Virus record (IMG/VR): IMGVR_UViG_3300025889_000073
Coordinates: 96,001-160,000 of that record
Source of the DNA: a virus
Length of the DNA: 64,000 nucleotides
Reading direction: 5' to 3' (one strand)
Within the stretch, counting starts at the first letter, position 1; the number at the start of each line of letters is the position of its first letter. Shown here piece by piece: positions 1-64,000 of this stretch. Both the position numbers and the translations under genes were made by a program. The notes under the pieces were generated by a model. The model worked only from the letters and a program-made list of their open reading frames with translations, was not told the DNA's origin and did no database searches.

Positions 1-3000
1 ACGCTGTTGAAAGTGGAACAGGAGATATCTATAGATTTGGATATATGAGAGGTCCATTAATAAAAGGTTCTGGAGGGTTTAGTAATGTAATACCTACTTA
101 TTTTACTTCCGGTTACGGCATCGATCAATCATATTTTGGTTTAAAAACTGGTTCTTTAGACTACGATGTTTATGCGTGGGGCTCGCCAAGGGCCGGTAAA
201 TTAGGAAACGGAGAACATAGTGCAATTACTGTAAGTGATGCTTCTCCTTTTGTTTGGACAACAGAAGTTTCTAAAATATTAAGCACAGATACGAACACAT
301 TATATTTAACGAGCTCAGGTCAAGTTTATACTTTAGGTGTAGCTGATTCTATTGGTTATCTCGGTAATGGTAAAGTGAAGTATTCTTTAGAACATTATGG
401 TGAAATATATTCTTATCCCGTTCAAATTGGTGATGATACAAATTGGTCAAATGTGAAAACAGGAAATTATCATGCAGCTGCTTTGAAAGAAGACGGTACT
501 TTGTGGACTTGGGGACTTGGAGCAAATTATAAGTTGGGATTATTTGGTAGTTCGAATAGGTCTAGCCCAACACAAGTTACCGAAGGACCGACAACAGGAA
601 GTAATTATTGGAGTACTATTGAAGATTTAGATTCTTCCAAAACACTAACAAAAAGAGCTGACGATTCTCTGTGGATTTCTGGAACAGATGATTTAACTTT
701 ATATTATGATTCCCTCTATTATTTTGATTTGATTGGAAATTATGGAGGACTAAGAAATGTTAGACAATTACCAGAAAGATTTGGTAAATTTAAGAAAATA
801 GTTTCTCTAAGAAATCTTGTTGTTGCTATATCTAAAGATGATGGCTCACTTTGGTATTGGGGTAAAAGTATTAAAAAGGTGCCTGGAATAGATGATAACT
901 CCACTTGGAGTGAACCTAGTAGATTTACATTCAGCTTAAATTTTGATAAGAAAAGACCTAAACCACCTTCTATAGGATGGACAGATGTGCATATTGCACA
1001 AGTTTATGGAACTGATTATGATGGTAGTTTATCCACTAACGATGCAACGTGTTACTTTAATATGGTAGCACTACATGAAACAGAAGGTGCTTGGATTTGG
1101 TCTAAAAACTGGACTGGAGAATATGGGTACAACGATACGACATCAATGGAAGAATGGGTTACAGAACCTATAAACCAAACAAAACTTTTACCAGGCGATT
1201 CTGGAGCTAATTTTTATGATATTTCAAAATTACCGGACCCATGGTCTAACGATGCAAATACTACTTTGGGTAAAGGTATTGTAGAAACGCAAAATTGGAA
1301 AACTGGAAATTATTGGAAAAAAGTTCAAGTGGGTATTAAATCTGCTGAACATTTAAACTCTAATTGGTATGCTCCTAATTTCACCAATTTTTATATGGAC
1401 AGCGGTGAAGAATGGCACGATTTTACTAGAAGAGCAGGATACGTTTATGCTTTGGACCGAGACAACAATCTTTGGGTCTGGGGAGGAAACTACAAACACG
1501 CTTTAGGTAAGTACTGGATAAATGACCATTTTGGTACTGTTGACAGCTATTTACTTTATAATGAAAGTAGCATAAAATTTATAAGTCTATCAACTAGAGC
1601 CTTACCGCCTGCTTTTTTCGGTCTCTCTCCGCAAAACCATTTTTATCATGGCGCAGATTATTATAATCATAGTTCGACACCAGTTTTGGTTGGTTATGGC
1701 TATAGTGAAACTTCCGGGAGTAATTGGACGTATAACATCGATGAGAAAAATAGTTTTGATTTAGGTGTAAAAGATTTTTGTTTAAGTTATACATTGGATA
1801 ATATAATTTTAACATTAGACAATAAACTTTGGACACCAAACACCAATTCTGGTCTTACTAATTCTGGCCATACAGAACAATGGATTTATAGAGATTATTT
1901 TTTACCTAGATTGTTGATTTCTGAAAATGTTGAAAAAATATTTTCTGGTGTTGATAACTTTGCTATGATAAAAGAAGATGGGACTCTTTGGATGTGGGGT
2001 TATGGAACTTATGGTAAATTAGGAACAAATAGTACAACATATCAATCAACACCAACTTTAGTTTATACTCCAATTAATAATTGGAAAACAATTTATTGTG
2101 GAGAAAATCATACAATTGGTGTGACTGAAGATAATTATGTTTATGGTTGGGGTAAAAACGAAAATGGAACTTTAGCTCAAGGTGATATTGGTGATAATGA
2201 AGTTTATTACTCCACACCAGTATTAATTAATTATAGAAATTATTTCTCGGAACAACAATCAACATATACTACTTCAAAAAATTATATTAGTGTTGAAAAA
2301 ATTAAATCGAATACTACAGGAACAATTTCGATCGATTCAACCACACAATTATATGGTAAAGATGTTGGTTCTATTGATGTTCCTGGATTTTTAACGCAAA
2401 CTGTTATAACAACAAAAGAAGAAGAAACTTGGATTAGAACACAAAATGTTGAAGGTACAATTTATTACGGAAATACATGGACGCATTTGGATGGTTTAGA
2501 CACTACAATAACTCCTGCAAAATCAAATAGTAATGTAATAATACAACTTTCATTACAATATGATTATCCAATAACTGGAGATGGTTATAGTAATGCTTGG
2601 TCTAATGTGGTGACTTGGGATAATAGTAAAATAAATTGGTCAAACACTATTTTACAATGGAGTAATACATCAATATGGCAAAACACTATTGATTCTTGGA
2701 CAAACACAGTTGCAACTTGGGACAATGTATCTACTGGTAGTACAACAGATGTAGGCTGGGCAAATTCTAGTTGGTTGAATGTGATAGTTAGTGCCAACGG
2801 GCCCGGTACCGGCACCGGCGGAGCAGCAGGTTCTTCTGTTAATTCGTTTTATCATTTAGAATATGAAGGCGCTGCCGGTTCAGTCCGAGAGTATGGTTTT
2901 TATGACATGGGATTGTCTGTTGCTCCAACAAAAGTCAAATTTAAAATTATAAAAGGTAATGGAACAAACGGTCTGGAAACTCCAGACGCAAATGAATATT

Positions 3001-3863
3001 TACTGGTACAAGTCAGAAGTTATGACGCCACCTTAGGTACATTTGGCAATTGGGTAACAGTTTATACTGACGAGACTGATTTTACTAGAAGTTCACTTTT
3101 TTCTTGGGGTGAAGAAACCGTATCTTTAATACATTCACCAACGCAAGAGAACAACAACGCCCAGCATATAAGATTTCTTCAATTAAATCATAGTGGTCTT
3201 ACTTATGACAATTATGCTATAGATGACATTACATTTATTTTTGACACCGAGGTAGCCGCTTTTGGTTCTGGTGGACAAGAAATACTCGTATCAGATTTTG
3301 AAAACAATAGTTTACAAACAAATGTTAATATTGTAATTCAGAATATAGTTTGGACTAATACTCCTCTAACTTGGGATAATACCATTGACTCCTGGACAAA
3401 TACTCAAATATGGAATAATGTTCAGACAGCTTGGTCAAATGTTTGGTTAGGAGGTTGGAATAATGTTTCAACCACAAACTCCACATTTTTATATGAAACC
3501 AATAAAAATTATGGGGAAATTAAGATTCGTTTGAAGAAACAAGGTAAATTACTAACTAATGCTTTAGGTGTAACTACAGTAAATTCATATGATGATACAG
3601 GGTCGTTCGGTATTTCTGAAACAAGGTCTAATTATCAGCAATCCTCTTGGTTGTCTGTTTATCACTCAAATACAGAAGCTACCTATGCGGTTTCTGGAAC
3701 ATTAACCGGAATGTTCATTGACAATCTTTCACCAGAAGACTTTTTATATGATTATGGTACTGTTTCATACACACTAGAGGTTGGTGGCACAGATTCAGGA
3801 AATTTCTTTAGAATTCTTCCAAACAGTACTTTAAAAGTCATTGAAGTCCCGGCAAAAGACTAA
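1..3863 (+). CDS. RCC1/BLIP-II repeat virion protein (putative fibre or receptor-binding protein), 5'-truncated
   Basis: Frame is open from nt 3 (GCT GTT GAA ... TAT ATG) with no stop, so the true start probably lies upstream of the window. RCC1-like motifs include LKEDGTLWTWGLG..LG, IKEDGTLWMWGYGTYGKLG, G.NHTIG and SSPTQV/STPVLI. The C-terminal part has Trp-x-Asn repeats and a reelin-like segment. Confidence 0.75.
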   Translation, partial: AVESGTGDIYRFGYMRGPLIKGSGGFSNVIPTYFTSGYGIDQSYFGLKTGSLDYDVYAWGSPRAGKLGNGEHSAITVSDASPFVWTTEVSKILSTDTNTLYLTSSGQVYTLGVADSIGYLGNGKVKYSLEHYGEIYSYPVQIGDDTNWSNVKTGNYHAAALKEDGTLWTWGLGANYKLGLFGSSNRSSPTQVTEGPTTGSNYWSTIEDLDSSKTLTKRADDSLWISGTDDLTLYYDSLYYFDLIGNYGGLRNVRQLPERFGKFKKIVSLRNLVVAISKDDGSLWYWGKSIKKVPGIDDNSTWSEPSRFTFSLNFDKKRPKPPSIGWTDVHIAQVYGTDYDGSLSTNDATCYFNMVALHETEGAWIWSKNWTGEYGYNDTTSMEEWVTEPINQTKLLPGDSGANFYDISKLPDPWSNDANTTLGKGIVETQNWKTGNYWKKVQVGIKSAEHLNSNWYAPNFTNFYMDSGEEWHDFTRRAGYVYALDRDNNLWVWGGNYKHALGKYWINDHFGTVDSYLLYNESSIKFISLSTRALPPAFFGLSPQNHFYHGADYYNHSSTPVLVGYGYSETSGSNWTYNIDEKNSFDLGVKDFCLSYTLDNIILTLDNKLWTPNTNSGLTNSGHTEQWIYRDYFLPRLLISENVEKIFSGVDNFAMIKEDGTLWMWGYGTYGKLGTNSTTYQSTPTLVYTPINNWKTIYCGENHTIGVTEDNYVYGWGKNENGTLAQGDIGDNEVYYSTPVLINYRNYFSEQQSTYTTSKNYISVEKIKSNTTGTISIDSTTQLYGKDVGSIDVPGFLTQTVITTKEEETWIRTQNVEGTIYYGNTWTHLDGLDTTITPAKSNSNVIIQLSLQYDYPITGDGYSNAWSNVVTWDNSKINWSNTILQWSNTSIWQNTIDSWTNTVATWDNVSTGSTTDVGWANSSWLNVIVSANGPGTGTGGAAGSSVNSFYHLEYEGAAGSVREYGFYDMGLSVAPTKVKFKIIKGNGTNGLETPDANEYLLVQVRSYDATLGTFGNWVTVYTDETDFTRSSLFSWGEETVSLIHSPTQENNNAQHIRFLQLNHSGLTYDNYAIDDITFIFDTEVAAFGSGGQEILVSDFENNSLQTNVNIVIQNIVWTNTPLTWDNTIDSWTNTQIWNNVQTAWSNVWLGGWNNVSTTNSTFLYETNKNYGEIKIRLKKQGKLLTNALGVTTVNSYDDTGSFGISETRSNYQQSSWLSVYHSNTEATYAVSGTLTGMFIDNLSPEDFLYDYGTVSYTLEVGGTDSGNFFRILPNSTLKVIEVPAKD

Positions 3864-3879
3864 ATACTAAATTAAATGG

Positions 3880-3887
3880 AATAAATA
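3880..3887 (+). promoter_or_regulatory. T4-type late promoter (AATAAATA) before gp25
   Basis: 7/8 match to TATAAATA in an intergenic gap; the genome encodes gp55. Confidence 0.55.
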
Positions 3888-3892
3888 CCAAA

Positions 3893-4303
3893 ATGACCAC
3901 ACTCTCAACAGAAAAAACATATTCTAAAGGATTCAGAGACTTAGACCTATCCTTTCAGATACATCCTGTCAGGAAAGATATCAATGTACATAAAGATGAA
4001 TATGCGGTCATAAATTCAGTAAAAAATTTGATTTTAACTAATCATTATGAGAAGTTTTTTCATCCAGAAATTGGAAGTAACATTAGACGGTTATTGTTTG
4101 AAAATATAGATACAGTTATTGCTTCTCAAATAGAGAAAGAAATTGAAGAAACTATATTAAATTTTGAACCTAGAGTTCAAATCTCAAATGTAGTGGCTCT
4201 ACCTTCACCTGATGATAATCGATATAATATTGAAATGGAATTTTTTATTATCAATGTTGCAAGTCCAATAAAAATTAATTTCTTTTTAGAACGGATAAGA
4301 TAA
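3893..4303 (+). CDS. gp25: Baseplate wedge subunit, gp25-like
   Basis: FRDLDLSF..HP, NSVKNLILT...E+FFHPEIGS, I.NFEPRV motifs; directly precedes gp6. Confidence 0.93.
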   Translation: MTTLSTEKTYSKGFRDLDLSFQIHPVRKDINVHKDEYAVINSVKNLILTNHYEKFFHPEIGSNIRRLLFENIDTVIASQIEKEIEETILNFEPRVQISNVVALPSPDDNRYNIEMEFFIINVASPIKINFFLERIR

Positions 4304-4304
4304 G

Positions 4305-6359
4305 ATGGCAGACCGTTTAAGAGTTACCGAACTTGATTTCGATTCAATCAAGACAAATTTAAAAACTTTTCTGAATCAACAGTCTCAATTTACTGACTAT
4401 GATTTTGAAGGTTCTGGTTTAAATGTTTTAATTGACATTTTGGCATATAATACCCACTACAATGCTTACTATTTAAATATGGTGGCTAATGAAGCATTTT
4501 TAGATACAGCATTACTTCGTGATTCTGTTGTGTCTCATGCTAAGAGTTTGGGTTACACTCCATATTCAAAATCTGCAGCTAAGGCCTCGATAAGTTTTTC
4601 CACTGGAACAGGTTCTCATAAATTAACAATACCAAGAGGTTTTTCTTTTTTATCAAATCAAATTGATGGAAAATCATACAATTTTGTTGTTATAGAAGAT
4701 ATTACAAGTACTGCAGCTTCCGTTGGCGGGTCATTGGGAGGATATACTTTTCCCGAAATTTTTATTTATGAAGGACAATTTGTAACTTATAGTTATACAC
4801 AAAATGACAGTACAAATCCAAAATCTATTTTTACAATAGAAGATTCCAATGTCGATATTTCTACGATTAAAGTTTATGTAAAAGAATCTTCAGTTAGCAC
4901 AGAATCTGTTTTATATAATTTATCTACTGATGTTTTAAGTGATTCTAATTCATCCAATGTTTATTATATACAGGAAGGAAAAGCTGGAAAATATCAAATA
5001 TATTTTGGTAACGGAATAGTTGGTAAAAAAGTTCCTGACGGCGGCGTTGTAACAATAACGTATCTGGTAACAAATGGTTCAGAAGCTAATGGCGCCGATT
5101 CATTTAAAGCTACGGACACTTTGACCGATAGTAATAGTATTCTATTCACAAATTTTACAATTACAACAAATTATGCTGCAGCCGGTGGTTCTGATAGAGA
5201 AACTGTTGATTCGATAAAATTGTTAGCTCCAGCACAATATGCTTCTCAAAACAGATTAGTTACAAAAACAGATTATGGTTCATATTTAAAAAGAAATTAT
5301 TCTGCGGCTGATTCTGTTTCAGTTTGGGGTGGTGAAGACCAAGTTCCAAAAGTTTATGGTAAAATTTATCTTTCCATAAAACCTAAACAAGATTTATTCA
5401 TATCAGAAACAGAAAAAACTAGATTGATTGAAGAAGTTTTAAAACCAAAAACAATTATTGGTACAGATATAGAAATAGTGGACCCGGATTATGTTTTTAT
5501 TAAAGCTGTTACAAATATTTTGTATGATAAAAATAAAACAAGTAAAACTGAAACTGCTTTGAAAGCTTTAATTGAAAATACAATTTTATTATATAAAAAT
5601 GAAAATATAGATAAATTTGAATCCACTTTTGTAACTTCAAAATTGCAAAGATATATTGATTCAACTGACAGTTCTTTTGTTGGTTCTGAAACTTTAATTA
5701 GATTAGAAAAAAGAATTACACCTCAATTGAATAAAAATTATTCGTATAATTTTAATTATGGCATTCCTTTATATCGTGGGACAATATTAGATGGATTAAA
5801 AACAAACGAATTTAATTATCTTGATGGAACAATCCAAAGGGTTTGTCAAATAGAAGAAGTTCCACAATCATTTACTGGAGTGGAAAAAATACAAATTACA
5901 AATTCTGGTTATGGTTATTCAACGACACCAACGGTAACAATAACAGGAGATGGTAGTGGTGCTACAGCTCAAGCGGTTATAGTTAATGGAAAAATCGATT
6001 CAATTATAGTCACGAATAAAGGTTCAAATTATACTAAAGCTCTAGTTACTATTTCTGGAGGAAATGGTTTTGAAGGAGAAGCAACTGCTGTAATTTCAAA
6101 CGAAGTAGGAACACTTAGACTCTTTTATTATGATACAAATTCAGAAAAGAAAATTATTAATTCAAATATAGGAACTGTAAATTATAACACAGGCGAAGTT
6201 TTTATCAATGATTTAAAGATACAATCAATTATTTCTGGTAATTATTTGAAAGTTGATATTCAACCAAAGAGTTCTATAATTGAATCTCAGAGAAATACAA
6301 TCATAACAATAGATGAAGAAGATTCTTCTTCAATAATAACAAATTTTGAAATTCTATAA
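4305..6359 (+). CDS. gp6: Baseplate wedge subunit gp6
   Basis: ELDFDSIKTNLKTFL..Q..FTDYDFEGSGL..LIDILAYNTHY, SVVSHAK.LGY.P and QNRLVT..DY motifs. Confidence 0.95.
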   Translation: MADRLRVTELDFDSIKTNLKTFLNQQSQFTDYDFEGSGLNVLIDILAYNTHYNAYYLNMVANEAFLDTALLRDSVVSHAKSLGYTPYSKSAAKASISFSTGTGSHKLTIPRGFSFLSNQIDGKSYNFVVIEDITSTAASVGGSLGGYTFPEIFIYEGQFVTYSYTQNDSTNPKSIFTIEDSNVDISTIKVYVKESSVSTESVLYNLSTDVLSDSNSSNVYYIQEGKAGKYQIYFGNGIVGKKVPDGGVVTITYLVTNGSEANGADSFKATDTLTDSNSILFTNFTITTNYAAAGGSDRETVDSIKLLAPAQYASQNRLVTKTDYGSYLKRNYSAADSVSVWGGEDQVPKVYGKIYLSIKPKQDLFISETEKTRLIEEVLKPKTIIGTDIEIVDPDYVFIKAVTNILYDKNKTSKTETALKALIENTILLYKNENIDKFESTFVTSKLQRYIDSTDSSFVGSETLIRLEKRITPQLNKNYSYNFNYGIPLYRGTILDGLKTNEFNYLDGTIQRVCQIEEVPQSFTGVEKIQITNSGYGYSTTPTVTITGDGSGATAQAVIVNGKIDSIIVTNKGSNYTKALVTISGGNGFEGEATAVISNEVGTLRLFYYDTNSEKKIINSNIGTVNYNTGEVFINDLKIQSIISGNYLKVDIQPKSSIIESQRNTIITIDEEDSSSIITNFEIL

Positions 6360-8080
6360 TGTCTACAGATTTAAAAACTTCAGTACACATAAATTATCAA
6401 CTTCCTGAATTTATAAGAGAAGAATATCCTCTGTTTAAATCTTTTATGGAGGCATATTATGAATTTTTGGAAAATAAACAAAATGGAATTGATAATGATT
6501 TAATTACTAGGGGAAAAAATTTAAAAAACATTTCCGATATTGATTTATCTTTAGATGAGTTTGAACAACAATTTATGCAAACTTATGTAAATCTTTTTCC
6601 TCAAAATACTGAAGTCACAAAAGATTTTTTGATTAAAAATGCTTTAGCTTTATACAAAGCAAAAGGTACAGAAAGTTCATTTAAATTTTTATTTCGTTTA
6701 TTATTTAACGAAGAACTTGAATATGAAAGACCTTCAGACAATATATTAAAAACATCTGATGGTCTATGGAAAGTAGAAAATGCATTTAGGGTTCATCTAT
6801 CGGGCAACGAAATTTCTCAAACTATTATAGCTGATGGTGAAACTTTGTACTTTGATATGTTATATTCGTTAATAGATGACCATTGGACATATCGGACATT
6901 ATTTATTGATGGTGTGGATTATGGTGGCCTTTCCCTCGGCGATTCTGTAACACCTGGGTTTTTATATTTTTCCATTCCTGACCAACAAAAGCTTTTTCTC
7001 ATGCAATGGCGTGTAGGTACCCCGATTAACACGCCAGTACCAGAAGGAACAGAACTAAAAATATACTATAACGATTTTCAAAATTTTAATCCAAAAATAT
7101 TTAATAATAAAAAACTTACAGGAGTATATTCTGGAGCTTCTTTTGTTATTGAAGATGCGGTTATAGAAAATTATTTGGAAAACAAAACTATAAAATTTAC
7201 ATTGGACAGTAAAAGTTTAAATGGAAATTTTATTAGAAATGAACCAGTAGAAATATCTACATATAATGATTTTAACAAACCCGTCACGGTTAGATTGAAT
7301 CATTTTTCGGGTATAAAAAATATTAGTATAGATTCTTCTGGACCATATTCAAATTCATATAATGTTGGTGACCAATTGTCTTTTAATACTGGTGAAGATT
7401 TGTGGGTAGATTGGCAACTTGTACAGATTGGATTAGAAAATTATCTTTATAAAAAAACAAAACCAAGTGCGGTTGTTCAGTCTGTTGATTCGTCTGGAAA
7501 AATACAAAGTGTATTACTAACACGTTCTGGCCGTAATATAAATGAAGTTTTTTCTGTAAGTTCTCCTGATTACGGAGATTCAAATGCAAGTTTTACTGCT
7601 TCTTTGACGGACGTTATTGAATCTTTACCAGGAAATTATCATTCAGAAAAAGGTTTGTTATCTTCACCGTACAATAAAATACAATCTCAGACATATTATC
7701 ACAATTATTCTTATATTACAACATCTAAAATTGAATTTAGTAAATATAAAAATATATTTAAAAGTATTTTACATCCAGCTGGATTTCAACAGTATGGTGA
7801 TTGGTATAAATTATCAACTTTGGATGAAAAATCAATTCAAACTGTAGGTGTAACAACAAACACTTTTTCTGGATTGGTTTCGGTTCAAAATAATAGTCCT
7901 TATATTACAGGAATAGGAACAGATTTTACTGCTTCAGTTATTTACTTGCCCGGAACAAATATATCGGTTAACGATGAAGAAAAAACTGTTGTAAGTGTAA
8001 TTGATTCTTCCAATATAGAGGTCGATTCAGTATTCACAGCAAATGCATCTAATCAAGAACTTATGTTACATATTACCTAA
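6359..8080 (+). CDS. gp7: Baseplate wedge initiator, gp7-like
   Basis: QLPEFIREEYP.F..F+EAYYEFLE, Y.AKGT..SF.FLFR.LF and C-terminal YY..YSY...HPAG motifs; lies between gp6 and gp8. Confidence 0.75.
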   Translation: MSTDLKTSVHINYQLPEFIREEYPLFKSFMEAYYEFLENKQNGIDNDLITRGKNLKNISDIDLSLDEFEQQFMQTYVNLFPQNTEVTKDFLIKNALALYKAKGTESSFKFLFRLLFNEELEYERPSDNILKTSDGLWKVENAFRVHLSGNEISQTIIADGETLYFDMLYSLIDDHWTYRTLFIDGVDYGGLSLGDSVTPGFLYFSIPDQQKLFLMQWRVGTPINTPVPEGTELKIYYNDFQNFNPKIFNNKKLTGVYSGASFVIEDAVIENYLENKTIKFTLDSKSLNGNFIRNEPVEISTYNDFNKPVTVRLNHFSGIKNISIDSSGPYSNSYNVGDQLSFNTGEDLWVDWQLVQIGLENYLYKKTKPSAVVQSVDSSGKIQSVLLTRSGRNINEVFSVSSPDYGDSNASFTASLTDVIESLPGNYHSEKGLLSSPYNKIQSQTYYHNYSYITTSKIEFSKYKNIFKSILHPAGFQQYGDWYKLSTLDEKSIQTVGVTTNTFSGLVSVQNNSPYITGIGTDFTASVIYLPGTNISVNDEEKTVVSVIDSSNIEVDSVFTANASNQELMLHIT

Positions 8081-8087
8081 TAACGAG

Positions 8088-8095
8088 AATAAATA
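8088..8095 (+). promoter_or_regulatory. T4-type late promoter (AATAAATA) before gp8
   Basis: Intergenic, 6 nt upstream of the ATG at 8102. Confidence 0.55.
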
Positions 8096-8101
8096 GAAAT
8101 T

Positions 8102-9667
8102 ATGACATCGAAAACATTTCAATCTTTCAGCTTCAATACAGCTGAGCAATTCAAAGAAAGCTTTTTTGAGGCTGCGCCAACAATTACTTATGTTTTTGTG
8201 GGTAACCACGTTCCTTGGCCGGACGAAAATAATCCTCCTGTCGTTTTAGGTTCTCTTAATTATGAGAAAGATGCCTGGGATAATATGTTTGCTGCAAAGA
8301 AAATCACAGGAAATGACGTTGAATTGGTTGTGCCTTGGGCCGAATGGTTTTCCGGAAATACTTATAAACAGTACGACAATACTTTAGAAACACAAGAACT
8401 GTTGAGTGCAAATACGGATGCAGGTATAGATCAGATGTATGTTATTACTGATGAAAGAAATGTTTATAAATGTCTTAGTAATAATCAAGGTATAGCATCA
8501 ACAACAAAACCATCAGGTGATTATACCTCATCTAACGGCACAATAACTATGGCCGATGGATACATTTGGAAATATATGTTCAATGTTCCAATTTCAAATC
8601 GTTTTTTTGCAAATACTGAATGGTTTCCAGCACCTACAAGTTCAAGTCGGCAAGGTTTTAATGTAGACAGTACTGGTGTTGTTGATGGACAAATAACTAC
8701 TATAGTTGTTGAAAATGAAGGATCAGGTTACAGAAAAGTAAATTCAAATTCAAATCTTTATATTGCTGGTCAAACATCTTTAGGGTTTGCAAATACAAAT
8801 TATATTACTGAAAATATGGCTGTTTCTGGTATTGGTATTCCTGGTGGAACTTACATTACCTCTGTTGATTCTTTAACGAAAACAGTTAATCTTTCAATGG
8901 CAACATATTCTGCTGGCGGTGGCAGCACATCTGGAAATACAATATTCATTACACCAAGATTTTTCATTGAAGGTGATGGCACAGGTTGTGAAATAGAACC
9001 AATATCTAATACCTTAAACTTTTCATCTACAATAGCTTCTATAAATGTAATAAGTTTTGGTACTGGTTATACGAGAGCAAATGTTGTTACTTCTGGCGCC
9101 GGCACAAATTTTTCTGCCAGAGTTATAACTGGTCCTAAATTTGGTCATGCATATAATCCTGCAAAAGAATTAAATGCAAATAATGTTATGGTCAGAGTTA
9201 GAGTAGGAGAATTAGATTCTACTGAAGGTGGATTAATTAGAGATGATACTTCTTTTAGACAAATAGGAATGGTAAGGAATCCATATAAATATGGACAAAC
9301 AGTTACAACAAATAATGAAAATTCTAATACGGTAATTTCTCAAACAACTGATTTGACTGTAGTTTCTGGTTCCGTTTATACACAAAATGAAATTGTTTAT
9401 CAAGGAACAGATTTGGCCAATGCTACATTTTCTGGTTTCTTACAATCGGAAGAAAGTAATGTTTTAAAAATTACTAGAGTAAAAGGAACTCCAGCAATAG
9501 GAACAGCTGTTGTTGGAGAAACATCAGGTACTTCCAGGTCTTTACTTTCTATTAAAAATCCAGAGTTTGAACCTTATTCTGGTGCTGTGATATATATGGA
9601 AAATAATGAGAAAGTGGAAAGAACAGAAGGTCAATCAGAAATAATAAAATTTGTCGTTAGATTTTAG
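8102..9667 (+). CDS. gp8: Baseplate wedge subunit gp8
   Basis: W.DENNPP, YV+TDE.NVYKCL.N, DGYIWKYM, FRQIG++.NP and YSG.VIY.EN...R...Q.E.IK.V motifs. Confidence 0.9.
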   Translation: MTSKTFQSFSFNTAEQFKESFFEAAPTITYVFVGNHVPWPDENNPPVVLGSLNYEKDAWDNMFAAKKITGNDVELVVPWAEWFSGNTYKQYDNTLETQELLSANTDAGIDQMYVITDERNVYKCLSNNQGIASTTKPSGDYTSSNGTITMADGYIWKYMFNVPISNRFFANTEWFPAPTSSSRQGFNVDSTGVVDGQITTIVVENEGSGYRKVNSNSNLYIAGQTSLGFANTNYITENMAVSGIGIPGGTYITSVDSLTKTVNLSMATYSAGGGSTSGNTIFITPRFFIEGDGTGCEIEPISNTLNFSSTIASINVISFGTGYTRANVVTSGAGTNFSARVITGPKFGHAYNPAKELNANNVMVRVRVGELDSTEGGLIRDDTSFRQIGMVRNPYKYGQTVTTNNENSNTVISQTTDLTVVSGSVYTQNEIVYQGTDLANATFSGFLQSEESNVLKITRVKGTPAIGTAVVGETSGTSRSLLSIKNPEFEPYSGAVIYMENNEKVERTEGQSEIIKFVVRF

Positions 9668-9675
9668 GAAAAAAT

Positions 9676-12600
9676 ATGGCACTTGTACAAAACTTTAATG
9701 TAAATCCTTATTACGATGATTATGACGAAGATAAAAAATTTCTTCGTATGTTGTTTCGTCCAGGTTATTCTGTTCAAGCAAGAGAACTAACTCAATTACA
9801 AACTATTTTACAAAAACAAGTAGAAAGATTTGGTAATCACATTTTCACAAGCGGTTCAACAGTTTCAGGCGCAGAAATTCAAATTTCAACCAGTCGTGTT
9901 TATCATAAATTAGAAACAACAACCAGTGCCGGGAATGCTATTGATGTCAATAACTTTCTAGGTAAAACAATAGGAAATGCTCATGCTTTGGCTTCTGGTG
10001 GAGGTTTAGGTAAAGTAATTGCTGTTTTTGAAGCAGAAGGCTCCGACCCTCCCACAATTATTGTTTCCTACACTACAGGTTTAGAATTGGTTGATGGTGA
10101 AACATTCTTCACAATCGATGATGATTTATTTGAAGCACGTTTAGTTTCTTCAAGCTCTTCTGGTAAATGTTCTGTCTGTCAAGTTGGTGAAGGAATTCTT
10201 TACATTGAAGGTTTTTTTGTTAAAATTAATCCTCAAACATTAGTACTAGACAAATATACTAATGATAGTACATATCGTGTTGGTATTCAATATGATGAGT
10301 ACATAGTTGATTCTGCTTCAGACACATCACTTTTAGACCCGGCTCTAAACGCTTCAAATTATCAAGCTCCTGGTGCAAACAGATATAAAGTTGAATTAAC
10401 TTTAGCAAAAAGATTAATTAATTCTACAGATGATACGAAGTTTTTTGAGTTTAAAAGAATTATAAATGGTGAAACTACCAAAACAAGAGATAGTACAATT
10501 TATTCAGACCTATTGAATTATATGGCTGAAAGAACTTATGATGAATCTGGTAATTATACAGTAAATCCATTTAAAATTTATTTAAAAGACCATGTTCCTG
10601 CAATTGGAGGAACTTCTGATGAAACCAAATTTACAGCAAAATTGAGTGAAGGTCATGCATACGTTAGAGGATATTCTGTTGGTAAAAAATCTTCAACAAA
10701 TTTGACTATAGATAAAGCAAGAGATGTTCAATCTGTACAGAATTATAATATTAATACACCTTATGGAAATTATTTAACTGTTGCTAATACAAAAGGTTTA
10801 TTTGATATTAGTGAAATGGCTACATATGATTTACATATTGTTCAGCCTCAACAACTAGAATTAGCAAATACGAGAACTTATGAAAATTCAAAAATTGGAA
10901 CAACTCGTATTAGAGAAATTGAATATGATTCTGCTGTTGATACTACTAATGGTGAAACACACAAACACCGCCTATATCTATTTGACACGAGATTTATTCC
11001 ATTTACAGGAAATCCAGTTGCAGCAACAACAAATTCAATAACATTACCGCTAAATGGTTATTCTTCTGCTGTTACTAATGCATATGTTGGTGCTACAATA
11101 AGAATTTCTGCCGGTACCGGTGCTGATAATGTAAAACACACCATTACTTCATATGCACCAGTAACAAGAATAGCAACAATTGAAGATAACTTTTCAACAA
11201 CACCAACTTCAGGTTCAACATTTGTTATTGATTATAATATTAAAGATATTGAATCAGTAGCTAAAATAAATGCTGCTGTTAAAATTATTAGTTCTGCTAA
11301 TGTTGCTAATGCTAATAAAGTTGATTCTTTAGCTTCTGGAGATACTTTTTATTCTGAAACGGATGGTAAAGGTTTGGTCTTTAGAGTTCCTCAAAGTTTT
11401 GTTGAATTTGGAATGACAGATAAACAGTTCAGAGGAAAATATGTTTGGAAAAACGTACAAGTTACTTCTGGTCTTGCCTCAATATCAACAGGTTCAATAT
11501 CAGCAACAAATTTGACAAACAGAGCTTTTGTTGGTACCGGTGGTTTATCGGATTCTGTAAAAAGAGAACATTTTATTGTGACCGCAAATACAATGGGTGC
11601 AGCTACAGCATTTACAAATGGTGAATTGATTCCAATGGATAGTTCACTAACAAGGAATATTAGTGTTAGTCCGTCAACAACTGCATCATTTAATTTTAAC
11701 ACCTCTCAAAACTTTACTGTTGATATTGTAGCTACTGTTGATTTTAACTCGGCAGAACAGAAAACAAAAACACTTGTTACTGCCAATACAACAGTTGTTG
11801 GACCAGGAACTTCTTATTCTGTAGGAGGTTCAACTGTTTATCCTGACGATGGACAAATAGCAATACCCACACCAAATAAAATTCCAGGAAGTTCAGACAG
11901 TTTGTATACATCTGATATTTTTAAATTGGAAGGAAAATTTCAAGAAGAATATGGATATTTTTCCACAATTACAGGCGGAATTACAAAACGCAGTTCATTT
12001 AGAGTTATCGATTCTTTAAATATATCTAATCCAGTTTCAAATGCAGATTTGTCTGACACTTCTAAAGACATTACAGATAGATATATTTTAAATGATGGTC
12101 AAAGAGATGAATATTATGACCACGGTTCAATTACATTGAGACCTGGTTTTCCTCCACCAACAGGACAAATATTGGTATTATTTAATTATTTTGACCACGG
12201 TAGTGGTACAACAGGTTATTTTAATTTAGATTCCTATAATCAAAACACTTCTTTAGATTCAGTAGAATCAGTAAGATACGCTAAGATTCCTTTGTTTAGA
12301 AGTCCAACTTCAGGAAAAACATACAAGTTAAGAGATTGTATTGATTTTAGACCTAGAAGAACAGATAGAGACACAAGTATACCTAATTTCGAATTGACTG
12401 GTATATCTATACCCAAGTCTGGTGAATCTTTGGATTGTGATTATTCTTATTATTTACCTAGAATAGACAGAATCGTTATTCGAGATGATTTGAAATTTGA
12501 TGTTATTAGAGGAATACCTGCTATAACTCCTCAAACACCAAACGAGCCACCAAACGCAATGACATTGTATACGTTGAGTGTTTTTCCATTTACATTTTTT

Positions 12601-14937
12601 CCAACAGTTGATACTCAAGTTAAATATGTCGAAAATAAACGATATACGATGCGTGACATTGGTAAGTTAGAAAAGCGTATTAGTAATTTGGAATATTATA
12701 CATCTTTAAATACTTTAGAAAAATCTACTCAAGACTTAACGGTTTTGGATAGTAACGGATTAGAAAGATTTAAAAATGGTATTTTAGTTGATGCTTTTAG
12801 AGGACACCAAGTTGGTGACGTTACTAATTTAGATTACAAATGTTCAATTAATGCTAAAGGTGGAGAATTAAGGCCTTCGTTTACACAAAAGGGTTATAAT
12901 TTTCAAGTCAATACTTCAATAAGTACTGTAACGACACATTCTGGTGTTATTTCTTCACCAGCTTACACAATTCAACCTTTAATAGAACAGAATATAGCCT
13001 CAAAGAGTTTATCTGTTAATCCTTTCACACTCAATAATTATATTGGCACAATTAAATTTTGGCCTGCTGGAGATTTTTGGATTGATACAGAGACTAGGCC
13101 AGATGTTTTAATTAATTTAGATGGCGAAAATGATGCTTGGGAAGCAATTGGTGCTGCATTTGAAGATTTACGGCCAGCTGGTTTTGAACAGAATTGGGAT
13201 CCTTGGAGTGCAAATTTTGCTGGTAAATATCAAGAAGACACCGTAACTACAACACAAGATTATTCAGAAGGTTATTTAGATTATCAAGACACAATTGAAA
13301 CTACTTATGGTATTCAATATTATTCTAGAGAAAGAACTGGTACACAAAACACTATTGTTCCCGAAAGAGTATATGCTGATATTGGTAGAAGGCAAGTAGA
13401 TTTGAGTGTCATACCTTATATTAGAGAACAATACATTTACGCTAAAGTTACTGGATTAAAACCTAACATTTATCATTACATTTATGGTGAACAAGGTGAT
13501 GATGATGACACAAAATATTTTGAACATCCTTCGGTTGCTTGGTTATATGATGTTAATGGTATTTTTAATGATAAGTATGGAATTTTTGAAGAAGTGACAT
13601 CCAGTAGTGGAGGAACGGCAAGGGTCATGAAAGCTTCAACAAGAAGTTGGTCATTGGAAAGTCCATTCATATATCTTTCTGATGTTAGAGGTGATTGGAA
13701 TCTAAATGACACAATTACTGGTTCTGTTAGTGGAAGTACTGCAAAAATTGATGTTATGTTTTGGAATAATGGTAACGTCATTTCTTCTGGTGCTAACACA
13801 TTAGAGATGGGTTCAGGTGCTCCATACGATGACCTTTATGTTGATGTTCCAGCCGAATATGCAGGATTAACATTCAATTCTGGTTCCAAAACTTTAGAAG
13901 ATGCAAAAACCGTTAATGAATTTTATAACGTAAGAATTATTTCGGGTACAGGTATTGGTCAACAAAGAACAATTACTGCATATAATGGAACAACAAAAGT
14001 TGCGACATTAGATTCCAATTGGGATGTTCAACCTGATAGCACTTCTAGATGGTCGGTCGGTAGATTGCAATCGGATGACCACGGTGAATGCCACGGCAGA
14101 TGGTTTTTACCAAATTATTCACCCACAACATATGATAACGGTAGACGATATTTAACAGGAACTAGATTAATCAGATTCACAGATTCTTATTTAAATAATC
14201 CTTTAGCTTGTTCATCTATGGCAGAAGAAAATTGGATTGCTCAAGGTGTTTTGAATACTGTTGAAAATGTAACAGTTTCTGTTCGTGTACCAACAATTGT
14301 ACCTGTGCAAATTTATGACCTGGAAGAAAATTATACATACGAATCTTCGGTTGTTGATACTGAAGTTGTGGGTACAGTTTTAGTTAAAGATCGTACTCCG
14401 CCGCCTCCATCAGCAGGTAGTGGATGTAAAATTATCTGTGCTCAAATGTCCGATTTAGGATTTTTCTCGCCTGAAATCAATGATGCGGACCAAAGATTTG
14501 GCAGAAGATTACAAAGAAGATTTCCAAGAATTTATAATGGATACGTTTATTGGGCAAAAACTATTGTTGATTGGAACAAAGGAAAAGGTCCAAATCTGTA
14601 TCTTTGGGACATGAAAGATAATGGTGAAATGCAAAAAAATATTTCTTTGTATATGACACAGGAGTTAGCAAGACCTTGGTCGCAAGAAATGGCCAAATTG
14701 GAAGGAGTTAAAACAAACACCTCGATTACAGGTAAATTTATATTCTGGTTTGGTTTCTTAATCTCTGCTCTTGTCGGTTTATTTAAGCCTGATATAACAA
14801 AATCGGATTCTAAACTAAAAGGTTATACAATTTTGACCATTATGTTGACAATGTTTACCGCAATTAAATTTGTCAAGTTAATCGGTAAACCATTTGGTTT
14901 TTTAAAAAATTTAAAACAAAAATTAATTAGGAATTAA
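9676..14937 (+). CDS. Large virion structural protein, DUF4815/VrlC-like N-terminal part, with a C-terminal KIIC domain and two hydrophobic helices
   Basis: NFNVNPYYDDY...K.F.R.LFRPGY.VQARELTQLQ, APGA.RYK, RTYDESG.Y, RYTMRDIGKLEKRI.NLEYYTSL and RFKNG..VD.F motifs typical of this T4-like family. Confidence 0.85.
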   Translation: MALVQNFNVNPYYDDYDEDKKFLRMLFRPGYSVQARELTQLQTILQKQVERFGNHIFTSGSTVSGAEIQISTSRVYHKLETTTSAGNAIDVNNFLGKTIGNAHALASGGGLGKVIAVFEAEGSDPPTIIVSYTTGLELVDGETFFTIDDDLFEARLVSSSSSGKCSVCQVGEGILYIEGFFVKINPQTLVLDKYTNDSTYRVGIQYDEYIVDSASDTSLLDPALNASNYQAPGANRYKVELTLAKRLINSTDDTKFFEFKRIINGETTKTRDSTIYSDLLNYMAERTYDESGNYTVNPFKIYLKDHVPAIGGTSDETKFTAKLSEGHAYVRGYSVGKKSSTNLTIDKARDVQSVQNYNINTPYGNYLTVANTKGLFDISEMATYDLHIVQPQQLELANTRTYENSKIGTTRIREIEYDSAVDTTNGETHKHRLYLFDTRFIPFTGNPVAATTNSITLPLNGYSSAVTNAYVGATIRISAGTGADNVKHTITSYAPVTRIATIEDNFSTTPTSGSTFVIDYNIKDIESVAKINAAVKIISSANVANANKVDSLASGDTFYSETDGKGLVFRVPQSFVEFGMTDKQFRGKYVWKNVQVTSGLASISTGSISATNLTNRAFVGTGGLSDSVKREHFIVTANTMGAATAFTNGELIPMDSSLTRNISVSPSTTASFNFNTSQNFTVDIVATVDFNSAEQKTKTLVTANTTVVGPGTSYSVGGSTVYPDDGQIAIPTPNKIPGSSDSLYTSDIFKLEGKFQEEYGYFSTITGGITKRSSFRVIDSLNISNPVSNADLSDTSKDITDRYILNDGQRDEYYDHGSITLRPGFPPPTGQILVLFNYFDHGSGTTGYFNLDSYNQNTSLDSVESVRYAKIPLFRSPTSGKTYKLRDCIDFRPRRTDRDTSIPNFELTGISIPKSGESLDCDYSYYLPRIDRIVIRDDLKFDVIRGIPAITPQTPNEPPNAMTLYTLSVFPFTFFPTVDTQVKYVENKRYTMRDIGKLEKRISNLEYYTSLNTLEKSTQDLTVLDSNGLERFKNGILVDAFRGHQVGDVTNLDYKCSINAKGGELRPSFTQKGYNFQVNTSISTVTTHSGVISSPAYTIQPLIEQNIASKSLSVNPFTLNNYIGTIKFWPAGDFWIDTETRPDVLINLDGENDAWEAIGAAFEDLRPAGFEQNWDPWSANFAGKYQEDTVTTTQDYSEGYLDYQDTIETTYGIQYYSRERTGTQNTIVPERVYADIGRRQVDLSVIPYIREQYIYAKVTGLKPNIYHYIYGEQGDDDDTKYFEHPSVAWLYDVNGIFNDKYGIFEEVTSSSGGTARVMKASTRSWSLESPFIYLSDVRGDWNLNDTITGSVSGSTAKIDVMFWNNGNVISSGANTLEMGSGAPYDDLYVDVPAEYAGLTFNSGSKTLEDAKTVNEFYNVRIISGTGIGQQRTITAYNGTTKVATLDSNWDVQPDSTSRWSVGRLQSDDHGECHGRWFLPNYSPTTYDNGRRYLTGTRLIRFTDSYLNNPLACSSMAEENWIAQGVLNTVENVTVSVRVPTIVPVQIYDLEENYTYESSVVDTEVVGTVLVKDRTPPPPSAGSGCKIICAQMSDLGFFSPEINDADQRFGRRLQRRFPRIYNGYVYWAKTIVDWNKGKGPNLYLWDMKDNGEMQKNISLYMTQELARPWSQEMAKLEGVKTNTSITGKFIFWFGFLISALVGLFKPDITKSDSKLKGYTILTIMLTMFTAIKFVKLIGKPFGFLKNLKQKLIRN

Positions 14938-14938
14938 T

Positions 14939-16474
14939 ATGGCCGGATTTATTGACCCAGTAGCGCAAACATTTTTTGTTGATGCAGGACTTCATCGTAA
15001 AGGTGTTTATGTGCATAGTGTTGATTTGGTGTTTTATAGAAAAGACACCACAACTTATCAACCTTTTAAACTACAATTAAGACCTACAGTTAATGGTTAT
15101 CCACATTCTTCTATGATACACAGTAGTGCTTCTTTAGGTGAAGTTTCTTTGTTGCCTGAAGATATTAATATCGTAGATTTGGAGACTACAGTTCCCAATT
15201 TGAATAATTCGAATCATTATACTAGATTTGTATTTGGAGCTCCTGTACACTTATTACCTGGTGAACACGCTATAGTGATGTATACAAATTCAGATAATTA
15301 TTCGGTGTATGTTTCCGAAATTGGAGATGTTAGATTAGGCGATACAACAGGAAGAAGAATTGATAAACAGCCTTATGTTGGTTCTTTTTTCAAATCCCAA
15401 AACGGTTCAACGTATACAGCTTCACAAGAAATTGACTTAATGTTTAGAGTTAATTTTTGTCAATTTTCAAATGTTCAAAAAGTTCTTTATGCTGACAATG
15501 TTTTTCCAGAAGCTAATTTAGAATATGATATTGTAAAATTAACTTCACGAGATTTAAGTTTTCAAAATACCAGTATAAGTTATTCTTATTTGGGTACATC
15601 AAATACAACTTTGACATTAGGTTCCACTTACGATGATATCATTTTAGAAAAAGATGATTATTTAAATGAACGTAATATAGTATTAAATGACAAGCTTTCA
15701 TTTCGAATTAAAGCTTTAATGAGTACAGAAGACCCAGATGTTGCTCCAATTGTTGATGTTGAAGGATTAGGACTCATTTCAACAAAATATCATATCAATG
15801 ATTGTGGATTGCAAGCGTCTAATTTTTCCATTACAAATCCTGGTTCTGGTTATTCAGCTAATGTTAATTTAACTATTACAGGTTTAAATGGCCAAGGTTC
15901 TGGAGCTGTTGCTAAAGGTGTATACAATTCCGTAACAGGAAAAATTGATAGTGTTGAAGTAACCAATCCTGGAAGTGGATATGTTGATGGTATAACAGTA
16001 ACTCCGGCATCAGGTTCTGCTACGTTTTATATTGAATCAGAATTAGATAATAAAGGTGGCCCAGCTTTGGCTAGATACATTACAAGAAATGTAACTTTAA
16101 ATGATGGTTTTGATGCTAATTATATTAGAGTTATATTAGATGGTTATCAACCTCAAGACTCTACAATAGAAGTGTATTATAGAGTTTTAGCTGATGAGGA
16201 TCCAACATTTTTTACAGATAGACCTTATGTTAGAATGAGAAATGTTCAACAAGGCAATGAAAATTTATTAAATTCTACAAGAGCTTCTATTCCAGGACAA
16301 TTTATAGAATATCTGTTTATACCTGAAACCGATGACACTTCTTATATTAGTAATCAAAATGGTATTTTATATAATACATTCAAAACATTTTCTATTAAAA
16401 TTGTTATGAGAACTGCAAATCCTGCTCGAACTCCTATAATTAAAAACTTGAGAGTATTGGCATTAGCACCATGA
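14939..16474 (+). CDS. Virion structural protein matching the C-terminal portion of the VrlC/DUF4815-like family
   Basis: Starts DPVAQTFFV; contains QPYVGSFFKSQNGST...Q..DL.F and ends F.TF.IKIV......P.IK.LR.+ALA. Confidence 0.8.
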   Translation: MAGFIDPVAQTFFVDAGLHRKGVYVHSVDLVFYRKDTTTYQPFKLQLRPTVNGYPHSSMIHSSASLGEVSLLPEDINIVDLETTVPNLNNSNHYTRFVFGAPVHLLPGEHAIVMYTNSDNYSVYVSEIGDVRLGDTTGRRIDKQPYVGSFFKSQNGSTYTASQEIDLMFRVNFCQFSNVQKVLYADNVFPEANLEYDIVKLTSRDLSFQNTSISYSYLGTSNTTLTLGSTYDDIILEKDDYLNERNIVLNDKLSFRIKALMSTEDPDVAPIVDVEGLGLISTKYHINDCGLQASNFSITNPGSGYSANVNLTITGLNGQGSGAVAKGVYNSVTGKIDSVEVTNPGSGYVDGITVTPASGSATFYIESELDNKGGPALARYITRNVTLNDGFDANYIRVILDGYQPQDSTIEVYYRVLADEDPTFFTDRPYVRMRNVQQGNENLLNSTRASIPGQFIEYLFIPETDDTSYISNQNGILYNTFKTFSIKIVMRTANPARTPIIKNLRVLALAP

Positions 16475-16713
16475 GTACCGTAGATAATACAATTGTTGTA
16501 CAAACAGAAGATAAAAATCTTTTAAGAGATACTAACTCTAAAGGATTGTTGTTTAATAATAAAGCAGAATTGCAAAAATATCAATCTAGAAAAAACTTTA
16601 TGGCCAGTATTAAACAAGAGAAAATGCAAGAGAATTCTAGAATACAAAAATTAGAAAATGAAATGAGTGAAATTAAAAACTTACTTCTTCAACTAATAGA
16701 AAAAGAGAAATAA
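16471..16713 (+). CDS. Small coiled-coil protein, typical neighbour of the VrlC-like gene
   Basis: L.RD..S.+++..N motif and LE.E+SEIK.LL.QL coil; start overlaps the upstream stop. Confidence 0.75.
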   Translation: MSTVDNTIVVQTEDKNLLRDTNSKGLLFNNKAELQKYQSRKNFMASIKQEKMQENSRIQKLENEMSEIKNLLLQLIEKEK

Positions 16714-17043
16714 ATGGCCGGATATTCAGAACTTACGATAGAACAAGGAGCCACGTTTTCTACTGATATCACAATAAGTGAACCATCAGGAGACCCTATA
16801 AATTTGTCTGATTACACAGCTTCTTCTCAAATGAGAAAATCTTATTATTCAAATACTGCGGTTTCTTTAAACGCAACAGTTTCAAACCCCACTTCTGGAA
16901 TAGTTACAATTGGATTAACTGCGGCTCAATCGGCAAATGTTAATCCAGGAAGATATGTTTATGATGTAATTATTACTCGAAATTCTAATGTTACCAGAGT
17001 GGTTGAGGGTATTATAACGGTGTTGCCATCAGTAACGAGGTAA
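16714..17043 (+). CDS. Small beta-rich virion or fibre-adaptor protein
   Basis: L.IEQGATFS....Q+RKSY.S...GRYVYDV....RV+EG...V.P.VTR pattern common in T4-like virion gene clusters. Confidence 0.75.
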   Translation: MAGYSELTIEQGATFSTDITISEPSGDPINLSDYTASSQMRKSYYSNTAVSLNATVSNPTSGIVTIGLTAAQSANVNPGRYVYDVIITRNSNVTRVVEGIITVLPSVTR

Positions 17044-17046
17044 AAA

Positions 17047-17298
17047 ATGCCTATAAATGTTACAATAAACACGACATCGAACCAACAAGTTCAATTAAAA
17101 CCGCCTCCGAAGACTCAGGTTACTGTTTCGAACGCTAGACAACAATATGAACTGAACGATTTAGTTGACGTTGATACGAGTGGTTCCGACAACGGAGAAG
17201 TCTTACAGTTCGATTCGGCAAATAATAAATACATCATAGCGGAACCAACAAATTTAAACTCAAATAACATTACCAACGTAAATGGCGGTCTTTTTTAA
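17047..17298 (+). CDS. Small virion-associated protein
   Basis: L.DL.DVD....G.VL.+D motif; C-terminal GGLF. Confidence 0.65.
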   Translation: MPINVTINTTSNQQVQLKPPPKTQVTVSNARQQYELNDLVDVDTSGSDNGEVLQFDSANNKYIIAEPTNLNSNNITNVNGGLF

Positions 17299-17310
17299 TA
17301 GGAAATAAAA

Positions 17311-18942
17311 ATGGCAAACACAGTAATTCAGTTAAAATGGTCGGAGGTAACAAACACTCCAACAACACTAAATGTCGCTGAACCTGCTTATTCAAATATT
17401 TCCAATAAACTGTTTATTGGATTATCAGATTCTAGTGTAATTGCCATTGGTGGTAAACATTATACAGACATTATTGATGCGGCTACTGCACAAGACACAG
17501 GAGATACCTTAGTTTTAAGGGATGCAGATGGTTCTTTTAGTGCAAATATAATTACTGCTAATGGTATTACCGCTAATATAACCGGTTCAGCAGATTCTCT
17601 AACAACACCTAGATGGTTTAATATCAATGGTGATGTTGACGATTCAAATACAAGTTTTAATGGCACGGCTAATGTTGACATAACCTTAGAATTAAAGAAT
17701 ACTGGTGTTACTGCTGGTGATTATGGTGGATCTTCAAACATTCCTGTTTTTAATGTCGATGAAGACGGTCGAATTGTTTCTGCTGCCAATGTTAGTATCA
17801 CAACATCTTTAGGTATTGCGGCTAATACTGGAACCGATAGTATTGCTCTTGCTACCGATACACTCACCTTTGAAGGTTTAGATGGTGTTGTTACTGAAAT
17901 TGATGCTACTGCAAATAAAGTTAAGTTCAACGTTGACAGTACAGTTATCAGAACATCTGGCGGACAAACAATTGGTGGTGATTTAGCAATTACAGGTAAT
18001 CTTGTAATTAGTGGTGAAACAATCACACAAGATGTATCAACAATAAGAACAGAAGATGCTTTGATAGAAATGGCAGCAAACAATGCTGCTGATGCTGTTG
18101 ATATTGGTTTCTTTGGTCAATACAATGATGGTGTTGACAAATATACAGCTTTCTATCGAGATGCTTCCGATTCTGGCAATTACAAATTATTGGTTAATGG
18201 CACAGAAAAACCACTTGCGGCTAATACTGTAAATGCTACTGCTTTCGCAGTAGGAACTTTGGTTGCAAATATAACTGGAGGAACAGTTTCAGGTTTAACT
18301 TCTGACATTTCAGTTTCCGATGGTGGTACTGGCGCAAGTTCATTTACTGCTGGTCAAATGCTTGTTGGTGATGGAACAAATGCTCTACAGTCATTAGCTA
18401 ATACAGGCACCGCAGGAACATATGCTAATGCATCACACGTTCCTGTAATTACAACAGACGATTATGGTCGTGTTTCTGGTGTGACGCCCACAGCAATTTC
18501 TATTGATGCAGCTGCAATTTCTAGTGGCACATTACCGATCAGCCGTGGTGGTACAAACCAAACATCATTTACTTCTGACCAATTAGTAACCTTTGATGGT
18601 ACATCTTTAGCATCTAGAGCAAATGTATCTCAAACAGCTACGGGTTTGTTGGGTGAAGCAAATACAATTACTTCTCTTTCTTTCGATGGTATAACTGGTG
18701 GTATTACCGCTTATACTTCAGACTTAATATCAATTGGTGCCGCTCAAGTTACTTCAGGTACTTTAATTGTTGAAAGAGGAGGTACAGGAGCATCTTCGTT
18801 TACTGCTAATGGTGTTGTTATTTCTGGAACTACTTCAACCAGTGCTCTTAGCACTTTAACTTCATCAACGGAAGGTCATGTTTTACAAATAAATGCGTCA
18901 GGATTACCAACATTTGCACATTTGCAAGGTGGAACATTCTAA
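17311..18942 (+). CDS. Tail fibre-like protein
   Basis: N-terminal IQLK.S.....P..L...E domain; repeated GGTGASSFTA and P....D..GR+ motifs; T/S/G/A-rich; AGGA Shine-Dalgarno. Confidence 0.8.
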   Translation: MANTVIQLKWSEVTNTPTTLNVAEPAYSNISNKLFIGLSDSSVIAIGGKHYTDIIDAATAQDTGDTLVLRDADGSFSANIITANGITANITGSADSLTTPRWFNINGDVDDSNTSFNGTANVDITLELKNTGVTAGDYGGSSNIPVFNVDEDGRIVSAANVSITTSLGIAANTGTDSIALATDTLTFEGLDGVVTEIDATANKVKFNVDSTVIRTSGGQTIGGDLAITGNLVISGETITQDVSTIRTEDALIEMAANNAADAVDIGFFGQYNDGVDKYTAFYRDASDSGNYKLLVNGTEKPLAANTVNATAFAVGTLVANITGGTVSGLTSDISVSDGGTGASSFTAGQMLVGDGTNALQSLANTGTAGTYANASHVPVITTDDYGRVSGVTPTAISIDAAAISSGTLPISRGGTNQTSFTSDQLVTFDGTSLASRANVSQTATGLLGEANTITSLSFDGITGGITAYTSDLISIGAAQVTSGTLIVERGGTGASSFTANGVVISGTTSTSALSTLTSSTEGHVLQINASGLPTFAHLQGGTF

Positions 18943-18965
18943 ATTTAAAATGAAAAGGAAATATT

Positions 18966-19466
18966 ATGAGTGCAGAGTTTTCAAACAAATACCAGGAGAT
19001 TTTATTTGACAATTTTATATCGATTGTTAAACAAAATTTAATGTTTCAAACTCAAATACAGTTAACGGAAATTGCTGTAAAAGAGCGTGATGAATTGAAA
19101 GAAAAATATGATAAAACTTTAAAAGATTTTAATGAAGCAAAAAATGAAATTGCTCATTTAAAACCTTTTAAAAATAAAGTAGTTGACAATAATACAAATT
19201 TAGAAGACACTAAAAGAATTCAAGGCGCTTTAAACGATTCAATGAAAAAAATTAATGTCTTAAAAGAACAATTTGAAGAATTGAAAAAGTATACTACTGT
19301 TTTAGAATCTTTAATTCCTCCAACAAAATTGAAAAAAATAAAACCTGTAGTTGAAAAACAAAAAAGTGAAGTTGTGATAGATACAATTAAAACTCAATCT
19401 CAACAACCTCAAGAAGTTTTGGTAGAAACACAAGAACCAAAACTTGATAATATAAGTACATTTTAA
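18966..19466 (+). CDS. Coiled-coil hypothetical protein, possible fibre chaperone
   Basis: K/E-rich heptads; AAGGA Shine-Dalgarno. Confidence 0.65.
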   Translation: MSAEFSNKYQEILFDNFISIVKQNLMFQTQIQLTEIAVKERDELKEKYDKTLKDFNEAKNEIAHLKPFKNKVVDNNTNLEDTKRIQGALNDSMKKINVLKEQFEELKKYTTVLESLIPPTKLKKIKPVVEKQKSEVVIDTIKTQSQQPQEVLVETQEPKLDNISTF

Positions 19467-20149
19467 TGTCTAATACAATAATTCAGTTAAAATACTCTAC
19501 AGAAACAGGAAATGTTCCTGTTGATTTGGCTAATGGTGAATTAGCTATAAATCATGCTGATGGTAAATTATTTTTCTTAGGTCAAGGCGGTGTTACCTAT
19601 ACAGATATATATTCTGGTCCAGGTGGATTAGATACTGAAATCCAATTTAATGATTCGGGTATATTAAATGGTAATTCGGGTTTAACATTTGATAAAACAA
19701 CAGCAACATTAACTGTTGGAACTACAAATGTAACTGGAAGAATAGAAGCTTCTTATACTCATGCAAATGGAGCTTTTGATAAAGCAAATGATGTTGGTAC
19801 ATTTTCTCAATCTGCTTATGATGCGGCCAATGCAGCACTAGGTGCAACATCAACACCTTTCACAGCAAATAGTTACTATTACAATGGGACAGGTTCGACA
19901 AGCGTTTTCTATTCACCTTTAGATGAAATTTTATCGGCAAATAATACAATGGTCACACTAGACGGATTGATACAAGTTCCGGGTTTACATTATGTAACAT
20001 CTGCTAATGCAGTATCTTTTTACTCCACACCAACACTAAATACTGTTATCGAAATCAGAACACTACAAAATTTAGCTTCTGGTGTTGAAGACCAAGTCGG
20101 TGCTTCTCAATCAGAATCTATTGCTTATGCAATAGCTCTTGGGGGTTAA
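19466..20149 (+). CDS. Fibre-associated protein with an N-terminus paralogous to 17311
   Basis: MSNTIIQLKYS...P..LANGELAIN.ADGKLF; GG.DTEIQFND.G; ends SIAYAIALGG. Confidence 0.75.
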   Translation: MSNTIIQLKYSTETGNVPVDLANGELAINHADGKLFFLGQGGVTYTDIYSGPGGLDTEIQFNDSGILNGNSGLTFDKTTATLTVGTTNVTGRIEASYTHANGAFDKANDVGTFSQSAYDAANAALGATSTPFTANSYYYNGTGSTSVFYSPLDEILSANNTMVTLDGLIQVPGLHYVTSANAVSFYSTPTLNTVIEIRTLQNLASGVEDQVGASQSESIAYAIALGG

Positions 20150-20157
20150 TAGGAAAA

Positions 20158-23100
20158 ATGGCAAAACAACTAATACATGATTATACATTTACACCTTCTG
20201 CAAATACGGTTGTAATTAATTCCGTAGTAAAAGAAGAACGATTATTATTGATTACCAATGTAAATAGTGGCATACCAATTTATTTGTTTAGTGACCCCGC
20301 AAAAAAATACAATTCAGTTACCCATGATTATGAAGCTGAAACGACAACGGTTGTTTTAGAATACAACTGTACTGCAATGACGGATAGTGACCCATTGCAA
20401 ATCTTTATCGAATCGGATGCAGCAACAATGGAAATGTCTGATACATTTCTTGATGCTGTTTCTAAAATCCGTGTTTCTACTCCAGAAAACTTAATTGATA
20501 CCGACTTTGAATACGGATTGCAATCAACAAAATGGGAAACATTAGAACGTGTCAAAAATATTCCAACATTTTTCAGTAGAACTGGAGATGATAGTTTAGT
20601 TATAACGGGAATGACCACTATTTCTGGTAGTGATGTTGTCACAGTATCTACTGAAGTTGAACATAATTTTGCTAAAGGTTATCCAGTACTTGTTGTAGGT
20701 TCAAAAAATATTACTTGTGATGGTGGATTTGTAGTTACTAATATTTTGAATTTAAATTCTTTTCAATACAAAGCAAAAGGTATACAAAATTTCACAGGTT
20801 CCATTCTAGATACCTATACGCAAGTTTTTCCAGCAAACAAATACCAAGGCACAGAATTTAAATTAGATAATATTAATTCTATTGTAACTGATGAAGCTGC
20901 TGGCGGTTCAAAATTAACAGTTACAACTGCTTTTCCTACAGCTTTTGCAAATAACACAAGTTTCTTTTTAACAAATAGTGTCAGTACATTAGAAGAAAGA
21001 ATTGATGCGGCCAATGCTGTTGTTTTTGATAATTTTGATTCATTAAGTATTTCGTCATATACATCAAATGTTTCAGGTTCAGTTGTTGGAAGCGCTAAAG
21101 GTTTAATAGACGTTGATGATTATATTGCAAGAGAAGCATTCTATTTTGATATGGCTGATGTTACTTTTAGTGGTTCTCCAAACTATACCTTAACTTTTCC
21201 TTACAAACATGGATTTGCTGATAAAACTTATGTTGTTTGGAATCCTGGCGCTGGTGAAACTTTATATGGAACCGATTCAGGATATTGGAACACAAATTTT
21301 GGCGGTGGCCAGATGTGGGCTGGATATGGTTATGTTCTTAGGAGAGTTGATGATTATACGTTTTGGTTGGAAAGAGGATGGAATAACACAAATCGAATAG
21401 CAGTAACACAACCTACAATACCTTCATATAACAATAGTACAACTAGAAGTTGTTTTATGAGAGGTTATTGGTTGGAGTATCACGGTTACTTTTACAGTAA
21501 TTATAGTATTTTTAATGGATATTACGAATGGCAAGTCTCCGGCCAAGCAAGTAAAGATCCAGCCTTGACTGTAGGAGGTTCAAACGCTACTCCTTGTGCT
21601 TTTTATAACATAAATCCTTATTTTACTCACCAATACACTTGGTCTGGAATGAATATTAGTGGTATGGGCACAACCAATGGTTATATTTCCGGTCAATATC
21701 TCTATAACCTCCGAGACCCCTATGATAATTACTATCGGTATTCTCCTTTTATCTATTATCCTTATGGATATATCCGTCAAGGATCCTATCTTCAAAATGG
21801 ATTTTATCAATATCGATACTATTATACTTGGTCGGCTGCATCCGGATCCAGTCCAGTAACTTTTGGTGCTGGGAGTCCTTATTTTATTATGGTTCCATTA
21901 GTATTAAATACAAACAGAAATACTTTTTATTTGGAAAACCATGGTTTGTCAACAGATGACCAGGTTAAAATGTCATATAGTGTTTCTGGATTAAGTCCAA
22001 TTCAAAATAGAGTTAGTATCGTAACAAACAATACTGAATATCCAATAGAATATGTTGACACAAATAGATTTAGATTAAAAAGTGATACAGGTACAATACT
22101 TCAACTTCAATCTCCAGGTTCAAACGGAACATTTACTTTTACATCTAATGTTGCAAATACATTATCTGACACAATTTATATACAAAATAGTTTATTAAGT
22201 GATAATACAGCTGTTATCTATAATGCAAATGGAAATTCTGATTTAGGAGGACTGTCAAACAATTCAACTTACTATGTTTTCCAAAAACAAAACAATAGAT
22301 TTAGATTGACTTCTACAGAAGGTGGTTTGGTTGGAAGTCCCTTAACAGTTTATCACAGCAGTTCAAATTATTCATTTGATTATATTTACACAGGTACTCA
22401 TGGAAAAACTTCTGCAAATAATGGAGATTTAGCAATATATACAGCTACAACTCCAATTGGCGGTTTAAAAAATGGAAATTATTATTATGTAAGATACTAT
22501 GATACAACTAGATTTACGTTGCACAGGTCTTATGCTGGTGCTGTAAACAATACAGACAAAATTAACTTAGCATATCCTTTTACTGGTACTGGTCAATTAC
22601 AATTTACATCAGTTGTTGATTTTTCTGCCGCAGGTACAGGAGAACATTTATTAACTGCAACAGAATTTGGTGCTGCAGATGGTGTTTATAAAATAACAAA
22701 TGATGTTTCTTCAAATACATTTGAGTTATTAACAAATTCCACAATTAAATCTAGAGATTATCAATTAGCAATTAGTACACTTGGTATGATTCCAGAGTTT
22801 AATGCAATTCGAGTTCCAGGCCATGGTTTCACACAAAAAACTCTTATTACATATGAAACAACAGGAACAGCAATAAATGGTTTAAACAATGCAGCTTCCT
22901 ATTATACATACGTTTTAGGTCCAGATTGGTTCTCACTTGCAAATACTGTTTCTGATATTGATACTGGTAATATAGTTCAATTTGATACTTCTGGTGCTAG
23001 TGGAACACATAGAATTTATACGAATTCTGTTTCTGGTGAAAAAGCTGGAAAAGGAACCATAACTGTATCAGCAACAGAAAAAGTGATTACTGGAACAAAC

Positions 23101-25515
23101 ACAAACTTCACTTCAGTATTTACTTCAGGTGATGATTTTGTAATTTATTATCCACCAGATACAACAACAATTTCCGTAACAGCAAACAATTTAAATGAAA
23201 CATTTACATATAGTGGTTCACACGGATATAGTGATGGTGATATAGTTAAGATTAGTTGGACTGGTACTGCAATTACAGGAATAAATCCTGATGTTTTCTA
23301 TTATCTAAATCAATCATCAACCACTTTGCCGTTGCAAGAATTCACATTACACCCAACATATAGTGATGCTATATCAGGAACAAATGTTATTACTTTTTCT
23401 TCAAACGGGTCCGGAGTTCAAAGTACCAAATATTCCGATGTTGGTACAAGATATGTTGATAAAATTGATTTTGTTAATGGCCAAACGCAAGTGTCATTGG
23501 AAAATGAAATTGTTGATTCTGCAACAGATGTAGAATATGCGATTCCTTCTGGTTTATTAATTCGTGCAGATGGATTTGCATTACATAGACCATATGATGG
23601 CGGTGTTGAATTGATTCCGTCATCTAATCCTGACGGAAATATGGTAAGACAAACAAGAAAATATTTCCGTTATCAATCTGGTAAAGGCATACAAGTTAGT
23701 TTAGCTGTTAATTTTAGTCCGACTACTCCAATTGATACTTTAACTAGAAGTGGAACAACAGCAACGATTACAACAAGATACCCACATCGACTTACTGCTG
23801 GTTTAAATGTTGTCGTTTCTGGTGCAACTACTGCTAGTGCAAATAATTATTGGAATGGTGAATTTACAATTGACACAACTACAGATTATGATTTTACGTT
23901 TACTTTACCTGGAACTCCTGATGAAACTACTGCTGGAGGTTTAATTGAATTTTATGTAAAATCTTGGCAAAATAGTTTGTTGCGTTGTGGTTTATTTGAT
24001 GACCAAAATGGATTGTTCTATGAGTATGATGGACAAGCTTTGTATGCGGTAAGACGAAGTTCAACAACACAAATTAGTGGAACTTCTTCTGTAACATATA
24101 AGAGTTCTTTAATTGTAGGAACAAATACAAAATATTCTTCACAACTATCAGCAGGTGAAAGAATCGTAATTAAAGGACAAACATATTTAATTACACAAAT
24201 TGATAGTGATACTCAAATGTATGTTTTACCAAGTTATACTGGTTCAACATTAGGTGGTGCAATCATCACAAAGATTATTGACACTAGAGTACCACAGTCA
24301 CAATGGAATATTGACAAGGCTGATGGAACAGGACCAACAGGATTCTCATTAGATATACATAAGATTCAAATGGCTTATATTGATTATTCTTGGTACGGTG
24401 CAGGTAAAGTCAGATTTGGATTTAAAGACCAAGACGGTATAGCAAGATATTTCCATCAGTTTGTACACGGAAATAAACAAACTGAAGCTTATATGCGTTC
24501 AGGTAATTTACCTTCCAGGTATGAGTTATTGAATATTGGAGAACCAACATATGTTCCGGCTTTAGCCCATTGGGGAACATCTGTTATTATGGATGGTAGA
24601 TTCGATGACGATAAGGCATACGTTTTTACCGCTTCGAGTACTCCGTTTAACTTATCTGGTTCTGTCACACTTGATTTAACTGCAAGAGTAGAAACAACAA
24701 GTTATTATTATAATATATCCGGTAATCAATTAAAAACTATTGGATACGCATTAGATACAACATCAAACACTTTGTTCAATGGTATTTCTGATGGCTTGGT
24801 AATAAGTGGTACTGGATTACAAGCTGGAACAAAGACTAGCAATCCATATAATTCAACTATCACTCCATATCAGCCGTATTTGGGGGCAATTTATTCTTCA
24901 ATAGGTTATAGTTCCAGAACCACCAGAAACTTAATTGTTTTGGATAGACAACCTACCGGCACGGCAGCTAATGGCACATATACAATAACATATCCGACAA
25001 CACAAACCGTTACGGGTGTTATACCATTGATTTCAATTCGATTGGCTCCTAGTGTTGATACCGGTTCACCAGGATTATTAGGTGAAAGAGAAATTATTAA
25101 CCGGATGCAATTGATTTTATCGAGTGTTGGTATTCTCTCAACACACACAGTTGAAGTTCAATTGGTATTGAATGGAACTTTAAGTACTAATACTTGGCAA
25201 CGAGTTAACAGTCCAAGTTTGAGTCAGTTGTTGTATCATAGTAATAAAGATACAATTTATGGTGGTGCTATTGCATATTCATTCCGAGCGCAAGGTGGTA
25301 CAGGAACAACAGGTCGTACACCTTCGTTAACGCAACAAGACCTCGGTGAAGTTGCAACATTAGGTAATTCAATACTTGGTGGTAACGGTACTTTCCCAGA
25401 TGGTCCAGACGTTTTGACTGTAACTGCTAGATTGATTGAAGATGCCTCGACAGTTTCCAGTACAAATCCATTTGAAATTACCGGCCGTATTTCTTGGTCA
25501 GAGAGTCAGGCATAA
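20158..25515 (+). CDS. Very large virion structural protein (1785 aa)
   Basis: K+RVS.P..LIDTDFEYGLQ.TKWE and RQTRKYFRYQSGKG motifs; repeated HG+..GD.+.Y beta-modules; aromatic-rich central region. Confidence 0.75.
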   Translation: MAKQLIHDYTFTPSANTVVINSVVKEERLLLITNVNSGIPIYLFSDPAKKYNSVTHDYEAETTTVVLEYNCTAMTDSDPLQIFIESDAATMEMSDTFLDAVSKIRVSTPENLIDTDFEYGLQSTKWETLERVKNIPTFFSRTGDDSLVITGMTTISGSDVVTVSTEVEHNFAKGYPVLVVGSKNITCDGGFVVTNILNLNSFQYKAKGIQNFTGSILDTYTQVFPANKYQGTEFKLDNINSIVTDEAAGGSKLTVTTAFPTAFANNTSFFLTNSVSTLEERIDAANAVVFDNFDSLSISSYTSNVSGSVVGSAKGLIDVDDYIAREAFYFDMADVTFSGSPNYTLTFPYKHGFADKTYVVWNPGAGETLYGTDSGYWNTNFGGGQMWAGYGYVLRRVDDYTFWLERGWNNTNRIAVTQPTIPSYNNSTTRSCFMRGYWLEYHGYFYSNYSIFNGYYEWQVSGQASKDPALTVGGSNATPCAFYNINPYFTHQYTWSGMNISGMGTTNGYISGQYLYNLRDPYDNYYRYSPFIYYPYGYIRQGSYLQNGFYQYRYYYTWSAASGSSPVTFGAGSPYFIMVPLVLNTNRNTFYLENHGLSTDDQVKMSYSVSGLSPIQNRVSIVTNNTEYPIEYVDTNRFRLKSDTGTILQLQSPGSNGTFTFTSNVANTLSDTIYIQNSLLSDNTAVIYNANGNSDLGGLSNNSTYYVFQKQNNRFRLTSTEGGLVGSPLTVYHSSSNYSFDYIYTGTHGKTSANNGDLAIYTATTPIGGLKNGNYYYVRYYDTTRFTLHRSYAGAVNNTDKINLAYPFTGTGQLQFTSVVDFSAAGTGEHLLTATEFGAADGVYKITNDVSSNTFELLTNSTIKSRDYQLAISTLGMIPEFNAIRVPGHGFTQKTLITYETTGTAINGLNNAASYYTYVLGPDWFSLANTVSDIDTGNIVQFDTSGASGTHRIYTNSVSGEKAGKGTITVSATEKVITGTNTNFTSVFTSGDDFVIYYPPDTTTISVTANNLNETFTYSGSHGYSDGDIVKISWTGTAITGINPDVFYYLNQSSTTLPLQEFTLHPTYSDAISGTNVITFSSNGSGVQSTKYSDVGTRYVDKIDFVNGQTQVSLENEIVDSATDVEYAIPSGLLIRADGFALHRPYDGGVELIPSSNPDGNMVRQTRKYFRYQSGKGIQVSLAVNFSPTTPIDTLTRSGTTATITTRYPHRLTAGLNVVVSGATTASANNYWNGEFTIDTTTDYDFTFTLPGTPDETTAGGLIEFYVKSWQNSLLRCGLFDDQNGLFYEYDGQALYAVRRSSTTQISGTSSVTYKSSLIVGTNTKYSSQLSAGERIVIKGQTYLITQIDSDTQMYVLPSYTGSTLGGAIITKIIDTRVPQSQWNIDKADGTGPTGFSLDIHKIQMAYIDYSWYGAGKVRFGFKDQDGIARYFHQFVHGNKQTEAYMRSGNLPSRYELLNIGEPTYVPALAHWGTSVIMDGRFDDDKAYVFTASSTPFNLSGSVTLDLTARVETTSYYYNISGNQLKTIGYALDTTSNTLFNGISDGLVISGTGLQAGTKTSNPYNSTITPYQPYLGAIYSSIGYSSRTTRNLIVLDRQPTGTAANGTYTITYPTTQTVTGVIPLISIRLAPSVDTGSPGLLGEREIINRMQLILSSVGILSTHTVEVQLVLNGTLSTNTWQRVNSPSLSQLLYHSNKDTIYGGAIAYSFRAQGGTGTTGRTPSLTQQDLGEVATLGNSILGGNGTFPDGPDVLTVTARLIEDASTVSSTNPFEITGRISWSESQA

Positions 25516-27257
25516 TGGCATATCAAAAAGTTTCACCCGAATATATCGAAACACAAGGCTCTTTAGCTGGAGATATATTAACTTCGAACGGTTCGAATAC
25601 ATATTGGACAACACCTGATTATGTTTCGTCTTCAGCTGGAGGATGGATTTTAGGTGATATATTCATCAATAGTGGAACAGATTCGAATTCAAATAGTACA
25701 GGAGCTTTAAAAGTTGCTGGTGGTATTGGTGTTAGTGGAAATGTATTTGCCAATTCAGTTGAAGTTTTAGAACAAATTGATTTAACACCCAACGACCATA
25801 GAGATTATAAAGAAGGTCGTTTATTTTATGACTCGGAACATAAGACATTAAATTATTATAATGATGTTAATGCTGGATTTCCTATTGAACTTGGTGAAAA
25901 TGTTTTAATACGAATTTTTAATTCAACAAATGCTCAAATAAACATAGGCGCTCCTGTAACACTTTCAGGACTCACTACAGAAGGTGTACCAAAAGGAGTT
26001 TTAGCTGATGCTTCCACACCAACACTATATAACTTTTCTGGATTAGCTGGTCATAATATCGCTAACGGAACATACGGATATGTTGTTGCAGCCGGTATTG
26101 TTAGAGGCATGGACACTTCATCCTTAACTGAAGGTGGTCGAGCATTCGTTGGCTTTGCAACACCAGGTACTATTGTACAACCATCACCAAGTTATCCAAA
26201 TTATCCTATGTGTATTGGTTATGTTGCAAAATCTGATGCAGTAAATGGTATATTTGTTGTTGAGCAACAGAATCACTCCGTAAATTCTTTTAGAGTTTTA
26301 AATGACGCTAGAGTTGATGGCACACTAACAGCTGCAAATTTAGAAATTTTAGGAACACAAACTACTGTTGCTGTCAATAATCTTGAAGTTGTAGATACTT
26401 TTATTTATTTGGGCGGTGGTGATTCAATCACATCACCTAATGTTACTGGTGTTAATGGTTTAAATGACTTATCTTTTAAAGGACATTACGAAGGTTCTGG
26501 TACAATACAATTTTATGTTGAAATAGATGGAACATCACCCGATACATTTAAATGGTCTTATAATGATTTTGTTACTACAGAAGCATCAGCACAAACAATA
26601 ACAGGTCTTACTCAAACACTATCAAACGGCATTTCAGTTTTGTTTGAAGCAACTTCAGGACATACGTTGGGTGATAAATGGTGGGGTGAAGGTTCTCCAA
26701 TCAACACAGATATTGGTACAGTAGGCAATAGAAACGATAGTGCTATTGGAGGTCCTGGTTATACTCACATTGGTTGGTTCTTTGATGTAACAGATAATAA
26801 ATTTAAATTTTTTGATAGATATGATGACGAACCAGAAGGCACAATTGACCCAACATCAGGCACAGCAAATTGGCATTTAGCTAATTTGGAATTTGGAACA
26901 ACAAATACAATAACTTCAAATACTACAACATCCAATAGTCGAGTTTTAAACACAGGAACATTAACAGCAACAGATACAAGTTATTTCACATCTGGTGCCA
27001 ATTCAACATCAAATATTACAGGTGCAGTTGTTGTAACTGGAGGATTAGGTGTATCAGGAAATGTCTATTGTGCAGGAGAATTGGTTATAGAAGGTTCGGC
27101 AAATGGTGATATATCCGGAGTAGATAATATATATGCTAACAATGCTTATTTTAGTCTTGCTAACACAACAACCTTAGCATTTTCTGATGGTTCACAACAA
27201 ACTTCTGCTGGACTTAGCAAAGGCTTTTCAGTAGCATTTACTTTTTTAATATTTTAA
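25515..27257 (+). CDS. Tail fibre-like virion protein
   Basis: Two S.S..TGA+.V.GG+GVSGNV repeats. Start placed at the TAATG overlap with the upstream stop rather than at 25494. Confidence 0.7.
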   Translation: MAYQKVSPEYIETQGSLAGDILTSNGSNTYWTTPDYVSSSAGGWILGDIFINSGTDSNSNSTGALKVAGGIGVSGNVFANSVEVLEQIDLTPNDHRDYKEGRLFYDSEHKTLNYYNDVNAGFPIELGENVLIRIFNSTNAQINIGAPVTLSGLTTEGVPKGVLADASTPTLYNFSGLAGHNIANGTYGYVVAAGIVRGMDTSSLTEGGRAFVGFATPGTIVQPSPSYPNYPMCIGYVAKSDAVNGIFVVEQQNHSVNSFRVLNDARVDGTLTAANLEILGTQTTVAVNNLEVVDTFIYLGGGDSITSPNVTGVNGLNDLSFKGHYEGSGTIQFYVEIDGTSPDTFKWSYNDFVTTEASAQTITGLTQTLSNGISVLFEATSGHTLGDKWWGEGSPINTDIGTVGNRNDSAIGGPGYTHIGWFFDVTDNKFKFFDRYDDEPEGTIDPTSGTANWHLANLEFGTTNTITSNTTTSNSRVLNTGTLTATDTSYFTSGANSTSNITGAVVVTGGLGVSGNVYCAGELVIEGSANGDISGVDNIYANNAYFSLANTTTLAFSDGSQQTSAGLSKGFSVAFTFLIF

Positions 27258-27278
27258 ATTATAGATTAAGAGAAAAAT

Positions 27279-27638
27279 ATGGCAAATCCAAATTTACTTA
27301 ACATGACTGGAATGTACGGTGAAACTGCCGTAGCACAACTTACAACAGGCACAACAAGTTTGGTGACAAATGCTTCAGCATCTGGTACATTGGTTAAGAT
27401 AAACAGTTTAATTGTTTCCAATGTGGATGGAACAAATGCAGCAGACGTAAACGCATGGATATTAAGAAGTGCTGTTGCTTACAATATTGCTTCAACAATT
27501 TCTGTTCCGGCCGATGCAACTCTTGTTTTAATTTCAAAAGACACTTCAATTTATTTACAAGAAAACGACACTTTGCAATTGTCTGCTGGTACGTCTGGTG
27601 ACTTAGAAGTTGTTTGTAGTTATGAAGTTATATCATAA
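27279..27638 (+). CDS. Conserved small virion protein (MANPN-type)
   Basis: KINSL+V.NVDGT.AAD...IA.TISVPADATL.+I.K...IYL.E.D motif typical of aquatic phage fibre clusters. Confidence 0.7.
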   Translation: MANPNLLNMTGMYGETAVAQLTTGTTSLVTNASASGTLVKINSLIVSNVDGTNAADVNAWILRSAVAYNIASTISVPADATLVLISKDTSIYLQENDTLQLSAGTSGDLEVVCSYEVIS

Positions 27639-27649
27639 GGTAATTAACC

Positions 27650-28789
27650 ATGGCAGGTTATTATACCTATAATGGAGGCCTAATAGGTACAGGTCAAATA
27701 TCAGAAGTTGCAGGTGTTCATGATTTAAGAAGAAATTTACTTACACCACCAGGTGCTTTTTATACATTTTCTACCCACACATTTACTACTGCTGGAAATG
27801 ATACGAGTAGAAATGGACCAACTTTAAGTGAGGTACAAACATCTTATAGTAGTGAAATATGGACTTCAGATAGTAGTTTTTTGAATGTGTATTCAGGAGT
27901 ACAACTTTGGAAAGTACCCGCAACAGCAAATTACGACATAACAGCAGCTGGAGCACGGGGTGGTAGTGGTATAAATGGTACTTCCTATACTTCTGCTGGT
28001 AGTGGTAGAATAGTTAGTGGCAGAGTTTCTTTAATAGCAGGCGATGTTATAGCAATTATCGTTGGAGCTATTGGTAATGAAAGAGGTGGCGGCGGCGGAA
28101 GTTTTGTTTGGTATTGGGGAAATCCCATAAGTTCTGGTCCAGGTACTCAAAATTTAATTATAGCTGCTGGCGGCGGAGGAGGAGGAGGCGCTTGGCCATC
28201 ATCAGGAAATTGGGCTGATGCTCCGCAATCAGAATCAGCAGTATCTTGGTTTGCATTAACTCCGACAACTTATGTAACATATAACTCACCTCCAACTAAT
28301 GGCGGTTCTGGTGAACAAAGAGACAATACTGTTAATTATTGGGATGGCTGTCCTGGCGCAGGATGGAACGAAGACGGAGTAGTACAGACAACTGCGCCAA
28401 CAGCGTATTATACTACATGGGGAGAAACAGCTGATACTTCTAATAGTACTATTATGGGAGCGCTATCACCAAAATCACCAGTTTCGCCTGGAAGAGGTGG
28501 AATAGCTTGGTTTAATAGTGCTGGAGGAAACCCCGATGGAAGTGGCGCAGGTGGATTTGGTGGAGGAGGAACTATGGGAGGAGACAATGCATCCGCCTCT
28601 GGAGTTGGCGGCGGTGGCGGAGGTTATAGTGGCGGATGTCAAGGCGGCAACAATGGCGCCAGCAGCGCCGGCGGCCGTGCTCAAGGAGGCGGCGCCGGCA
28701 GTTACTTAAATTCATCTCCTTACCTAACTAATAAAACTTGGGGGTCTACTAATAGTGGTGCGGGTTACGTTACAATTACAAAAGTCTGA
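27650..28789 (+). CDS. Glycine-rich protein with an ALK/LTK-like glycine-rich domain
   Basis: FT..G...R.GPTL, G+Q.W.VP....Y.I.A.GA.GG, GGGGGSFV, IIAAGGGGG, GGFGGGG, GGGGGYSGG and G.VTITK motifs. Confidence 0.75.
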   Translation: MAGYYTYNGGLIGTGQISEVAGVHDLRRNLLTPPGAFYTFSTHTFTTAGNDTSRNGPTLSEVQTSYSSEIWTSDSSFLNVYSGVQLWKVPATANYDITAAGARGGSGINGTSYTSAGSGRIVSGRVSLIAGDVIAIIVGAIGNERGGGGGSFVWYWGNPISSGPGTQNLIIAAGGGGGGGAWPSSGNWADAPQSESAVSWFALTPTTYVTYNSPPTNGGSGEQRDNTVNYWDGCPGAGWNEDGVVQTTAPTAYYTTWGETADTSNSTIMGALSPKSPVSPGRGGIAWFNSAGGNPDGSGAGGFGGGGTMGGDNASASGVGGGGGGYSGGCQGGNNGASSAGGRAQGGGAGSYLNSSPYLTNKTWGSTNSGAGYVTITKV

Positions 28790-28797
28790 TAATTAAA

Positions 28798-30840
28798 ATG
28801 AAAAGAAATAGTAATTTTATAACTTCACAAAAATTAGATGTTACTAAAACATTTTATTCTGGTATACACGACACATTTGATAATTATAATTTTAGAAAAG
28901 ATGATTCATGGCCAGAACCTAGAAAAATAACAAGTGTAAATAATGCTACAGATAGTTATTCTTCAGCTGGAAATTATACCAGTAGTAGCAATTATGGTTT
29001 TCAAGGCCGAACTTTTCGATGGCAAGTTTATTTTACTGGTTTTATTCCAGGAGATTATATATGGTTAGTAACAAATGACGCACAGAATTCTTTTACCGCC
29101 TCTGATTTTACAGACAATTCACTCACATCAAAGATTCAATTAAGTTCTACAGATATAACAAATGGCTATGTGTATTTTTATAAAACTTTAAGTTCAACTA
29201 CTGTAGATGGTGTACAAGAAGGTTTTCGTGTATATTGGTATTATGGTGATGTGTCTACTTATTTTGGAGATTTCTTGTGGTATAGTGGTATTTTTTACAT
29301 TCGAACTCCATCGGCCACTTTTGATACAAGCACTTATAGTTTAAATGAAGGTAGTACTGTAACACCTACAATATACACTAACTATGTAGCAGATAACTTG
29401 GTATTGTATTGGCGAGTTTTATATGGTTCTGGATTAACAGCAGAAGATTTTACAACTCAACCTTCGTTAACACAGTTGCAACTTGGTAGCAGCGGTTCTT
29501 ATGGATTTAATCAATCTTGGTACACTCTTGACGTATCTCCTGGTTACTATACACCTAATCAAACATGGACAGCAAATTCTGACTTTTTAACAGAAGGGAC
29601 AGAAACAATAACTATGTATTTGAGATGGTTAACTTCATCCGGACCAATATTACACACAGCAACTATTAACGTAAATGACACCTCTCAAAATGTACTTGCA
29701 ACGATTTCTGAAAGTACAACTTCAATAGATGAAGGTAGTAATGTTGTATTTACAATAGATACTTCTTCTTCAGCAACAACAGTTCCAGACGGAACAGTTT
29801 TAAATTGGGATTTAGAAAACATATCAACTACGACTGGATATTGGAACAACACCGATATTATAGAAGGATTTGCAAATACAGTTTCTATTGTAAGTAACAC
29901 AGCAACAGTAACAATAACAGCAAATACTGATGCATTTACAGAAGGTTCGGAATCTTTTAGACTTAGATTAAAAGATACTTACGGAACATACATAGCAAAC
30001 AGTAATACTGTCACAATCAATGACACATCGACTGGAACAGCAGAAACACTACAAGTTGTTGCTGGCCAAGCTGAATATACAACTCCTGGATCATATTCTT
30101 GGACAGCACCAAACGGTGTAACAAATGTTTCCGTAGTATGCATAGGTGCTGGGGCTGCTGGGGTCAACTCTGCTGGTGGCGCTCGAGGCGGCGGTGGCGG
30201 CGGGCTGGGTTGGAAAAATAATATACCAGTCGTACCCGGTAATTCTTATACCGTTGAAGTAGGCGCAGGCACTAGCTCAACCGGCACAGCGACTACTGCT
30301 GGGAGTAGTTATTTTATAAGCCTTGCAACTGTTGCTGGTTATGGTGGAACAAGTACATCAGGTGCAGCAGCTACTTATGTTGGTGATGGCGGTGGTAATG
30401 GTGGTATAGGTGGAGTAGGAGCTTCTGGCTATGAGTCTGGCGGTGGTGGTGCTGGTGGATATAGCGGCGCTGGCGGCAATGGCGGTTGGTACCCATCGCC
30501 GGCGGCCACGGACGGTTCAGGTGGCGGTGGCGGCGGCGGAGGATATGGTAATCTTACAGGCGGCGGCGGTGGAGGAACAGGAATATACGGCGAAGGAACG
30601 AATGGCTCAGCAGGCGCTAGCACAACAGGCTCTTATGGTACCGGCGGCGGCGGAGGTTCAGGTGGTGTAGATGGTAACACCGGTGCTAGCCCTGTTTACG
30701 GAGGGAATTATGGTGGTGGGTCGTATGGTAGATTTGGTAACGGCGGTACGTCAGTTGGAGCGGGAGGAGCTGTTCGTATCATATGGGGTGACGGACTTAT
30801 TAGTAGGTCCTTTCCTTCAACCAATACTGGAGACGTTTAA
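28798..30840 (+). CDS. Virion protein with Calx-beta-like repeats and a C-terminal glycine-rich domain
   Basis: EG..V ... D..TEG.E.F ... INDTS repeated twice; YTTPGSYSWTAP.GVT.VSVVCIG; polyGly tracts; ends GAVRIIWG...R.FPST. Confidence 0.75.
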   Translation: MKRNSNFITSQKLDVTKTFYSGIHDTFDNYNFRKDDSWPEPRKITSVNNATDSYSSAGNYTSSSNYGFQGRTFRWQVYFTGFIPGDYIWLVTNDAQNSFTASDFTDNSLTSKIQLSSTDITNGYVYFYKTLSSTTVDGVQEGFRVYWYYGDVSTYFGDFLWYSGIFYIRTPSATFDTSTYSLNEGSTVTPTIYTNYVADNLVLYWRVLYGSGLTAEDFTTQPSLTQLQLGSSGSYGFNQSWYTLDVSPGYYTPNQTWTANSDFLTEGTETITMYLRWLTSSGPILHTATINVNDTSQNVLATISESTTSIDEGSNVVFTIDTSSSATTVPDGTVLNWDLENISTTTGYWNNTDIIEGFANTVSIVSNTATVTITANTDAFTEGSESFRLRLKDTYGTYIANSNTVTINDTSTGTAETLQVVAGQAEYTTPGSYSWTAPNGVTNVSVVCIGAGAAGVNSAGGARGGGGGGLGWKNNIPVVPGNSYTVEVGAGTSSTGTATTAGSSYFISLATVAGYGGTSTSGAAATYVGDGGGNGGIGGVGASGYESGGGGAGGYSGAGGNGGWYPSPAATDGSGGGGGGGGYGNLTGGGGGGTGIYGEGTNGSAGASTTGSYGTGGGGGSGGVDGNTGASPVYGGNYGGGSYGRFGNGGTSVGAGGAVRIIWGDGLISRSFPSTNTGDV

Positions 30841-30869
30841 TATATAATATATAAACATTTGGAGTTATT

Positions 30870-32639
30870 ATGCACGACCTTGATTTGATGTTACAATACC
30901 AATTTGTTGGTAAAAATAAAGAAGCCCGTGAAATATCGGACAGAATGGAAGAATTAGGACCGAAAAGAGTTACTGATTCTTTTGGTAATAATACAAGTGA
31001 TATTTGGTTGAGACACAAATATAATAGAGGATGGTTTTTATTACAAGAAGGTAATTACCAAGAAGGTTCACAATGTTTAGACGCAGGAAGATTTTTGGGT
31101 GTTTATGGTTCATCTCCACTACCAACGAAATCTCCAATTTTTAATCCTAAAGAAAACAATTTAAAAGATAAAAAAATTGTCATCAATCTTGAAGGTGGTT
31201 TTGGTGATGAAATTATACACGTTAGATTTGCAAAATCGTACAAGGATGCTGGCGCAAGTCAAGTGATTGTTGTTTGTTCTTCAGGTTTAAAAGATGTATT
31301 TTCAAGAATTGATGGTGTAGACCAAGTTGTTTCTAGAAAAGAATTTGATGATACGATTGAACATGATTATTGGATTCCAGGTTTCAGTTCGGGTTGGGTA
31401 GCTGGTCACACTTTTGAAAATTTTCCAAATCAACAATACATTTATCCACTTGATGAATATGTGAATAAATGGGAAAATAAAATGCCCAAAAATGAAAAGG
31501 TGAAAATTGGAATAAGATGGGCAGGTAATCCTAAATTTGAACATCAACAATTCAGAAAGTTTCCAGTTGATTTTATAACCAATTTAAAAAAATATAATGA
31601 ACTAGAACTCTATAGTTTTCAAAAAGACCACAATACAATTGATTTACCGGATTCAATTGTAGATTTACAACATGAACTTGAAACTTGGGATGATACAATT
31701 GGTGCATTAAAACAATTAGATTTATTAATTACATCTTGTACATCTTTGGCACATTTAGCTGGTGCATTGGGTATAAAAACTTGGGTTGTTGTCCCTATTT
31801 TACCTTATCATCCTTGGGCATGGAAATCACCCGAATCAACAAAATCTCCTTATTATCAAACAGTAAAAATTTTTAGACAAGAAGAATATAGGAAATGGAA
31901 CACAACTTGGCAAAAATTATATTCTGAACTAGAAGAAGAATACAGTTTAAAAAATGTAGATTTACCCAATTGTGATAAAGAATACAAAAAAATAAATCTT
32001 GGATGTGGTTTAGAGCAATATCAGGATTGTATCAATGTTGATAAAGAAGAAATTCTACAACCAGATGTTGTATTTGATTTAAATGAAAAAAAATGGCCTT
32101 GGAAAGACGATGAGTTTTCTTTTATTTCGGCAAAAAATATTTTACAGTATTTAAATAATCCAGAAGATACTATAAAAGAAATGTATAGAATAAGTGAAAA
32201 TGGAGCTTTATGGGAAATTAAAGTGCCTGATCCAGCTGCTTATACTTCAGATAGTGAAATCAATTCCACAAGAAAATTTGGTTTAGAATATTTTGAAAAT
32301 TTTGACCAAAGAAAGTTAATGGATAATAAAATAGTAAAAGGTTATATAGATAATCTATTTGCATATAAAGAAAAAATTGATTTCGAAATTGTTGATGTTT
32401 CTTTTGAATATCATCCAGAAATTATAAGAAAAATGAATTCTGGAGTTATTCAGTTGGAACACGTTATGGAAATGCAAAGAACTTTGAGAAATATTAATTT
32501 ATATACAACAATTTTAATACAAGTAAATAAGATACCTAGATATAAAGATGAAGAATTTGAAAATAAACTTAAAGATATAATTCAAAAAAAAGGTAAAAAT
32601 CTTCAGTTTGGTATTGGAGTTAATAAAATTTTAAATTAA
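30870..32639 (+). CDS. GT-B (GT9-like) glycosyltransferase fused to a C-terminal SAM-methyltransferase-like domain
   Basis: EGGFGDEI...RF, IGIRWAGNP and LDLLITSCTSLAHLAGALG motifs, followed by KINLGCG...INVD...DL....WPWKD...EMYRI...G. Confidence 0.8.
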   Translation: MHDLDLMLQYQFVGKNKEAREISDRMEELGPKRVTDSFGNNTSDIWLRHKYNRGWFLLQEGNYQEGSQCLDAGRFLGVYGSSPLPTKSPIFNPKENNLKDKKIVINLEGGFGDEIIHVRFAKSYKDAGASQVIVVCSSGLKDVFSRIDGVDQVVSRKEFDDTIEHDYWIPGFSSGWVAGHTFENFPNQQYIYPLDEYVNKWENKMPKNEKVKIGIRWAGNPKFEHQQFRKFPVDFITNLKKYNELELYSFQKDHNTIDLPDSIVDLQHELETWDDTIGALKQLDLLITSCTSLAHLAGALGIKTWVVVPILPYHPWAWKSPESTKSPYYQTVKIFRQEEYRKWNTTWQKLYSELEEEYSLKNVDLPNCDKEYKKINLGCGLEQYQDCINVDKEEILQPDVVFDLNEKKWPWKDDEFSFISAKNILQYLNNPEDTIKEMYRISENGALWEIKVPDPAAYTSDSEINSTRKFGLEYFENFDQRKLMDNKIVKGYIDNLFAYKEKIDFEIVDVSFEYHPEIIRKMNSGVIQLEHVMEMQRTLRNINLYTTILIQVNKIPRYKDEEFENKLKDIIQKKGKNLQFGIGVNKILN

Positions 32640-32641
32640 TT

Positions 32642-33343
32642 ATGGAAACATTATTTTATTCTTACGATAGAGAAATTGAAAACTCTTATATTATAACCTT
32701 AAAAGGTAACGAAAATTCAGAAAGATTATCGAAACAATGTCAAGAATCTTGTGATAAAGTTGGCCAAAGATATAAAATATGGGAAGCATATAATGGAATA
32801 GAAAACAAAATTGTTGTTCCAGAACATATGAAAAATAGTGATTTTATGAAACTATTAAAAGTTTCTGACCACTATCTTACACGGGGTGAAGTTGCTTGTG
32901 CATTGAGTCATATTAGTCTTTGGGTTCATTGTGTTAAACTTGATAGGCCAATTGTAATATTTGAACACGATGCTGTTTTATTAAAAGCTTTTGAACACCA
33001 CAATTTTTATAATTCTATTGTGTTTTTAGGTAGTGCAGAGTGGGTAGAAAAAAACTGGCCAGTGACTCCTATTCCACCACACGGTACTGATGGCCATAAT
33101 AAACATTTTATTTGTAGAGCTCATGCATATTCCATTGACCCACCAATTGCAAAAAATTTATTATCTCATGTTTTAAAAATGGGTATTTGTGACCCACTAG
33201 ATATAATGATGAGGGCAGATTTGTTTAATATAAGTCACGAAGGAGTTTATGCTTATGACAAATCTGAACCAAAAAATACAACGATTATGTCTAGACCTAG
33301 TGAAGGTAGAACGACCAAAAGAAATGACCGCCTGATGTATTGA
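32642..33343 (+). CDS. Glycosyltransferase, family 25-like
   Basis: YIITL, LT.GEVACALSH..LW, IFEHDA and AHAY.I motifs. Confidence 0.8.
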   Translation: METLFYSYDREIENSYIITLKGNENSERLSKQCQESCDKVGQRYKIWEAYNGIENKIVVPEHMKNSDFMKLLKVSDHYLTRGEVACALSHISLWVHCVKLDRPIVIFEHDAVLLKAFEHHNFYNSIVFLGSAEWVEKNWPVTPIPPHGTDGHNKHFICRAHAYSIDPPIAKNLLSHVLKMGICDPLDIMMRADLFNISHEGVYAYDKSEPKNTTIMSRPSEGRTTKRNDRLMY

Positions 33344-33357
33344 CGTTTTTGGTAAAG

Positions 33358-33365
33358 CATAAATA
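33358..33365 (+). promoter_or_regulatory. T4-type late promoter (CATAAATA) before gp13
   Basis: Intergenic TAAATA core followed by a GGGAG Shine-Dalgarno. Confidence 0.55.
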
Positions 33366-33391
33366 CTCAGATAACCATAGGGAGTTTATTC

Positions 33392-34345
33392 ATGGCCATT
33401 AGCACTAGGTCTCAATTTAAAGACTATTGTTTAAGAAGATTAGGCCATCCGGTCATACAAATCAATGTAGATGATGACCAGGTGGAAGACCGTATTGATG
33501 ATGCACTTCAATTTTTTCACGATTACCATTTTGATGGATGTGAAAAAATCTACATGAAACACCAATTTACACAAGAAGATATTGATAGAAGATGGATTTA
33601 TTGTCCTGATGCTGTTCTTTTTGTTACTGGTGTTATGCCTTTTGACGATTCAAATTCTTCTATCAATATGTTCGATTTAAGATATCAGCTTAGATTACAT
33701 GACCTCTATGACTTCACATCGGTTTCTTATGTTTCTTATGAGATTACCATGCAACACATTCGCACTTTGAATTTGTTGTTTTCTGGTACACCACAATTTA
33801 GATTTAATCGTCACCAAAATAAAGTATTTTTAGACATTGATTGGGAAAGAGATGCTCAATTAGGTAAATATGTTGTTATTGAGTGTTATAGAAAATTAGA
33901 ACCAACATCAATAACTTTAACAGGCACCATTACTGGCACAGTTTCTTCTAATACATTAACCGGCACATCAACAGTTTTTGACCAAGAAATTATTGAGAAC
34001 GACTTTATTACATTATCTGACGGTCAACAAGTTCAAGTTCGTAAAATCAATTCACCTACTGAAATAGAAATATCAAATGCTTTAAGTTCTGATGTAACTG
34101 CAAATACTATGGTTAAAGCAGGCGTGTCTGATGTTTGGGAAGATAGATTTTTAAAGAGATATGCAACAGCTCTAATCAAATATCAATGGGGTACCAATCT
34201 ATCTAAGTTTGCTGGTATTCAAATGCCAGGTGGTGTGACTTTAGATGGTCCGAGAATTATGGAAGAAGCAAGAACAGAAATTGATAAAGTCGAAGAAGAA
34301 ATGCAATCATACAATGTTTTACCCAACGACTTCATAATGGGATAA
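33392..34345 (+). CDS. gp13: Neck protein gp13
   Basis: YCLRRLG.PVI.INV.DDQ+EDRIDDALQ and KYQWG.NL.KF.G+Q+PGGVTLDG motifs. Confidence 0.95.
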   Translation: MAISTRSQFKDYCLRRLGHPVIQINVDDDQVEDRIDDALQFFHDYHFDGCEKIYMKHQFTQEDIDRRWIYCPDAVLFVTGVMPFDDSNSSINMFDLRYQLRLHDLYDFTSVSYVSYEITMQHIRTLNLLFSGTPQFRFNRHQNKVFLDIDWERDAQLGKYVVIECYRKLEPTSITLTGTITGTVSSNTLTGTSTVFDQEIIENDFITLSDGQQVQVRKINSPTEIEISNALSSDVTANTMVKAGVSDVWEDRFLKRYATALIKYQWGTNLSKFAGIQMPGGVTLDGPRIMEEARTEIDKVEEEMQSYNVLPNDFIMG

Positions 34346-34348
34346 ACA

Positions 34349-35251
34349 ATGCCTACTAATTTCTATTTCAATAATTTTCCAGCCAACCATGTAACGCAAG
34401 AACAACTTCTTGTCGAAGATTTGGTCATTGAATCCATGCAAATTCATGGAATGGATGTGTTTTATCTTCCTAGAACAACAAGAGACCAAGTAGATTATCT
34501 TTATGGAGAAGATACACTCAAACAATATGTATCCGCATATCCTATTGAAATGTATTTGGAAAATGTTACTGGTATGGATGGAGAAGGAGATTTTGTTTCT
34601 AAATTTGGTTTAGAAATTAGAGATGAAGTTTCTTTATTAGTTTCTCGCCGTAGATTTGCATATCAAGTTGGTCAAAACATAATTAGACCTAGAGAAGGTG
34701 ATTTGATTTATATACCATTAGTAGAAAACTTTTTTGAAATTACTTTTGTTGAACACGAAAACGACCAGGCTATGTTTTATACATTGGGTCGTGGCCGTGG
34801 TGGTAATGTTTATGTTTATTCACTAAAAATGAAACAGTTTGTGTTCTCAAATGAATTGATATCAACAGGAATAAGTGAGATTGATGAACAAATTCGTGAC
34901 AATTATTCTAGAACAAGATTAACTGTGGATACTGGTGGTAGTGGAAACTATAAACAAGATGAAATTATTTACCAAGGAACAGATTTGGCCAATGCTACAG
35001 CAACAGCTGTTGTACATACTTGGGATTACCATACTAAAGCATTAGACATTTATCGGGTGATTGGTACTTTTGCTGGGTCATCGTCAATCATTGGCGACGA
35101 AAGTGGCGCAATTTGGACACAAACAGGTGCAGCTGACGATACTGTATTTGATAATAATGTGTTTGAGGACATTGTTGACAATACCAGAATTGAAACGGAA
35201 GCGGATTCAATAATCGACTTTTCAGAAATTAACCCATTTGGTGAACCATAA
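34349..35251 (+). CDS. gp14: Neck protein gp14
   Basis: EQ.LVEDLV.ES+...G.DV.YLPR, SKFGLEI.DE, RP.EGDLIY.P, FEI.FVE and DFSE.NPFG motifs. Confidence 0.95.
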   Translation: MPTNFYFNNFPANHVTQEQLLVEDLVIESMQIHGMDVFYLPRTTRDQVDYLYGEDTLKQYVSAYPIEMYLENVTGMDGEGDFVSKFGLEIRDEVSLLVSRRRFAYQVGQNIIRPREGDLIYIPLVENFFEITFVEHENDQAMFYTLGRGRGGNVYVYSLKMKQFVFSNELISTGISEIDEQIRDNYSRTRLTVDTGGSGNYKQDEIIYQGTDLANATATAVVHTWDYHTKALDIYRVIGTFAGSSSIIGDESGAIWTQTGAADDTVFDNNVFEDIVDNTRIETEADSIIDFSEINPFGEP

Positions 35252-36294
35252 TGTTAGGCAAAAACCATTTTTATAACCGAACAATAAGAAAAGTCGTTGT
35301 GGCTTTTGGTACTATTTTCAATGATATCTATTTGCAAAGATATTCGAAAGATGGTAATACTGCATACGAAAAATTTAAAGTACCTCTTTCTTATGGGTCC
35401 AAAGAAAAATATATCACACGAATTACATCAGACCCGAATTTAACAAAATCTGTCAATACATTGGTGCCTAGAATTTCTTTTGAGTTGACAGGTTTTAATT
35501 ATGATAGTTCCAGAAAACAAATAAGTTCATTAAGAAATTTTGCAAAAGATTCTACCACAGGAGCTTTGGCAACACAATATGTACCTGTTCCTTATGATTT
35601 TACATTTTCGTTATCCATTTATGTACGAAACACAGAAGATGGTACACAAATTATAGAACAAATTTTGCCTTTTTTTACACCAGATTTTAGTGTAACGGTT
35701 GATTTTATACCTGATATGAATCAGAAATATGACATACCTATCATACTGAATTCAGTATCAACATCAACCGATTATGAAGGCGACATGATGACAACTCGCT
35801 TAATAACATGGGATTTGGAATTTACGGTCAAAGGTTATATCTGGCCAGCAGTAATTAATCCTTCTGGTTTAATTGGCGATTCTTATGCCAATACAAGTGC
35901 TCCTGGTGGAGTTTCTTATGGCAGAGTTATTACCAATCTATATGAAGAAACTCAAAACAAATCAGCACAAAAAGTTGTTGTTGATTATGCAAATGGAAAC
36001 AATTACTTTTCAACTTCAGAAACAATTAGAGTTGAAAGTAAAGGAATAACTGGAAAAATAATTTATTTTAGTAATAGTAGTAGTGGCATATTAATTGCTG
36101 GTGAGTTGAATCAGCTTTTGGAAGTTGGTGATATAGTGCGTGGCGATTATACTGGTGCTAAATATACCATAACATCACTGGATAGTTCTCCAGTAAAATC
36201 AGTATCAATAATCACAACGACAGTACCTGAAGATTCTGATCCAGATGATGAATTTGGATTTGCAGAAACTATTAATGAATGGCCAAATGCATGA
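35251..36294 (+). CDS. gp15: Tail sheath stabiliser / tail terminator gp15
   Basis: FY...IRK.V+AFG..FN, VPL.Y..KEK, PR+SFE and QI+EQILPFF.P motifs. Confidence 0.93.
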   Translation: MLGKNHFYNRTIRKVVVAFGTIFNDIYLQRYSKDGNTAYEKFKVPLSYGSKEKYITRITSDPNLTKSVNTLVPRISFELTGFNYDSSRKQISSLRNFAKDSTTGALATQYVPVPYDFTFSLSIYVRNTEDGTQIIEQILPFFTPDFSVTVDFIPDMNQKYDIPIILNSVSTSTDYEGDMMTTRLITWDLEFTVKGYIWPAVINPSGLIGDSYANTSAPGGVSYGRVITNLYEETQNKSAQKVVVDYANGNNYFSTSETIRVESKGITGKIIYFSNSSSGILIAGELNQLLEVGDIVRGDYTGAKYTITSLDSSPVKSVSIITTTVPEDSDPDDEFGFAETINEWPNA

Positions 36295-36698
36295 TGGAAA
36301 AATTAAACAAAAACTTATCCGAAGCTTTAGAATTGGAACCAATCAAGTTTGGTTCTGACGAAAACTTACCTGTTTATTCAAATAAACAAGAACCTATACA
36401 AGACGATTCCGAATTCGCCAGACACAACATTCGTGAATTGATTGAAAAGGGTAATGTTGCGATTGATAATCTCCTACACGTTGCTAAAGAATCTGAACAC
36501 CCTAGAGCTTATGAAGTCGCAGCAGGTTTAATTAAAAATTTATCTGACTTAAACAAAGATTTGTTAGAGGTACAGAAAAGAAAACAAGATTTAACTGGTG
36601 AAAAACAAAGTAAAAATATGAATATTGATAAAGCTGTGTTTGTTGGTTCCACTTCAGAATTGGTAAAATTTTTAAAAAACAATAAAGGACAAGAATAA
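36291..36698 (+). CDS. gp16: Terminase small subunit gp16
   Basis: D.E+AR..+, A.ESEHPRAYEV and FVGST.EL motifs; start placed at the ATGA overlap with gp15. Confidence 0.9.
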   Translation: MMEKLNKNLSEALELEPIKFGSDENLPVYSNKQEPIQDDSEFARHNIRELIEKGNVAIDNLLHVAKESEHPRAYEVAAGLIKNLSDLNKDLLEVQKRKQDLTGEKQSKNMNIDKAVFVGSTSELVKFLKNNKGQE

Positions 36699-37132
36699 TG
36701 GAACGATTGATTCAACAGTTAAAGGTTATATTGGGTACAAATTTTAGTTTGTATTTTAAATCACACAGCTTCCATTGGAATGTGGAAGGTGCTGATTTTG
36801 TACAGTACCACACTTATCTTGGTGATTTTTACGAAAAAGTTTTTGATAACACCGATATTCTTGCTGAAAAAATTCGAATGTTGGATTCATATGCACCAAC
36901 AGGACTCTCTCGTATGATTGAATTATCAGCAATAGAAGAAACAGAATCGATTCCTGACGCATTAGGTATGTTTAATGAATTAAAGTCTGATAATGATAAG
37001 ATGATTGTACAAATTAAAGCTGGTATAGTTTTGGCAGACCAAGAAAACGAATCTGCGGTTTCAAATTACTTACAAGAACTTTTAGACCAACACCAGAAAC
37101 ACGCATGGTTTTTCCGTAGTATAACGAAATGA
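36698..37132 (+). CDS. dps: Dps (ferritin-like DNA-protection protein)
   Basis: H..HWNV.G..F...H.....+Y......D.LAE+IR.L ferroxidase signature; C-terminal H.K.AW..RS. Confidence 0.9.
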   Translation: MERLIQQLKVILGTNFSLYFKSHSFHWNVEGADFVQYHTYLGDFYEKVFDNTDILAEKIRMLDSYAPTGLSRMIELSAIEETESIPDALGMFNELKSDNDKMIVQIKAGIVLADQENESAVSNYLQELLDQHQKHAWFFRSITK

Positions 37133-38754
37133 CAGAAGGCGGTTATCTTGGTAATGACCGACTAAAAAAAGTTGGTGTTGAAATATCATATACCGAAGAA
37201 CAAGTCAAAGAAATTATAAAATGTTCTGAAGACCCGGTATATTTTATTAAAAACTATGTTCAGATCGTACACGTTGATAGAGGTTTAATACCTTTTGATA
37301 TGTGGCCGTTTCAAGAAGAAATGGTCAAAGATTTCCATGAAAATCGTTTTTCAATTTGTAAGATGCCTCGGCAGGTTGGTAAAACGACTACGACAGTTGG
37401 TTATATGTTGTGGTGTGTTTTATTCCAAGATGAATACACGATTGCAATTTTGGCCAACAAAGGCGCCTTAGCTCAAGAAATACTTTCACGTTTACAGAAA
37501 GCTTATGAATATTTACCACTTTGGTTACAACAAGGTATCATTACTTGGAACAAAAGAAGTGTTGAACTGGAAAACGGTTCAAAAATTTATGCTTATGCAA
37601 CATCCGCAGCTGGTGTTCGTGGTGGCACATACAACTTAATATTTTTAGACGAATTTGCTTTCGTGCCTAAGAATATGGCAGACGATTTCTTTACGTCTAC
37701 TTACCCTGTTATTTCTTCTGGTCAAACGACAAAAGTTATCATTGTTTCAACCCCTTATGGTCTAAACCACTTTTATAAGATGTGGGTCGATGCGTCTGAA
37801 AGTCGTTCTCTTTACAAGCCAATTGAAGTTCATTGGTCGCAAGTTCCTGGCCGTGATGCTAAATGGCGTGAAGAAACCATAAGAAATACCAGTGAAGAAC
37901 AGTTTCGCCAAGAATTTGAGACTGAGTTCATTGGTTCATCGGCAACTTTAATATCTGGTGCTAAATTAAGAAGTCTGGCATTTTTTAATCCTTTATCTTC
38001 CGATGATAATTTAGACATTTATGAACAACCCAAACCCGGACATTTGTATATCTGTACGGTGGATTGTTCAGAAGGTGTTGAACAGGATTATTCAACTATA
38101 AATGTTCTTGATGTTTCCCAAACTCCATATAAACAAGTTGCTAAATACCGAAACAATAAATTACCATTATTGTTTTTTCCAACAATCATTTACTCGATTG
38201 CAAATAGATTCAATGAAGCGTTTGTTTTAATTGAGACAAATAATGTTGGCCAACAAGTTGTAGATATATTACACTATGACTTAGAATACGAAAATGTTTA
38301 TAAAATTGACCATCATCACATAAAAGGACAAACAATATCGGGTGGATTCAAACGAGCGGCCAGTTTTGGTATTAAAACCACCAAATCAGTTAAAAAAATT
38401 GGTTGTGCAAACCTCAAAACTCTAATAGAAACTGACAAATTAATCATTAATGATTTTGACACTATTGCAGAACTGAACACATTTACAAGAATCCGAGATA
38501 CATACCAAGCAGAAGAAGGTAATAACGATGACTTAGTAATGGGTTTAGTACTGTTTGCATGGCTAACCGCACAGTCATACTTCAGAGATTCTACGAATAT
38601 TGACATTCGTAGAGTACTTATAGAAGAATATAATATGGCCGAAGAAGAAAATATCACTCCTGTAGGTTTTATCGAAGATGGACGAAAAGAAGAAATTATA
38701 AATGATGGATATGACATTTGGACTGAAAGAGGTTATCCATCTTCAATTTTATAA
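37129..38754 (+). CDS. gp17: Terminase large subunit gp17
   Basis: Walker A PRQVGKTT, Walker B IFLDEFAF, VSTP.G.NHFY, F.QEFE and DDLVM motifs. Confidence 0.97.
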   Translation: MTEGGYLGNDRLKKVGVEISYTEEQVKEIIKCSEDPVYFIKNYVQIVHVDRGLIPFDMWPFQEEMVKDFHENRFSICKMPRQVGKTTTTVGYMLWCVLFQDEYTIAILANKGALAQEILSRLQKAYEYLPLWLQQGIITWNKRSVELENGSKIYAYATSAAGVRGGTYNLIFLDEFAFVPKNMADDFFTSTYPVISSGQTTKVIIVSTPYGLNHFYKMWVDASESRSLYKPIEVHWSQVPGRDAKWREETIRNTSEEQFRQEFETEFIGSSATLISGAKLRSLAFFNPLSSDDNLDIYEQPKPGHLYICTVDCSEGVEQDYSTINVLDVSQTPYKQVAKYRNNKLPLLFFPTIIYSIANRFNEAFVLIETNNVGQQVVDILHYDLEYENVYKIDHHHIKGQTISGGFKRAASFGIKTTKSVKKIGCANLKTLIETDKLIINDFDTIAELNTFTRIRDTYQAEEGNNDDLVMGLVLFAWLTAQSYFRDSTNIDIRRVLIEEYNMAEEENITPVGFIEDGRKEEIINDGYDIWTERGYPSSIL

Positions 38755-38815
38755 AACACTAAATAGTATATCAAGAAATCTTAAATTGACCCTGTAAAAA
38801 CATAAGGAGAAATCC

Positions 38816-40501
38816 ATGGCATTCCAATTATCACCTGGGGTAAACGTATCTGAGATTGACCTCACTACGGTTGTCCCCGCAGTCGCCACTTCAACTGGCG
38901 CAATTGCTGGAAATTTTGCATGGGGTCCAGTCAATGAAATAGTTACCATTTCTGACGAGGTTCGCCTAGCAGACACATTTGGTAAACCTAATGAAGATAA
39001 TTATGAACACTGGTTCTCAGCATCAAACTTCCTATCATATTCTAATAATTTAAAAGTTGTTCGAGCTGCCGGCTCCGGAGCATTAAATGCTGGTTCCAAT
39101 TCAACCGGAGTACTTGTCGGTAATGATGATGAATATTCAAGTGCTACACTCACTCTAGTCACCCACGGCGAATGGATTGCAAGATTTCCTGGTGAACTAG
39201 GCAATTCACTTAGTGTTGAGATGGTAGACAGCAACACAATTACCACCTTGGCCAATAGTGGTCTGGACAAATTTGTTCCTTCTGCTGCACCTGGAACATC
39301 TACTTGGGTAAATGCACAAGGAGGTTCGGATGATGAACTGCACGTTATTGTAATTGATGCTCAAGGCAAATTTACTGGTGTGGCAGGACAAGTTTTAGAA
39401 ACATTCCTTTATGTCTCTAAAGCTTCTGATGCTAAAGATGATTATGGTAATACAAATTATTACGCTCAAGTCATAAACAATAGGTCGAAATATATCCGTT
39501 GGGCTGCCCACACAGATTTGACGACGGCCGCCGAAAGTTGGGGAAATACAGCTGCCAATGTAACATTTGCTAACCTGACTTCAAATGTTACATCAATATT
39601 AAATGGTGGTGCTGATGGTACTTACAGTTCTGGAAATACTGTAACAGGTTTAGGTTTGTTTGCATCGGCTGAAGCTGTTGACGTTTCGTTGTTAATTGGT
39701 GGTCCTGCCGATTCGACTGTTGTTAGTGAACTACACGATATTGTCGAATCCAGAAAAGATTGTCTTGCTTTCATTTCACCAGAAAAAGCTGATGTTGTAA
39801 ACAATGCTGGTTCTGAAGCAACAGACGCTATTGCATATCGTGATGGCTTAACATCATCTTCTTTTTTGGTGATGGATTCAAATTGGAAATATCAATACGA
39901 CAAGTACAACGACAAGTATCGTTGGATTCCTTGTAACGCTGATGTTGCTGGTGCTTGTGCAAGAACAGACCAGCAACGTGACCCATGGTACTCGCCAGGT
40001 GGTTTAAATCGAGGTATACTTAAAAATGTTATTAAGTTGGCATGGAATCCAAATCAAGCCGACCGTGATAACCTCTACCAAAAAGGTATCAACCCAATAG
40101 TTTCTTTTGCTGGTGAAGGTACAGTTCTGTTTGGTGACAAAACAATGTTGTCTAAGCCTTCTGCATTTGACCGCATTAATGTTCGCCGGCTGTTTATTGT
40201 ACTTGAGAAAGCAATTTCCCGTGCTGCACGGTACTCAATGTTTGAATTTAATGACCAATTCACAAGAGCACAGTTTGTAAATTTGGTCGAACCATTCTTG
40301 CGTGATGTACAAGGCCGCCGTGGTATTACCGACTTCCGTGTTGTTTGTGACGAATCCAATAATACTGGACAAGTTATTGACCGTAACGAATTTGTTGGTG
40401 ATATCTACATTAAGCCCGCACGTTCTATTAACTTTATCCAACTCAACTTTGTTGCGGTTCGCACAGGCGTATCGTTTAATGAAGTTGTAGGACAGTTCTA
40501 A
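38816..40501 (+). CDS. gp18: Tail sheath protein gp18
   Basis: SPGV...EIDLT, W+SP.G.NRG, FDRINVRRLF and IKP.RSINFI.L.FVA motifs. Confidence 0.97.
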   Translation: MAFQLSPGVNVSEIDLTTVVPAVATSTGAIAGNFAWGPVNEIVTISDEVRLADTFGKPNEDNYEHWFSASNFLSYSNNLKVVRAAGSGALNAGSNSTGVLVGNDDEYSSATLTLVTHGEWIARFPGELGNSLSVEMVDSNTITTLANSGLDKFVPSAAPGTSTWVNAQGGSDDELHVIVIDAQGKFTGVAGQVLETFLYVSKASDAKDDYGNTNYYAQVINNRSKYIRWAAHTDLTTAAESWGNTAANVTFANLTSNVTSILNGGADGTYSSGNTVTGLGLFASAEAVDVSLLIGGPADSTVVSELHDIVESRKDCLAFISPEKADVVNNAGSEATDAIAYRDGLTSSSFLVMDSNWKYQYDKYNDKYRWIPCNADVAGACARTDQQRDPWYSPGGLNRGILKNVIKLAWNPNQADRDNLYQKGINPIVSFAGEGTVLFGDKTMLSKPSAFDRINVRRLFIVLEKAISRAARYSMFEFNDQFTRAQFVNLVEPFLRDVQGRRGITDFRVVCDESNNTGQVIDRNEFVGDIYIKPARSINFIQLNFVAVRTGVSFNEVVGQF

Positions 40502-40526
40502 ATATAAGAGAAACAGGAGAAAATAA

Positions 40527-41072
40527 ATGGCATTAAATATTAACGAATTTAGAAGCCAAATGACTGGTGACGGTGCCCGTCCCAATCTATTTGAAGTTTC
40601 TATGCCGTTTCCTGGGTTCTCAGCACCAGGAACAGCACAATCAAAATTAACTTTCCAATGTAAGACGGCTCAATTGCCTGGCGCCACAATTGGTGTGGTG
40701 CCTGTACAGTATTTTGGACGTGAGTTAAAGTTTGCAGGTAACAGAACATTCGCTGACTGGACAATCACAGTTATTAATGATGAAGATTTTGTCATTCGTA
40801 ACGCCTTTGAGCGTTGGATGAATGGAATCAATTCACACAATTTGAATGTTCGTAACCCAGCTGCTTTATCTCCGTTAGGATATACTGTTGATGGAGAAGT
40901 CACACAATTTGGTAAACAAGGCGACACCTTGAAAAAATACAAATTTGTTGGTTTATTTCCAACAGATTTGACACCGATTGATGTTGACTGGGGTTCAAAT
41001 GATACAATTGAGGAGTTTTCTGTAACTCTGACGTATCAATGGTGGGAATCCGTAGCCGATAATGTGGTTTAA
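40527..41072 (+). CDS. gp19: Tail tube protein gp19
   Basis: GARPNLFEV, GR..K.AG.RTF..WT+T+.ND and IEEF.VT motifs. Confidence 0.96.
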   Translation: MALNINEFRSQMTGDGARPNLFEVSMPFPGFSAPGTAQSKLTFQCKTAQLPGATIGVVPVQYFGRELKFAGNRTFADWTITVINDEDFVIRNAFERWMNGINSHNLNVRNPAALSPLGYTVDGEVTQFGKQGDTLKKYKFVGLFPTDLTPIDVDWGSNDTIEEFSVTLTYQWWESVADNVV

Positions 41073-41104
41073 ATATTGGGGGGATTTTTCCCCAATATTA
41101 TTTT
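41072..41104 (+). terminator. Intrinsic terminator-like hairpin after gp19
   Basis: AATATTGGGG / CCCCAATATT stem followed by ATTTT. Confidence 0.7.
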
Positions 41105-41118
41105 AGGATGATAAACAT

Positions 41119-42759
41119 ATGGCAATAAAACTTTTTGGTTTTACTTTAGGACAAAAGGACGTTGTTCAGCAACAACCGGCTGAGCAACCTTCTTTTGCGC
41201 TTCCTAATGAGGCTTTAGATGATGGCGCAGTAACCGTAACACAAAATGCTTATTACGGTACATATGTAGATTTAGAAGGTTCCATTCGAAATGAATTGGA
41301 ACTTATTACTCGTTACAGAGAAATGGCTAATCATCCAGAATTGGAACAAGCCATTGATGATATTGTAAATGAAGCTATTACACACGATGAATCCGGTAGA
41401 ACGGTAGATATTGTATTAGATAAATTAAAACAACCAGAATCAATTAAGAAAAAAATTACAGAAGAATTTGAAAATGTTCTTCGTATGTTAAATTTTGGTA
41501 ATCTTTCTGATGATTTGTTTAAGCGTTGGTATATTGATGGTAGAATTTATTTCCATGCTGTGGTAGATGAATCTAAACCAAAAGAAGGTATTAAAGAACT
41601 TCGTTACATTGACCCACGGAAAATTCGCAAGGTTCGTGAAATCAAAAAAGACCGAGATCCAAAAACCGGCGCAAACATAATCAAATCAATTGCTGAATAT
41701 TATGTTTATTCCGACAAAGGAACAACAACACAAAATTATTCTGCACAAGTAAACTCAGGTTTAAGAATTGCAACCGATTCGGTTATTAATATTAACTCTG
41801 GTTTGATGGATGCAAAGAATACTTTTGTAATTTCTTATCTACACAAAGCAATTAAGCCACTCAATCAATTGCGTATGATTGAGGACGCAGTAGTTATTTA
41901 CCGAATATCAAGAGCACCAGAACGCCGTATTTTTTACATTGACGTTGGTAACTTACCAAAAGGTAAAGCAGAACAATACTTGCGTGATGTAATGGTCAAG
42001 TATCGTAACAAGATGGTTTATGATGCTTCTACTGGTGAACTCAGAGATGACCGCAAGCATATGTCAATGCTTGAAGATTTCTGGTTACCACGCCGTGAAG
42101 GTGGTAAAGGTACAGAGATTACAACTCTACCAGCTGGTCAAAACCTTGGTGAGTTAGAAGATGTTAAGTATTTTCAAAAGAAACTTCTTCAATCTTTGAA
42201 TGTACCTATTTCACGTTTAGAACCACAACAAGGCGGCATGATTGGCCTTGGACGTGTTTCTGAAGTTACAAGAGATGAAGTTAAGTTTGCAAAGTTTATC
42301 CAAAGATTACGCAATAAATTCTCTCAAATTTTTGACGACGCATTGGGCACTCAATTAGTATTAAAAGGTATTTGTACTAAAGAGGAGTGGGAAGAATTTA
42401 AAGAAAAAATTTATTATGATTATAAAAAGGATAATAATTTTACCGAAATGCGTGAAGCTGAATTGCTTCGTGAAAGATTGAATCTATTAGGTACAGTTGA
42501 CCCGTATATTGGTCGTTATTATTCTGCCAGCTGGGTCAAAAAGAATGTTTTACAAATGACAGATGACGATATTAAACGTCTGAAAAAAGAAATTGATGAA
42601 GAAGAAAAAGAAGGAACAGGTGGTCCTACTTTACAACAAGGACAAGAACCGCCGGCTTCACCTGAAGAATATCCACCAGCAGACAATACTGGAGAAGTTG
42701 AATCACCAACTCCTCAATTGGATGCTGAGACAGAACGGTATTCTACCAGGTTAAACTAA
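41119..42759 (+). CDS. gp20: Portal vertex protein gp20
   Basis: WY+DGR, NQLRMIEDA.VIYR.SRAPERRIFYIDVGNLPK and EDFWLPRREGG+GTEI.TLP motifs. Confidence 0.98.
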   Translation: MAIKLFGFTLGQKDVVQQQPAEQPSFALPNEALDDGAVTVTQNAYYGTYVDLEGSIRNELELITRYREMANHPELEQAIDDIVNEAITHDESGRTVDIVLDKLKQPESIKKKITEEFENVLRMLNFGNLSDDLFKRWYIDGRIYFHAVVDESKPKEGIKELRYIDPRKIRKVREIKKDRDPKTGANIIKSIAEYYVYSDKGTTTQNYSAQVNSGLRIATDSVININSGLMDAKNTFVISYLHKAIKPLNQLRMIEDAVVIYRISRAPERRIFYIDVGNLPKGKAEQYLRDVMVKYRNKMVYDASTGELRDDRKHMSMLEDFWLPRREGGKGTEITTLPAGQNLGELEDVKYFQKKLLQSLNVPISRLEPQQGGMIGLGRVSEVTRDEVKFAKFIQRLRNKFSQIFDDALGTQLVLKGICTKEEWEEFKEKIYYDYKKDNNFTEMREAELLRERLNLLGTVDPYIGRYYSASWVKKNVLQMTDDDIKRLKKEIDEEEKEGTGGPTLQQGQEPPASPEEYPPADNTGEVESPTPQLDAETERYSTRLN

Positions 42760-42779
42760 ATAATTAACGAGGAAAAATT

Positions 42780-42998
42780 ATGGACACACAAAAATTCATA
42801 CAAAATGTTGCTGACGGCGAATCAACAAAAGCTAAAGAGACATTAGAGAATCTTTTAGCTTCTAAAGCTTTTGATTCTTTAGATGCAAGAAAACAACAGA
42901 TTGCTAAAACAATTTATAACGGTGGGCAAACAGAAGTCGAGTCTGAAATTGAAGTTCAAGACACAGAAGATACTCCTTTAGAAACAGAAGAAGAATGA
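42780..42998 (+). CDS. Prohead core protein, gp67-like
   Basis: Small protein with an acidic tail directly after the portal gene; GAGG Shine-Dalgarno. Confidence 0.65.
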   Translation: MDTQKFIQNVADGESTKAKETLENLLASKAFDSLDARKQQIAKTIYNGGQTEVESEIEVQDTEDTPLETEEE

Positions 42999-43729
42999 AA
43001 TCATTAGAAGATTTTAAAAATACTTTAGAAGAAGAAAAATCAGACTACTCTAAGTTTGATGTGTTAGTTCGTGCTGGGCTTGCTAACAAAGCTCAGCTTG
43101 CTCGTATACACCGTGTTTTGGATAAAATGACGGAAGACCGGCCACAATTTAATAATGCCGATAAAATGATTGTGCAGAATTTGTTCAATAAGATGGTCGA
43201 CTTACTATCCAATAATAAACAAATTTTTCAAAAAACTAGACAAGCAGTTAGAGAAGAATCCGAAGAAGAATTTGAAAATGCAATTCAAATTTCTGAAGAA
43301 ACCCCAGACTTACCTAAGGACCCACCTTTCGTTTTGGTGTTAAAAAGAAAAGCTATAAGACTTTTTCCAAACAAAGTTAAAATGGCTTTGTATTACAACC
43401 AAAAATTAGACAAGTATTTTTCAATACCTTACGGACCAAATGTTTCTGCTGGCCCGTTGCAAGCAGAAGAAGCCGAAGAAGAACAAGTTACGATTGTAGA
43501 AGCGGTAATGGACCAATTACATAAGATTGTAGGCAAGAAGCAAGCGAATACAGTTAAGTTTGCCAACGGCCAAACTAGGAAGGTGGACCACTTCACTGCT
43601 TCTGCAATCACTCAAGTACACAATGCCCTCAATGATGAAAACAAAAAGAAGTTTGCAGATATGGTTCATAAATCACCTGCACACTTAGCTAAAGCATCAG
43701 ACTTTGCTTTTAGTAGGGCTAAAAAATGA
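42995..43729 (+). CDS. Hypothetical head-module protein, possible internal or core protein
   Basis: Lies between the prohead core genes; Glu-rich linkers (LEEE, VREE, ISEE, IVEA) resemble gp21 cleavage sites. Confidence 0.6.
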   Translation: MKSLEDFKNTLEEEKSDYSKFDVLVRAGLANKAQLARIHRVLDKMTEDRPQFNNADKMIVQNLFNKMVDLLSNNKQIFQKTRQAVREESEEEFENAIQISEETPDLPKDPPFVLVLKRKAIRLFPNKVKMALYYNQKLDKYFSIPYGPNVSAGPLQAEEAEEEQVTIVEAVMDQLHKIVGKKQANTVKFANGQTRKVDHFTASAITQVHNALNDENKKKFADMVHKSPAHLAKASDFAFSRAKK

Positions 43730-44163
43730 CATTCTTAGATTGTATTTTAGAGAACAAACTAAGTGAGGCAAAAGATAAAATTATCGAGCGTCTAAATAAT
43801 ATTGCGGCAAAAAAATTAGAAGAAGCAAAAAAATATATTGCTTCTGATATGTATGAAGAAGTTGAGATAGATGAGGCTGCAAACCGCAACATTATTAAGA
43901 TGGGTAGAATCAGTAAGATTCGCCGTAGGATTCGAAGAAATGCAAAAGGTCGTATTGTTGTTCAAAAGAATCGCAGACGGTCAGGTATTAAAGGATATAG
44001 AATTTCAGGTAATACAGTAAAACGTATTCCTGCCACAGAAAGATTAAGAAAGGCACGTTTATTAAAACGGTCATGGAAAACAACTAGAAGAGCTAAATTG
44101 CGCCGGTCATTGTTAAAAAGGAAGATGTCAATGCGTAGGCGCTCATCAATGGGACTAAGATAA
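43726..44163 (+). CDS. Prohead core protein, gp68-like (very basic C-terminal half)
   Basis: R/K-rich tail ending RRRSSMGLR, like T4 gp68; lies upstream of gp21. Confidence 0.65.
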   Translation: MTFLDCILENKLSEAKDKIIERLNNIAAKKLEEAKKYIASDMYEEVEIDEAANRNIIKMGRISKIRRRIRRNAKGRIVVQKNRRRSGIKGYRISGNTVKRIPATERLRKARLLKRSWKTTRRAKLRRSLLKRKMSMRRRSSMGLR

Positions 44164-44164
44164 A

Positions 44165-44530
44165 ATGGCATATGAAATTATAAACAACAAAAGAAGTAAA
44201 TCGGTAATTCGAGTTACTGGTACTGGCGATACTGCAATAAATTTATTAATGTTAGCCGCTGATAATACAGAAACCATTCAATCAGCCTCAATTACAAGTG
44301 TACTGAGTTCTTCAAACGGAATTTGGTCTGTTTATCGTGGTGATGATAATACTGGTGTTTTAATTTTAGAATTGCCAGATGCTGTTGATTGGCCATTAAC
44401 AACTCATGATATATCATTGGGTAATACATCAACAGCAAATGTTTTCATTAATAATAGTGGCGCAAACGGAACTTTAATTTTAACTGTGAGTAAACAAGCT
44501 ACTTACAACCCGCCGCAGACAGGAATGTAA
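44165..44530 (+). CDS. Hypothetical beta-rich head-module protein
   Basis: Tightly packed ORF between the gp68-like gene and gp21. Confidence 0.6.
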   Translation: MAYEIINNKRSKSVIRVTGTGDTAINLLMLAADNTETIQSASITSVLSSSNGIWSVYRGDDNTGVLILELPDAVDWPLTTHDISLGNTSTANVFINNSGANGTLILTVSKQATYNPPQTGM

Positions 44531-44531
44531 A

Positions 44532-45182
44532 ATGAAACTCATTAGAGAAACAGTAGAAGAAGTAAAGTACCTAACAGAAACCACCGAAAAAGGTGGTAAA
44601 AAGCTTTATATTGAAGGTACTTTTCTTGTTGGTGATACAGTCAACAAAAACAATCGAATGTATAAAATGAATACTCTCAGAACTGAGGTTGAGAGATATC
44701 AAGATGAATTCATTAAGACAAATCGTGCTCTTGGTGAATTAGGTCATCCGGATACACCCACAATCAACCTTGAAAGAGTTTCACACAAGATTGTTTCATT
44801 GAGTGAGGATGGCAATACTTTTTATGGTAAAGCTTTAATTCTTGATACACCTTATGGCAATATCGTCAAAAACTTTATTGACAATGATGTTAATTTAGGT
44901 GTTTCTTCAAGAGCTCTTGGCTCTTTGCAACAAACTAAAGAAGGTTATAACTTGGTTCAAGATGACCTTCGCCTTGCTACAGCAGCTGATATTGTTGCTG
45001 ACCCCTCTGCCCCAGGCGCTTTCGTTAATGGTATCATGGAGAATAAAGAGTGGATGTTCGTAGATGGTAAGTTTGTTGAATCGGACTTTGACCATGCAAA
45101 AAAACAAATTCGAACAGCTTCTAAACAACAAATTGAAGAAGTTGCTCTAAAATTATTCGAAAATTACCTACGAAAACTTTAA
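44532..45182 (+). CDS. gp21: Prohead protease gp21
   Basis: LYIEG.F, N.N.R.Y, ALGELGHP, GVSSR..GS and D+VADPSAP.A motifs. Confidence 0.96.
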   Translation: MKLIRETVEEVKYLTETTEKGGKKLYIEGTFLVGDTVNKNNRMYKMNTLRTEVERYQDEFIKTNRALGELGHPDTPTINLERVSHKIVSLSEDGNTFYGKALILDTPYGNIVKNFIDNDVNLGVSSRALGSLQQTKEGYNLVQDDLRLATAADIVADPSAPGAFVNGIMENKEWMFVDGKFVESDFDHAKKQIRTASKQQIEEVALKLFENYLRKL

Positions 45183-45185
45183 AAT

Positions 45186-45193
45186 TATAAATA
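45186..45193 (+). promoter_or_regulatory. T4 late promoter TATAAATA before gp22-gp23
   Basis: Exact consensus, intergenic, followed by an AAGGAG Shine-Dalgarno. Confidence 0.85.
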
Positions 45194-45215
45194 CAAAATA
45201 ATAAGGAGAATCCTA

Positions 45216-46232
45216 ATGGCTCAAAATAAACTAATGGAAGCGGCTGCAGAAGTTCTTGCTGGTAGCAAAGCAAAAGCAGCATCTATGCCTCCGCAAAAAT
45301 TAGATGGCGAAGTTGTAGACGTTGGTGGTCCTACACCACAAAATGCGAAACCCGATGATGATTCGCATAAAATGGATGTGACCAAAGCAGCGAAGAAAGC
45401 TACGGCACCGTCCACCAAACCCTCTGATGCTTCCGCTAAAATGGAAGAAGTCGAAGAGCAAGAAGAAGTTATTGCTGAAGAAGAGCAAGTTGAGCAAGAA
45501 AAACTCGACTTATCTGAAGACATTGATGCTTTGTTTGCTGACGATAAAAACATTTCGGAAGAATTCAAATCTAAAGTCACAACTATTTTTGAAGCCCGAG
45601 TTACTGACCGTATTTCTCAAATCCAAGAACAAATGGAAGAAAAATATGCTAGTCAATTAGAAGAATCGGTTGAAGAAATCAAAAAAGACCTTACAGAAAA
45701 GGTTGATGATTACCTCAACTATGTTGTTGAACAATGGATGTCGGAAAATGAAATTGCTATCGAATCTAGCCTCCGTTCTGAATTGACGGAAGAATTCATT
45801 ACTGGCCTCCGTAATCTGTTCGCAGAACATTATATTGATGTACCTGCTGAAAAAGTTGACCTTGTTGATGAACTTGCTAGTAAAGTTGAAGAACTTGAAG
45901 GCAAACTCGATGAGGAAATTGAGCGAGGCATGAGTTTCGCTAAAGCTCTTGTTGAATCACGCAAGGGTGAAATTGTTAGAGATGTAACGGAAGGTCTTAC
46001 AGACACTCAAGTTGAAAAAATCAAATCGCTTGCAGAGAGCGTTGAATTCTCCACAGAGGACGAATACAAAGAAAAACTTGAGACAATCCGTGAAAACTAT
46101 TTCCCCACAAATGTGAAGAAAGCTGACGAGCAACAACTGCATGAGCAGGTAGAAGATGCTGAAGAACAAAAAGTCATTCATGACCCAATGGTTGCCGCAG
46201 TATCACAAGCTATTTCGAAAACTAAAAAATAA
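45216..46232 (+). CDS. gp22: Prohead scaffold protein gp22
   Basis: EEFK.K..TIFEA, KVDDYL.YV+E.W..EN and F+.GL+.LF.EHYI motifs. Confidence 0.93.
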   Translation: MAQNKLMEAAAEVLAGSKAKAASMPPQKLDGEVVDVGGPTPQNAKPDDDSHKMDVTKAAKKATAPSTKPSDASAKMEEVEEQEEVIAEEEQVEQEKLDLSEDIDALFADDKNISEEFKSKVTTIFEARVTDRISQIQEQMEEKYASQLEESVEEIKKDLTEKVDDYLNYVVEQWMSENEIAIESSLRSELTEEFITGLRNLFAEHYIDVPAEKVDLVDELASKVEELEGKLDEEIERGMSFAKALVESRKGEIVRDVTEGLTDTQVEKIKSLAESVEFSTEDEYKEKLETIRENYFPTNVKKADEQQLHEQVEDAEEQKVIHDPMVAAVSQAISKTKK

Positions 46233-46254
46233 TAAAAACTAAGGAGACTTAAAA

Positions 46255-47565
46255 ATGTATTTGTCCGAATCTTTACAAAAGAAATGGGAAGGCGTTCTGG
46301 ACCATCCAGACCTGGCTCCCATTAAAGACCCCTATCGTAAGGCGGTTACCGCTGTTGTTTTGGAAAACCAAGCAACAGAAATGAGAAAAGCTGGCATGAT
46401 TAATGAAGCTTCACCCACAAACTCGGCCGGTGACGGTGGTTTTACTGGTGGTGCTACAGCTACAGGTCCTGTTGCTGGTTTCGACCCTATCCTCATTTCG
46501 CTGGTTCGCCGTTCGTTGCCGAATCTGATTGCGTATGATGTCTGCGGCGTTCAGCCGATGACAGGTCCTACCGGTCTGATTTTTGCAATGCGTTCTACCT
46601 ATGGTACAGACCGTAGTGGTACTGAAGCCTTTTACAATGAGGCTAACACAGGCCATTCGGGTATTGGTGGCGCACAAGCTGCTCTTGGCGTTGGTGCTGC
46701 TGCATCGAACACCTTCTTGAGCAACGCTTCGGCTGTTGCTGGTTATTCCACTTCTGCTGGTGAGGACAATCCTTTCCGTGAGATGGGTTTCTCGATTGAG
46801 AAAGTTACCGTTACTGCAAATACCCGTGCTCTGAAGGCCGAGTATTCGATGGAACTTGCTCAAGACCTGAAAGCTGTTCATGGTCTGGATGCAGAAACAG
46901 AACTCAGCAACATTCTTTCTTCGGAAATTCTTGCTGAAATCAACCGTGAAGTTATCCGTAACATTTATGGTACGGCTGTTACCGGTGCTCAAATCGGTAC
47001 GACAACTGAAGGTACGTTTGACCTCGACACCGATTCGAACGGCCGTTGGATGGTTGAAAAAGTCAAAGGTCTGGCTTTCCAGATTGAGCGTGAAGCTAAC
47101 GCTATCGCCAAAGAAACCCGTAGAGGGAAAGGTAACATCATGATTTGTTCGTCTGATGTTGCTTCTGCTCTCGCTATGGCAGGCATTCTCGACTACAATT
47201 CGGCTCTGGCTTCGAATGTTAACTTGACCGTTGACGATACTGGCAATACTTTTGCTGGCACGTTGTTTGGTCGTGTTAAAGTTTACATTGACCCGTATTT
47301 CACTGCTACGAATTCTAACGAATTTGCTGTTGTTGGTTATAAGGGTAGCAATGCTTATGACTCTGGTCTGTTCTATTGCCCATACGTTCCTCTGCAAATG
47401 GTTCGTGCGGTTGATACGACAACCTTCCAGCCAAAAATTGGTTTCAAAACCCGTTACGGCATGGTTGCAAATCCTTTTGCACAAGGTACAGTCAAGGGTG
47501 AAGGCGCTCGTACAGTTCTTACGAACAAGTACTATCGTGCTTTCAAGGTTGCAAACTTGATGTAA
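46255..47565 (+). CDS. gp23: Major capsid protein gp23
   Basis: LISLVRR..PNLIAYD+CGVQPM.GPTGLIFAMR, RALKAEYS.ELAQDLKA+HGLDAE.EL and FQPKIGFKTRYG motifs. Confidence 0.99.
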   Translation: MYLSESLQKKWEGVLDHPDLAPIKDPYRKAVTAVVLENQATEMRKAGMINEASPTNSAGDGGFTGGATATGPVAGFDPILISLVRRSLPNLIAYDVCGVQPMTGPTGLIFAMRSTYGTDRSGTEAFYNEANTGHSGIGGAQAALGVGAAASNTFLSNASAVAGYSTSAGEDNPFREMGFSIEKVTVTANTRALKAEYSMELAQDLKAVHGLDAETELSNILSSEILAEINREVIRNIYGTAVTGAQIGTTTEGTFDLDTDSNGRWMVEKVKGLAFQIEREANAIAKETRRGKGNIMICSSDVASALAMAGILDYNSALASNVNLTVDDTGNTFAGTLFGRVKVYIDPYFTATNSNEFAVVGYKGSNAYDSGLFYCPYVPLQMVRAVDTTTFQPKIGFKTRYGMVANPFAQGTVKGEGARTVLTNKYYRAFKVANLM

Positions 47566-47606
47566 TCTTTACAGTCTCAATAATATATAACAATAAATGA
47601 GACTTT

Positions 47607-47637
47607 AAGACCCACCAGAAATGGTGGGTCTTTTTTT
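47607..47637 (+). terminator. Intrinsic terminator after gp23
   Basis: AAGACCCACCA-GAAA-TGGTGGGTCTT stem-loop followed by a T run. Confidence 0.9.
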
Positions 47638-47653
47638 ACGCCTAAATAATACT

Positions 47654-48193
47654 ATGTCAGCATTAACTAGAAACCCTACAAATCCAAATTTTCTACAAAG
47701 CAACAAATATCAGTTGAACTTTAGTAGATTACCTAACTTGCAATACTTTTGCCAATCGGTAAGTGTGCCTGGCATTTCATTGTCAGAAGCTGTAATTAAT
47801 ACACCTTTTGTTGATTTATATTCTCCAGGTGAAAAAGCTATATACGATTTAATTAATGTGACATTTATGATTGATGAAGAAATGAAATCGTGGATTGAAG
47901 TACACGATTGGATTAGAGCAATGACTTTTCCTAAAGAATATGAAGAATATAAAAATTTGAAATCCATAAGTCAAATTTCTGCTATAAAAGCAAACAAATT
48001 TCCTCAATTTTCTGATGCAACTCTAACAGTATTATCATCTTCAAACAAACCATATTATTCATTTAAATTTCATAATATTTTTCCAACAACTTTATCCACT
48101 TTTGTTATGAGTACACAAGATAGTCCGGACACTATTATGACTGCCGATGCAACATTTCGGTATGAATACTACGACATTGAAAAATTGTTTTAA
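47654..48193 (+). CDS. gp3: Tail completion / sheath stabiliser gp3
   Basis: NFL....+......P...YF.Q.+..PGI, F.+DE.+..W.E...W and F...FPT.LS motifs. Start moved to the ATG at 47654, after the terminator and CCTAAATA. Confidence 0.85.
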   Translation: MSALTRNPTNPNFLQSNKYQLNFSRLPNLQYFCQSVSVPGISLSEAVINTPFVDLYSPGEKAIYDLINVTFMIDEEMKSWIEVHDWIRAMTFPKEYEEYKNLKSISQISAIKANKFPQFSDATLTVLSSSNKPYYSFKFHNIFPTTLSTFVMSTQDSPDTIMTADATFRYEYYDIEKLF

Positions 48194-48199
48194 AATAGC

Positions 48200-48228
48200 T
48201 TGACAAAAGGTTGCGAATAGTGTAACCT
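48200..48228 (+). promoter_or_regulatory. Sigma70-type promoter before uvsY
   Basis: TTGACA-17 nt-TAACCT, followed by a GGAGG Shine-Dalgarno. Confidence 0.6.
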
Positions 48229-48246
48229 AATGTTTGGAGGTATATT

Positions 48247-48678
48247 ATGAAAATTGATGAAGTGCTTGAGATGTGGTCCAAAGATGCCGAGGTTGATAGA
48301 ACAGAACCAGGCAAAGAACTACTAAAAATTCCCAAATTACACAGTAAGTATCTGAACATACTTTCCCAACATCGTTTACTCTCCAAACAGGCAGAGTTTA
48401 AATATAACACAATGAAAAAACTTAAATGGGAATATTACACAGGTAAGTTAGATGAGGATACATTAAGTAAGTATGGATGGGAACCATTTCCTTACACCCT
48501 CAAATCCGAAATGAATACATATTTAGAGAGTGATGAAGATATTAATAAATTTATGGCACAAAAAGTAATGTATGATGAAATTGTGGACATCTGTACTTCT
48601 ATACTCAAAGAACTAAACAGTCGCACATTCCAATTGCGTGACTTCATATCATGGGAAAAATTTATACAAGGTGTTTGA
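48247..48678 (+). CDS. uvsY: Recombination mediator UvsY
   Basis: W..D..+D.......L.IP.LHSKYL, K.EYY.GK and R.FQ+...I.W.KF..G motifs. Confidence 0.9.
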   Translation: MKIDEVLEMWSKDAEVDRTEPGKELLKIPKLHSKYLNILSQHRLLSKQAEFKYNTMKKLKWEYYTGKLDEDTLSKYGWEPFPYTLKSEMNTYLESDEDINKFMAQKVMYDEIVDICTSILKELNSRTFQLRDFISWEKFIQGV

Positions 48679-50140
48679 TTTAATAATTTCTAAACAAGAT
48701 GAAGCTTTCATCAAAATTAATTGTGATAAAGGCATAGGCCAAGAACTTTCGCAATACTTTACCTTTTTCGTTCCTGGTTATCAGTTTATGCCTGCCTATA
48801 AAAATAGGTTATGGGACGGAAAAATAAGATTATTCGACCAAAGAACAAATACCACATATCACGGCTTAATTACCTACATACAAAAATTTTGTGAAGAACG
48901 TGATTATCAATTATTAGTAGACCCAGAAATAGAATTAAAACAAGAATTTTCTGGCCTAGAAGCCACAAACTTCATCAAAAAACTAAAATTACCACATGAG
49001 GTTCGTGAATATCAATTTAAAGCTTTCTTACAAGCAGTCAGAAACAAAAGACTTTTATTATTATCACCAACCGCTTCAGGTAAGTCTCTTATATTATATC
49101 TTATAGTGAGATATTTACAATCATCTAAATTTCAAAAAGGTCTATTAATTGTTCCTACAACTTCGCTTGTTGAACAGATGTATAAAGATTTCGAGAGTTA
49201 CGGTTATCAATCCGATAAATTTTGTCACCGCCAATACTCAGGCAAAGAAAAACACACAAACAAGTTTCTTACCATCACAACATGGCAATCAATTTATAAA
49301 AACCCTAAGGAATATTTTGAACAGTTTAACTTTGTTCTTGGTGATGAAGCACACCAGTTTAAAGCTAAATCGTTGACAACCATTCTTTCAGGTTGCACAA
49401 ATGCGAAATATAGAATAGGTTGTACAGGTACATTAGATGGTACACAAACACATCGATTGGTACTAGAAGGTTTATTTGGTGCAGTCTATAAGGCAACAAC
49501 AACATCGGAACTAATAGAAAACAAACAGTTGGCCGATTTTAATATTAAGTGCTTGATACTTAAATATAATGATGGAATATGTAAGATGGTTAAAAACTGG
49601 AAGTATCAGGAAGAAATAGACTACATAGTAAAGAATAAAGAAAGAAATGATTTTATAAAAAATTTAGTCTTGTCACTTAAAGGCAATACACTTATTCTAT
49701 TTCAATTTGTAGAAAAACATGGCAAAGACTTACACGCACTCATCAAAGAACACGCCGGTAAAAGACACGTTTTCTTTGTCTTTGGAGGAACAGATGTTGA
49801 AGTTAGGGAGTCGGTTCGTGCAATTACTGAAAAAGAACAAGACGCAATTATTGTGGCATCTTATGGCACTTTTAGTACTGGCGTTAACATTCGAAACTTA
49901 CACAATATCGTCTTTGCCTCTCCTTCTAAATCTAGGATTCGGAATTTGCAGTCCATTGGTAGGGGTTTACGGATAGGTGATAACAAAGAGAAAGCTACAT
50001 TATTTGATATTGCAGATGACTTCCGTATAGGCAAATATGTTAATTATACCTTGAAACATTTCATAGAACGTGTTAAAATATACGATGAAGAAAAGTTCAA
50101 CTATAAATTTTACAACATAGAGTTAAAAAATGGAAACTAA
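48671..50140 (+). CDS. uvsW: DNA helicase UvsW
   Basis: F.P.Y+...WDGKIRL, SPTASGKS, DEAH and LQSIGR.LR motifs; probable GTG start at 48671. Confidence 0.95.
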   Translation: MFDLIISKQDEAFIKINCDKGIGQELSQYFTFFVPGYQFMPAYKNRLWDGKIRLFDQRTNTTYHGLITYIQKFCEERDYQLLVDPEIELKQEFSGLEATNFIKKLKLPHEVREYQFKAFLQAVRNKRLLLLSPTASGKSLILYLIVRYLQSSKFQKGLLIVPTTSLVEQMYKDFESYGYQSDKFCHRQYSGKEKHTNKFLTITTWQSIYKNPKEYFEQFNFVLGDEAHQFKAKSLTTILSGCTNAKYRIGCTGTLDGTQTHRLVLEGLFGAVYKATTTSELIENKQLADFNIKCLILKYNDGICKMVKNWKYQEEIDYIVKNKERNDFIKNLVLSLKGNTLILFQFVEKHGKDLHALIKEHAGKRHVFFVFGGTDVEVRESVRAITEKEQDAIIVASYGTFSTGVNIRNLHNIVFASPSKSRIRNLQSIGRGLRIGDNKEKATLFDIADDFRIGKYVNYTLKHFIERVKIYDEEKFNYKFYNIELKNGN

Positions 50141-50540
50141 TACTAACATAAAAATTGTAAGACTACAAAGTGGTGAAGATATCATTGCAAATTATTTTGT
50201 TGATGATGAAAACGGTACAATTATGTTAGACAATCCTATGCACATTATTTTTAAAAGAAATAATAATGGCCAAACAGTTATGATGATGATGCCTTGGTTG
50301 CCAATTGAAATAATTAAACAAAATCATGCTATCATTGACATGGCAGATATATTAACAATAATCGACCCTAAAGAAAATTTAATCACACATTACGGTAATA
50401 CTGTAATAGAAATTATGGAAAAAATGTCAACAAAAGAAATGGAAGAAGAACTAGATGATGAAGATTACGATGATGAAAAACTCGACTTAGAAAACCTTAT
50501 GGAAATAATGTATCAGAAAAGGAAATCTAATCTACATTAA
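50130..50540 (+). CDS. Conserved hypothetical protein between uvsW and gp55
   Basis: KIVRL.SGEDII and PW+P motifs; acidic tail. Confidence 0.7.
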   Translation: METNTNIKIVRLQSGEDIIANYFVDDENGTIMLDNPMHIIFKRNNNGQTVMMMMPWLPIEIIKQNHAIIDMADILTIIDPKENLITHYGNTVIEIMEKMSTKEMEEELDDEDYDDEKLDLENLMEIMYQKRKSNLH

Positions 50541-50618
50541 ATTTTTTATTTTCAAATGGGACACCGAGACTGTAACATCTTGTCAAGCCCTTTGTCAACA
50601 CTTAAACAGGTAATAATT

Positions 50619-51152
50619 ATGGCTAAATCAAATCATTATATCAACAATGCAGATTTTTTGACTGCTCTTATAGAGTATAAAAAGGCCTGTAAACAGGCAG
50701 AAAAAGATAGTTTGGAGGAACCAAATATTCCGAATTATATCGGTGAATGTTTTTATAAAATTGCAGAACACCTTTCCCGTAAACCAAATTTTGTTTCTTA
50801 TTCTTTCCGAGATGAAATGATTTCAGACGGTATAGAAAATTGTCTAATGTACTTCCGTAATTTTAACCCGGATAAAAGTAAAAATCCATTTGCTTATTTT
50901 ACTCAAATCATATATTATGCTTTTCTCCGCAGAATTATGAAAGAGAAGAAACAACTCTATGTGAAATACAAGGCAACAGAACAATACGGCATCATTGATG
51001 AATTTGAAATGTTTGAAGATGCTGAAGGTAATATTAGGCAATTCGAACTATATGAAAACATTTCGGAATTTATACAAAACTTTGAGGAAAATAAACGCAA
51101 GAAAAAAGAAGGTAAGGTAAAAGGTATTGAAAAATTTATTGGAGATATTTAA
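50619..51152 (+). CDS. gp55: Late-transcription sigma factor gp55
   Basis: HY+NN..F..AL, YIGECF.KIA..LS.+PNF..Y and NPFAYFTQI.YYAFLRRI.KEK+Q motifs; start placed at MAKSNHY. Confidence 0.95.
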   Translation: MAKSNHYINNADFLTALIEYKKACKQAEKDSLEEPNIPNYIGECFYKIAEHLSRKPNFVSYSFRDEMISDGIENCLMYFRNFNPDKSKNPFAYFTQIIYYAFLRRIMKEKKQLYVKYKATEQYGIIDEFEMFEDAEGNIRQFELYENISEFIQNFEENKRKKKEGKVKGIEKFIGDI

Positions 51153-51153
51153 T

Positions 51154-51330
51154 ATGCAAAAACAAAAAATTGAACATCACATTGAACGACTGAAAGAAAA
51201 ACACAAAGACTTAGAGTTGGATTTAATGGAAGCTCACGCACAATGGAACGATACTCTTGCCGCACAAATTAAAAAAGAAAAGTTAAAATTAAAAGACGAA
51301 ATTGAAAAACTTAAAACACAGATATCATGA
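51154..51330 (+). CDS. Small DUF465/YdcH-like coiled-coil protein
   Basis: L.E.H..L ... +KK.KL.LKDEI pattern. Confidence 0.65.
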   Translation: MQKQKIEHHIERLKEKHKDLELDLMEAHAQWNDTLAAQIKKEKLKLKDEIEKLKTQIS

Positions 51331-52400
51331 AAATATGTATACTTGGTGACACTCACTTCGGTGCTCGAGGGGATTCTTTAGACTTTCACAAATACTTCCA
51401 AAAATTTTACGATGATGTTTTGTTTCCTTATCTTTTGGAAAATAAAATTGATGTTGTCATGCAAATGGGAGATTTATTTGATAGGCGAAAGTTTGTCAAC
51501 TTTAACTCACTTTATCTTTCCCGTAAATATTTCTTTGACAAACTACAAGAAAATAATATTCAATTGTATACTTTGGTCGGTAACCATGATGTTGCCTTTA
51601 AGAACACACTTGAGGTAAATTCACCATCGTTATTGTTGAACGAATACAAGAATATTTTCCTTGTAGAACAATTTTGGACGGAAGATTTTGATGGTGTCAA
51701 AATTGATATTGTGCCTTGGATTTGTGATGAAAATCAAAAAGAAATTTTCGATAAAATGAAGGCATCCAAATCTCAAATTTGTTTTGGGCATTTTGAGATT
51801 GCGGGTTTTGAGATGGACAAAGGCAATATTTGTGACCATGGGCTTGACAAAAAGGCCTTGGACAAGTATGATGTCGTATTGTCTGGACATTTTCATCATA
51901 AATCAACTGATGGTAATATTACTTATGTTGGTACTCCTTATGAAATGACATGGGCAGACTATAATGACCCGAAAGGTTTTCATATTTTTGATACCGACAC
52001 CAGAGAATTGGAGTTCATAAAAAACCCATTCACAATGTTCAATAAAATATTGTATGATGACAATGCTTCGGATTTTGAACAATGGAAAAATTATAACTAT
52101 GCTGATAAAAAGAACACTTACGTCAAAGTTGTAGTTATAAACAAACAGAATCCTTTCTTGTTTGATTTTGTTATTGATAATTTGTACAAGGCAGGAATTT
52201 CCGACTTATCTATTGTGGAAGATTTTAATGACTTGTATCTGATTGATGACCAAGACATTGTTGACCAGGCAGAAGATACTATGACCATCTTGTCTAAGTA
52301 TATTGATAACTTAACACTTGATGTTGAACCTGATAAATTGAAAACTTTGATGAGAGAACTTTATGTTGAAGCACTTAATGTTTCAGAAGTGGCTGAATGA
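51327..52400 (+). CDS. gp47: Recombination endonuclease subunit gp47 (Mre11/SbcD-like)
   Basis: DTHFG, GDLFDRR, GNHD, GHFE and SGHFH metallophosphoesterase motifs. Confidence 0.95.
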   Translation: MKICILGDTHFGARGDSLDFHKYFQKFYDDVLFPYLLENKIDVVMQMGDLFDRRKFVNFNSLYLSRKYFFDKLQENNIQLYTLVGNHDVAFKNTLEVNSPSLLLNEYKNIFLVEQFWTEDFDGVKIDIVPWICDENQKEIFDKMKASKSQICFGHFEIAGFEMDKGNICDHGLDKKALDKYDVVLSGHFHHKSTDGNITYVGTPYEMTWADYNDPKGFHIFDTDTRELEFIKNPFTMFNKILYDDNASDFEQWKNYNYADKKNTYVKVVVINKQNPFLFDFVIDNLYKAGISDLSIVEDFNDLYLIDDQDIVDQAEDTMTILSKYIDNLTLDVEPDKLKTLMRELYVEALNVSEVAE

Positions 52401-54109
52401 TTTTATTTGAAAATATACGATGGAAAAATTTATTAAGTACCGGTAATTATTTCACAGAGATTTCTCTGTCTAATAATGCAAACACTTTAATCGTAGGTGA
52501 AAATGGTTCTGGAAAAAGCACGATGCTTGATGCATTGTGTTTTGCTTTGTTTGGCAAACCATTTCGTGATATTAATAAACCACAGTTACTAAATTCCATC
52601 AATGGAAAAGATTGTGTTGTTGAAGTTAAGTTCAAAATTGGCAACAACAACTATAATATCATTCGAGGTATCAAACCTAACATATTTGAAATATACTGCA
52701 ATGGTGATTTACTAAATCAAGATGCTGCATCCAGAGACTACCAGGAACACTTGGAGAAGTTCATCCTTAAAATGAACTACAAATCTTTCACTCAGATAGT
52801 TATTCTTGGTTCGGCATCTTTTACACCCTTTATGCAATTGAAGGCAGCTGACCGTAGGGAAATTATTGAAGACCTTCTTGATATACAAATCTTTTCTACA
52901 ATGAATGGCTTGGTTAAAGAACGATTATCAAATAATAAAGACTTAACAACTACCAAAAAACATGAGATAGATTTAACTCAACAGAAATATGATATGCAGA
53001 AAAAGCATATTGATAATCTGAAACAAAACAATGATGATAAGGTGAATCAATATGTTGTTGAAATAGACAACAATAATGCCATAGTTAATTCTTTGTTGTC
53101 CAATGTTGCAATACTTACGACACAAACAGAAGAACTACAGAAAATTGTAAGTAATAAAATTGACACCGAAAACAAGGTCAAAAAAATTACAAAGTTTGAA
53201 TCTCAAATAGAAAGTAACCTATCCAAGTTTAGAAAAGATATTGGGTTTTTTCAAACACATGATAATTGTCCAACTTGCCGGCAGGCCATCGAAGAAGGTT
53301 TTAAAGAAGAAGAACTAAACAATTTGAACAATAAAGTTTCTGAATGTGAACATGGTTTATCTGAACTTGAAAAGAAACTGTTGGTAGAACAAAACAAATT
53401 AAATGACATATCAGAAAAACAAAAAGAACTCAATCAGAAACAAGTAGAAATTGCCACTATTAATACTACAATCACCGAAACAAATAAGATGATTGCTAGG
53501 TTGAATAGGTTGGTTGAAGAACTTAAAGACACAAAGCAATTTACCGATAAAGAAGAACAAGAATTAAACATCATTAATGATACATTAAATGACTTAAAGC
53601 AACATTTACGCACTCTTATAGATGAAAAAACATATTATGAAGTCGCATCAACATTGTTGCGTGATAATGGTATTAAAACAAAGATTGTCAAACAGTATTT
53701 ACCTGTTATCAATAAATTAGTCAACAAGTATTTGGCTTCTTTGGACTTTTTTGTAAACTTCAACCTTGATGAATCATTTAAAGAAACGATTAAATCTAGA
53801 CATAGAGACGAGTTTAGTTATCATAATTTTTCTGAAGGTGAAAAACAACGCATTGATATGGCATTGATGTTAACTTGGCGGTCTATTGCAAAACTTAGAA
53901 ATTCTGCCAACACAAATCTTTTAATACTTGATGAGACATTTGATTCTTCACTTGATACTAACGGCACGGAAGAATTGATGAAGATACTTCATATGTTAGA
54001 AGGTGTAAACCTGTTTGTCATTTCACATAAAGGTGATATATTACAGGATAAATTTTTAAATGTTATTAGATTTTCAAAAGAAAAGAATTTTTCGAGGATA
54101 GTAAAATGA
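52397..54109 (+). CDS. gp46: Recombination endonuclease subunit gp46 (Rad50/SbcC-like)
   Basis: GENGSGKST, CPTC zinc hook, FSEGEK and LILDE motifs. Confidence 0.96.
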   Translation: MILFENIRWKNLLSTGNYFTEISLSNNANTLIVGENGSGKSTMLDALCFALFGKPFRDINKPQLLNSINGKDCVVEVKFKIGNNNYNIIRGIKPNIFEIYCNGDLLNQDAASRDYQEHLEKFILKMNYKSFTQIVILGSASFTPFMQLKAADRREIIEDLLDIQIFSTMNGLVKERLSNNKDLTTTKKHEIDLTQQKYDMQKKHIDNLKQNNDDKVNQYVVEIDNNNAIVNSLLSNVAILTTQTEELQKIVSNKIDTENKVKKITKFESQIESNLSKFRKDIGFFQTHDNCPTCRQAIEEGFKEEELNNLNNKVSECEHGLSELEKKLLVEQNKLNDISEKQKELNQKQVEIATINTTITETNKMIARLNRLVEELKDTKQFTDKEEQELNIINDTLNDLKQHLRTLIDEKTYYEVASTLLRDNGIKTKIVKQYLPVINKLVNKYLASLDFFVNFNLDESFKETIKSRHRDEFSYHNFSEGEKQRIDMALMLTWRSIAKLRNSANTNLLILDETFDSSLDTNGTEELMKILHMLEGVNLFVISHKGDILQDKFLNVIRFSKEKNFSRIVK

Positions 54110-54687
54110 GTGATATATTAACAATTGATACTTCAAAAGATTTGTATACTAATTCTAAACCATTAGAACCTTTGCCTCTGTTTGATGATAATCATCCTTA
54201 TCTATCTAAAGTTATGCCTGATTACGATACTACGGCACTACCTAATACGAAAATGACAAACTTGGTACAACAATTGAAGATGACTATGAAACGATATGGC
54301 GGCATAGGGTTATCTGCCAATCAATGTGGTGTTATTGAAAGAATCTTTGTAATTGGCCATGAAGATTTCTCTTTGACTTGTATTAACCCAAAAGTTGTTG
54401 AACTTTCGGAAGACTTGGCAAGTCAGAGTGAAGGTTGCCTCAGCTACCCAGGTTTATATCTTAAAATAAAAAGACCGTCTTGGATTGTAGGTGAATTTAC
54501 CACAGAAGAAGGCAAGACTGAACGTATGAGAATGGAAGGTGTAACTGCTAGATGTTTCCTACATGAACTGGACCACATGGACGGTAAAAAGTTTGTTGAA
54601 CTTGTTGGTCCTGCAACACTAATGACGGCTAAAAGAAAACAAGAAAAGATGATGAAGAAATTTGTTAGAAAGCAAAAGAAAAAATAA
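54106..54687 (+). CDS. def: Peptide deformylase
   Basis: GIGLSANQ, EGCLS and HELDH motifs. Confidence 0.95.
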   Translation: MSDILTIDTSKDLYTNSKPLEPLPLFDDNHPYLSKVMPDYDTTALPNTKMTNLVQQLKMTMKRYGGIGLSANQCGVIERIFVIGHEDFSLTCINPKVVELSEDLASQSEGCLSYPGLYLKIKRPSWIVGEFTTEEGKTERMRMEGVTARCFLHELDHMDGKKFVELVGPATLMTAKRKQEKMMKKFVRKQKKK

Positions 54688-55961
54688 TGTCATATTCATT
54701 CGACCCTAAAGACGATGTAGAAACACAATGGCAGAAATGGCAAGATTCCGGCCTTGAGTTTGAAAACATTGATACTGATAAACTTCGTGAGAAAACTATT
54801 GAAGAACTCACTTATGTTTCTCAAATGGATGTCCGTGAATACACACTATTCCAAAAGTGGTGTGAAGTACAAGACAAATACCCTTCTGTTGTTGTAAATG
54901 ATTTGTGGGAAGGTGAAAGACTTGTACTGAAAGATGAAAGTCAACGGCGTGATATTGAAGAAGTGAAAACTAATATTTGGATGCCACAAGACCCAGAAGA
55001 ATATTTGGCATTAGAACCTGAACTGGTCTATGCCAACAAACAAGATGATTTGCCTGAATTGTGGAACTGTATTCGTACATTCTCATCCACAATGAAGAAC
55101 AATGCCAATATTGGGCGTAATCTAAACTTTATTGTAAAAGATAAAATTACAAAGAAGTATCTTGGTGTTATTTGTATTTCATCTGATTTCTTAGACTTAA
55201 CACCGAGAGACAAGTACATTGGTTGGGACAGAGAACTCAAAACCAAGAAGATGATTAATCATAGTGCCATTGGTTCTACAATTGTGCCTTTGCAACCACT
55301 TGGTTTTAATTATGTTGGTGGTAAGTTACTTGCTCTATTGTGTCTATCTGATGACGTACAAGAAAAGTGGAAAGAATTGTATGGTGATATACTTGCAGCT
55401 GTCACCACAACATCTCTTTATGGTAAGACCAAGGCTGGTGGGTTATCACAATACGATAACTTAGATTATTGGCAGTCTATGGGTTTCACAGCAGGTTCTG
55501 TCTCATTCGAACCACTAAAAGAAACACGATACATGATTCGGGAATGGCTGAAAACAAATCACACTAGAAAATACTTTGATTGGTATGTTGCAAAGAAACC
55601 ATCAGGTCAACCACATAAGCGTGACCATAAGAATCGTTCACTTCAATTTGTTTACTCTCAATTAAATATACCAAAAGAATTAATCAAATCAGAACACGCT
55701 CGGGGAATTTATTGGTCGCCACTTTATGCAGAAACCTGTGAGTTTCTCCGAGGCGAACATGATGGCAAAAATATGAAAAAGTGTTTTGAATCTAGTGTAA
55801 ATGACCTAAGTAATATATGGAAACAGAAGCACGCCAAGCCAAGAATCAAACAATTGGTTAAAAAAGGCAGAGTTTCACATGAAACCTTGTTCTACGACAA
55901 TTTGGCAATTATGAATTGGGAACAGGTGAAAGAACAATATTTGCCACAAGTCGGCCGATAA
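54687..55961 (+). CDS. DUF4338 / DruA-like protein
   Basis: GR.L.F+V.D....K.LG, RD..IGW, GGKLLALL, TTTSLYG and SQY..L motifs characteristic of DUF4338. Confidence 0.7.
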   Translation: MSYSFDPKDDVETQWQKWQDSGLEFENIDTDKLREKTIEELTYVSQMDVREYTLFQKWCEVQDKYPSVVVNDLWEGERLVLKDESQRRDIEEVKTNIWMPQDPEEYLALEPELVYANKQDDLPELWNCIRTFSSTMKNNANIGRNLNFIVKDKITKKYLGVICISSDFLDLTPRDKYIGWDRELKTKKMINHSAIGSTIVPLQPLGFNYVGGKLLALLCLSDDVQEKWKELYGDILAAVTTTSLYGKTKAGGLSQYDNLDYWQSMGFTAGSVSFEPLKETRYMIREWLKTNHTRKYFDWYVAKKPSGQPHKRDHKNRSLQFVYSQLNIPKELIKSEHARGIYWSPLYAETCEFLRGEHDGKNMKKCFESSVNDLSNIWKQKHAKPRIKQLVKKGRVSHETLFYDNLAIMNWEQVKEQYLPQVGR

Positions 55962-55984
55962 TTTGTTATAATATATCTTTAAAT

Positions 55985-56058
55985 GCGGATGTAGTTCAAT
56001 GGTAGAACGGCAGCCTTCCAAGCTTCATATGTGGGTTCGATTCCCTCCATCCGCTCCA
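55985..56058 (+). tRNA. tRNA-Gly (anticodon TCC), CCA encoded
   Basis: Acceptor GCGGATG/CATCCGC, D-arm GTTC/GAAC, anticodon loop CT-TCC-AA, T-loop TTCGATT, discriminator T, then CCA. Confidence 0.92.
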
Positions 56059-56130
56059 TTAATACTAAAGTATTAAAAGTGAGTACTCACTAACTTATGT
56101 TGTTAAAATGCAACAAAAGTCAAAAAACGC

Positions 56131-56159
56131 TTGACACCTCACTCAAAATGGATTATAAT
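56131..56159 (+). promoter_or_regulatory. Consensus sigma70 (early) promoter
   Basis: TTGACA-17 nt-TATAAT, followed by an AAGGA Shine-Dalgarno. Confidence 0.9.
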
Positions 56160-56187
56160 ACCACCATAAATTGGTAAAGGATTTATT

Positions 56188-58536
56188 ATGACATTTACGG
56201 TTCAACAAAAAACGGCACTAGCCAAACTAATGGCAACCGAGAACCTAACGGTTGAACACCAAAAAATTCAAACCGCAAAATTTGACCCTATTAAACGGGT
56301 ACTTTATTTGCCAATTTGGCAAGATATGAATGGTTTTATGTATGACCTTTTGACCGGCCATGAAGTTGGCCATGCTTTGTATACTCCTGCCGAAGGCTGG
56401 CATGATGTTGCTTCTGATACATCCAAAGGTCGTTATTATAAAAACTTTTTAAATGTTGTTGAGGACGCTCGAATTGAGAAAAAAGTCCAGCGTAAATATC
56501 CTGGTCTCCGTCCTTCCTTCATTAAAGCTTATAATGAATTAATGAATCGTGATTTCTTTGGTATTAAAAATAAAGAAATCGATGGTCTGCCTTTTATTGA
56601 CCGTCTAAACATTTTCACCAAATCGCAATATAGTGCTTCTTGGATTTCTTTTAGTGCTCAGGAAGAATTAATTATCGAGCGTATCAAAACACTTGAAACT
56701 TGGGATGATGTACTAAAATTAACCCAACAAATTTATGATTACTCTAAGGAAGAGCAATCAGAAATGTTTGAGGAAGTATATAACGATTTTGATTTCGATG
56801 ATAACAATTATGATTATGATTCCGATGAATATGATAATTATGATGATTATGGTGATTCAACTGAAACGGAAGACTTAAACGACAATTTTCAAAACAAAAA
56901 TTCTGACAAACCAGAAGATAATGATGAAAATGATAATGATGATGTTTCCAGTGATGAAAATTCGGAAAACACGGAAGATGATACAACCGGAAAAATAAAT
57001 CGTTTTAAAGATTCTAATCCTTATGATGGCCAATTTCAACCTCGGTGTCAAACTGATGAAACTTTCCGTCAAAAAGAATCAATTCTGCTTAATGAAAAAT
57101 CAAAAGAATATGTTTATATACAAATTCCAAAACCTAAATTGGAAAAAATTATAACTCCATGGAAACGTGTTCAGGAACAAATGACTAAACACTATGAAAC
57201 TGAAATATCAGAATACGGTCTTTATACTAAAGAGGATGTCAATTCTTGGGTAAAAGATTTTAAAAACAAAAATGAGCGTTATGTTGGTTTGCTTGCAAAA
57301 GAATTTGAAATGCGTAAAGCCGCCAAAGCGTTTAGTAAATTAAAAATTTCTGATACTGGTGATATCGATATTAATAAATTGGCATCATATAAATTTGATG
57401 ATAATATTTTCCGTAAAGTTATGAGGGTGCCAAAAGGCAAATCTCACGGACTTGTACTATTGTTAGATAAATCTGGTTCTATGGGTGATAACATGGCCGG
57501 TTCTATCGAACAAATATTGGTGCTTTCTTTGTTTTGTCGCAAAGTGAGTATTCCTTTTGTTGTTTATGGTTTTGGTAATTCAACAGAAGCATTGGCTTGT
57601 GATTTAGGTTGTGACATGAGTGACCGAACAAAATTGGTTGATTACTGGAATACCTTTGAAACAAATGAAGGAACTCTCTCCCTTGATGGTGTTCGTTTGC
57701 GTGAATATTTAAATTCATCTATGACAAATGCTGAGTTTTCTATGGCTTTGCGTAATATGATTTGTTTGCAATCTGCTTTCGAACGCCGTTATTCAAATTA
57801 TTATAGTGGCCGCCGAGCTTATGCAATTCCTCTATCGGAAGAAATGTCCAACACTCCACTTACTGAAGCTATTGTTGCAACAGCATCAATCATGAAAGAT
57901 TTCAAACGTAAACATAATTTAGACCTTACAAGTTTGGTTATTGTCCACGATGGTGATGCTGATTGGGTTCGTTGTTATAATACTATCATTACAAGCAAAG
58001 ACGGTGAAAGTAGATTATCCCGTGAACAATTTAATACAGAATCCCAAAATGTGATTTTGTGTGACCGTAAAAATAAATATGAAAAGAAATTGAAATGGTT
58101 GTTTCAAAAAAATAATATAATGTATGATGTTTTAGATTGGTTCAAATCAACCACAGGTTCAAAAGTTTTTGGTTTCTTTTTGACTGGTTCTAAAACATCA
58201 CACATAAAAAATTCCATTTATCATCGTTACCATTTTGAAGATGGAAGTGATTTGCAACAAATTAGGAACCGAAGCTTTTATTCTTTTGATGACAAACTGA
58301 AACAATTGGTCAAACAAATGAAAAAAGATAAGTTTCTTTCCAGTAAACCACAAGGATATGATAATTTTTTCCTGATTACTGGTGGCGATGACTTGAAAAC
58401 TGAACAGGAAGAAATTGATGTTGGTGAAGGTAAAGTTACTTCTGCTAAATTGACAAAAGCTTTTATGAAATTCAATAAGAAAAAATCAATTAACCGTGTT
58501 TTGGTATCTAAATTCATTGAAGGAATGTCTACCTAA
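56188..58536 (+). CDS. CobT-like VWA-domain protein with an N-terminal HExxH motif
   Basis: HEVGH, NVVED.RIE, acidic linker, MIDAS-like D.SGSM, TP and DG motifs; adjacent to an AAA ATPase. Confidence 0.8.
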   Translation: MTFTVQQKTALAKLMATENLTVEHQKIQTAKFDPIKRVLYLPIWQDMNGFMYDLLTGHEVGHALYTPAEGWHDVASDTSKGRYYKNFLNVVEDARIEKKVQRKYPGLRPSFIKAYNELMNRDFFGIKNKEIDGLPFIDRLNIFTKSQYSASWISFSAQEELIIERIKTLETWDDVLKLTQQIYDYSKEEQSEMFEEVYNDFDFDDNNYDYDSDEYDNYDDYGDSTETEDLNDNFQNKNSDKPEDNDENDNDDVSSDENSENTEDDTTGKINRFKDSNPYDGQFQPRCQTDETFRQKESILLNEKSKEYVYIQIPKPKLEKIITPWKRVQEQMTKHYETEISEYGLYTKEDVNSWVKDFKNKNERYVGLLAKEFEMRKAAKAFSKLKISDTGDIDINKLASYKFDDNIFRKVMRVPKGKSHGLVLLLDKSGSMGDNMAGSIEQILVLSLFCRKVSIPFVVYGFGNSTEALACDLGCDMSDRTKLVDYWNTFETNEGTLSLDGVRLREYLNSSMTNAEFSMALRNMICLQSAFERRYSNYYSGRRAYAIPLSEEMSNTPLTEAIVATASIMKDFKRKHNLDLTSLVIVHDGDADWVRCYNTIITSKDGESRLSREQFNTESQNVILCDRKNKYEKKLKWLFQKNNIMYDVLDWFKSTTGSKVFGFFLTGSKTSHIKNSIYHRYHFEDGSDLQQIRNRSFYSFDDKLKQLVKQMKKDKFLSSKPQGYDNFFLITGGDDLKTEQEEIDVGEGKVTSAKLTKAFMKFNKKKSINRVLVSKFIEGMST

Positions 58537-58563
58537 ATTGTTGTTTTTGTGCGACACAGCTGG

Positions 58564-58592
58564 TTGCCAAACCTATCCGGTTGTGTTATAAT
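58564..58592 (+). promoter_or_regulatory. Sigma70-type promoter before the AAA ATPase
   Basis: TTGCCA-17 nt-TATAAT with an extended -10 (TGT). Confidence 0.75.
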
Positions 58593-58625
58593 TCTTTATA
58601 AATTGTGAAAAAGGAAATTTTTATT

Positions 58626-59801
58626 ATGGCAAAGCGTTCTGAAATCCGTGAAAAATTCATCAATGCCTTGGCTGCGACTGGCCAAGATACCGTTACGGTC
58701 GATGAAATTAAAACTATTTGTTCGCAAATTGATATTGCTCACCCCTACTGGTTTACTAATGACACCTCAAATCGTGTAAAACGTGGTACATATAAAGTGC
58801 CTGGTGTTACTGGTGTTGCTTTACAAGCGCAAGTGATTCCTATGACAAAACCTGTTGAGAAATCTTCTAACAAAATTGTAAATGTTCAAACTGAATTGGA
58901 AGAAACCAATTTGGTTCCTACGTCATATACTAACTATGTTCCATTTGGCAACTTTGATGATGTTTTGTCAATCGTTAAATCGATGCGTTTCTTTCCCGTT
59001 TTTGTTTCTGGCCATTCTGGTAACGGCAAGACCATGTCAATTGAACAGGCCTGTGCCAAGGCCAAACGTAAATTTGTTTGCGTTTCTATGACACCAGAAA
59101 CCGATGAGAGTGACCTTCTTGGTAATTATGTACTAATCGATGGTAATATGGAATGGCGTGATGGTCCTGTGACTACTGCTGCTCGCCAAGGCGCTGTCCT
59201 TTGTATTGATGAAATCGATTATGGTGCTCAGAACCTGTCCTCATTGCAACGGGTGCTTGAAGGCAAACCCTTTATGCTTAAGAAAAAAGGTGAATTGATT
59301 ACACCTGCACCTGGTTTCACCGTGTTTGCTACTGCCAACACCAAAGGTAAAGGTTCGGATGATGGTCGTTATATGTTCACCAATGTTCTCAACGAAGCTT
59401 TTCTTGAGCGTTTTCGTACCACGATGGAACAGGAGTTTCCGCCCGTAACTATTGAACGTAAAATCATTAAAAAAGAATTGGCCTCTGCTGGCCGTGAAGA
59501 TGATGATTTTGCTGAAAAACTTGTAACATGGGCTGATGTTATTCGCAAAACATTCGCCGATGGCGGTTGCGATGAGGTGATTTCTACTCGGCGCTTGGTT
59601 CATATTGTTGAAACTTATGGTATCTTTGGTGATAAAATCAAAGCACTTACCTTGTGTTTGAACCGTTTTGACGATGACACCAAGGCATCATTTGTTGATT
59701 TATATACCAAAGTTGATGCTGGTGCTTCTGCCGAACAAATTCTAACGGAACAACCAGAACAAACAGAAACTGGTGTAGGTGATAATGATATCCCGTTTTA
59801 A
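58626..59801 (+). CDS. MoxR/CobS-like AAA+ ATPase
   Basis: GHSGNGKT, LCIDEID, ATANTKG.G, NEAFLERF and ISTRRL motifs; start placed at MAKRS after AAGGA. Confidence 0.88.
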   Translation: MAKRSEIREKFINALAATGQDTVTVDEIKTICSQIDIAHPYWFTNDTSNRVKRGTYKVPGVTGVALQAQVIPMTKPVEKSSNKIVNVQTELEETNLVPTSYTNYVPFGNFDDVLSIVKSMRFFPVFVSGHSGNGKTMSIEQACAKAKRKFVCVSMTPETDESDLLGNYVLIDGNMEWRDGPVTTAARQGAVLCIDEIDYGAQNLSSLQRVLEGKPFMLKKKGELITPAPGFTVFATANTKGKGSDDGRYMFTNVLNEAFLERFRTTMEQEFPPVTIERKIIKKELASAGREDDDFAEKLVTWADVIRKTFADGGCDEVISTRRLVHIVETYGIFGDKIKALTLCLNRFDDDTKASFVDLYTKVDAGASAEQILTEQPEQTETGVGDNDIPF

Positions 59802-59819
59802 TCTCTGCCTGTATAAGTA

Positions 59820-59848
59820 TTGACATTCCATACTTAATACAATATAAT
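59820..59848 (+). promoter_or_regulatory. Consensus sigma70 promoter
   Basis: TTGACA-17 nt-TATAAT. Confidence 0.9.
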
Positions 59849-59854
59849 CAACGA

Positions 59855-59900
59855 ATTGCAGGGACGGGCCGCCTCTGTAATATTTTCCCAAGTGCGGCCC
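59855..59900 (+). promoter_or_regulatory. Predicted H-type RNA pseudoknot in the 5' leader
   Basis: Stem 1 ATTGCAGGG (59855-63) / CTCTGTAAT (59873-81); stem 2 GGGCCGC (59866-72) / GCGGCCC (59894-900). Confidence 0.7.
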
Positions 59901-59922
59901 ATTTTCTATAAGGAAATTTGTA

Positions 59923-60195
59923 ATGTCTGTTAAAGCTAAAGTTCTAGCGTATCTTTCGAAAGATTCGGAGTATAATACTCTAACCGCAAATAAAATGCGT
60001 TCCGTTTTCGGCGCAAAAAACCCCTCGGCCGTCATTGACGAGCTGCGTAAAGAGGGTCATGCTATTTACTTGAATAGCCGTACCAATGCAAGTGGCGAGA
60101 AAGTTTCTTTCTACCGTCTTGGTACTCCAACCAAGCGTATGATTGCTGCTGGTATCGCAGCCCTGCGTAATTCAGGTGTTCGTGCTTTTGCCTAA
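59923..60195 (+). CDS. Small winged-HTH-like protein
   Basis: K.KVL.YL.....LT...+...FG..NPSA.I.ELRK.G..I...YRLG.P pattern; basic; own promoter and terminator. Confidence 0.7.
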   Translation: MSVKAKVLAYLSKDSEYNTLTANKMRSVFGAKNPSAVIDELRKEGHAIYLNSRTNASGEKVSFYRLGTPTKRMIAAGIAALRNSGVRAFA

Positions 60196-60213
60196 ATAAT
60201 CTAAAAGCCGTTT

Positions 60214-60251
60214 AAGAGAGAGGATATATAATTATGTCCTCTCTCTTTTTT
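60214..60251 (+). terminator. Intrinsic terminator
   Basis: AGAGAGAGGATATA-TAAT-TATGTCCTCTCTCT followed by a T run. Confidence 0.85.
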
Positions 60252-60265
60252 ACTATGGATTAATT

Positions 60266-61084
60266 ATGGAAATACAAATCAAAGTCGATGAACTGAAAAA
60301 AAGTAAAGTTTTTATTGCCACCCCTATGTACGGCGGCATGGCCAATGGCCTCTATATTAAATCGTGTTTAGACCTACAAAACACTCTCAACCGTTATGGT
60401 GTTGAAAGTAAATTCTCCTTCTTGTTCAATGAGTCACTAATCACAAGGGCTCGAAATTATCTTGTTGATGAGTTCCTTAGGACAGAAGGTTATACACATT
60501 TATTGTTTATCGATTCTGATATTCATTTTTCTCCACAAGACATTTTGGCACTACTTGCCTTAGATAAGGATGTTATTGGTGGACCTTATCCTAAAAAAGC
60601 TATCAATTGGAAAAATGTTGCTGAAGCATTAAGGAAAAATCCTGATATGGAACCAGGCGAATTAGAACAATTGGTAGGAGAATATGTTTTCAATGTGGTC
60701 AGAGGTACTAAACAATTTTCTGTTACTGAACCGTTAGAAGTTATGGAAATTGGAACAGGTTTCATGTTAGTAAAACGTGAAGTGTTTAATAAGATGGCAG
60801 AAGCCTATCCCATGATTCACTATAAACCAGACCACCAAGGTCAGGCCAATTTTGACGGGTCACGTTACATTCATGCTTACTTTGATACTGTGATTGATTC
60901 TAAAGATTCTATTACAGGCGGCGGTTCTGACCGTTATCTGAGTGAAGATTATATGTTCTGCCAGATGTGGAGAAAAATTGGTGGTAAAGTTTGGCTATGT
61001 CCTTGGATGAAAACACAACACGTTGGTACCTATGCTTTTACAGGTAATATGCCAGCGGTAGCTAATTTTACAGGTAAACTGTAA
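60266..61084 (+). CDS. GT-A fold glycosyltransferase-like protein
   Basis: FIATPMYGG, ESLITRARN, LFIDSDI (DxD), GTGFML+KR.VF and LSEDY.FC motifs. Confidence 0.75.
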   Translation: MEIQIKVDELKKSKVFIATPMYGGMANGLYIKSCLDLQNTLNRYGVESKFSFLFNESLITRARNYLVDEFLRTEGYTHLLFIDSDIHFSPQDILALLALDKDVIGGPYPKKAINWKNVAEALRKNPDMEPGELEQLVGEYVFNVVRGTKQFSVTEPLEVMEIGTGFMLVKREVFNKMAEAYPMIHYKPDHQGQANFDGSRYIHAYFDTVIDSKDSITGGGSDRYLSEDYMFCQMWRKIGGKVWLCPWMKTQHVGTYAFTGNMPAVANFTGKL

Positions 61085-61089
61085 ATAAA

Positions 61090-61177
61090 CAGAGGGTAAA
61101 ACCTCTGCAAAATCTTGGTAAAACAAGTGCATTTGGTAAAACAAATGTTAAACATAAGACAATAAAGGGGTAAAACT
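61090..61177 (+). promoter_or_regulatory. Array of GGTAAAAC elements: three hairpin loops plus one copy at the RBS
   Basis: CAGAGG-GTAAAA-CCTCTG, CTTG-GTAAAA-CAAG, CATTTG-GTAAAA-CAAATG, then AAGGGGTAAAACT-ATG. Confidence 0.7.
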
Positions 61178-62311
61178 ATGTCAATTTTAAAAATTAAACC
61201 GTATGGCGAATTTACGGAAGAACATCGCCAAATCGTGGAAAATAATTTGAGAAAAGATGTATTCCACGAATTCTATACGAATTCATCTTACAAATCATTG
61301 AAATTTAAAGGAACACACTTAGTTCCTGAATCTGTAATCAATCGTGATGGTGAAGGCAGTTCACAATCAACCAGATATAATGGATTAAATCCGAAATATT
61401 CTGAATTGAAATCTGGTATTTTAGAGACCGGTTGGCAGTTGTATCAACGTCCAATTTCTCTTAAAGAAACTAAAGATAAAAAGTATATTTTTCTGGATGG
61501 CCGAACAAAAGATAAAATTTTAACGGAAGTTAAATTTAAAAATCGGATTGTTAATATATACGAAATTGATGAATCTGAGGAAGAATATTTTAATGTAGCC
61601 TTGAACAATGGTGTGGATAACCCACCTGCTGGTTTAATGTTACAGGAAGATGTTGTCGGGATTATGTTGCGCCAAATTAAAAATGGTTACTTACAAAATG
61701 ACCCCGATGAAATTTTAAAAGCAGTTAATCTAGCCTGTGGTAATGGTAAATTTTCATCAAACAAACGTGATGAAATCCGTTGGCAAGTTTATCATCGTGA
61801 ACTGAATATTCAAAACACAAACTTACTTCCAAAGTCCTGGGCTAATGCTGGTGAAGTTAATTTGTGGTTACAAACACACAATTATATAAACAACAACAAA
61901 GTTTTGTATTTGCCATATTCTTCAACATCTGCACCGAAAGCACTTGTAGCAGCTGCAAGCAAATCGCAACAAAATCCAAATAAAGAAATTAGAGTGGTTA
62001 TTTACATACGAAATTTCTTAGGTGTTGATTTGGAAAAATTCTATATCAAATCAATGTTGAAATTTAAAAATGAATGGTATAGGTTCCTTAATGAGTTTGG
62101 CCAAGCATATTTCGATAACAAGAATCCTTTAGACACAAAGGTTAAGTTATATGGTTGTGTTCCATCCAATATTGAAGGTTTATGTGAAGATATGAATAAC
62201 ATGATTATCTTTAACAAAAACGACCAAAAGATTGATGAGAATTATATTCTTTCAAATTCTTTAGACATTGATTCGTTTGTGGAAGAAGATGATGAGGAAG
62301 AAATGGTATGA
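61178..62311 (+). CDS. Hypothetical protein with a possible ParB/Srx-like N-terminal domain
   Basis: ELK..IL..GW.....PI.+.......++DG.T+ pattern resembles the ParB-N core; the rest is unrecognised. Confidence 0.55.
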   Translation: MSILKIKPYGEFTEEHRQIVENNLRKDVFHEFYTNSSYKSLKFKGTHLVPESVINRDGEGSSQSTRYNGLNPKYSELKSGILETGWQLYQRPISLKETKDKKYIFLDGRTKDKILTEVKFKNRIVNIYEIDESEEEYFNVALNNGVDNPPAGLMLQEDVVGIMLRQIKNGYLQNDPDEILKAVNLACGNGKFSSNKRDEIRWQVYHRELNIQNTNLLPKSWANAGEVNLWLQTHNYINNNKVLYLPYSSTSAPKALVAAASKSQQNPNKEIRVVIYIRNFLGVDLEKFYIKSMLKFKNEWYRFLNEFGQAYFDNKNPLDTKVKLYGCVPSNIEGLCEDMNNMIIFNKNDQKIDENYILSNSLDIDSFVEEDDEEEMV

Positions 62312-62586
62312 TTGATTACAAATATAGTGAGGATAGAATCTTAAAAGAATTACAGTCTTATGTAGATTCTACTTACAACGAACACTACTCACAAAATAAA
62401 TTTCAGGCAACTGAGTTTATTATGGATAGTGGCCACGGCGAAGGGTTCTGTATTGGTAATATTATGAAATATGCTCAACGATACGGTAAAAAAGATGGAT
62501 ACAATAGAAAAGACTTGCTTAAAGTTTTACACTATGGTATAATGGCTCTTCACAATCATGATTTGAAAAAGGATAATAGATTATGA
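62308..62586 (+). CDS. DUF3310-like small protein
   Basis: HY, GFCIGN++KY..RYGKK.G...DL.K..HY motifs. Confidence 0.75.
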   Translation: MIDYKYSEDRILKELQSYVDSTYNEHYSQNKFQATEFIMDSGHGEGFCIGNIMKYAQRYGKKDGYNRKDLLKVLHYGIMALHNHDLKKDNRL

Positions 62587-63263
62587 AATTTTCGAGTGAA
62601 ACAATTGGTATTTTAAAAAACTTTGGTAATATTAACCAAGGCATCATGTTTAAAAAAGGTAAGACACTTAAAACTGTTTCGCCACATAAAAACATTTTGA
62701 CTCATGCTGAGATTCAGGAAGATATTCCTACTGACTTTGGTGTTTATGATTTGCCACATTTCCTCTCGACCATGTCGGCATTTAAAGATGTTCCAAGTCT
62801 GGAGTTTGAAGAAAAACAAATGTTTATTGTTGGACCACAAGGTGACAAATTCACCTATCGTTTTTGTGAACCAACAATGATTGTTCTTCCGCCTGAAAAA
62901 GAATTGGTCATGCCTGACCCAGAAGTTAAGTTTGAAATTTCTAATGATAACTTTGACAAATTCATGCGAGCTGCAAACATTCTATCGTCACCACAAATTG
63001 CAATCAAATCGGATGGCCAAAATGTGAATATTGTTTCTTTGGATATGCAAAACGACTCTGCACATACCTATTCACTTAATGTTTCTGAAGGTAATGGTGA
63101 TACCTATCAGATTGTATTTAAAACTGAAAACTTCAGTAAAATACTTTCTGGTACTTATGAATTTTCTTATTCGTCTAAGGGTGTTTCACACTTTAAAAAT
63201 AAGAATCTTAATTTGAAATACTGGGTGACGAGTGAAGCTGGTTCCAGTTTCACCAAAGGTTAA
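62583..63263 (+). CDS. gp45: Sliding clamp gp45
   Basis: S.ET+.ILKNF..IN.GI....G, FG+YDL..FL and YW+..E motifs; precedes gp44. Confidence 0.93.
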   Translation: MKFSSETIGILKNFGNINQGIMFKKGKTLKTVSPHKNILTHAEIQEDIPTDFGVYDLPHFLSTMSAFKDVPSLEFEEKQMFIVGPQGDKFTYRFCEPTMIVLPPEKELVMPDPEVKFEISNDNFDKFMRAANILSSPQIAIKSDGQNVNIVSLDMQNDSAHTYSLNVSEGNGDTYQIVFKTENFSKILSGTYEFSYSSKGVSHFKNKNLNLKYWVTSEAGSSFTKG

Positions 63264-63292
63264 TTTTATTATGTTTTTTGTGAGGAGTTCCT

Positions 63293-64000
63293 ATGGAACA
63301 TTTGTTATGGACAGAGAAGTATCGGCCTCAGACGGTGGAAGATTGTATTCTTCCTGACCGTCTGAAAAAGCCGTTTCAAGAATATGTAGACCAAAAAAAT
63401 ATACCAAACTTTTTATTGAGTGGCGGCGCCGGTGTCGGTAAGACAACCGTTGCTAAAGCAATGTGTGAAGAAATTGGTTGCGATTATATGGTCATCAATG
63501 GTTCTGATGAATCTGGCATTGATACTTTTAGGATGAAGATTAAGAACTATGCTTCTTCAATGTCTCTTGCTGGTGGCCGAAAAGTCATCATCATTGACGA
63601 AGCTGATTATCTAAACCCAAATTCAACACAACCAGCTTTGCGTAATGCGATTGAAGAATTCGCAAGCAATTGTTCGTTCATTTTCACCTGTAATTACAAG
63701 AATCGAATCATTGAACCACTCCACTCTCGGTGTGCAGTAATTGATTTTGGTTTGAGAAATGGTGAAAAACAAAAGATGGCCTCTGCGTTTTTCAAGCGTA
63801 TTCAGTCTATTTTGCAAAGTGAAAAAATCGACTTTGAAGACAAGGTTCTTGCTGAGTTGGTGAAGAAACACTTTCCAGATTTTCGGAGAGTGATTAATGA
63901 GTTACAGCGTTACAGTCAATTTGGTTCTATTGATACTGGTATCTTGGCACAAATCGCCGATATATCACTATCTGAAATTATAAAGAGCCTCAAAGAGAAA
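63293..64000 (+). CDS. gp44: Clamp loader large subunit gp44 (3'-truncated; absent from the ORF track)
   Basis: GAGGAG Shine-Dalgarno, then MEHLLWTEKYRPQTVEDCILP...GGAGVGKTT...IIIDEAD...SRC; the frame runs off the window end. Confidence 0.95.
   Translation, partial: MEHLLWTEKYRPQTVEDCILPDRLKKPFQEYVDQKNIPNFLLSGGAGVGKTTVAKAMCEEIGCDYMVINGSDESGIDTFRMKIKNYASSMSLAGGRKVIIIDEADYLNPNSTQPALRNAIEEFASNCSFIFTCNYKNRIIEPLHSRCAVIDFGLRNGEKQKMASAFFKRIQSILQSEKIDFEDKVLAELVKKHFPDFRRVINELQRYSQFGSIDTGILAQIADISLSEIIKSLKEK

Follow-up and report, generated by a model that had tools for sequence, protein, structure and literature searches.

E. coli mRNAs are stabilised by 5'-terminal stem-loops that leave few unpaired 5' nucleotides, as known from the work on ompA, and the pseudoknot in the S4 alpha-operon leader serves the autogenous translational control of a nucleic-acid-binding protein gene. 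The leader pseudoknot of E. coli rpsO performs autogenous translational control for S15 (PMC3014915). In bacteriophage T4, a 5' pseudoknot that lies 67 nt before the AUG is bound by gp32, and the protein spreads over a tract rich in A+U; the gene 32 mRNA is the most stable of the T4 mRNAs, and in T4-type phages gp43 and RegA are also autoregulated at the translation level (PMC3014915). There is no gene 32 model in Rfam (PMC10690425).

A catalogue published in 2023 lists some 10,000 structured-RNA candidates drawn from IMG/VR and about 8,500 (8,495) csRNA models, and contains covarying structures that immediately precede phage genes, 12 of them in front of gp32 genes (PMC10690425). The leader described here comes from the same source and is the same kind of object; the text of that paper makes no mention of HTH genes or of the present motif. 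With respect to Rfam 15, this leader represents a new RNA family, the kind to which it belongs, the phage mRNA leader pseudoknot, being already known.

The window, the 64,000-nucleotide stretch of DNA that was analysed, corresponds to bases 96001–160000 of a 171.7-kb IMG/VR virus record with 35% G+C. The record carries T4-type genes, and CobS- and CobT-like genes are located immediately 5' of the pseudoknot unit. A gp32 gene (PF08804 type) is found at genome position 67183–67785, outside this unit, and the RegA gene at genome position 160924.

The unit lies on the + strand and comprises a single gene with its own promoter and terminator. The sigma-70-type early promoter (59820–59848) consists of TTGACA at 59820–59825, a 17-nt spacer and TATAAT at 59843–59848, and it matches the consensus in 12 of 12 positions; only two such perfect promoters occur in the 64-kb window, versus 0.13 expected by chance. 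Transcription is predicted to start at about 59855. The Shine-Dalgarno sequence AAGGA (59910–59914) precedes the ATG at 59923, which opens the gene (59923–60195) for a 90-residue winged-helix protein that is HTH_39-like and matches phrog_4973. The unit is closed by an intrinsic terminator (60214–60253), made of a 14–15-bp hairpin (60214–60247) followed by a T-run. A promoter of the form TTGAC(A/T)-17-TATAAT/TATACT occupies the equivalent position in nearly all relatives, and a terminator, a 12–14-bp hairpin with a T-run located 17–22 nt past the stop codon, is present in 41 of 52 distinct relatives. The consensus promoter, small HTH-like gene and terminator reported in a preliminary description of this locus are thus all in place, and the first and last of them are conserved.

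Between promoter and gene the leader contains an H-type pseudoknot of 46 nt. The 5' arm of stem 1, ATTGCAGGG (59855–59863), pairs with the 3' arm, CTCTGTAAT (59873–59881), to give nine base pairs, two of them G-U. Loop 1 (L1) is the dinucleotide AC (59864–59865), and the loop of stem 1 also holds the 5' arm of stem 2, GGGCCGC (59866–59872), whose partner GCGGCCC (59894–59900) completes seven G-C/C-G pairs. The 3' arm of stem 1 abuts stem 2 directly, so that L2 is 0, and loop 3 (L3) has 12 nt (59882–59893). The stem-2 heptamer occurs only twice in the window, as the two arms of this stem. A U-rich single-stranded linker (59901–59909) separates the knot from the Shine-Dalgarno sequence, which begins 9 nt 3' of it; the knot extends from 68 nt to about 23 nt before the AUG. 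The stems, the loops and the distance to AAGGA had been placed correctly, to the nucleotide, in the preliminary description. The element was also called strikingly GC-rich, which holds for the window copy (56% G+C, versus 35% for the genome) but not for its relatives, whose elements have 29–45% G+C.

The arrangement is similar to the gene 32 leader of T4, T2 and RB69, in that both are found in T4-type phages, both begin the leader with an H-type knot whose two stems can stack coaxially, and in both an unstructured A+U-rich stretch, here a short one, runs to the ribosome-binding site, with a gene for a nucleic-acid-binding-type protein downstream. Even the distance to the start codon is close, 68 nt here as compared with the 67 nt of T4. 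The proteins differ, the window gene encoding a 90-residue winged helix and T4 gene 32 an OB-fold SSB. The gene 32 leader appears to be the closest functional analogue; since gene, linker and sequence are all different, the window knot is not a member of that family. The rpsO and alpha-operon knots include the Shine-Dalgarno sequence and AUG and trap the ribosome, whereas in the window both lie outside the knot and are unpaired. Like the ompA-type stabilisers, the window leader is predicted, from the spacing to the –10 element, to combine a stable 5' structure with almost no unpaired 5' nucleotides, but the ompA type is a hairpin and the window structure a two-stem knot, with both stems under selection.

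Taken as a single sequence, the pseudoknot pattern does not exceed chance. With loose H-type criteria, each strand of the 171.7-kb genome yields about 20 distinct sites, and the z-score of the leader's nested fold is only –1.7. It is the covariation in relatives that raises the observation above chance.

Homologues of the gene are numerous, with 562 close ones in metagenomes and at least 80 viral loci at 73–91% protein identity. Inspection by eye of the 125 nt upstream of the viral loci showed the same order of promoter, knot, linker and Shine-Dalgarno sequence, with the stem sequences changed. The motif is present in nearly all of the relatives' leaders examined, with few exceptions, and about 60 distinct leaders keep both stems at protein identities as low as 49%. 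In the P0128 group (L091–L124), whose proteins are 49–56% identical, the knot is kept and the sequences are different again.

With 39 distinct leaders aligned by MAFFT, the paired fraction of cells is 94.7%, versus 34–45% when the partners are slid by 1–3 columns, and 14 of the 16 base pairs show compensatory changes on both sides; none of 500 shuffles of this alignment matched the observed value on all five measures. Taking the alignments together, 93–96% of cells are paired (94–96% for stem 1), as compared with 34–48% in the slid controls. Circularity was controlled for with two covariance models, one containing only stem 1 and the other only stem 2. On the stem-1-only alignment, stem 2 was paired in 93.6% of cells, with compensatory changes at five of its seven pairs, and on the stem-2-only alignment stem 1 was paired in 94.1%, with such changes at all nine. 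RNAalifold predicts the stem 1 helix unaided. There are 28 distinct haplotypes for stem 1 and 26 for stem 2, and mapping on a coding-region tree gives at least 28 Watson-Crick pair-type switches in stem 1 and at least 32 in stem 2, counts of independent events that lean high because the tree rests on about 270 nt and is weakly resolved. The covariation in homologues' upstream regions that had been proposed as a check of the preliminary description is thus strong in both stems.

At the inner pairs, G-U combinations outnumber A-C combinations by 37 to 4, an asymmetry which indicates that the folded molecule is the sense-strand RNA and which argues against DNA palindromes. As read from these aligned sequences, the pseudoknot fold is real and conserved by selection on the sense-strand RNA. 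The same count bears on the idea that the inverted repeats act in the DNA, as duplex operators located 3' of the promoter and bound by a dimeric repressor. Stem 1 does form an inverted repeat of 9 bp, which spans +1 to +27 of the promoter, and the product is a winged helix of DNA-binding type, but a DNA palindrome would show both kinds of mismatch equally. Moreover, such operators would have to consist of two interleaved palindromes that both covary, the spacing of the arms varies by at least 4 nt, which would rotate the half-sites on B-DNA, and there are no related sites elsewhere in the genome. A role in the duplex is therefore scarcely credible, and is given the lowest rank of the explanations considered here.

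Other pairings of the leader were also considered. The window copy allows two of them, one between UUGUAAU, ahead of the AUG, and the 5' arm of stem 1, the other between the Shine-Dalgarno sequence and the linker; neither pairing is conserved according to RNAalifold, and sequestration of the Shine-Dalgarno sequence by these alternative folds was rejected. No conserved pairing was found by RNAalifold in the linker and Shine-Dalgarno region of the relatives' alignment.

The anatomy of the family was compiled from 62 distinct leaders. Stem 1 has 6–10 bp (mode 9) and stem 2 has 6–8 bp; L1 is 1–5 nt (mode 2), L2 is 0–1 nt, and L3 is 10–14 nt in most leaders (mode 12) and 10–19 nt overall, with one subgroup carrying a hairpin inserted in this loop. 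The gap between the –10 element and stem 1 is 5–10 nt (mode 7–8), which places the predicted RNA start 0–3 nt before the knot. Sequence conservation is concentrated at the helical junction, where GAGAG/CUCUC at the top of stem 1 is stacked on YCGC/GCGR of stem 2, while the loops vary. The linker to the Shine-Dalgarno sequence has 6–20 nt (median 10) and is composed of 66% U, 28% A and 1% G. For comparison, the 12 nt before the Shine-Dalgarno sequence of 77 other genes of the genome contain 35% T, so the U-richness of the linker is not a matter of background composition.

The variability of the loops is informative with respect to a small-molecule riboswitch. In size and topology the element equals the H-type pseudoknots of the SAM-II/V, preQ1-I/II/III, fluoride and guanidine-III classes, and a ligand sensor was among the functions initially suggested. 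However, L1 and L3 vary in sequence as well as in length across the ranges given above and leave no conserved pocket, no Rfam riboswitch model matches the window copy or typical relatives at E ≤ 10, and the gene that follows is one for a winged helix and not for a metabolic or transport function. A ligand-binding role is accordingly very improbable, with only the duplex operator rated below it.

The U-rich tract raises another explanation, in which stem 2 and the following U-run act together as a leaky terminator, more or less efficient depending on whether stem 1 has formed first. This would be a design of interleaved helices and a U-tract, related to the steric “tug-of-war” type of antitermination; upstream structures that adjoin terminators suppress termination (bioRxiv 10.64898/2026.06.17.733018). 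In line with such an attenuator, 46 of the 62 leaders have at least five U within the 8 nt after stem 2, and clades of the gene family that have only a hairpin resemble mini-terminators. However, stem 2 taken as a hairpin would have 6–8 bp and a 19–25-nt loop, unlike the real terminators of this phage group, which have 12–14 bp and 4–6-nt loops. Divergent members (L063, L065, L073, L076, L081 and L097–103) keep both stems without a U-run directly after stem 2, the sequence there starting with AAAT, AACT or AATTTA, and no conserved alternative antiterminator pairing is predicted by RNAalifold. Attenuation is therefore considered improbable, though less so than a riboswitch.

The complete knot is gene-specific, being found only before the winged-helix gene. 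Under both covariance models there is one copy in the whole 171.7-kb genome. When the viral collection was scanned with the pattern of the commonest subtype, 80 loci were obtained, 59 of which contain full knots (two of them cut by contig ends), all immediately before the winged-helix gene; the other 21 lack stem 2 and are unrelated terminators or coding sequence. A scan with P0136 returned no loci. A regulon was considered and rejected, since neither covariance model gives a second copy in the genome, k-mers of the leader are not enriched, and the leader of the phage's own gene 32 is unrelated, with no similar knot found in it.

Outside the knot-bearing clade the leaders of the gene family have other shapes. 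The sister group (L125–130) and the P0130 group (L131–139) have a plain 5' hairpin followed by a U-run, some of the hairpins with GNRA loops, and a distant group (L142–210) has a different covarying hairpin that displays the Shine-Dalgarno sequence in its loop. The existence of these clades indicates that the gene family has lastingly retained a structured leader, of which the knot is one clade's version.

Comparison with Rfam 15 is in agreement with the novelty of the element. At the gathering threshold, the sole match in the whole window is a tRNA located elsewhere, and none falls on the leader. In a 461-nt search at E ≤ 10 the only model touching the leader was RF03084 (DUF2815 RNA), with 25.4 bits and E = 0.012, its alignment covering stem 2, the linker, the Shine-Dalgarno sequence and the AUG of the window copy. 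DUF2815 proteins are phage SSBs (PMC5686142), so that the DUF2815 RNA, like the window leader, is a phage leader before the gene of a DNA-binding protein; the downstream gene family is, however, a different one. Membership in RF03084 was rejected, as the score is below the 41.2-bit gathering threshold and the model matches neither 20 relatives nor L035 and L109 in focused searches. In those same 20 relatives and two focused searches, no Rfam 15 family of any kind was matched even at E ≤ 10. The leader thus belongs to no Rfam 15 family and, as first noted, does not fit the riboswitch consensus sequences of SAM-II, preQ1, ZTP or fluoride. The suggestion of an undescribed cis-regulatory RNA is upheld in its core: both stems covary, Rfam 15 offers no match, and the element is located at the 5' end of a winged-helix mRNA.

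The 90-residue protein has no Pfam match at threshold and matches phrog_4973, a family of unknown function, at 2.8e-12. The profile PF14090 (HTH_39) gives 16 bits and E = 0.011 with the window protein, which is below the gathering threshold of 21.3 bits, but among 54 aligned relatives, 52 match it at E ≤ 1, with a lowest E-value of 1.5e-10. The AlphaFold model (pLDDT 86) has the order helix-helix-helix-strand-strand-helix, that is, a winged helix of three helices and two strands with an additional C-terminal helix. Its structural neighbours are only generic winged helices of the PadR, MarR and TFE type and uncharacterised phage “HTH” proteins, and no functional information on HTH_39 was found in papers mentioning it. 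The predicted fold and the family profile matches support the nucleic-acid-binding type of product that the preliminary description had proposed, a predicted winged helix that is probably of the HTH_39 kind. The abundance attributed to it there is presumed.

What the knot would do in cis is inferred. The reading ranked first, held tentatively and somewhat short of an even chance, is that of a gene-specific translational operator at the mRNA 5' end which is read by a protein and probably also acts as a 5' shield. An early one-gene transcript would begin, as judged from the predicted start, no more than about 3 nt from the first base with the 46-nt knot, and the absence of nucleotides between the helices would allow them to stack coaxially. 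The knot would reach to the 5' margin of the region where the ribosome lands, from which the unpaired, U-rich and G-poor linker leads to a strong Shine-Dalgarno sequence. The operator would act in cis and post-transcriptionally: the protein would recognise the conserved junction, GAGAG/CUCUC stacked on CGC/GCG, and once bound would occlude the adjacent U-rich ribosome-loading tract, so that translation would be repressed at protein excess. The logic would be that of the T4 gene 32 leader, in which a 5' pseudoknot precedes an unstructured A+U tract that extends across the ribosome-binding site. As there would be almost no single-stranded 5' tail, the knot may also shield the message against 5'-end-dependent decay.

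Three points place the translational operator first: the conservation of stem 2 and of the junction sequence exceeds what protection of the 5' end would require, the element is unique to one gene, and translational autoregulation of nucleic-acid-binding proteins is habitual among T4-type phages. The most economical candidate for the reader would be the gene's own winged-helix product. The more specific proposal, in which this protein binds the knot of its own mRNA and represses translation while the knot serves as a decay-resistant 5' cap, is held with less confidence than the operator in general. If true, it would mean that pseudoknot-nucleated autoregulation of translation evolved independently a second time in T4-type phages, here performed by a winged helix and not by an OB-fold SSB.

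Several observations count against the operator. Winged helices usually bind duplex DNA, and the structural matches of the product are to generic winged helices only. The linkers of the family, 94% A+U and unpaired, have a median of 10 nt, far less than the length of the gene 32 tract, and lack UUAAA repeats, whereas that tract contains UUAA(A) repeats. The homologous clades with a plain hairpin and a U-run (L125–139) would fit a generic stable 5' structure equally well or better.

This last point leads to the explanation ranked close behind the operator, the remaining ones being weaker, in which the unit is a module for constitutive high expression that is served by no dedicated regulator. 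The knot would then work like a cap, its 5' structure preventing 5'-end-dependent decay, whether by RppH/RNase E or, in hosts that possess one, by a 5'-to-3' exonuclease such as RNase J, and the linker would be a loading site for S1; together with the perfect promoter, the strong Shine-Dalgarno sequence and the long terminator hairpin they would give the maximal yield of an abundant small protein. Ribosomal protein S1 prefers U-rich tracts upstream of the Shine-Dalgarno sequence, and the linker is U-rich and G-poor. The start of stem 1 within 0–3 nt of the predicted transcript start is as expected for such a cap, the simple hairpins of the related clades, some with GNRA loops, and their U-runs suggest that any stable 5' structure suffices, and the 12/12 promoter and the conserved 12–14-bp terminator hairpin are in line with a design in which everything is strong. 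On the other hand, a 9-bp hairpin would be enough for 5' protection, yet stem 2 is equally strongly selected, and the junction sequence is conserved beyond the needs of pairing. Elsewhere in this genome, leaders that follow consensus promoters are short and have little structure, so this would not be a general solution of the phage. The constitutive module is on balance a serious but rather doubtful explanation.

The operator may also be read by a factor other than the gene's own product, either the phage gp32 or RegA, or the host S1 or Hfq acting at the U-rich tract. Both gp32 and RegA are encoded by the phage, the linker is single-stranded and U-rich, and the initiation region GGAAAUUUGUAAUGU resembles the T4 RegA SELEX consensus aaAAUUGUUAUGUAA (PMC3014915). 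However, the knot is single-copy, while control of the RegA type hits many mRNAs without structure, and the phage's gene 32 leader has no similar knot. Reading by another factor is consequently regarded as unlikely, on a level with attenuation. A search for RegB gave no match, but its controls likewise gave none.

The knot is a compact second phage leader pseudoknot, with unusually clean covariation in both stems and tied to one gene family, and the alignment is a ready seed for a new RNA family entry in Rfam. It offers a small tractable system in which to ask whether an RNA knot can be read by a winged-helix protein, whether a bacterial or phage mRNA is better protected by a pseudoknot at its very 5' end than by a hairpin, and how early phage genes are individually tuned. 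The knot is widespread in the uncultured T4-like phages of viral metagenome records, and is absent in the cultured phages that have distant homologues of the gene, namely Stenotrophomonas phage DLP_6, Pelagibacter phages HTVC008M and Mosig, and Methylophilales phage Melnitz. At the DNA level, the closest cultured relatives of the record are cyanomyoviruses and one pelagimyovirus, the similarity being restricted to cobS.

The leader of the winged-helix gene folds into a 46-nt H-type pseudoknot in this phage, and among its relatives in other viral records the element varies in several ways. In one subgroup (loci L019, L024, L032 and L037, about positions 1427-1482 of each), an additional small hairpin, CCCTGTTAGGG, is found within loop 3 of the pseudoknot, and therefore this loop tolerates insertions. 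In a sister clade (L125-L130, about 320-400), the pseudoknot is replaced by a 4-5-bp hairpin capped by a GNRA tetraloop (GCAA, GAAA or GTAA), and 5-9 consecutive T come after this hairpin. The leader of a distant clade of the same winged-helix family (L142-L210, e.g. L148:300-400) also differs from the pseudoknot: it contains a covarying hairpin of 7-8 bp, located about 10 nt ahead of ATTTGTCATGATAAGGAG, and in some members the loop of an AATGTT...AACATT element holds the Shine-Dalgarno sequence.

The initiation region of the gene (window 59912-59928), GGAAAUUUGUAAUGU, resembles the SELEX consensus of T4 RegA, aaAAUUGUUAUGUAA (PMC3014915). Since the phage itself encodes RegA (genome position 160924-161286), the early mRNA of the winged-helix gene may additionally be a RegA target. 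Upstream of gene 32 in the same phage, the leader (L089:1290-1365, which corresponds to genome positions ~66970-67050) contains a tandem direct repeat, ATACTCCGTTTATACTCCGTTTATAC, and inspection by eye, without folding, revealed no element in it similar to the pseudoknot of the winged-helix gene.

The intrinsic terminator of the winged-helix gene (window 60214-60253) is preserved in both form and sequence, being present in 41 of the 52 distinct relatives, where it lies ~17-22 nt past the stop codon (e.g. L022:1790-1825). Its stem in the relatives comprises 12-14 bp of purine/pyrimidine character, GGAGAGA...TCTCTCC-like, with an AT-rich apex, GATATATATTAGTATC. The GAGAG/CUCUC of pseudoknot stem 1 is echoed by this terminator stem.

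Ahead of the -35 hexamer, at a distance of ~10 nt (window 59805-59819 and the equivalent position in the relatives), most relatives keep a short motif containing GCC, which reads TTGCCT, TTACCG or CTGCCT and has an A-rich stretch behind it. This motif may represent an UP-like or regulator site for the early promoter class to which the promoter of the winged-helix gene belongs. Two more near-consensus early promoters are located ahead of the CobT-like and CobS-like genes (window 56131-56159 and 58564-58592); in contrast to the pseudoknot leader, the leaders behind them are short and weakly structured.

Follow-up and report, generated by a model that had tools for sequence, protein, structure and literature searches.

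The 93-nt gap in front of a ParB-like gene in a T4-like phage (61085–61177 of the window, by which we mean the whole 64,000-nt stretch analysed) carries a row of hairpins with a constant loop and covarying stems, and sequence comparison identifies this row as a real structured element tied to the downstream gene. The comparison shows that the structure is there, with covarying stems and a conserved loop, that it belongs specifically to this gene and that several lineages have it in their 5′ UTR; the same layout precedes relatives of the gene in many uncultured phages. On balance, the gap is probably a protein-binding regulatory RNA leader of the ParB-like gene, whoever the ligand is, and the element most likely acts as folded RNA. 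It is undescribed in the literature and has no Rfam family: against Rfam 15 the window leader had no match at E up to 10 and the loci of eight relatives had none at E up to 1, and a literature search on the loop motif and on RNA-binding ParB proteins gave nothing pertinent except the TIGR-Tas paper (PMC12045711). The source genome is that of a 171.7-kb T4-like myovirus, an aquatic phage, and the phages with the array are related to pelagiphage HTVC008M and Methylophilales phage Melnitz.

The gap holds four copies of GGTAAAAC, at 61095, 61117, 61135 and 61169, spaced by 22, 18 and 34 nt. Copies 1–3 are the tips of three hairpins with unrelated stems and the common loop GTAAAA. The four copies, the three hairpins and the position of the fourth copy at the Shine–Dalgarno (SD) sequence were all as the original prediction had described them. 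The features of the region are as follows, with R1 denoting a covariance model of a single hairpin.

60266–61084, plus strand: GT-A-like glycosyltransferase, 272 aa (phrog_1574, E 2.6e-63; weak Anp1 and Glyco_transf_21)
61090–61107, plus strand: hairpin 1, CAGAGG-GUAAAA-CCUCUG (fold; R1, 26.4 bits)
61114–61127, plus strand: hairpin 2, CUUG-GUAAAA-CAAG (fold; also in relatives L001, L002 and L023)
61129–61148, plus strand: hairpin 3, GCAUUUG-GUAAAA-CAAAUGU, with an outer G-U pair (fold; R1, 24.1 bits)
61149–61164, plus strand: A/U-rich unstructured linker UAAACAUAAGACAAUA (unpaired or weakly paired in the MFE fold)
61165–61177, plus strand: SD sequence AAGGGG (61165–61170) and fourth copy GGUAAAAC (61169–61176)
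61178–62311, plus strand: ParB/Srx-fold protein P0001, 377 aa (AF2 pLDDT 83.6)
62308–62586, plus strand: DUF3310 gene (PF11753, E 3.7e-12)
62583–63263, plus strand: gp45 sliding clamp (PF09116, E 1.9e-9)

The stop codon of the glycosyltransferase gene lies 5 nt before hairpin 1, and no intrinsic terminator was found on the plus strand of the gap, the nearest being at 60214–60247. The fourth copy overlaps the GGGG of the SD sequence and leaves 1 nt to the ATG at 61178. Stems of 4 bp, taken singly, are marginally stable. The gap as a whole folds at −21.9 kcal/mol (z = −3.96), a stability equalled in none of 200 shuffles. The window contains eight copies of GGTAAAAC compared with 2.8 ± 1.6 in its shuffles, none of 100 of which reached eight; four of the eight fall inside the gap, and the total over both strands of the 171.7-kb genome is 19. 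Hairpins with a G-C-closed GTAAAA loop occur in the whole genome only as hairpins 1–3, making this the single such array. Chance or AT-rich background is ruled out by the shuffles, the other intergenic regions of the same phages and the genome-wide scans. A plain DNA or tandem repeat is likewise ruled out, Tandem Repeats Finder having given no rows. Two further candidates were discarded: the downstream GTAGGTAAAACTAC 'hairpins' are Walker-A codons of gp44, and a long-range pairing of UAAUUUUAC in the upstream coding sequence with the fourth copy is not conserved in L001 or L002 and was treated as chance.

The leaders of homologous genes carry the main evidence. Among 19 non-redundant leaders, from homologues at 33–92% protein identity, 17 bear one to five hairpins with GUAAAA or NUAAAA-type tips on wholly different stems. 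At least one TAAA-loop hairpin is present in 17/19 leaders versus 30/88 other intergenic regions of the same phages (1.97 versus 0.27 per 100 nt; Fisher p = 1.3e-5), and GTAAAA-loop hairpins number 22 in 2,354 nt of leaders versus nine in 230 kb elsewhere, three of these nine being gp44 Walker-A codons and two touching the leader. These two comparisons are the unbiased tests. In an alignment of 27 hairpins (A2), 93% of cells pair versus 48% in shuffles and at most 53% with the partner slid, and both sides change in all six pairs; these covariation statistics are inflated, the hairpins having been chosen for at least four pairs. Individual hairpins can be followed between relatives. The orthologue of hairpin 1 is purine-rich in its 5′ arm and shows compensatory changes, the counterpart of hairpin 2 in L025 is CAUUCG/CGAAUG, and hairpin 3 is retained in L002 and missing from L001; the linker region is A/U-rich in relatives too, of the UUAAAC or CUUUAA type. 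The claim that the element is structured and not a plain DNA repeat is borne out by covarying stems under a constant loop.

What is invariant among the relatives is the loop, with a closing pair that is A-U as often as G-C. An invariant G-C-closed loop had been proposed; the constant GTAAAA loop stands in the window, but the G-C closure does not extend to the relatives. From the aligned sequences, the motif across relatives is R-GUAAAA-Y or, more loosely, a NUAAMA loop. Because some clades depart from this loop (AUAACA, CUAAACA, GAAA), any recognition must tolerate sequences other than GUAAAA. The arrangement of the fourth copy on the SD sequence is kept in the two closest relatives only, L001 (with a GTG start) and L002. 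Many other relatives have an SD region of the CCUU-AAAA-AGGA type, in which the SD sequence can pair around an A-rich loop; the copy reported on the ribosome-binding site is therefore real but clade-specific. The array stays with the ParB-like gene whether the gene before it is GT-like, gp46-like or DUF3310, the glycosyltransferase being the upstream neighbour in only some relatives, and the link between gene and leader is one of co-occurrence. The cultured relatives HTVC008M and Melnitz have neither the ParB-like gene nor the array, which agrees with the suggestion that the gene is an accessory insertion, and the array is absent from the more distant homologues. Among the matches listed in IMG/VR pattern scans for three spaced copies, most were coding tandem repeats (GGGKTSKY-type) and only the contig of L002 had a true array.

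In L006, L012, L041/42, L043 and L051 the hairpins are preceded by a strong sigma-70-type promoter (TTGACA-17-TATAAT type, 10–12 matches out of 12), which puts the array into the 5′ UTR of at least five lineages. No promoter was found in the gap in the window clade, for which transcription across the gap is assumed to be read-through. In L012 and L043, both with strong promoters, the predicted transcript begins at about the first hairpin, a position typical of mRNA-stabilising stem-loops, and the same is seen in L005 behind a weaker promoter (9/12). The hairpins might accordingly be passive, with no dedicated partner, and serve as 5′-terminal or intercistronic stabilisers, insulators or processing barriers; on this view, the A-rich loop and the A/U-rich SD region would be preserved for their help in recruiting the ribosome or S1, as an enhancer or standby site, or for their resistance to host RNases. 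The SD-proximal sequences of relatives resemble the T7 gene 10 enhancer, UUAACUUUAAGAAGGAG, and some hairpins of relatives have plain GAAA tetraloops, both in keeping with a passive role. However, a stabiliser needs no common 6-nt loop in two to four neighbouring hairpins, nor a common loop across phages with proteins only 33–50% identical. In the same phages, the density of such hairpins is sevenfold lower in the other AT-rich intergenic regions, no other leader of the own genome has any, and we regard a passive role as quite unlikely.

The downstream protein, P0001, consists of an N-domain plus helical domain (about residues 36–212), an alpha/beta C-terminal domain (about 220–350) and an acidic tail. 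Foldseek matched it to pNOB8 ParB-N (E 1.8e-5) and to KorB, Noc and ParB-CTP/CDP (E < 1e-3), and VIA-align matched pNOB8 ParB-N with Z 9.9 over 158 residues (36–212), PadC with Z 8.8 and Srx with Z 7.3; look-alikes in BFVD and Atlas carry ParB_N. The predicted model thus has the ParB/Srx N-domain fold, and the weak ParB/Srx-like N-terminus noticed originally from the letters is confirmed by both structural searches. P0001 itself has no Pfam or PHROG match, a PDB sequence search with it was empty, and the best score to Pfam ParB_N (PF02195) among distant members is 17 bits versus a cut-off of 26.3. The stretch L-D-G-R-T-K-D at 105–112 shows little or no variation across 43 sequences and sits at a strand-to-helix junction in the AF2 model, making it a candidate GxxR (GERR-type) box; it reads G-R-T-R in the wider family. 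The C-terminal domain alone folds at pLDDT 88 and has no convincing structural neighbour (best VIA Z 5.2; no Foldseek match at E < 0.001). The relatives of P0001 form 42 close clusters and 301 family clusters, and tblastn with three family members against 50,697 cultured phages found nothing.

The known ligands of ParB/Srx proteins are DNA and nucleotides, and the GTAAAA boxes could be read at the DNA level, whether as duplex, cruciform or transiently single-stranded DNA, as loading or operator sites for the ParB-like protein, analogous to parS or OB. P0001 has a ParB N-domain and helical domain, as have the DNA-binding proteins ParB, KorB, Noc and pNOB8 ParB. ParB genes usually adjoin their sites, as this gene adjoins repeated sites, and repeated asymmetric boxes occur in P1 parS. 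The sense and antisense strands fold equally well: over 22 leaders sense was not better (Wilcoxon p = 0.58), so G-U pairs give no strand evidence, and the count of G-T versus A-C positions is confounded by chance stem extensions. TIGR-Tas arrays, moreover, co-occur with a tasParB gene (Faure et al., 2025; PMC12045711), another array beside a ParB-like gene. A reader of duplex DNA, however, has no use for arms that vary in sequence yet remain complementary, or for a constant non-palindromic centre. The boxes are 22, 18 and 34 bp apart, without helical phasing; every asymmetric loop reads on the sense strand and none on the minus strand; the hairpins lie between promoter and SD sequence; and the SD sequence and the last copy are linked. 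Cruciform extrusion needs stems longer than the 4–8 bp present here. No conserved-arm palindrome was found, the repeated element being an asymmetric hexamer between variable arms, and the genome has no AAA_31/ParA-type match to a ParA partner; a canonical ParABS partition system is ruled out by the lack of a ParA-type match and of palindromic parS sites. Loading of a ParB-like NTPase on DNA, which the original prediction had entertained, explains the complementarity of the variable arms and the 5′ UTR position less well, and we consider a DNA-level site unlikely, though it is the strongest competitor of the leader reading.

We therefore return to the regulatory leader. Several equivalent docking sites for one oligomeric or cooperative protein are the simplest explanation for unrelated stems that carry the same loop. 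The gap would be a cis-acting leader that folds as sense-strand RNA and controls translation or stability, displaying a row of R-GUAAAA-Y loops followed by the A/U-rich SD region. One oligomeric or cooperatively binding protein would dock on the loops, its occupancy would spread to the last, SD-linked copy, and this occupancy would set the translation and/or stability of the message, as in an autogenous operator of the T4 gp32, gp43 and RegA kind. We infer that a protein binds the loops and that it acts as a repressor. Of the possible ligands, the gene's own ParB-like product is our first choice, an assignment that we put forward as a possibility and no more firmly than that. Equally tentative is the fuller proposal that this ParB/Srx-fold protein recognises RNA by both structure and loop, binds GUAAAA perhaps as an NTP-gated dimer, and controls its own synthesis and that of the coupled clamp in a widespread group of aquatic T4-type phages. 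The start of the DUF3310 gene overlaps the stop of the ParB-like gene (ATGA) and the start of gp45 overlaps the stop of DUF3310, so gp45 may be translationally coupled to the ParB-like gene, and the element possibly serves DUF3310 and the gp45 clamp as well.

Within the same leader reading, the loops might be bound by a general phage or host regulator such as RegA, Hfq or S1. A RegA translational repressor is encoded about 3.7 kb downstream, and the ParB-like gene heads the gp45-gp44 block; T4 RegA represses genes 44, 45 and their neighbours via A/U-rich start-codon sites, and RB69 RegA selects UAA repeats. RegA is, however, known to bind unstructured RNA, and a general regulator should have more sites than one. 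R1 found no second site in the 171.7-kb genome save one chance match, antisense in a coding sequence, and matches of at least 20 bits number about zero to one per genome in long contigs of five relatives and in four cultured phages. One R1 match in L041 falls in a broken methyltransferase-like region. A regulon is ruled out in so far as R1 gave no other convincing site in the own genome, the five relatives' contigs or the four cultured phages. HTVC008M and MED4-213, with an annotated RegA-type repressor, and Melnitz, with a 'translational regulator', are without such hairpins, and a general regulator as the ligand seems very unlikely to us.

The element is an undescribed structured feature of T4-type phages of aquatic bacteria, and through it a family of proteins, about 300 clusters in size and unassigned in Pfam and PHROG, becomes approachable for the first time. 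That the stems differ while the loop stays the same suggests recognition of a displayed hexaloop, which is testable with short RNAs. Should the ParB-like protein prove to be the ligand, RNA recognition would be added to the abilities of the ParB/Srx superfamily, and a ParB-type switch would be connected with the control of translation where the replication-clamp gene block begins; should the sites work as DNA, they would represent an unusual centromere or operator of hairpin type.

With its tandem hairpins, unchanging loop and varying flanks next to a phage parB-like gene, the layout bears a superficial resemblance to TIGR arrays, and the gap might be an array of small functional RNAs, either a decoy like a type III antitoxin or TIGR-like guides working with the ParB-like protein. 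TIGR-Tas systems (PMC12045711) are likewise phage-borne tandem units with a conserved loop element, variable flanks and a parB-like neighbour, but they have a Nop-domain Tas protein, an edge repeat and dual 9-nt spacers. The window has none of these: there is no PF01798 match to a Nop-domain protein in the genome, although Tas can be too divergent for that model, and the units are 14–20 nt with self-complementary arms, no edge repeats and no 9-nt spacers. They are also far fewer and shorter than TIGR units, only one to five per leader, and the hairpins are orthologously conserved one by one, as expected of a leader that runs straight into the SD sequence of the gene. Type III ToxI RNAs consist of tandem near-identical repeats of ∼34–36 nt beside an endoribonuclease gene, whereas the units of the window differ and form no tandem direct repeat, and the protein has a ParB/Srx fold and not an endoribonuclease-like one. 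The toxin–antitoxin or decoy RNA that had been suggested finds no footing here, and we judge small-RNA arrays of either kind highly improbable.

ParB-parS, KorB-OB and Noc-NBS share with the window locus the N-domain fold, the helical domain that follows and repeated sites adjoining the gene, and the candidate GxxR stretch of P0001 would be the counterpart of their arginine box. Their sites are duplex palindromes with conserved arms, whereas those of the window have variable arms around an asymmetric centre that alone is constant; P0001 differs from these proteins in having no ParA, in falling below the Pfam ParB_N threshold and in its C-terminal domain. The boxB hairpin of lambdoid nut sites, bound by N, is likewise short, varies in its stem between phages, is recognised through an A-rich purine loop (GAAAA) and precedes the genes under its control on an early phage transcript. 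It is, however, a single hairpin with a pentaloop and an adjoining boxA, and acts in transcription antitermination via an arginine-rich peptide; the window has several hairpins with a hexaloop, and no boxA or N-like protein was seen there. We know of no T4-type phage that uses the nut/N system.

The targets of CsrA/RsmA and the RsmZ/CsrB sponges likewise carry their motif in several hairpin loops and in a copy at the SD sequence, and they are bound multivalently by a dimer; an analogous multivalency is proposed for the window leader. The CsrA parallel drawn originally is apt for this architecture but not for the motif, the loops being GUAAAA or NUAAMA and lacking the defining GGA, and CsrA/RsmA governs a regulon whereas the window element is unique to one gene. 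The T4 autogenous operators (gp32, the gp43 hairpin and the RegA sites) are single operators, whereas the window leader has several equivalent hairpins with one shared loop, the window gene is none of gp32, gp43 and regA, and the candidate ligand has a ParB/Srx fold, for which we know of no RNA-binding member. Like the window leader, they precede an early DNA-metabolism gene of a T4-like genome and consist of a hairpin or pseudoknot together with A/U-rich sequence of the UAAA/UUAAA type extending to the SD sequence. In these operators the protein titrates its own message, and it is this logic that we propose for the ParB-like gene.

The octamer GGTAAAAC occurs at 61095, 61117, 61135 and 61169, all inside the 93-nt gap (61085–61177) between a glycosyltransferase gene and the gene for the 377-aa ParB/Srx-fold protein P0001 (the ParB-like gene). 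Copies 1–3 form the tips of hairpins with the stems CAGAGG/CCTCTG, CTTG/CAAG and (G)CATTTG/CAAATG(T), while the fourth overlaps the GGGG of the Shine–Dalgarno (SD) sequence and ends 1 nt ahead of the ATG; the original observation of three differing stems and a ribosome-site copy is thus confirmed. The predicted fold of the gap is exactly these three hairpins (−21.9 kcal/mol, z = −3.96), and the concern that such arrays arise often in shuffled sequence was not borne out, with 0 of 200 shuffles equally stable. The octamer is found eight times in the window against 2.8 expected, an excess due only to the cluster in the gap. A search for further G-C-closed GTAAAA hairpins in the whole genome returned only the three in the gap, and none with a GTAAAA loop lies on the minus strand. 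A repeat search of the gap ruled out a tandem repeat as the nature of the array. In the final codons of the upstream gene TTTTACAGGTAA occurs twice (61036–61047 and 61066–61077), and TTTTAC there is the complement of the loop. Positions 61063–61071 could base-pair (8/9 positions) with the stretch formed by the fourth copy plus the start codon; the two closest relatives, L001 and L002, do not conserve this complementarity, so it is probably due to chance.

The window covers bases 96001–160000 of a viral record that is 171.7 kb long, with 35% G+C and nearly all genes on one strand. By DNA, the cultured phages closest to it are two T4-type myoviruses, Methylophilales phage Melnitz and Pelagibacter phage HTVC008M. 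The gene order runs from a peptidase, a CobS-like AAA+ gene and a small gene with its own promoter and terminator, through the features below, to DUF3310, the gp45 clamp and the gp44 clamp loader.

59820–59848: promoter TTGACA-17-TATAAT, a perfect match, belonging to the small gene
59923–60195: 90-aa gene (phrog_4973)
60214–60247: strong terminator, 15-bp stem and T-run
60266–61084: GT-A-like glycosyltransferase gene, directly before the 93-nt gap
61178–62311: 377-aa ORF, after the gap
62308–62311 and 62583–62586: ATGA stop/start overlaps linking the ParB-like gene, DUF3310 and the gp45 sliding clamp

Because the ORFs overlap by ATGA, the three genes may be translationally coupled, and control at the hairpin leader could spread to clamp synthesis. 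Promoter, 90-aa gene and terminator make 59820–60265 a self-contained unit, the terminator ending 19 nt ahead of the glycosyltransferase start. Glycosyltransferase genes repeatedly adjoin the ParB-like gene, of the TAGT type in the distant relatives L049 and L050 and GT-A-like here, which may point to a function in DNA modification or may simply reflect a hyperplastic region.

P0001 has 42 close clusters (35–92% identity) in a 5.8-billion-protein collection, and an exhaustive profile search gave 301 family clusters at 50% identity. Leaders were read from 40 loci in IMG/VR and the JGI metagenomes. As anticipated, loop-conserved hairpin arrays precede the homologues in nearly all of them: one to five short hairpins, on stems unrelated to those of the window, carry GUAAAA (21 instances) or the near variants AUAAAA, UUAAAA, CUAAAAA, AUAACA and CUAAACA. 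The closing pair is purine–pyrimidine (A-U in 13/27, G-C in 11/27), giving the loop motif R-GUAAAA-Y. Three kinds of gene lie upstream of the array among the relatives (GT-like, gp46-like and DUF3310), so it tracks the ParB-like gene rather than a genomic position. In eight aligned orthologous leaders the first hairpin is preserved through compensatory changes. Across an alignment of 27 hairpins all six stem pairs vary on both sides, and 93% of cells pair versus 48% when shuffled and no more than 53% when the partners are slid; because hairpins were selected on their inner four pairs, significance rests on counts against non-leader sequence. Within leaders, 22 of the 32 GTAAAA occurrences are flanked by at least four complementary pairs, versus nine cases on both strands of the other 230 kb of these loci; two of the nine touch the leader itself and three are G-V-G-K-T-T Walker-A codons of gp44. 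Under a looser definition (any 5–8-nt loop containing TAAA), hairpins occur in 17 of 19 non-redundant leaders versus 30 of 88 other intergenic regions (Fisher p = 1.3e-5), at densities of 1.97 and 0.27 per 100 nt. Hairpins acting only as passive stabilisers are a less likely explanation.

Individual loci hold further features. Five leaders (L012, L016, L023, L025 and L036) carry an SD-proximal (A)CUUUAAC..CUUUAAAAAGGA some 10–35 nt before the ATG, which appears closely similar to the translational enhancer region of T7 gene 10, UUAACUUUAAGAAGGAG. L016:5471–5531 gives a ROSE_3 thermometer-like match (36.3 bits against a gathering score of 43, E 6e-4). L041:5790–6490, a stretch of about 700 nt that follows the clamp-loader genes and has no called gene, resembles DNA methyltransferase gene fragments and looks like either a disrupted gene or an assembly error.

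A covariance model built on the single hairpin found no further convincing match in the virus's own genome, the sole other match of at least 20 bits being antisense and inside a gene; in five long contigs from relatives and in four cultured phages it gave about 0–1 such matches per genome. Together with the intergenic controls, this makes the array gene-specific and rules out a regulon motif. A general regulator such as RegA, which is encoded downstream of the clamp loader genes in the same genome, is a less likely ligand. The distant family members L045, L049 and L050 have promoters and no such hairpins, as does the MED4-213 homologue (E 2.5e-14), so the array marks one subfamily, at roughly 28% identity or more to P0001. 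HTVC008M and Melnitz have neither gene nor array at the equivalent position. On an unrelated viral contig (L239:3928–3990), a 14-nt tandem repeat GTAAAATAATATTA of at least three copies upstream of an ORF also forms GTAAAA-loop hairpins.

Sigma-70-type promoters lie upstream of the hairpins in several relatives, strong in L006 and L043 (12/12), L041 and L051 (11/12) and L012 (10/12) and weaker in L005 and L028 (9/12), placing the hairpins there in the 5' UTR. The first hairpin begins approximately at the predicted 5' end in L012, L043 and, behind its weaker promoter, L005. The window's own clade has no promoter within the gap, so its hairpins would be intercistronic. The asymmetric loop is on the sense strand in every case; the sense strand folds no better than the antisense (p = 0.58). 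The last element at the ribosome site reads AAGGGG-UAAAAC-U-AUG in the window, L001 and L002 and CCUU-AAAA-AGGA in many other relatives, where the SD can pair around an A-rich loop. Promoter position, sense-strand loop and ribosome-site link favour action at the RNA level, although the lack of a folding advantage for the sense strand speaks against a firm conclusion. The main rival, a DNA-level ParB site, agrees with the protein fold but fits poorly with arms that vary yet stay complementary and with the 5' UTR position.

P0001 has no match in Pfam, PHROG or PDB sequences. Its AlphaFold model (pLDDT 83.6) resembles the ParB N-domain and following helical domain, with pNOB8 ParB-N matched by Foldseek (E 1.8e-5) and by VIA (Z 9.9 over 158 residues, 36–212); KorB, Noc, CTP/CDP-bound ParB, PadC and sulfiredoxin also match, and full-length look-alikes occur in the cyanomyoviruses P-SSM3, P-SSM7, MED4-213 and S-T4. 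In the model, an invariant L-D-G-R-T-K-D (G-R-T-R in the wider family) appears to sit where ParB carries its GERR box. The C-terminal α/β domain has a confident fold of its own with no convincing structural neighbours, and the tail is acidic. Neither a ParA nor a Nop-domain protein was found in the genome.

A multivalent RNA platform for one protein best accounts for an array in which a single loop recurs two to four times on unrelated stems and which ends at the ribosome site of one gene; of the earlier readings, the translational-regulator platform thus fits best, and a toxin–antitoxin-type RNA is less likely, there being no tandem repeat. TIGR-like small RNAs are likewise less likely: TIGR-Tas arrays co-occur with a parB-like gene (PMC12045711), as the leader does, but their defining features are missing here. 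A single protein on the hairpin platform would set translation or stability of the ParB-like gene message. Since the element is unique in each genome and accompanies no other gene, P0001 itself would be the most economical candidate ligand, giving autogenous control; if it does bind the leader, P0001 would be the first member of the ParB/Srx superfamily known to bind RNA. The leader has no Rfam match, and our literature search found no pertinent paper on the loop motif or an RNA-binding ParB. In T4, gp32, gp43 and RegA are under autogenous control, the same logic as proposed here. As a proposed protein-binding leader the element is of a known kind, and what is unusual is its multi-hairpin, single-loop design, together with the unexpected candidate partner.
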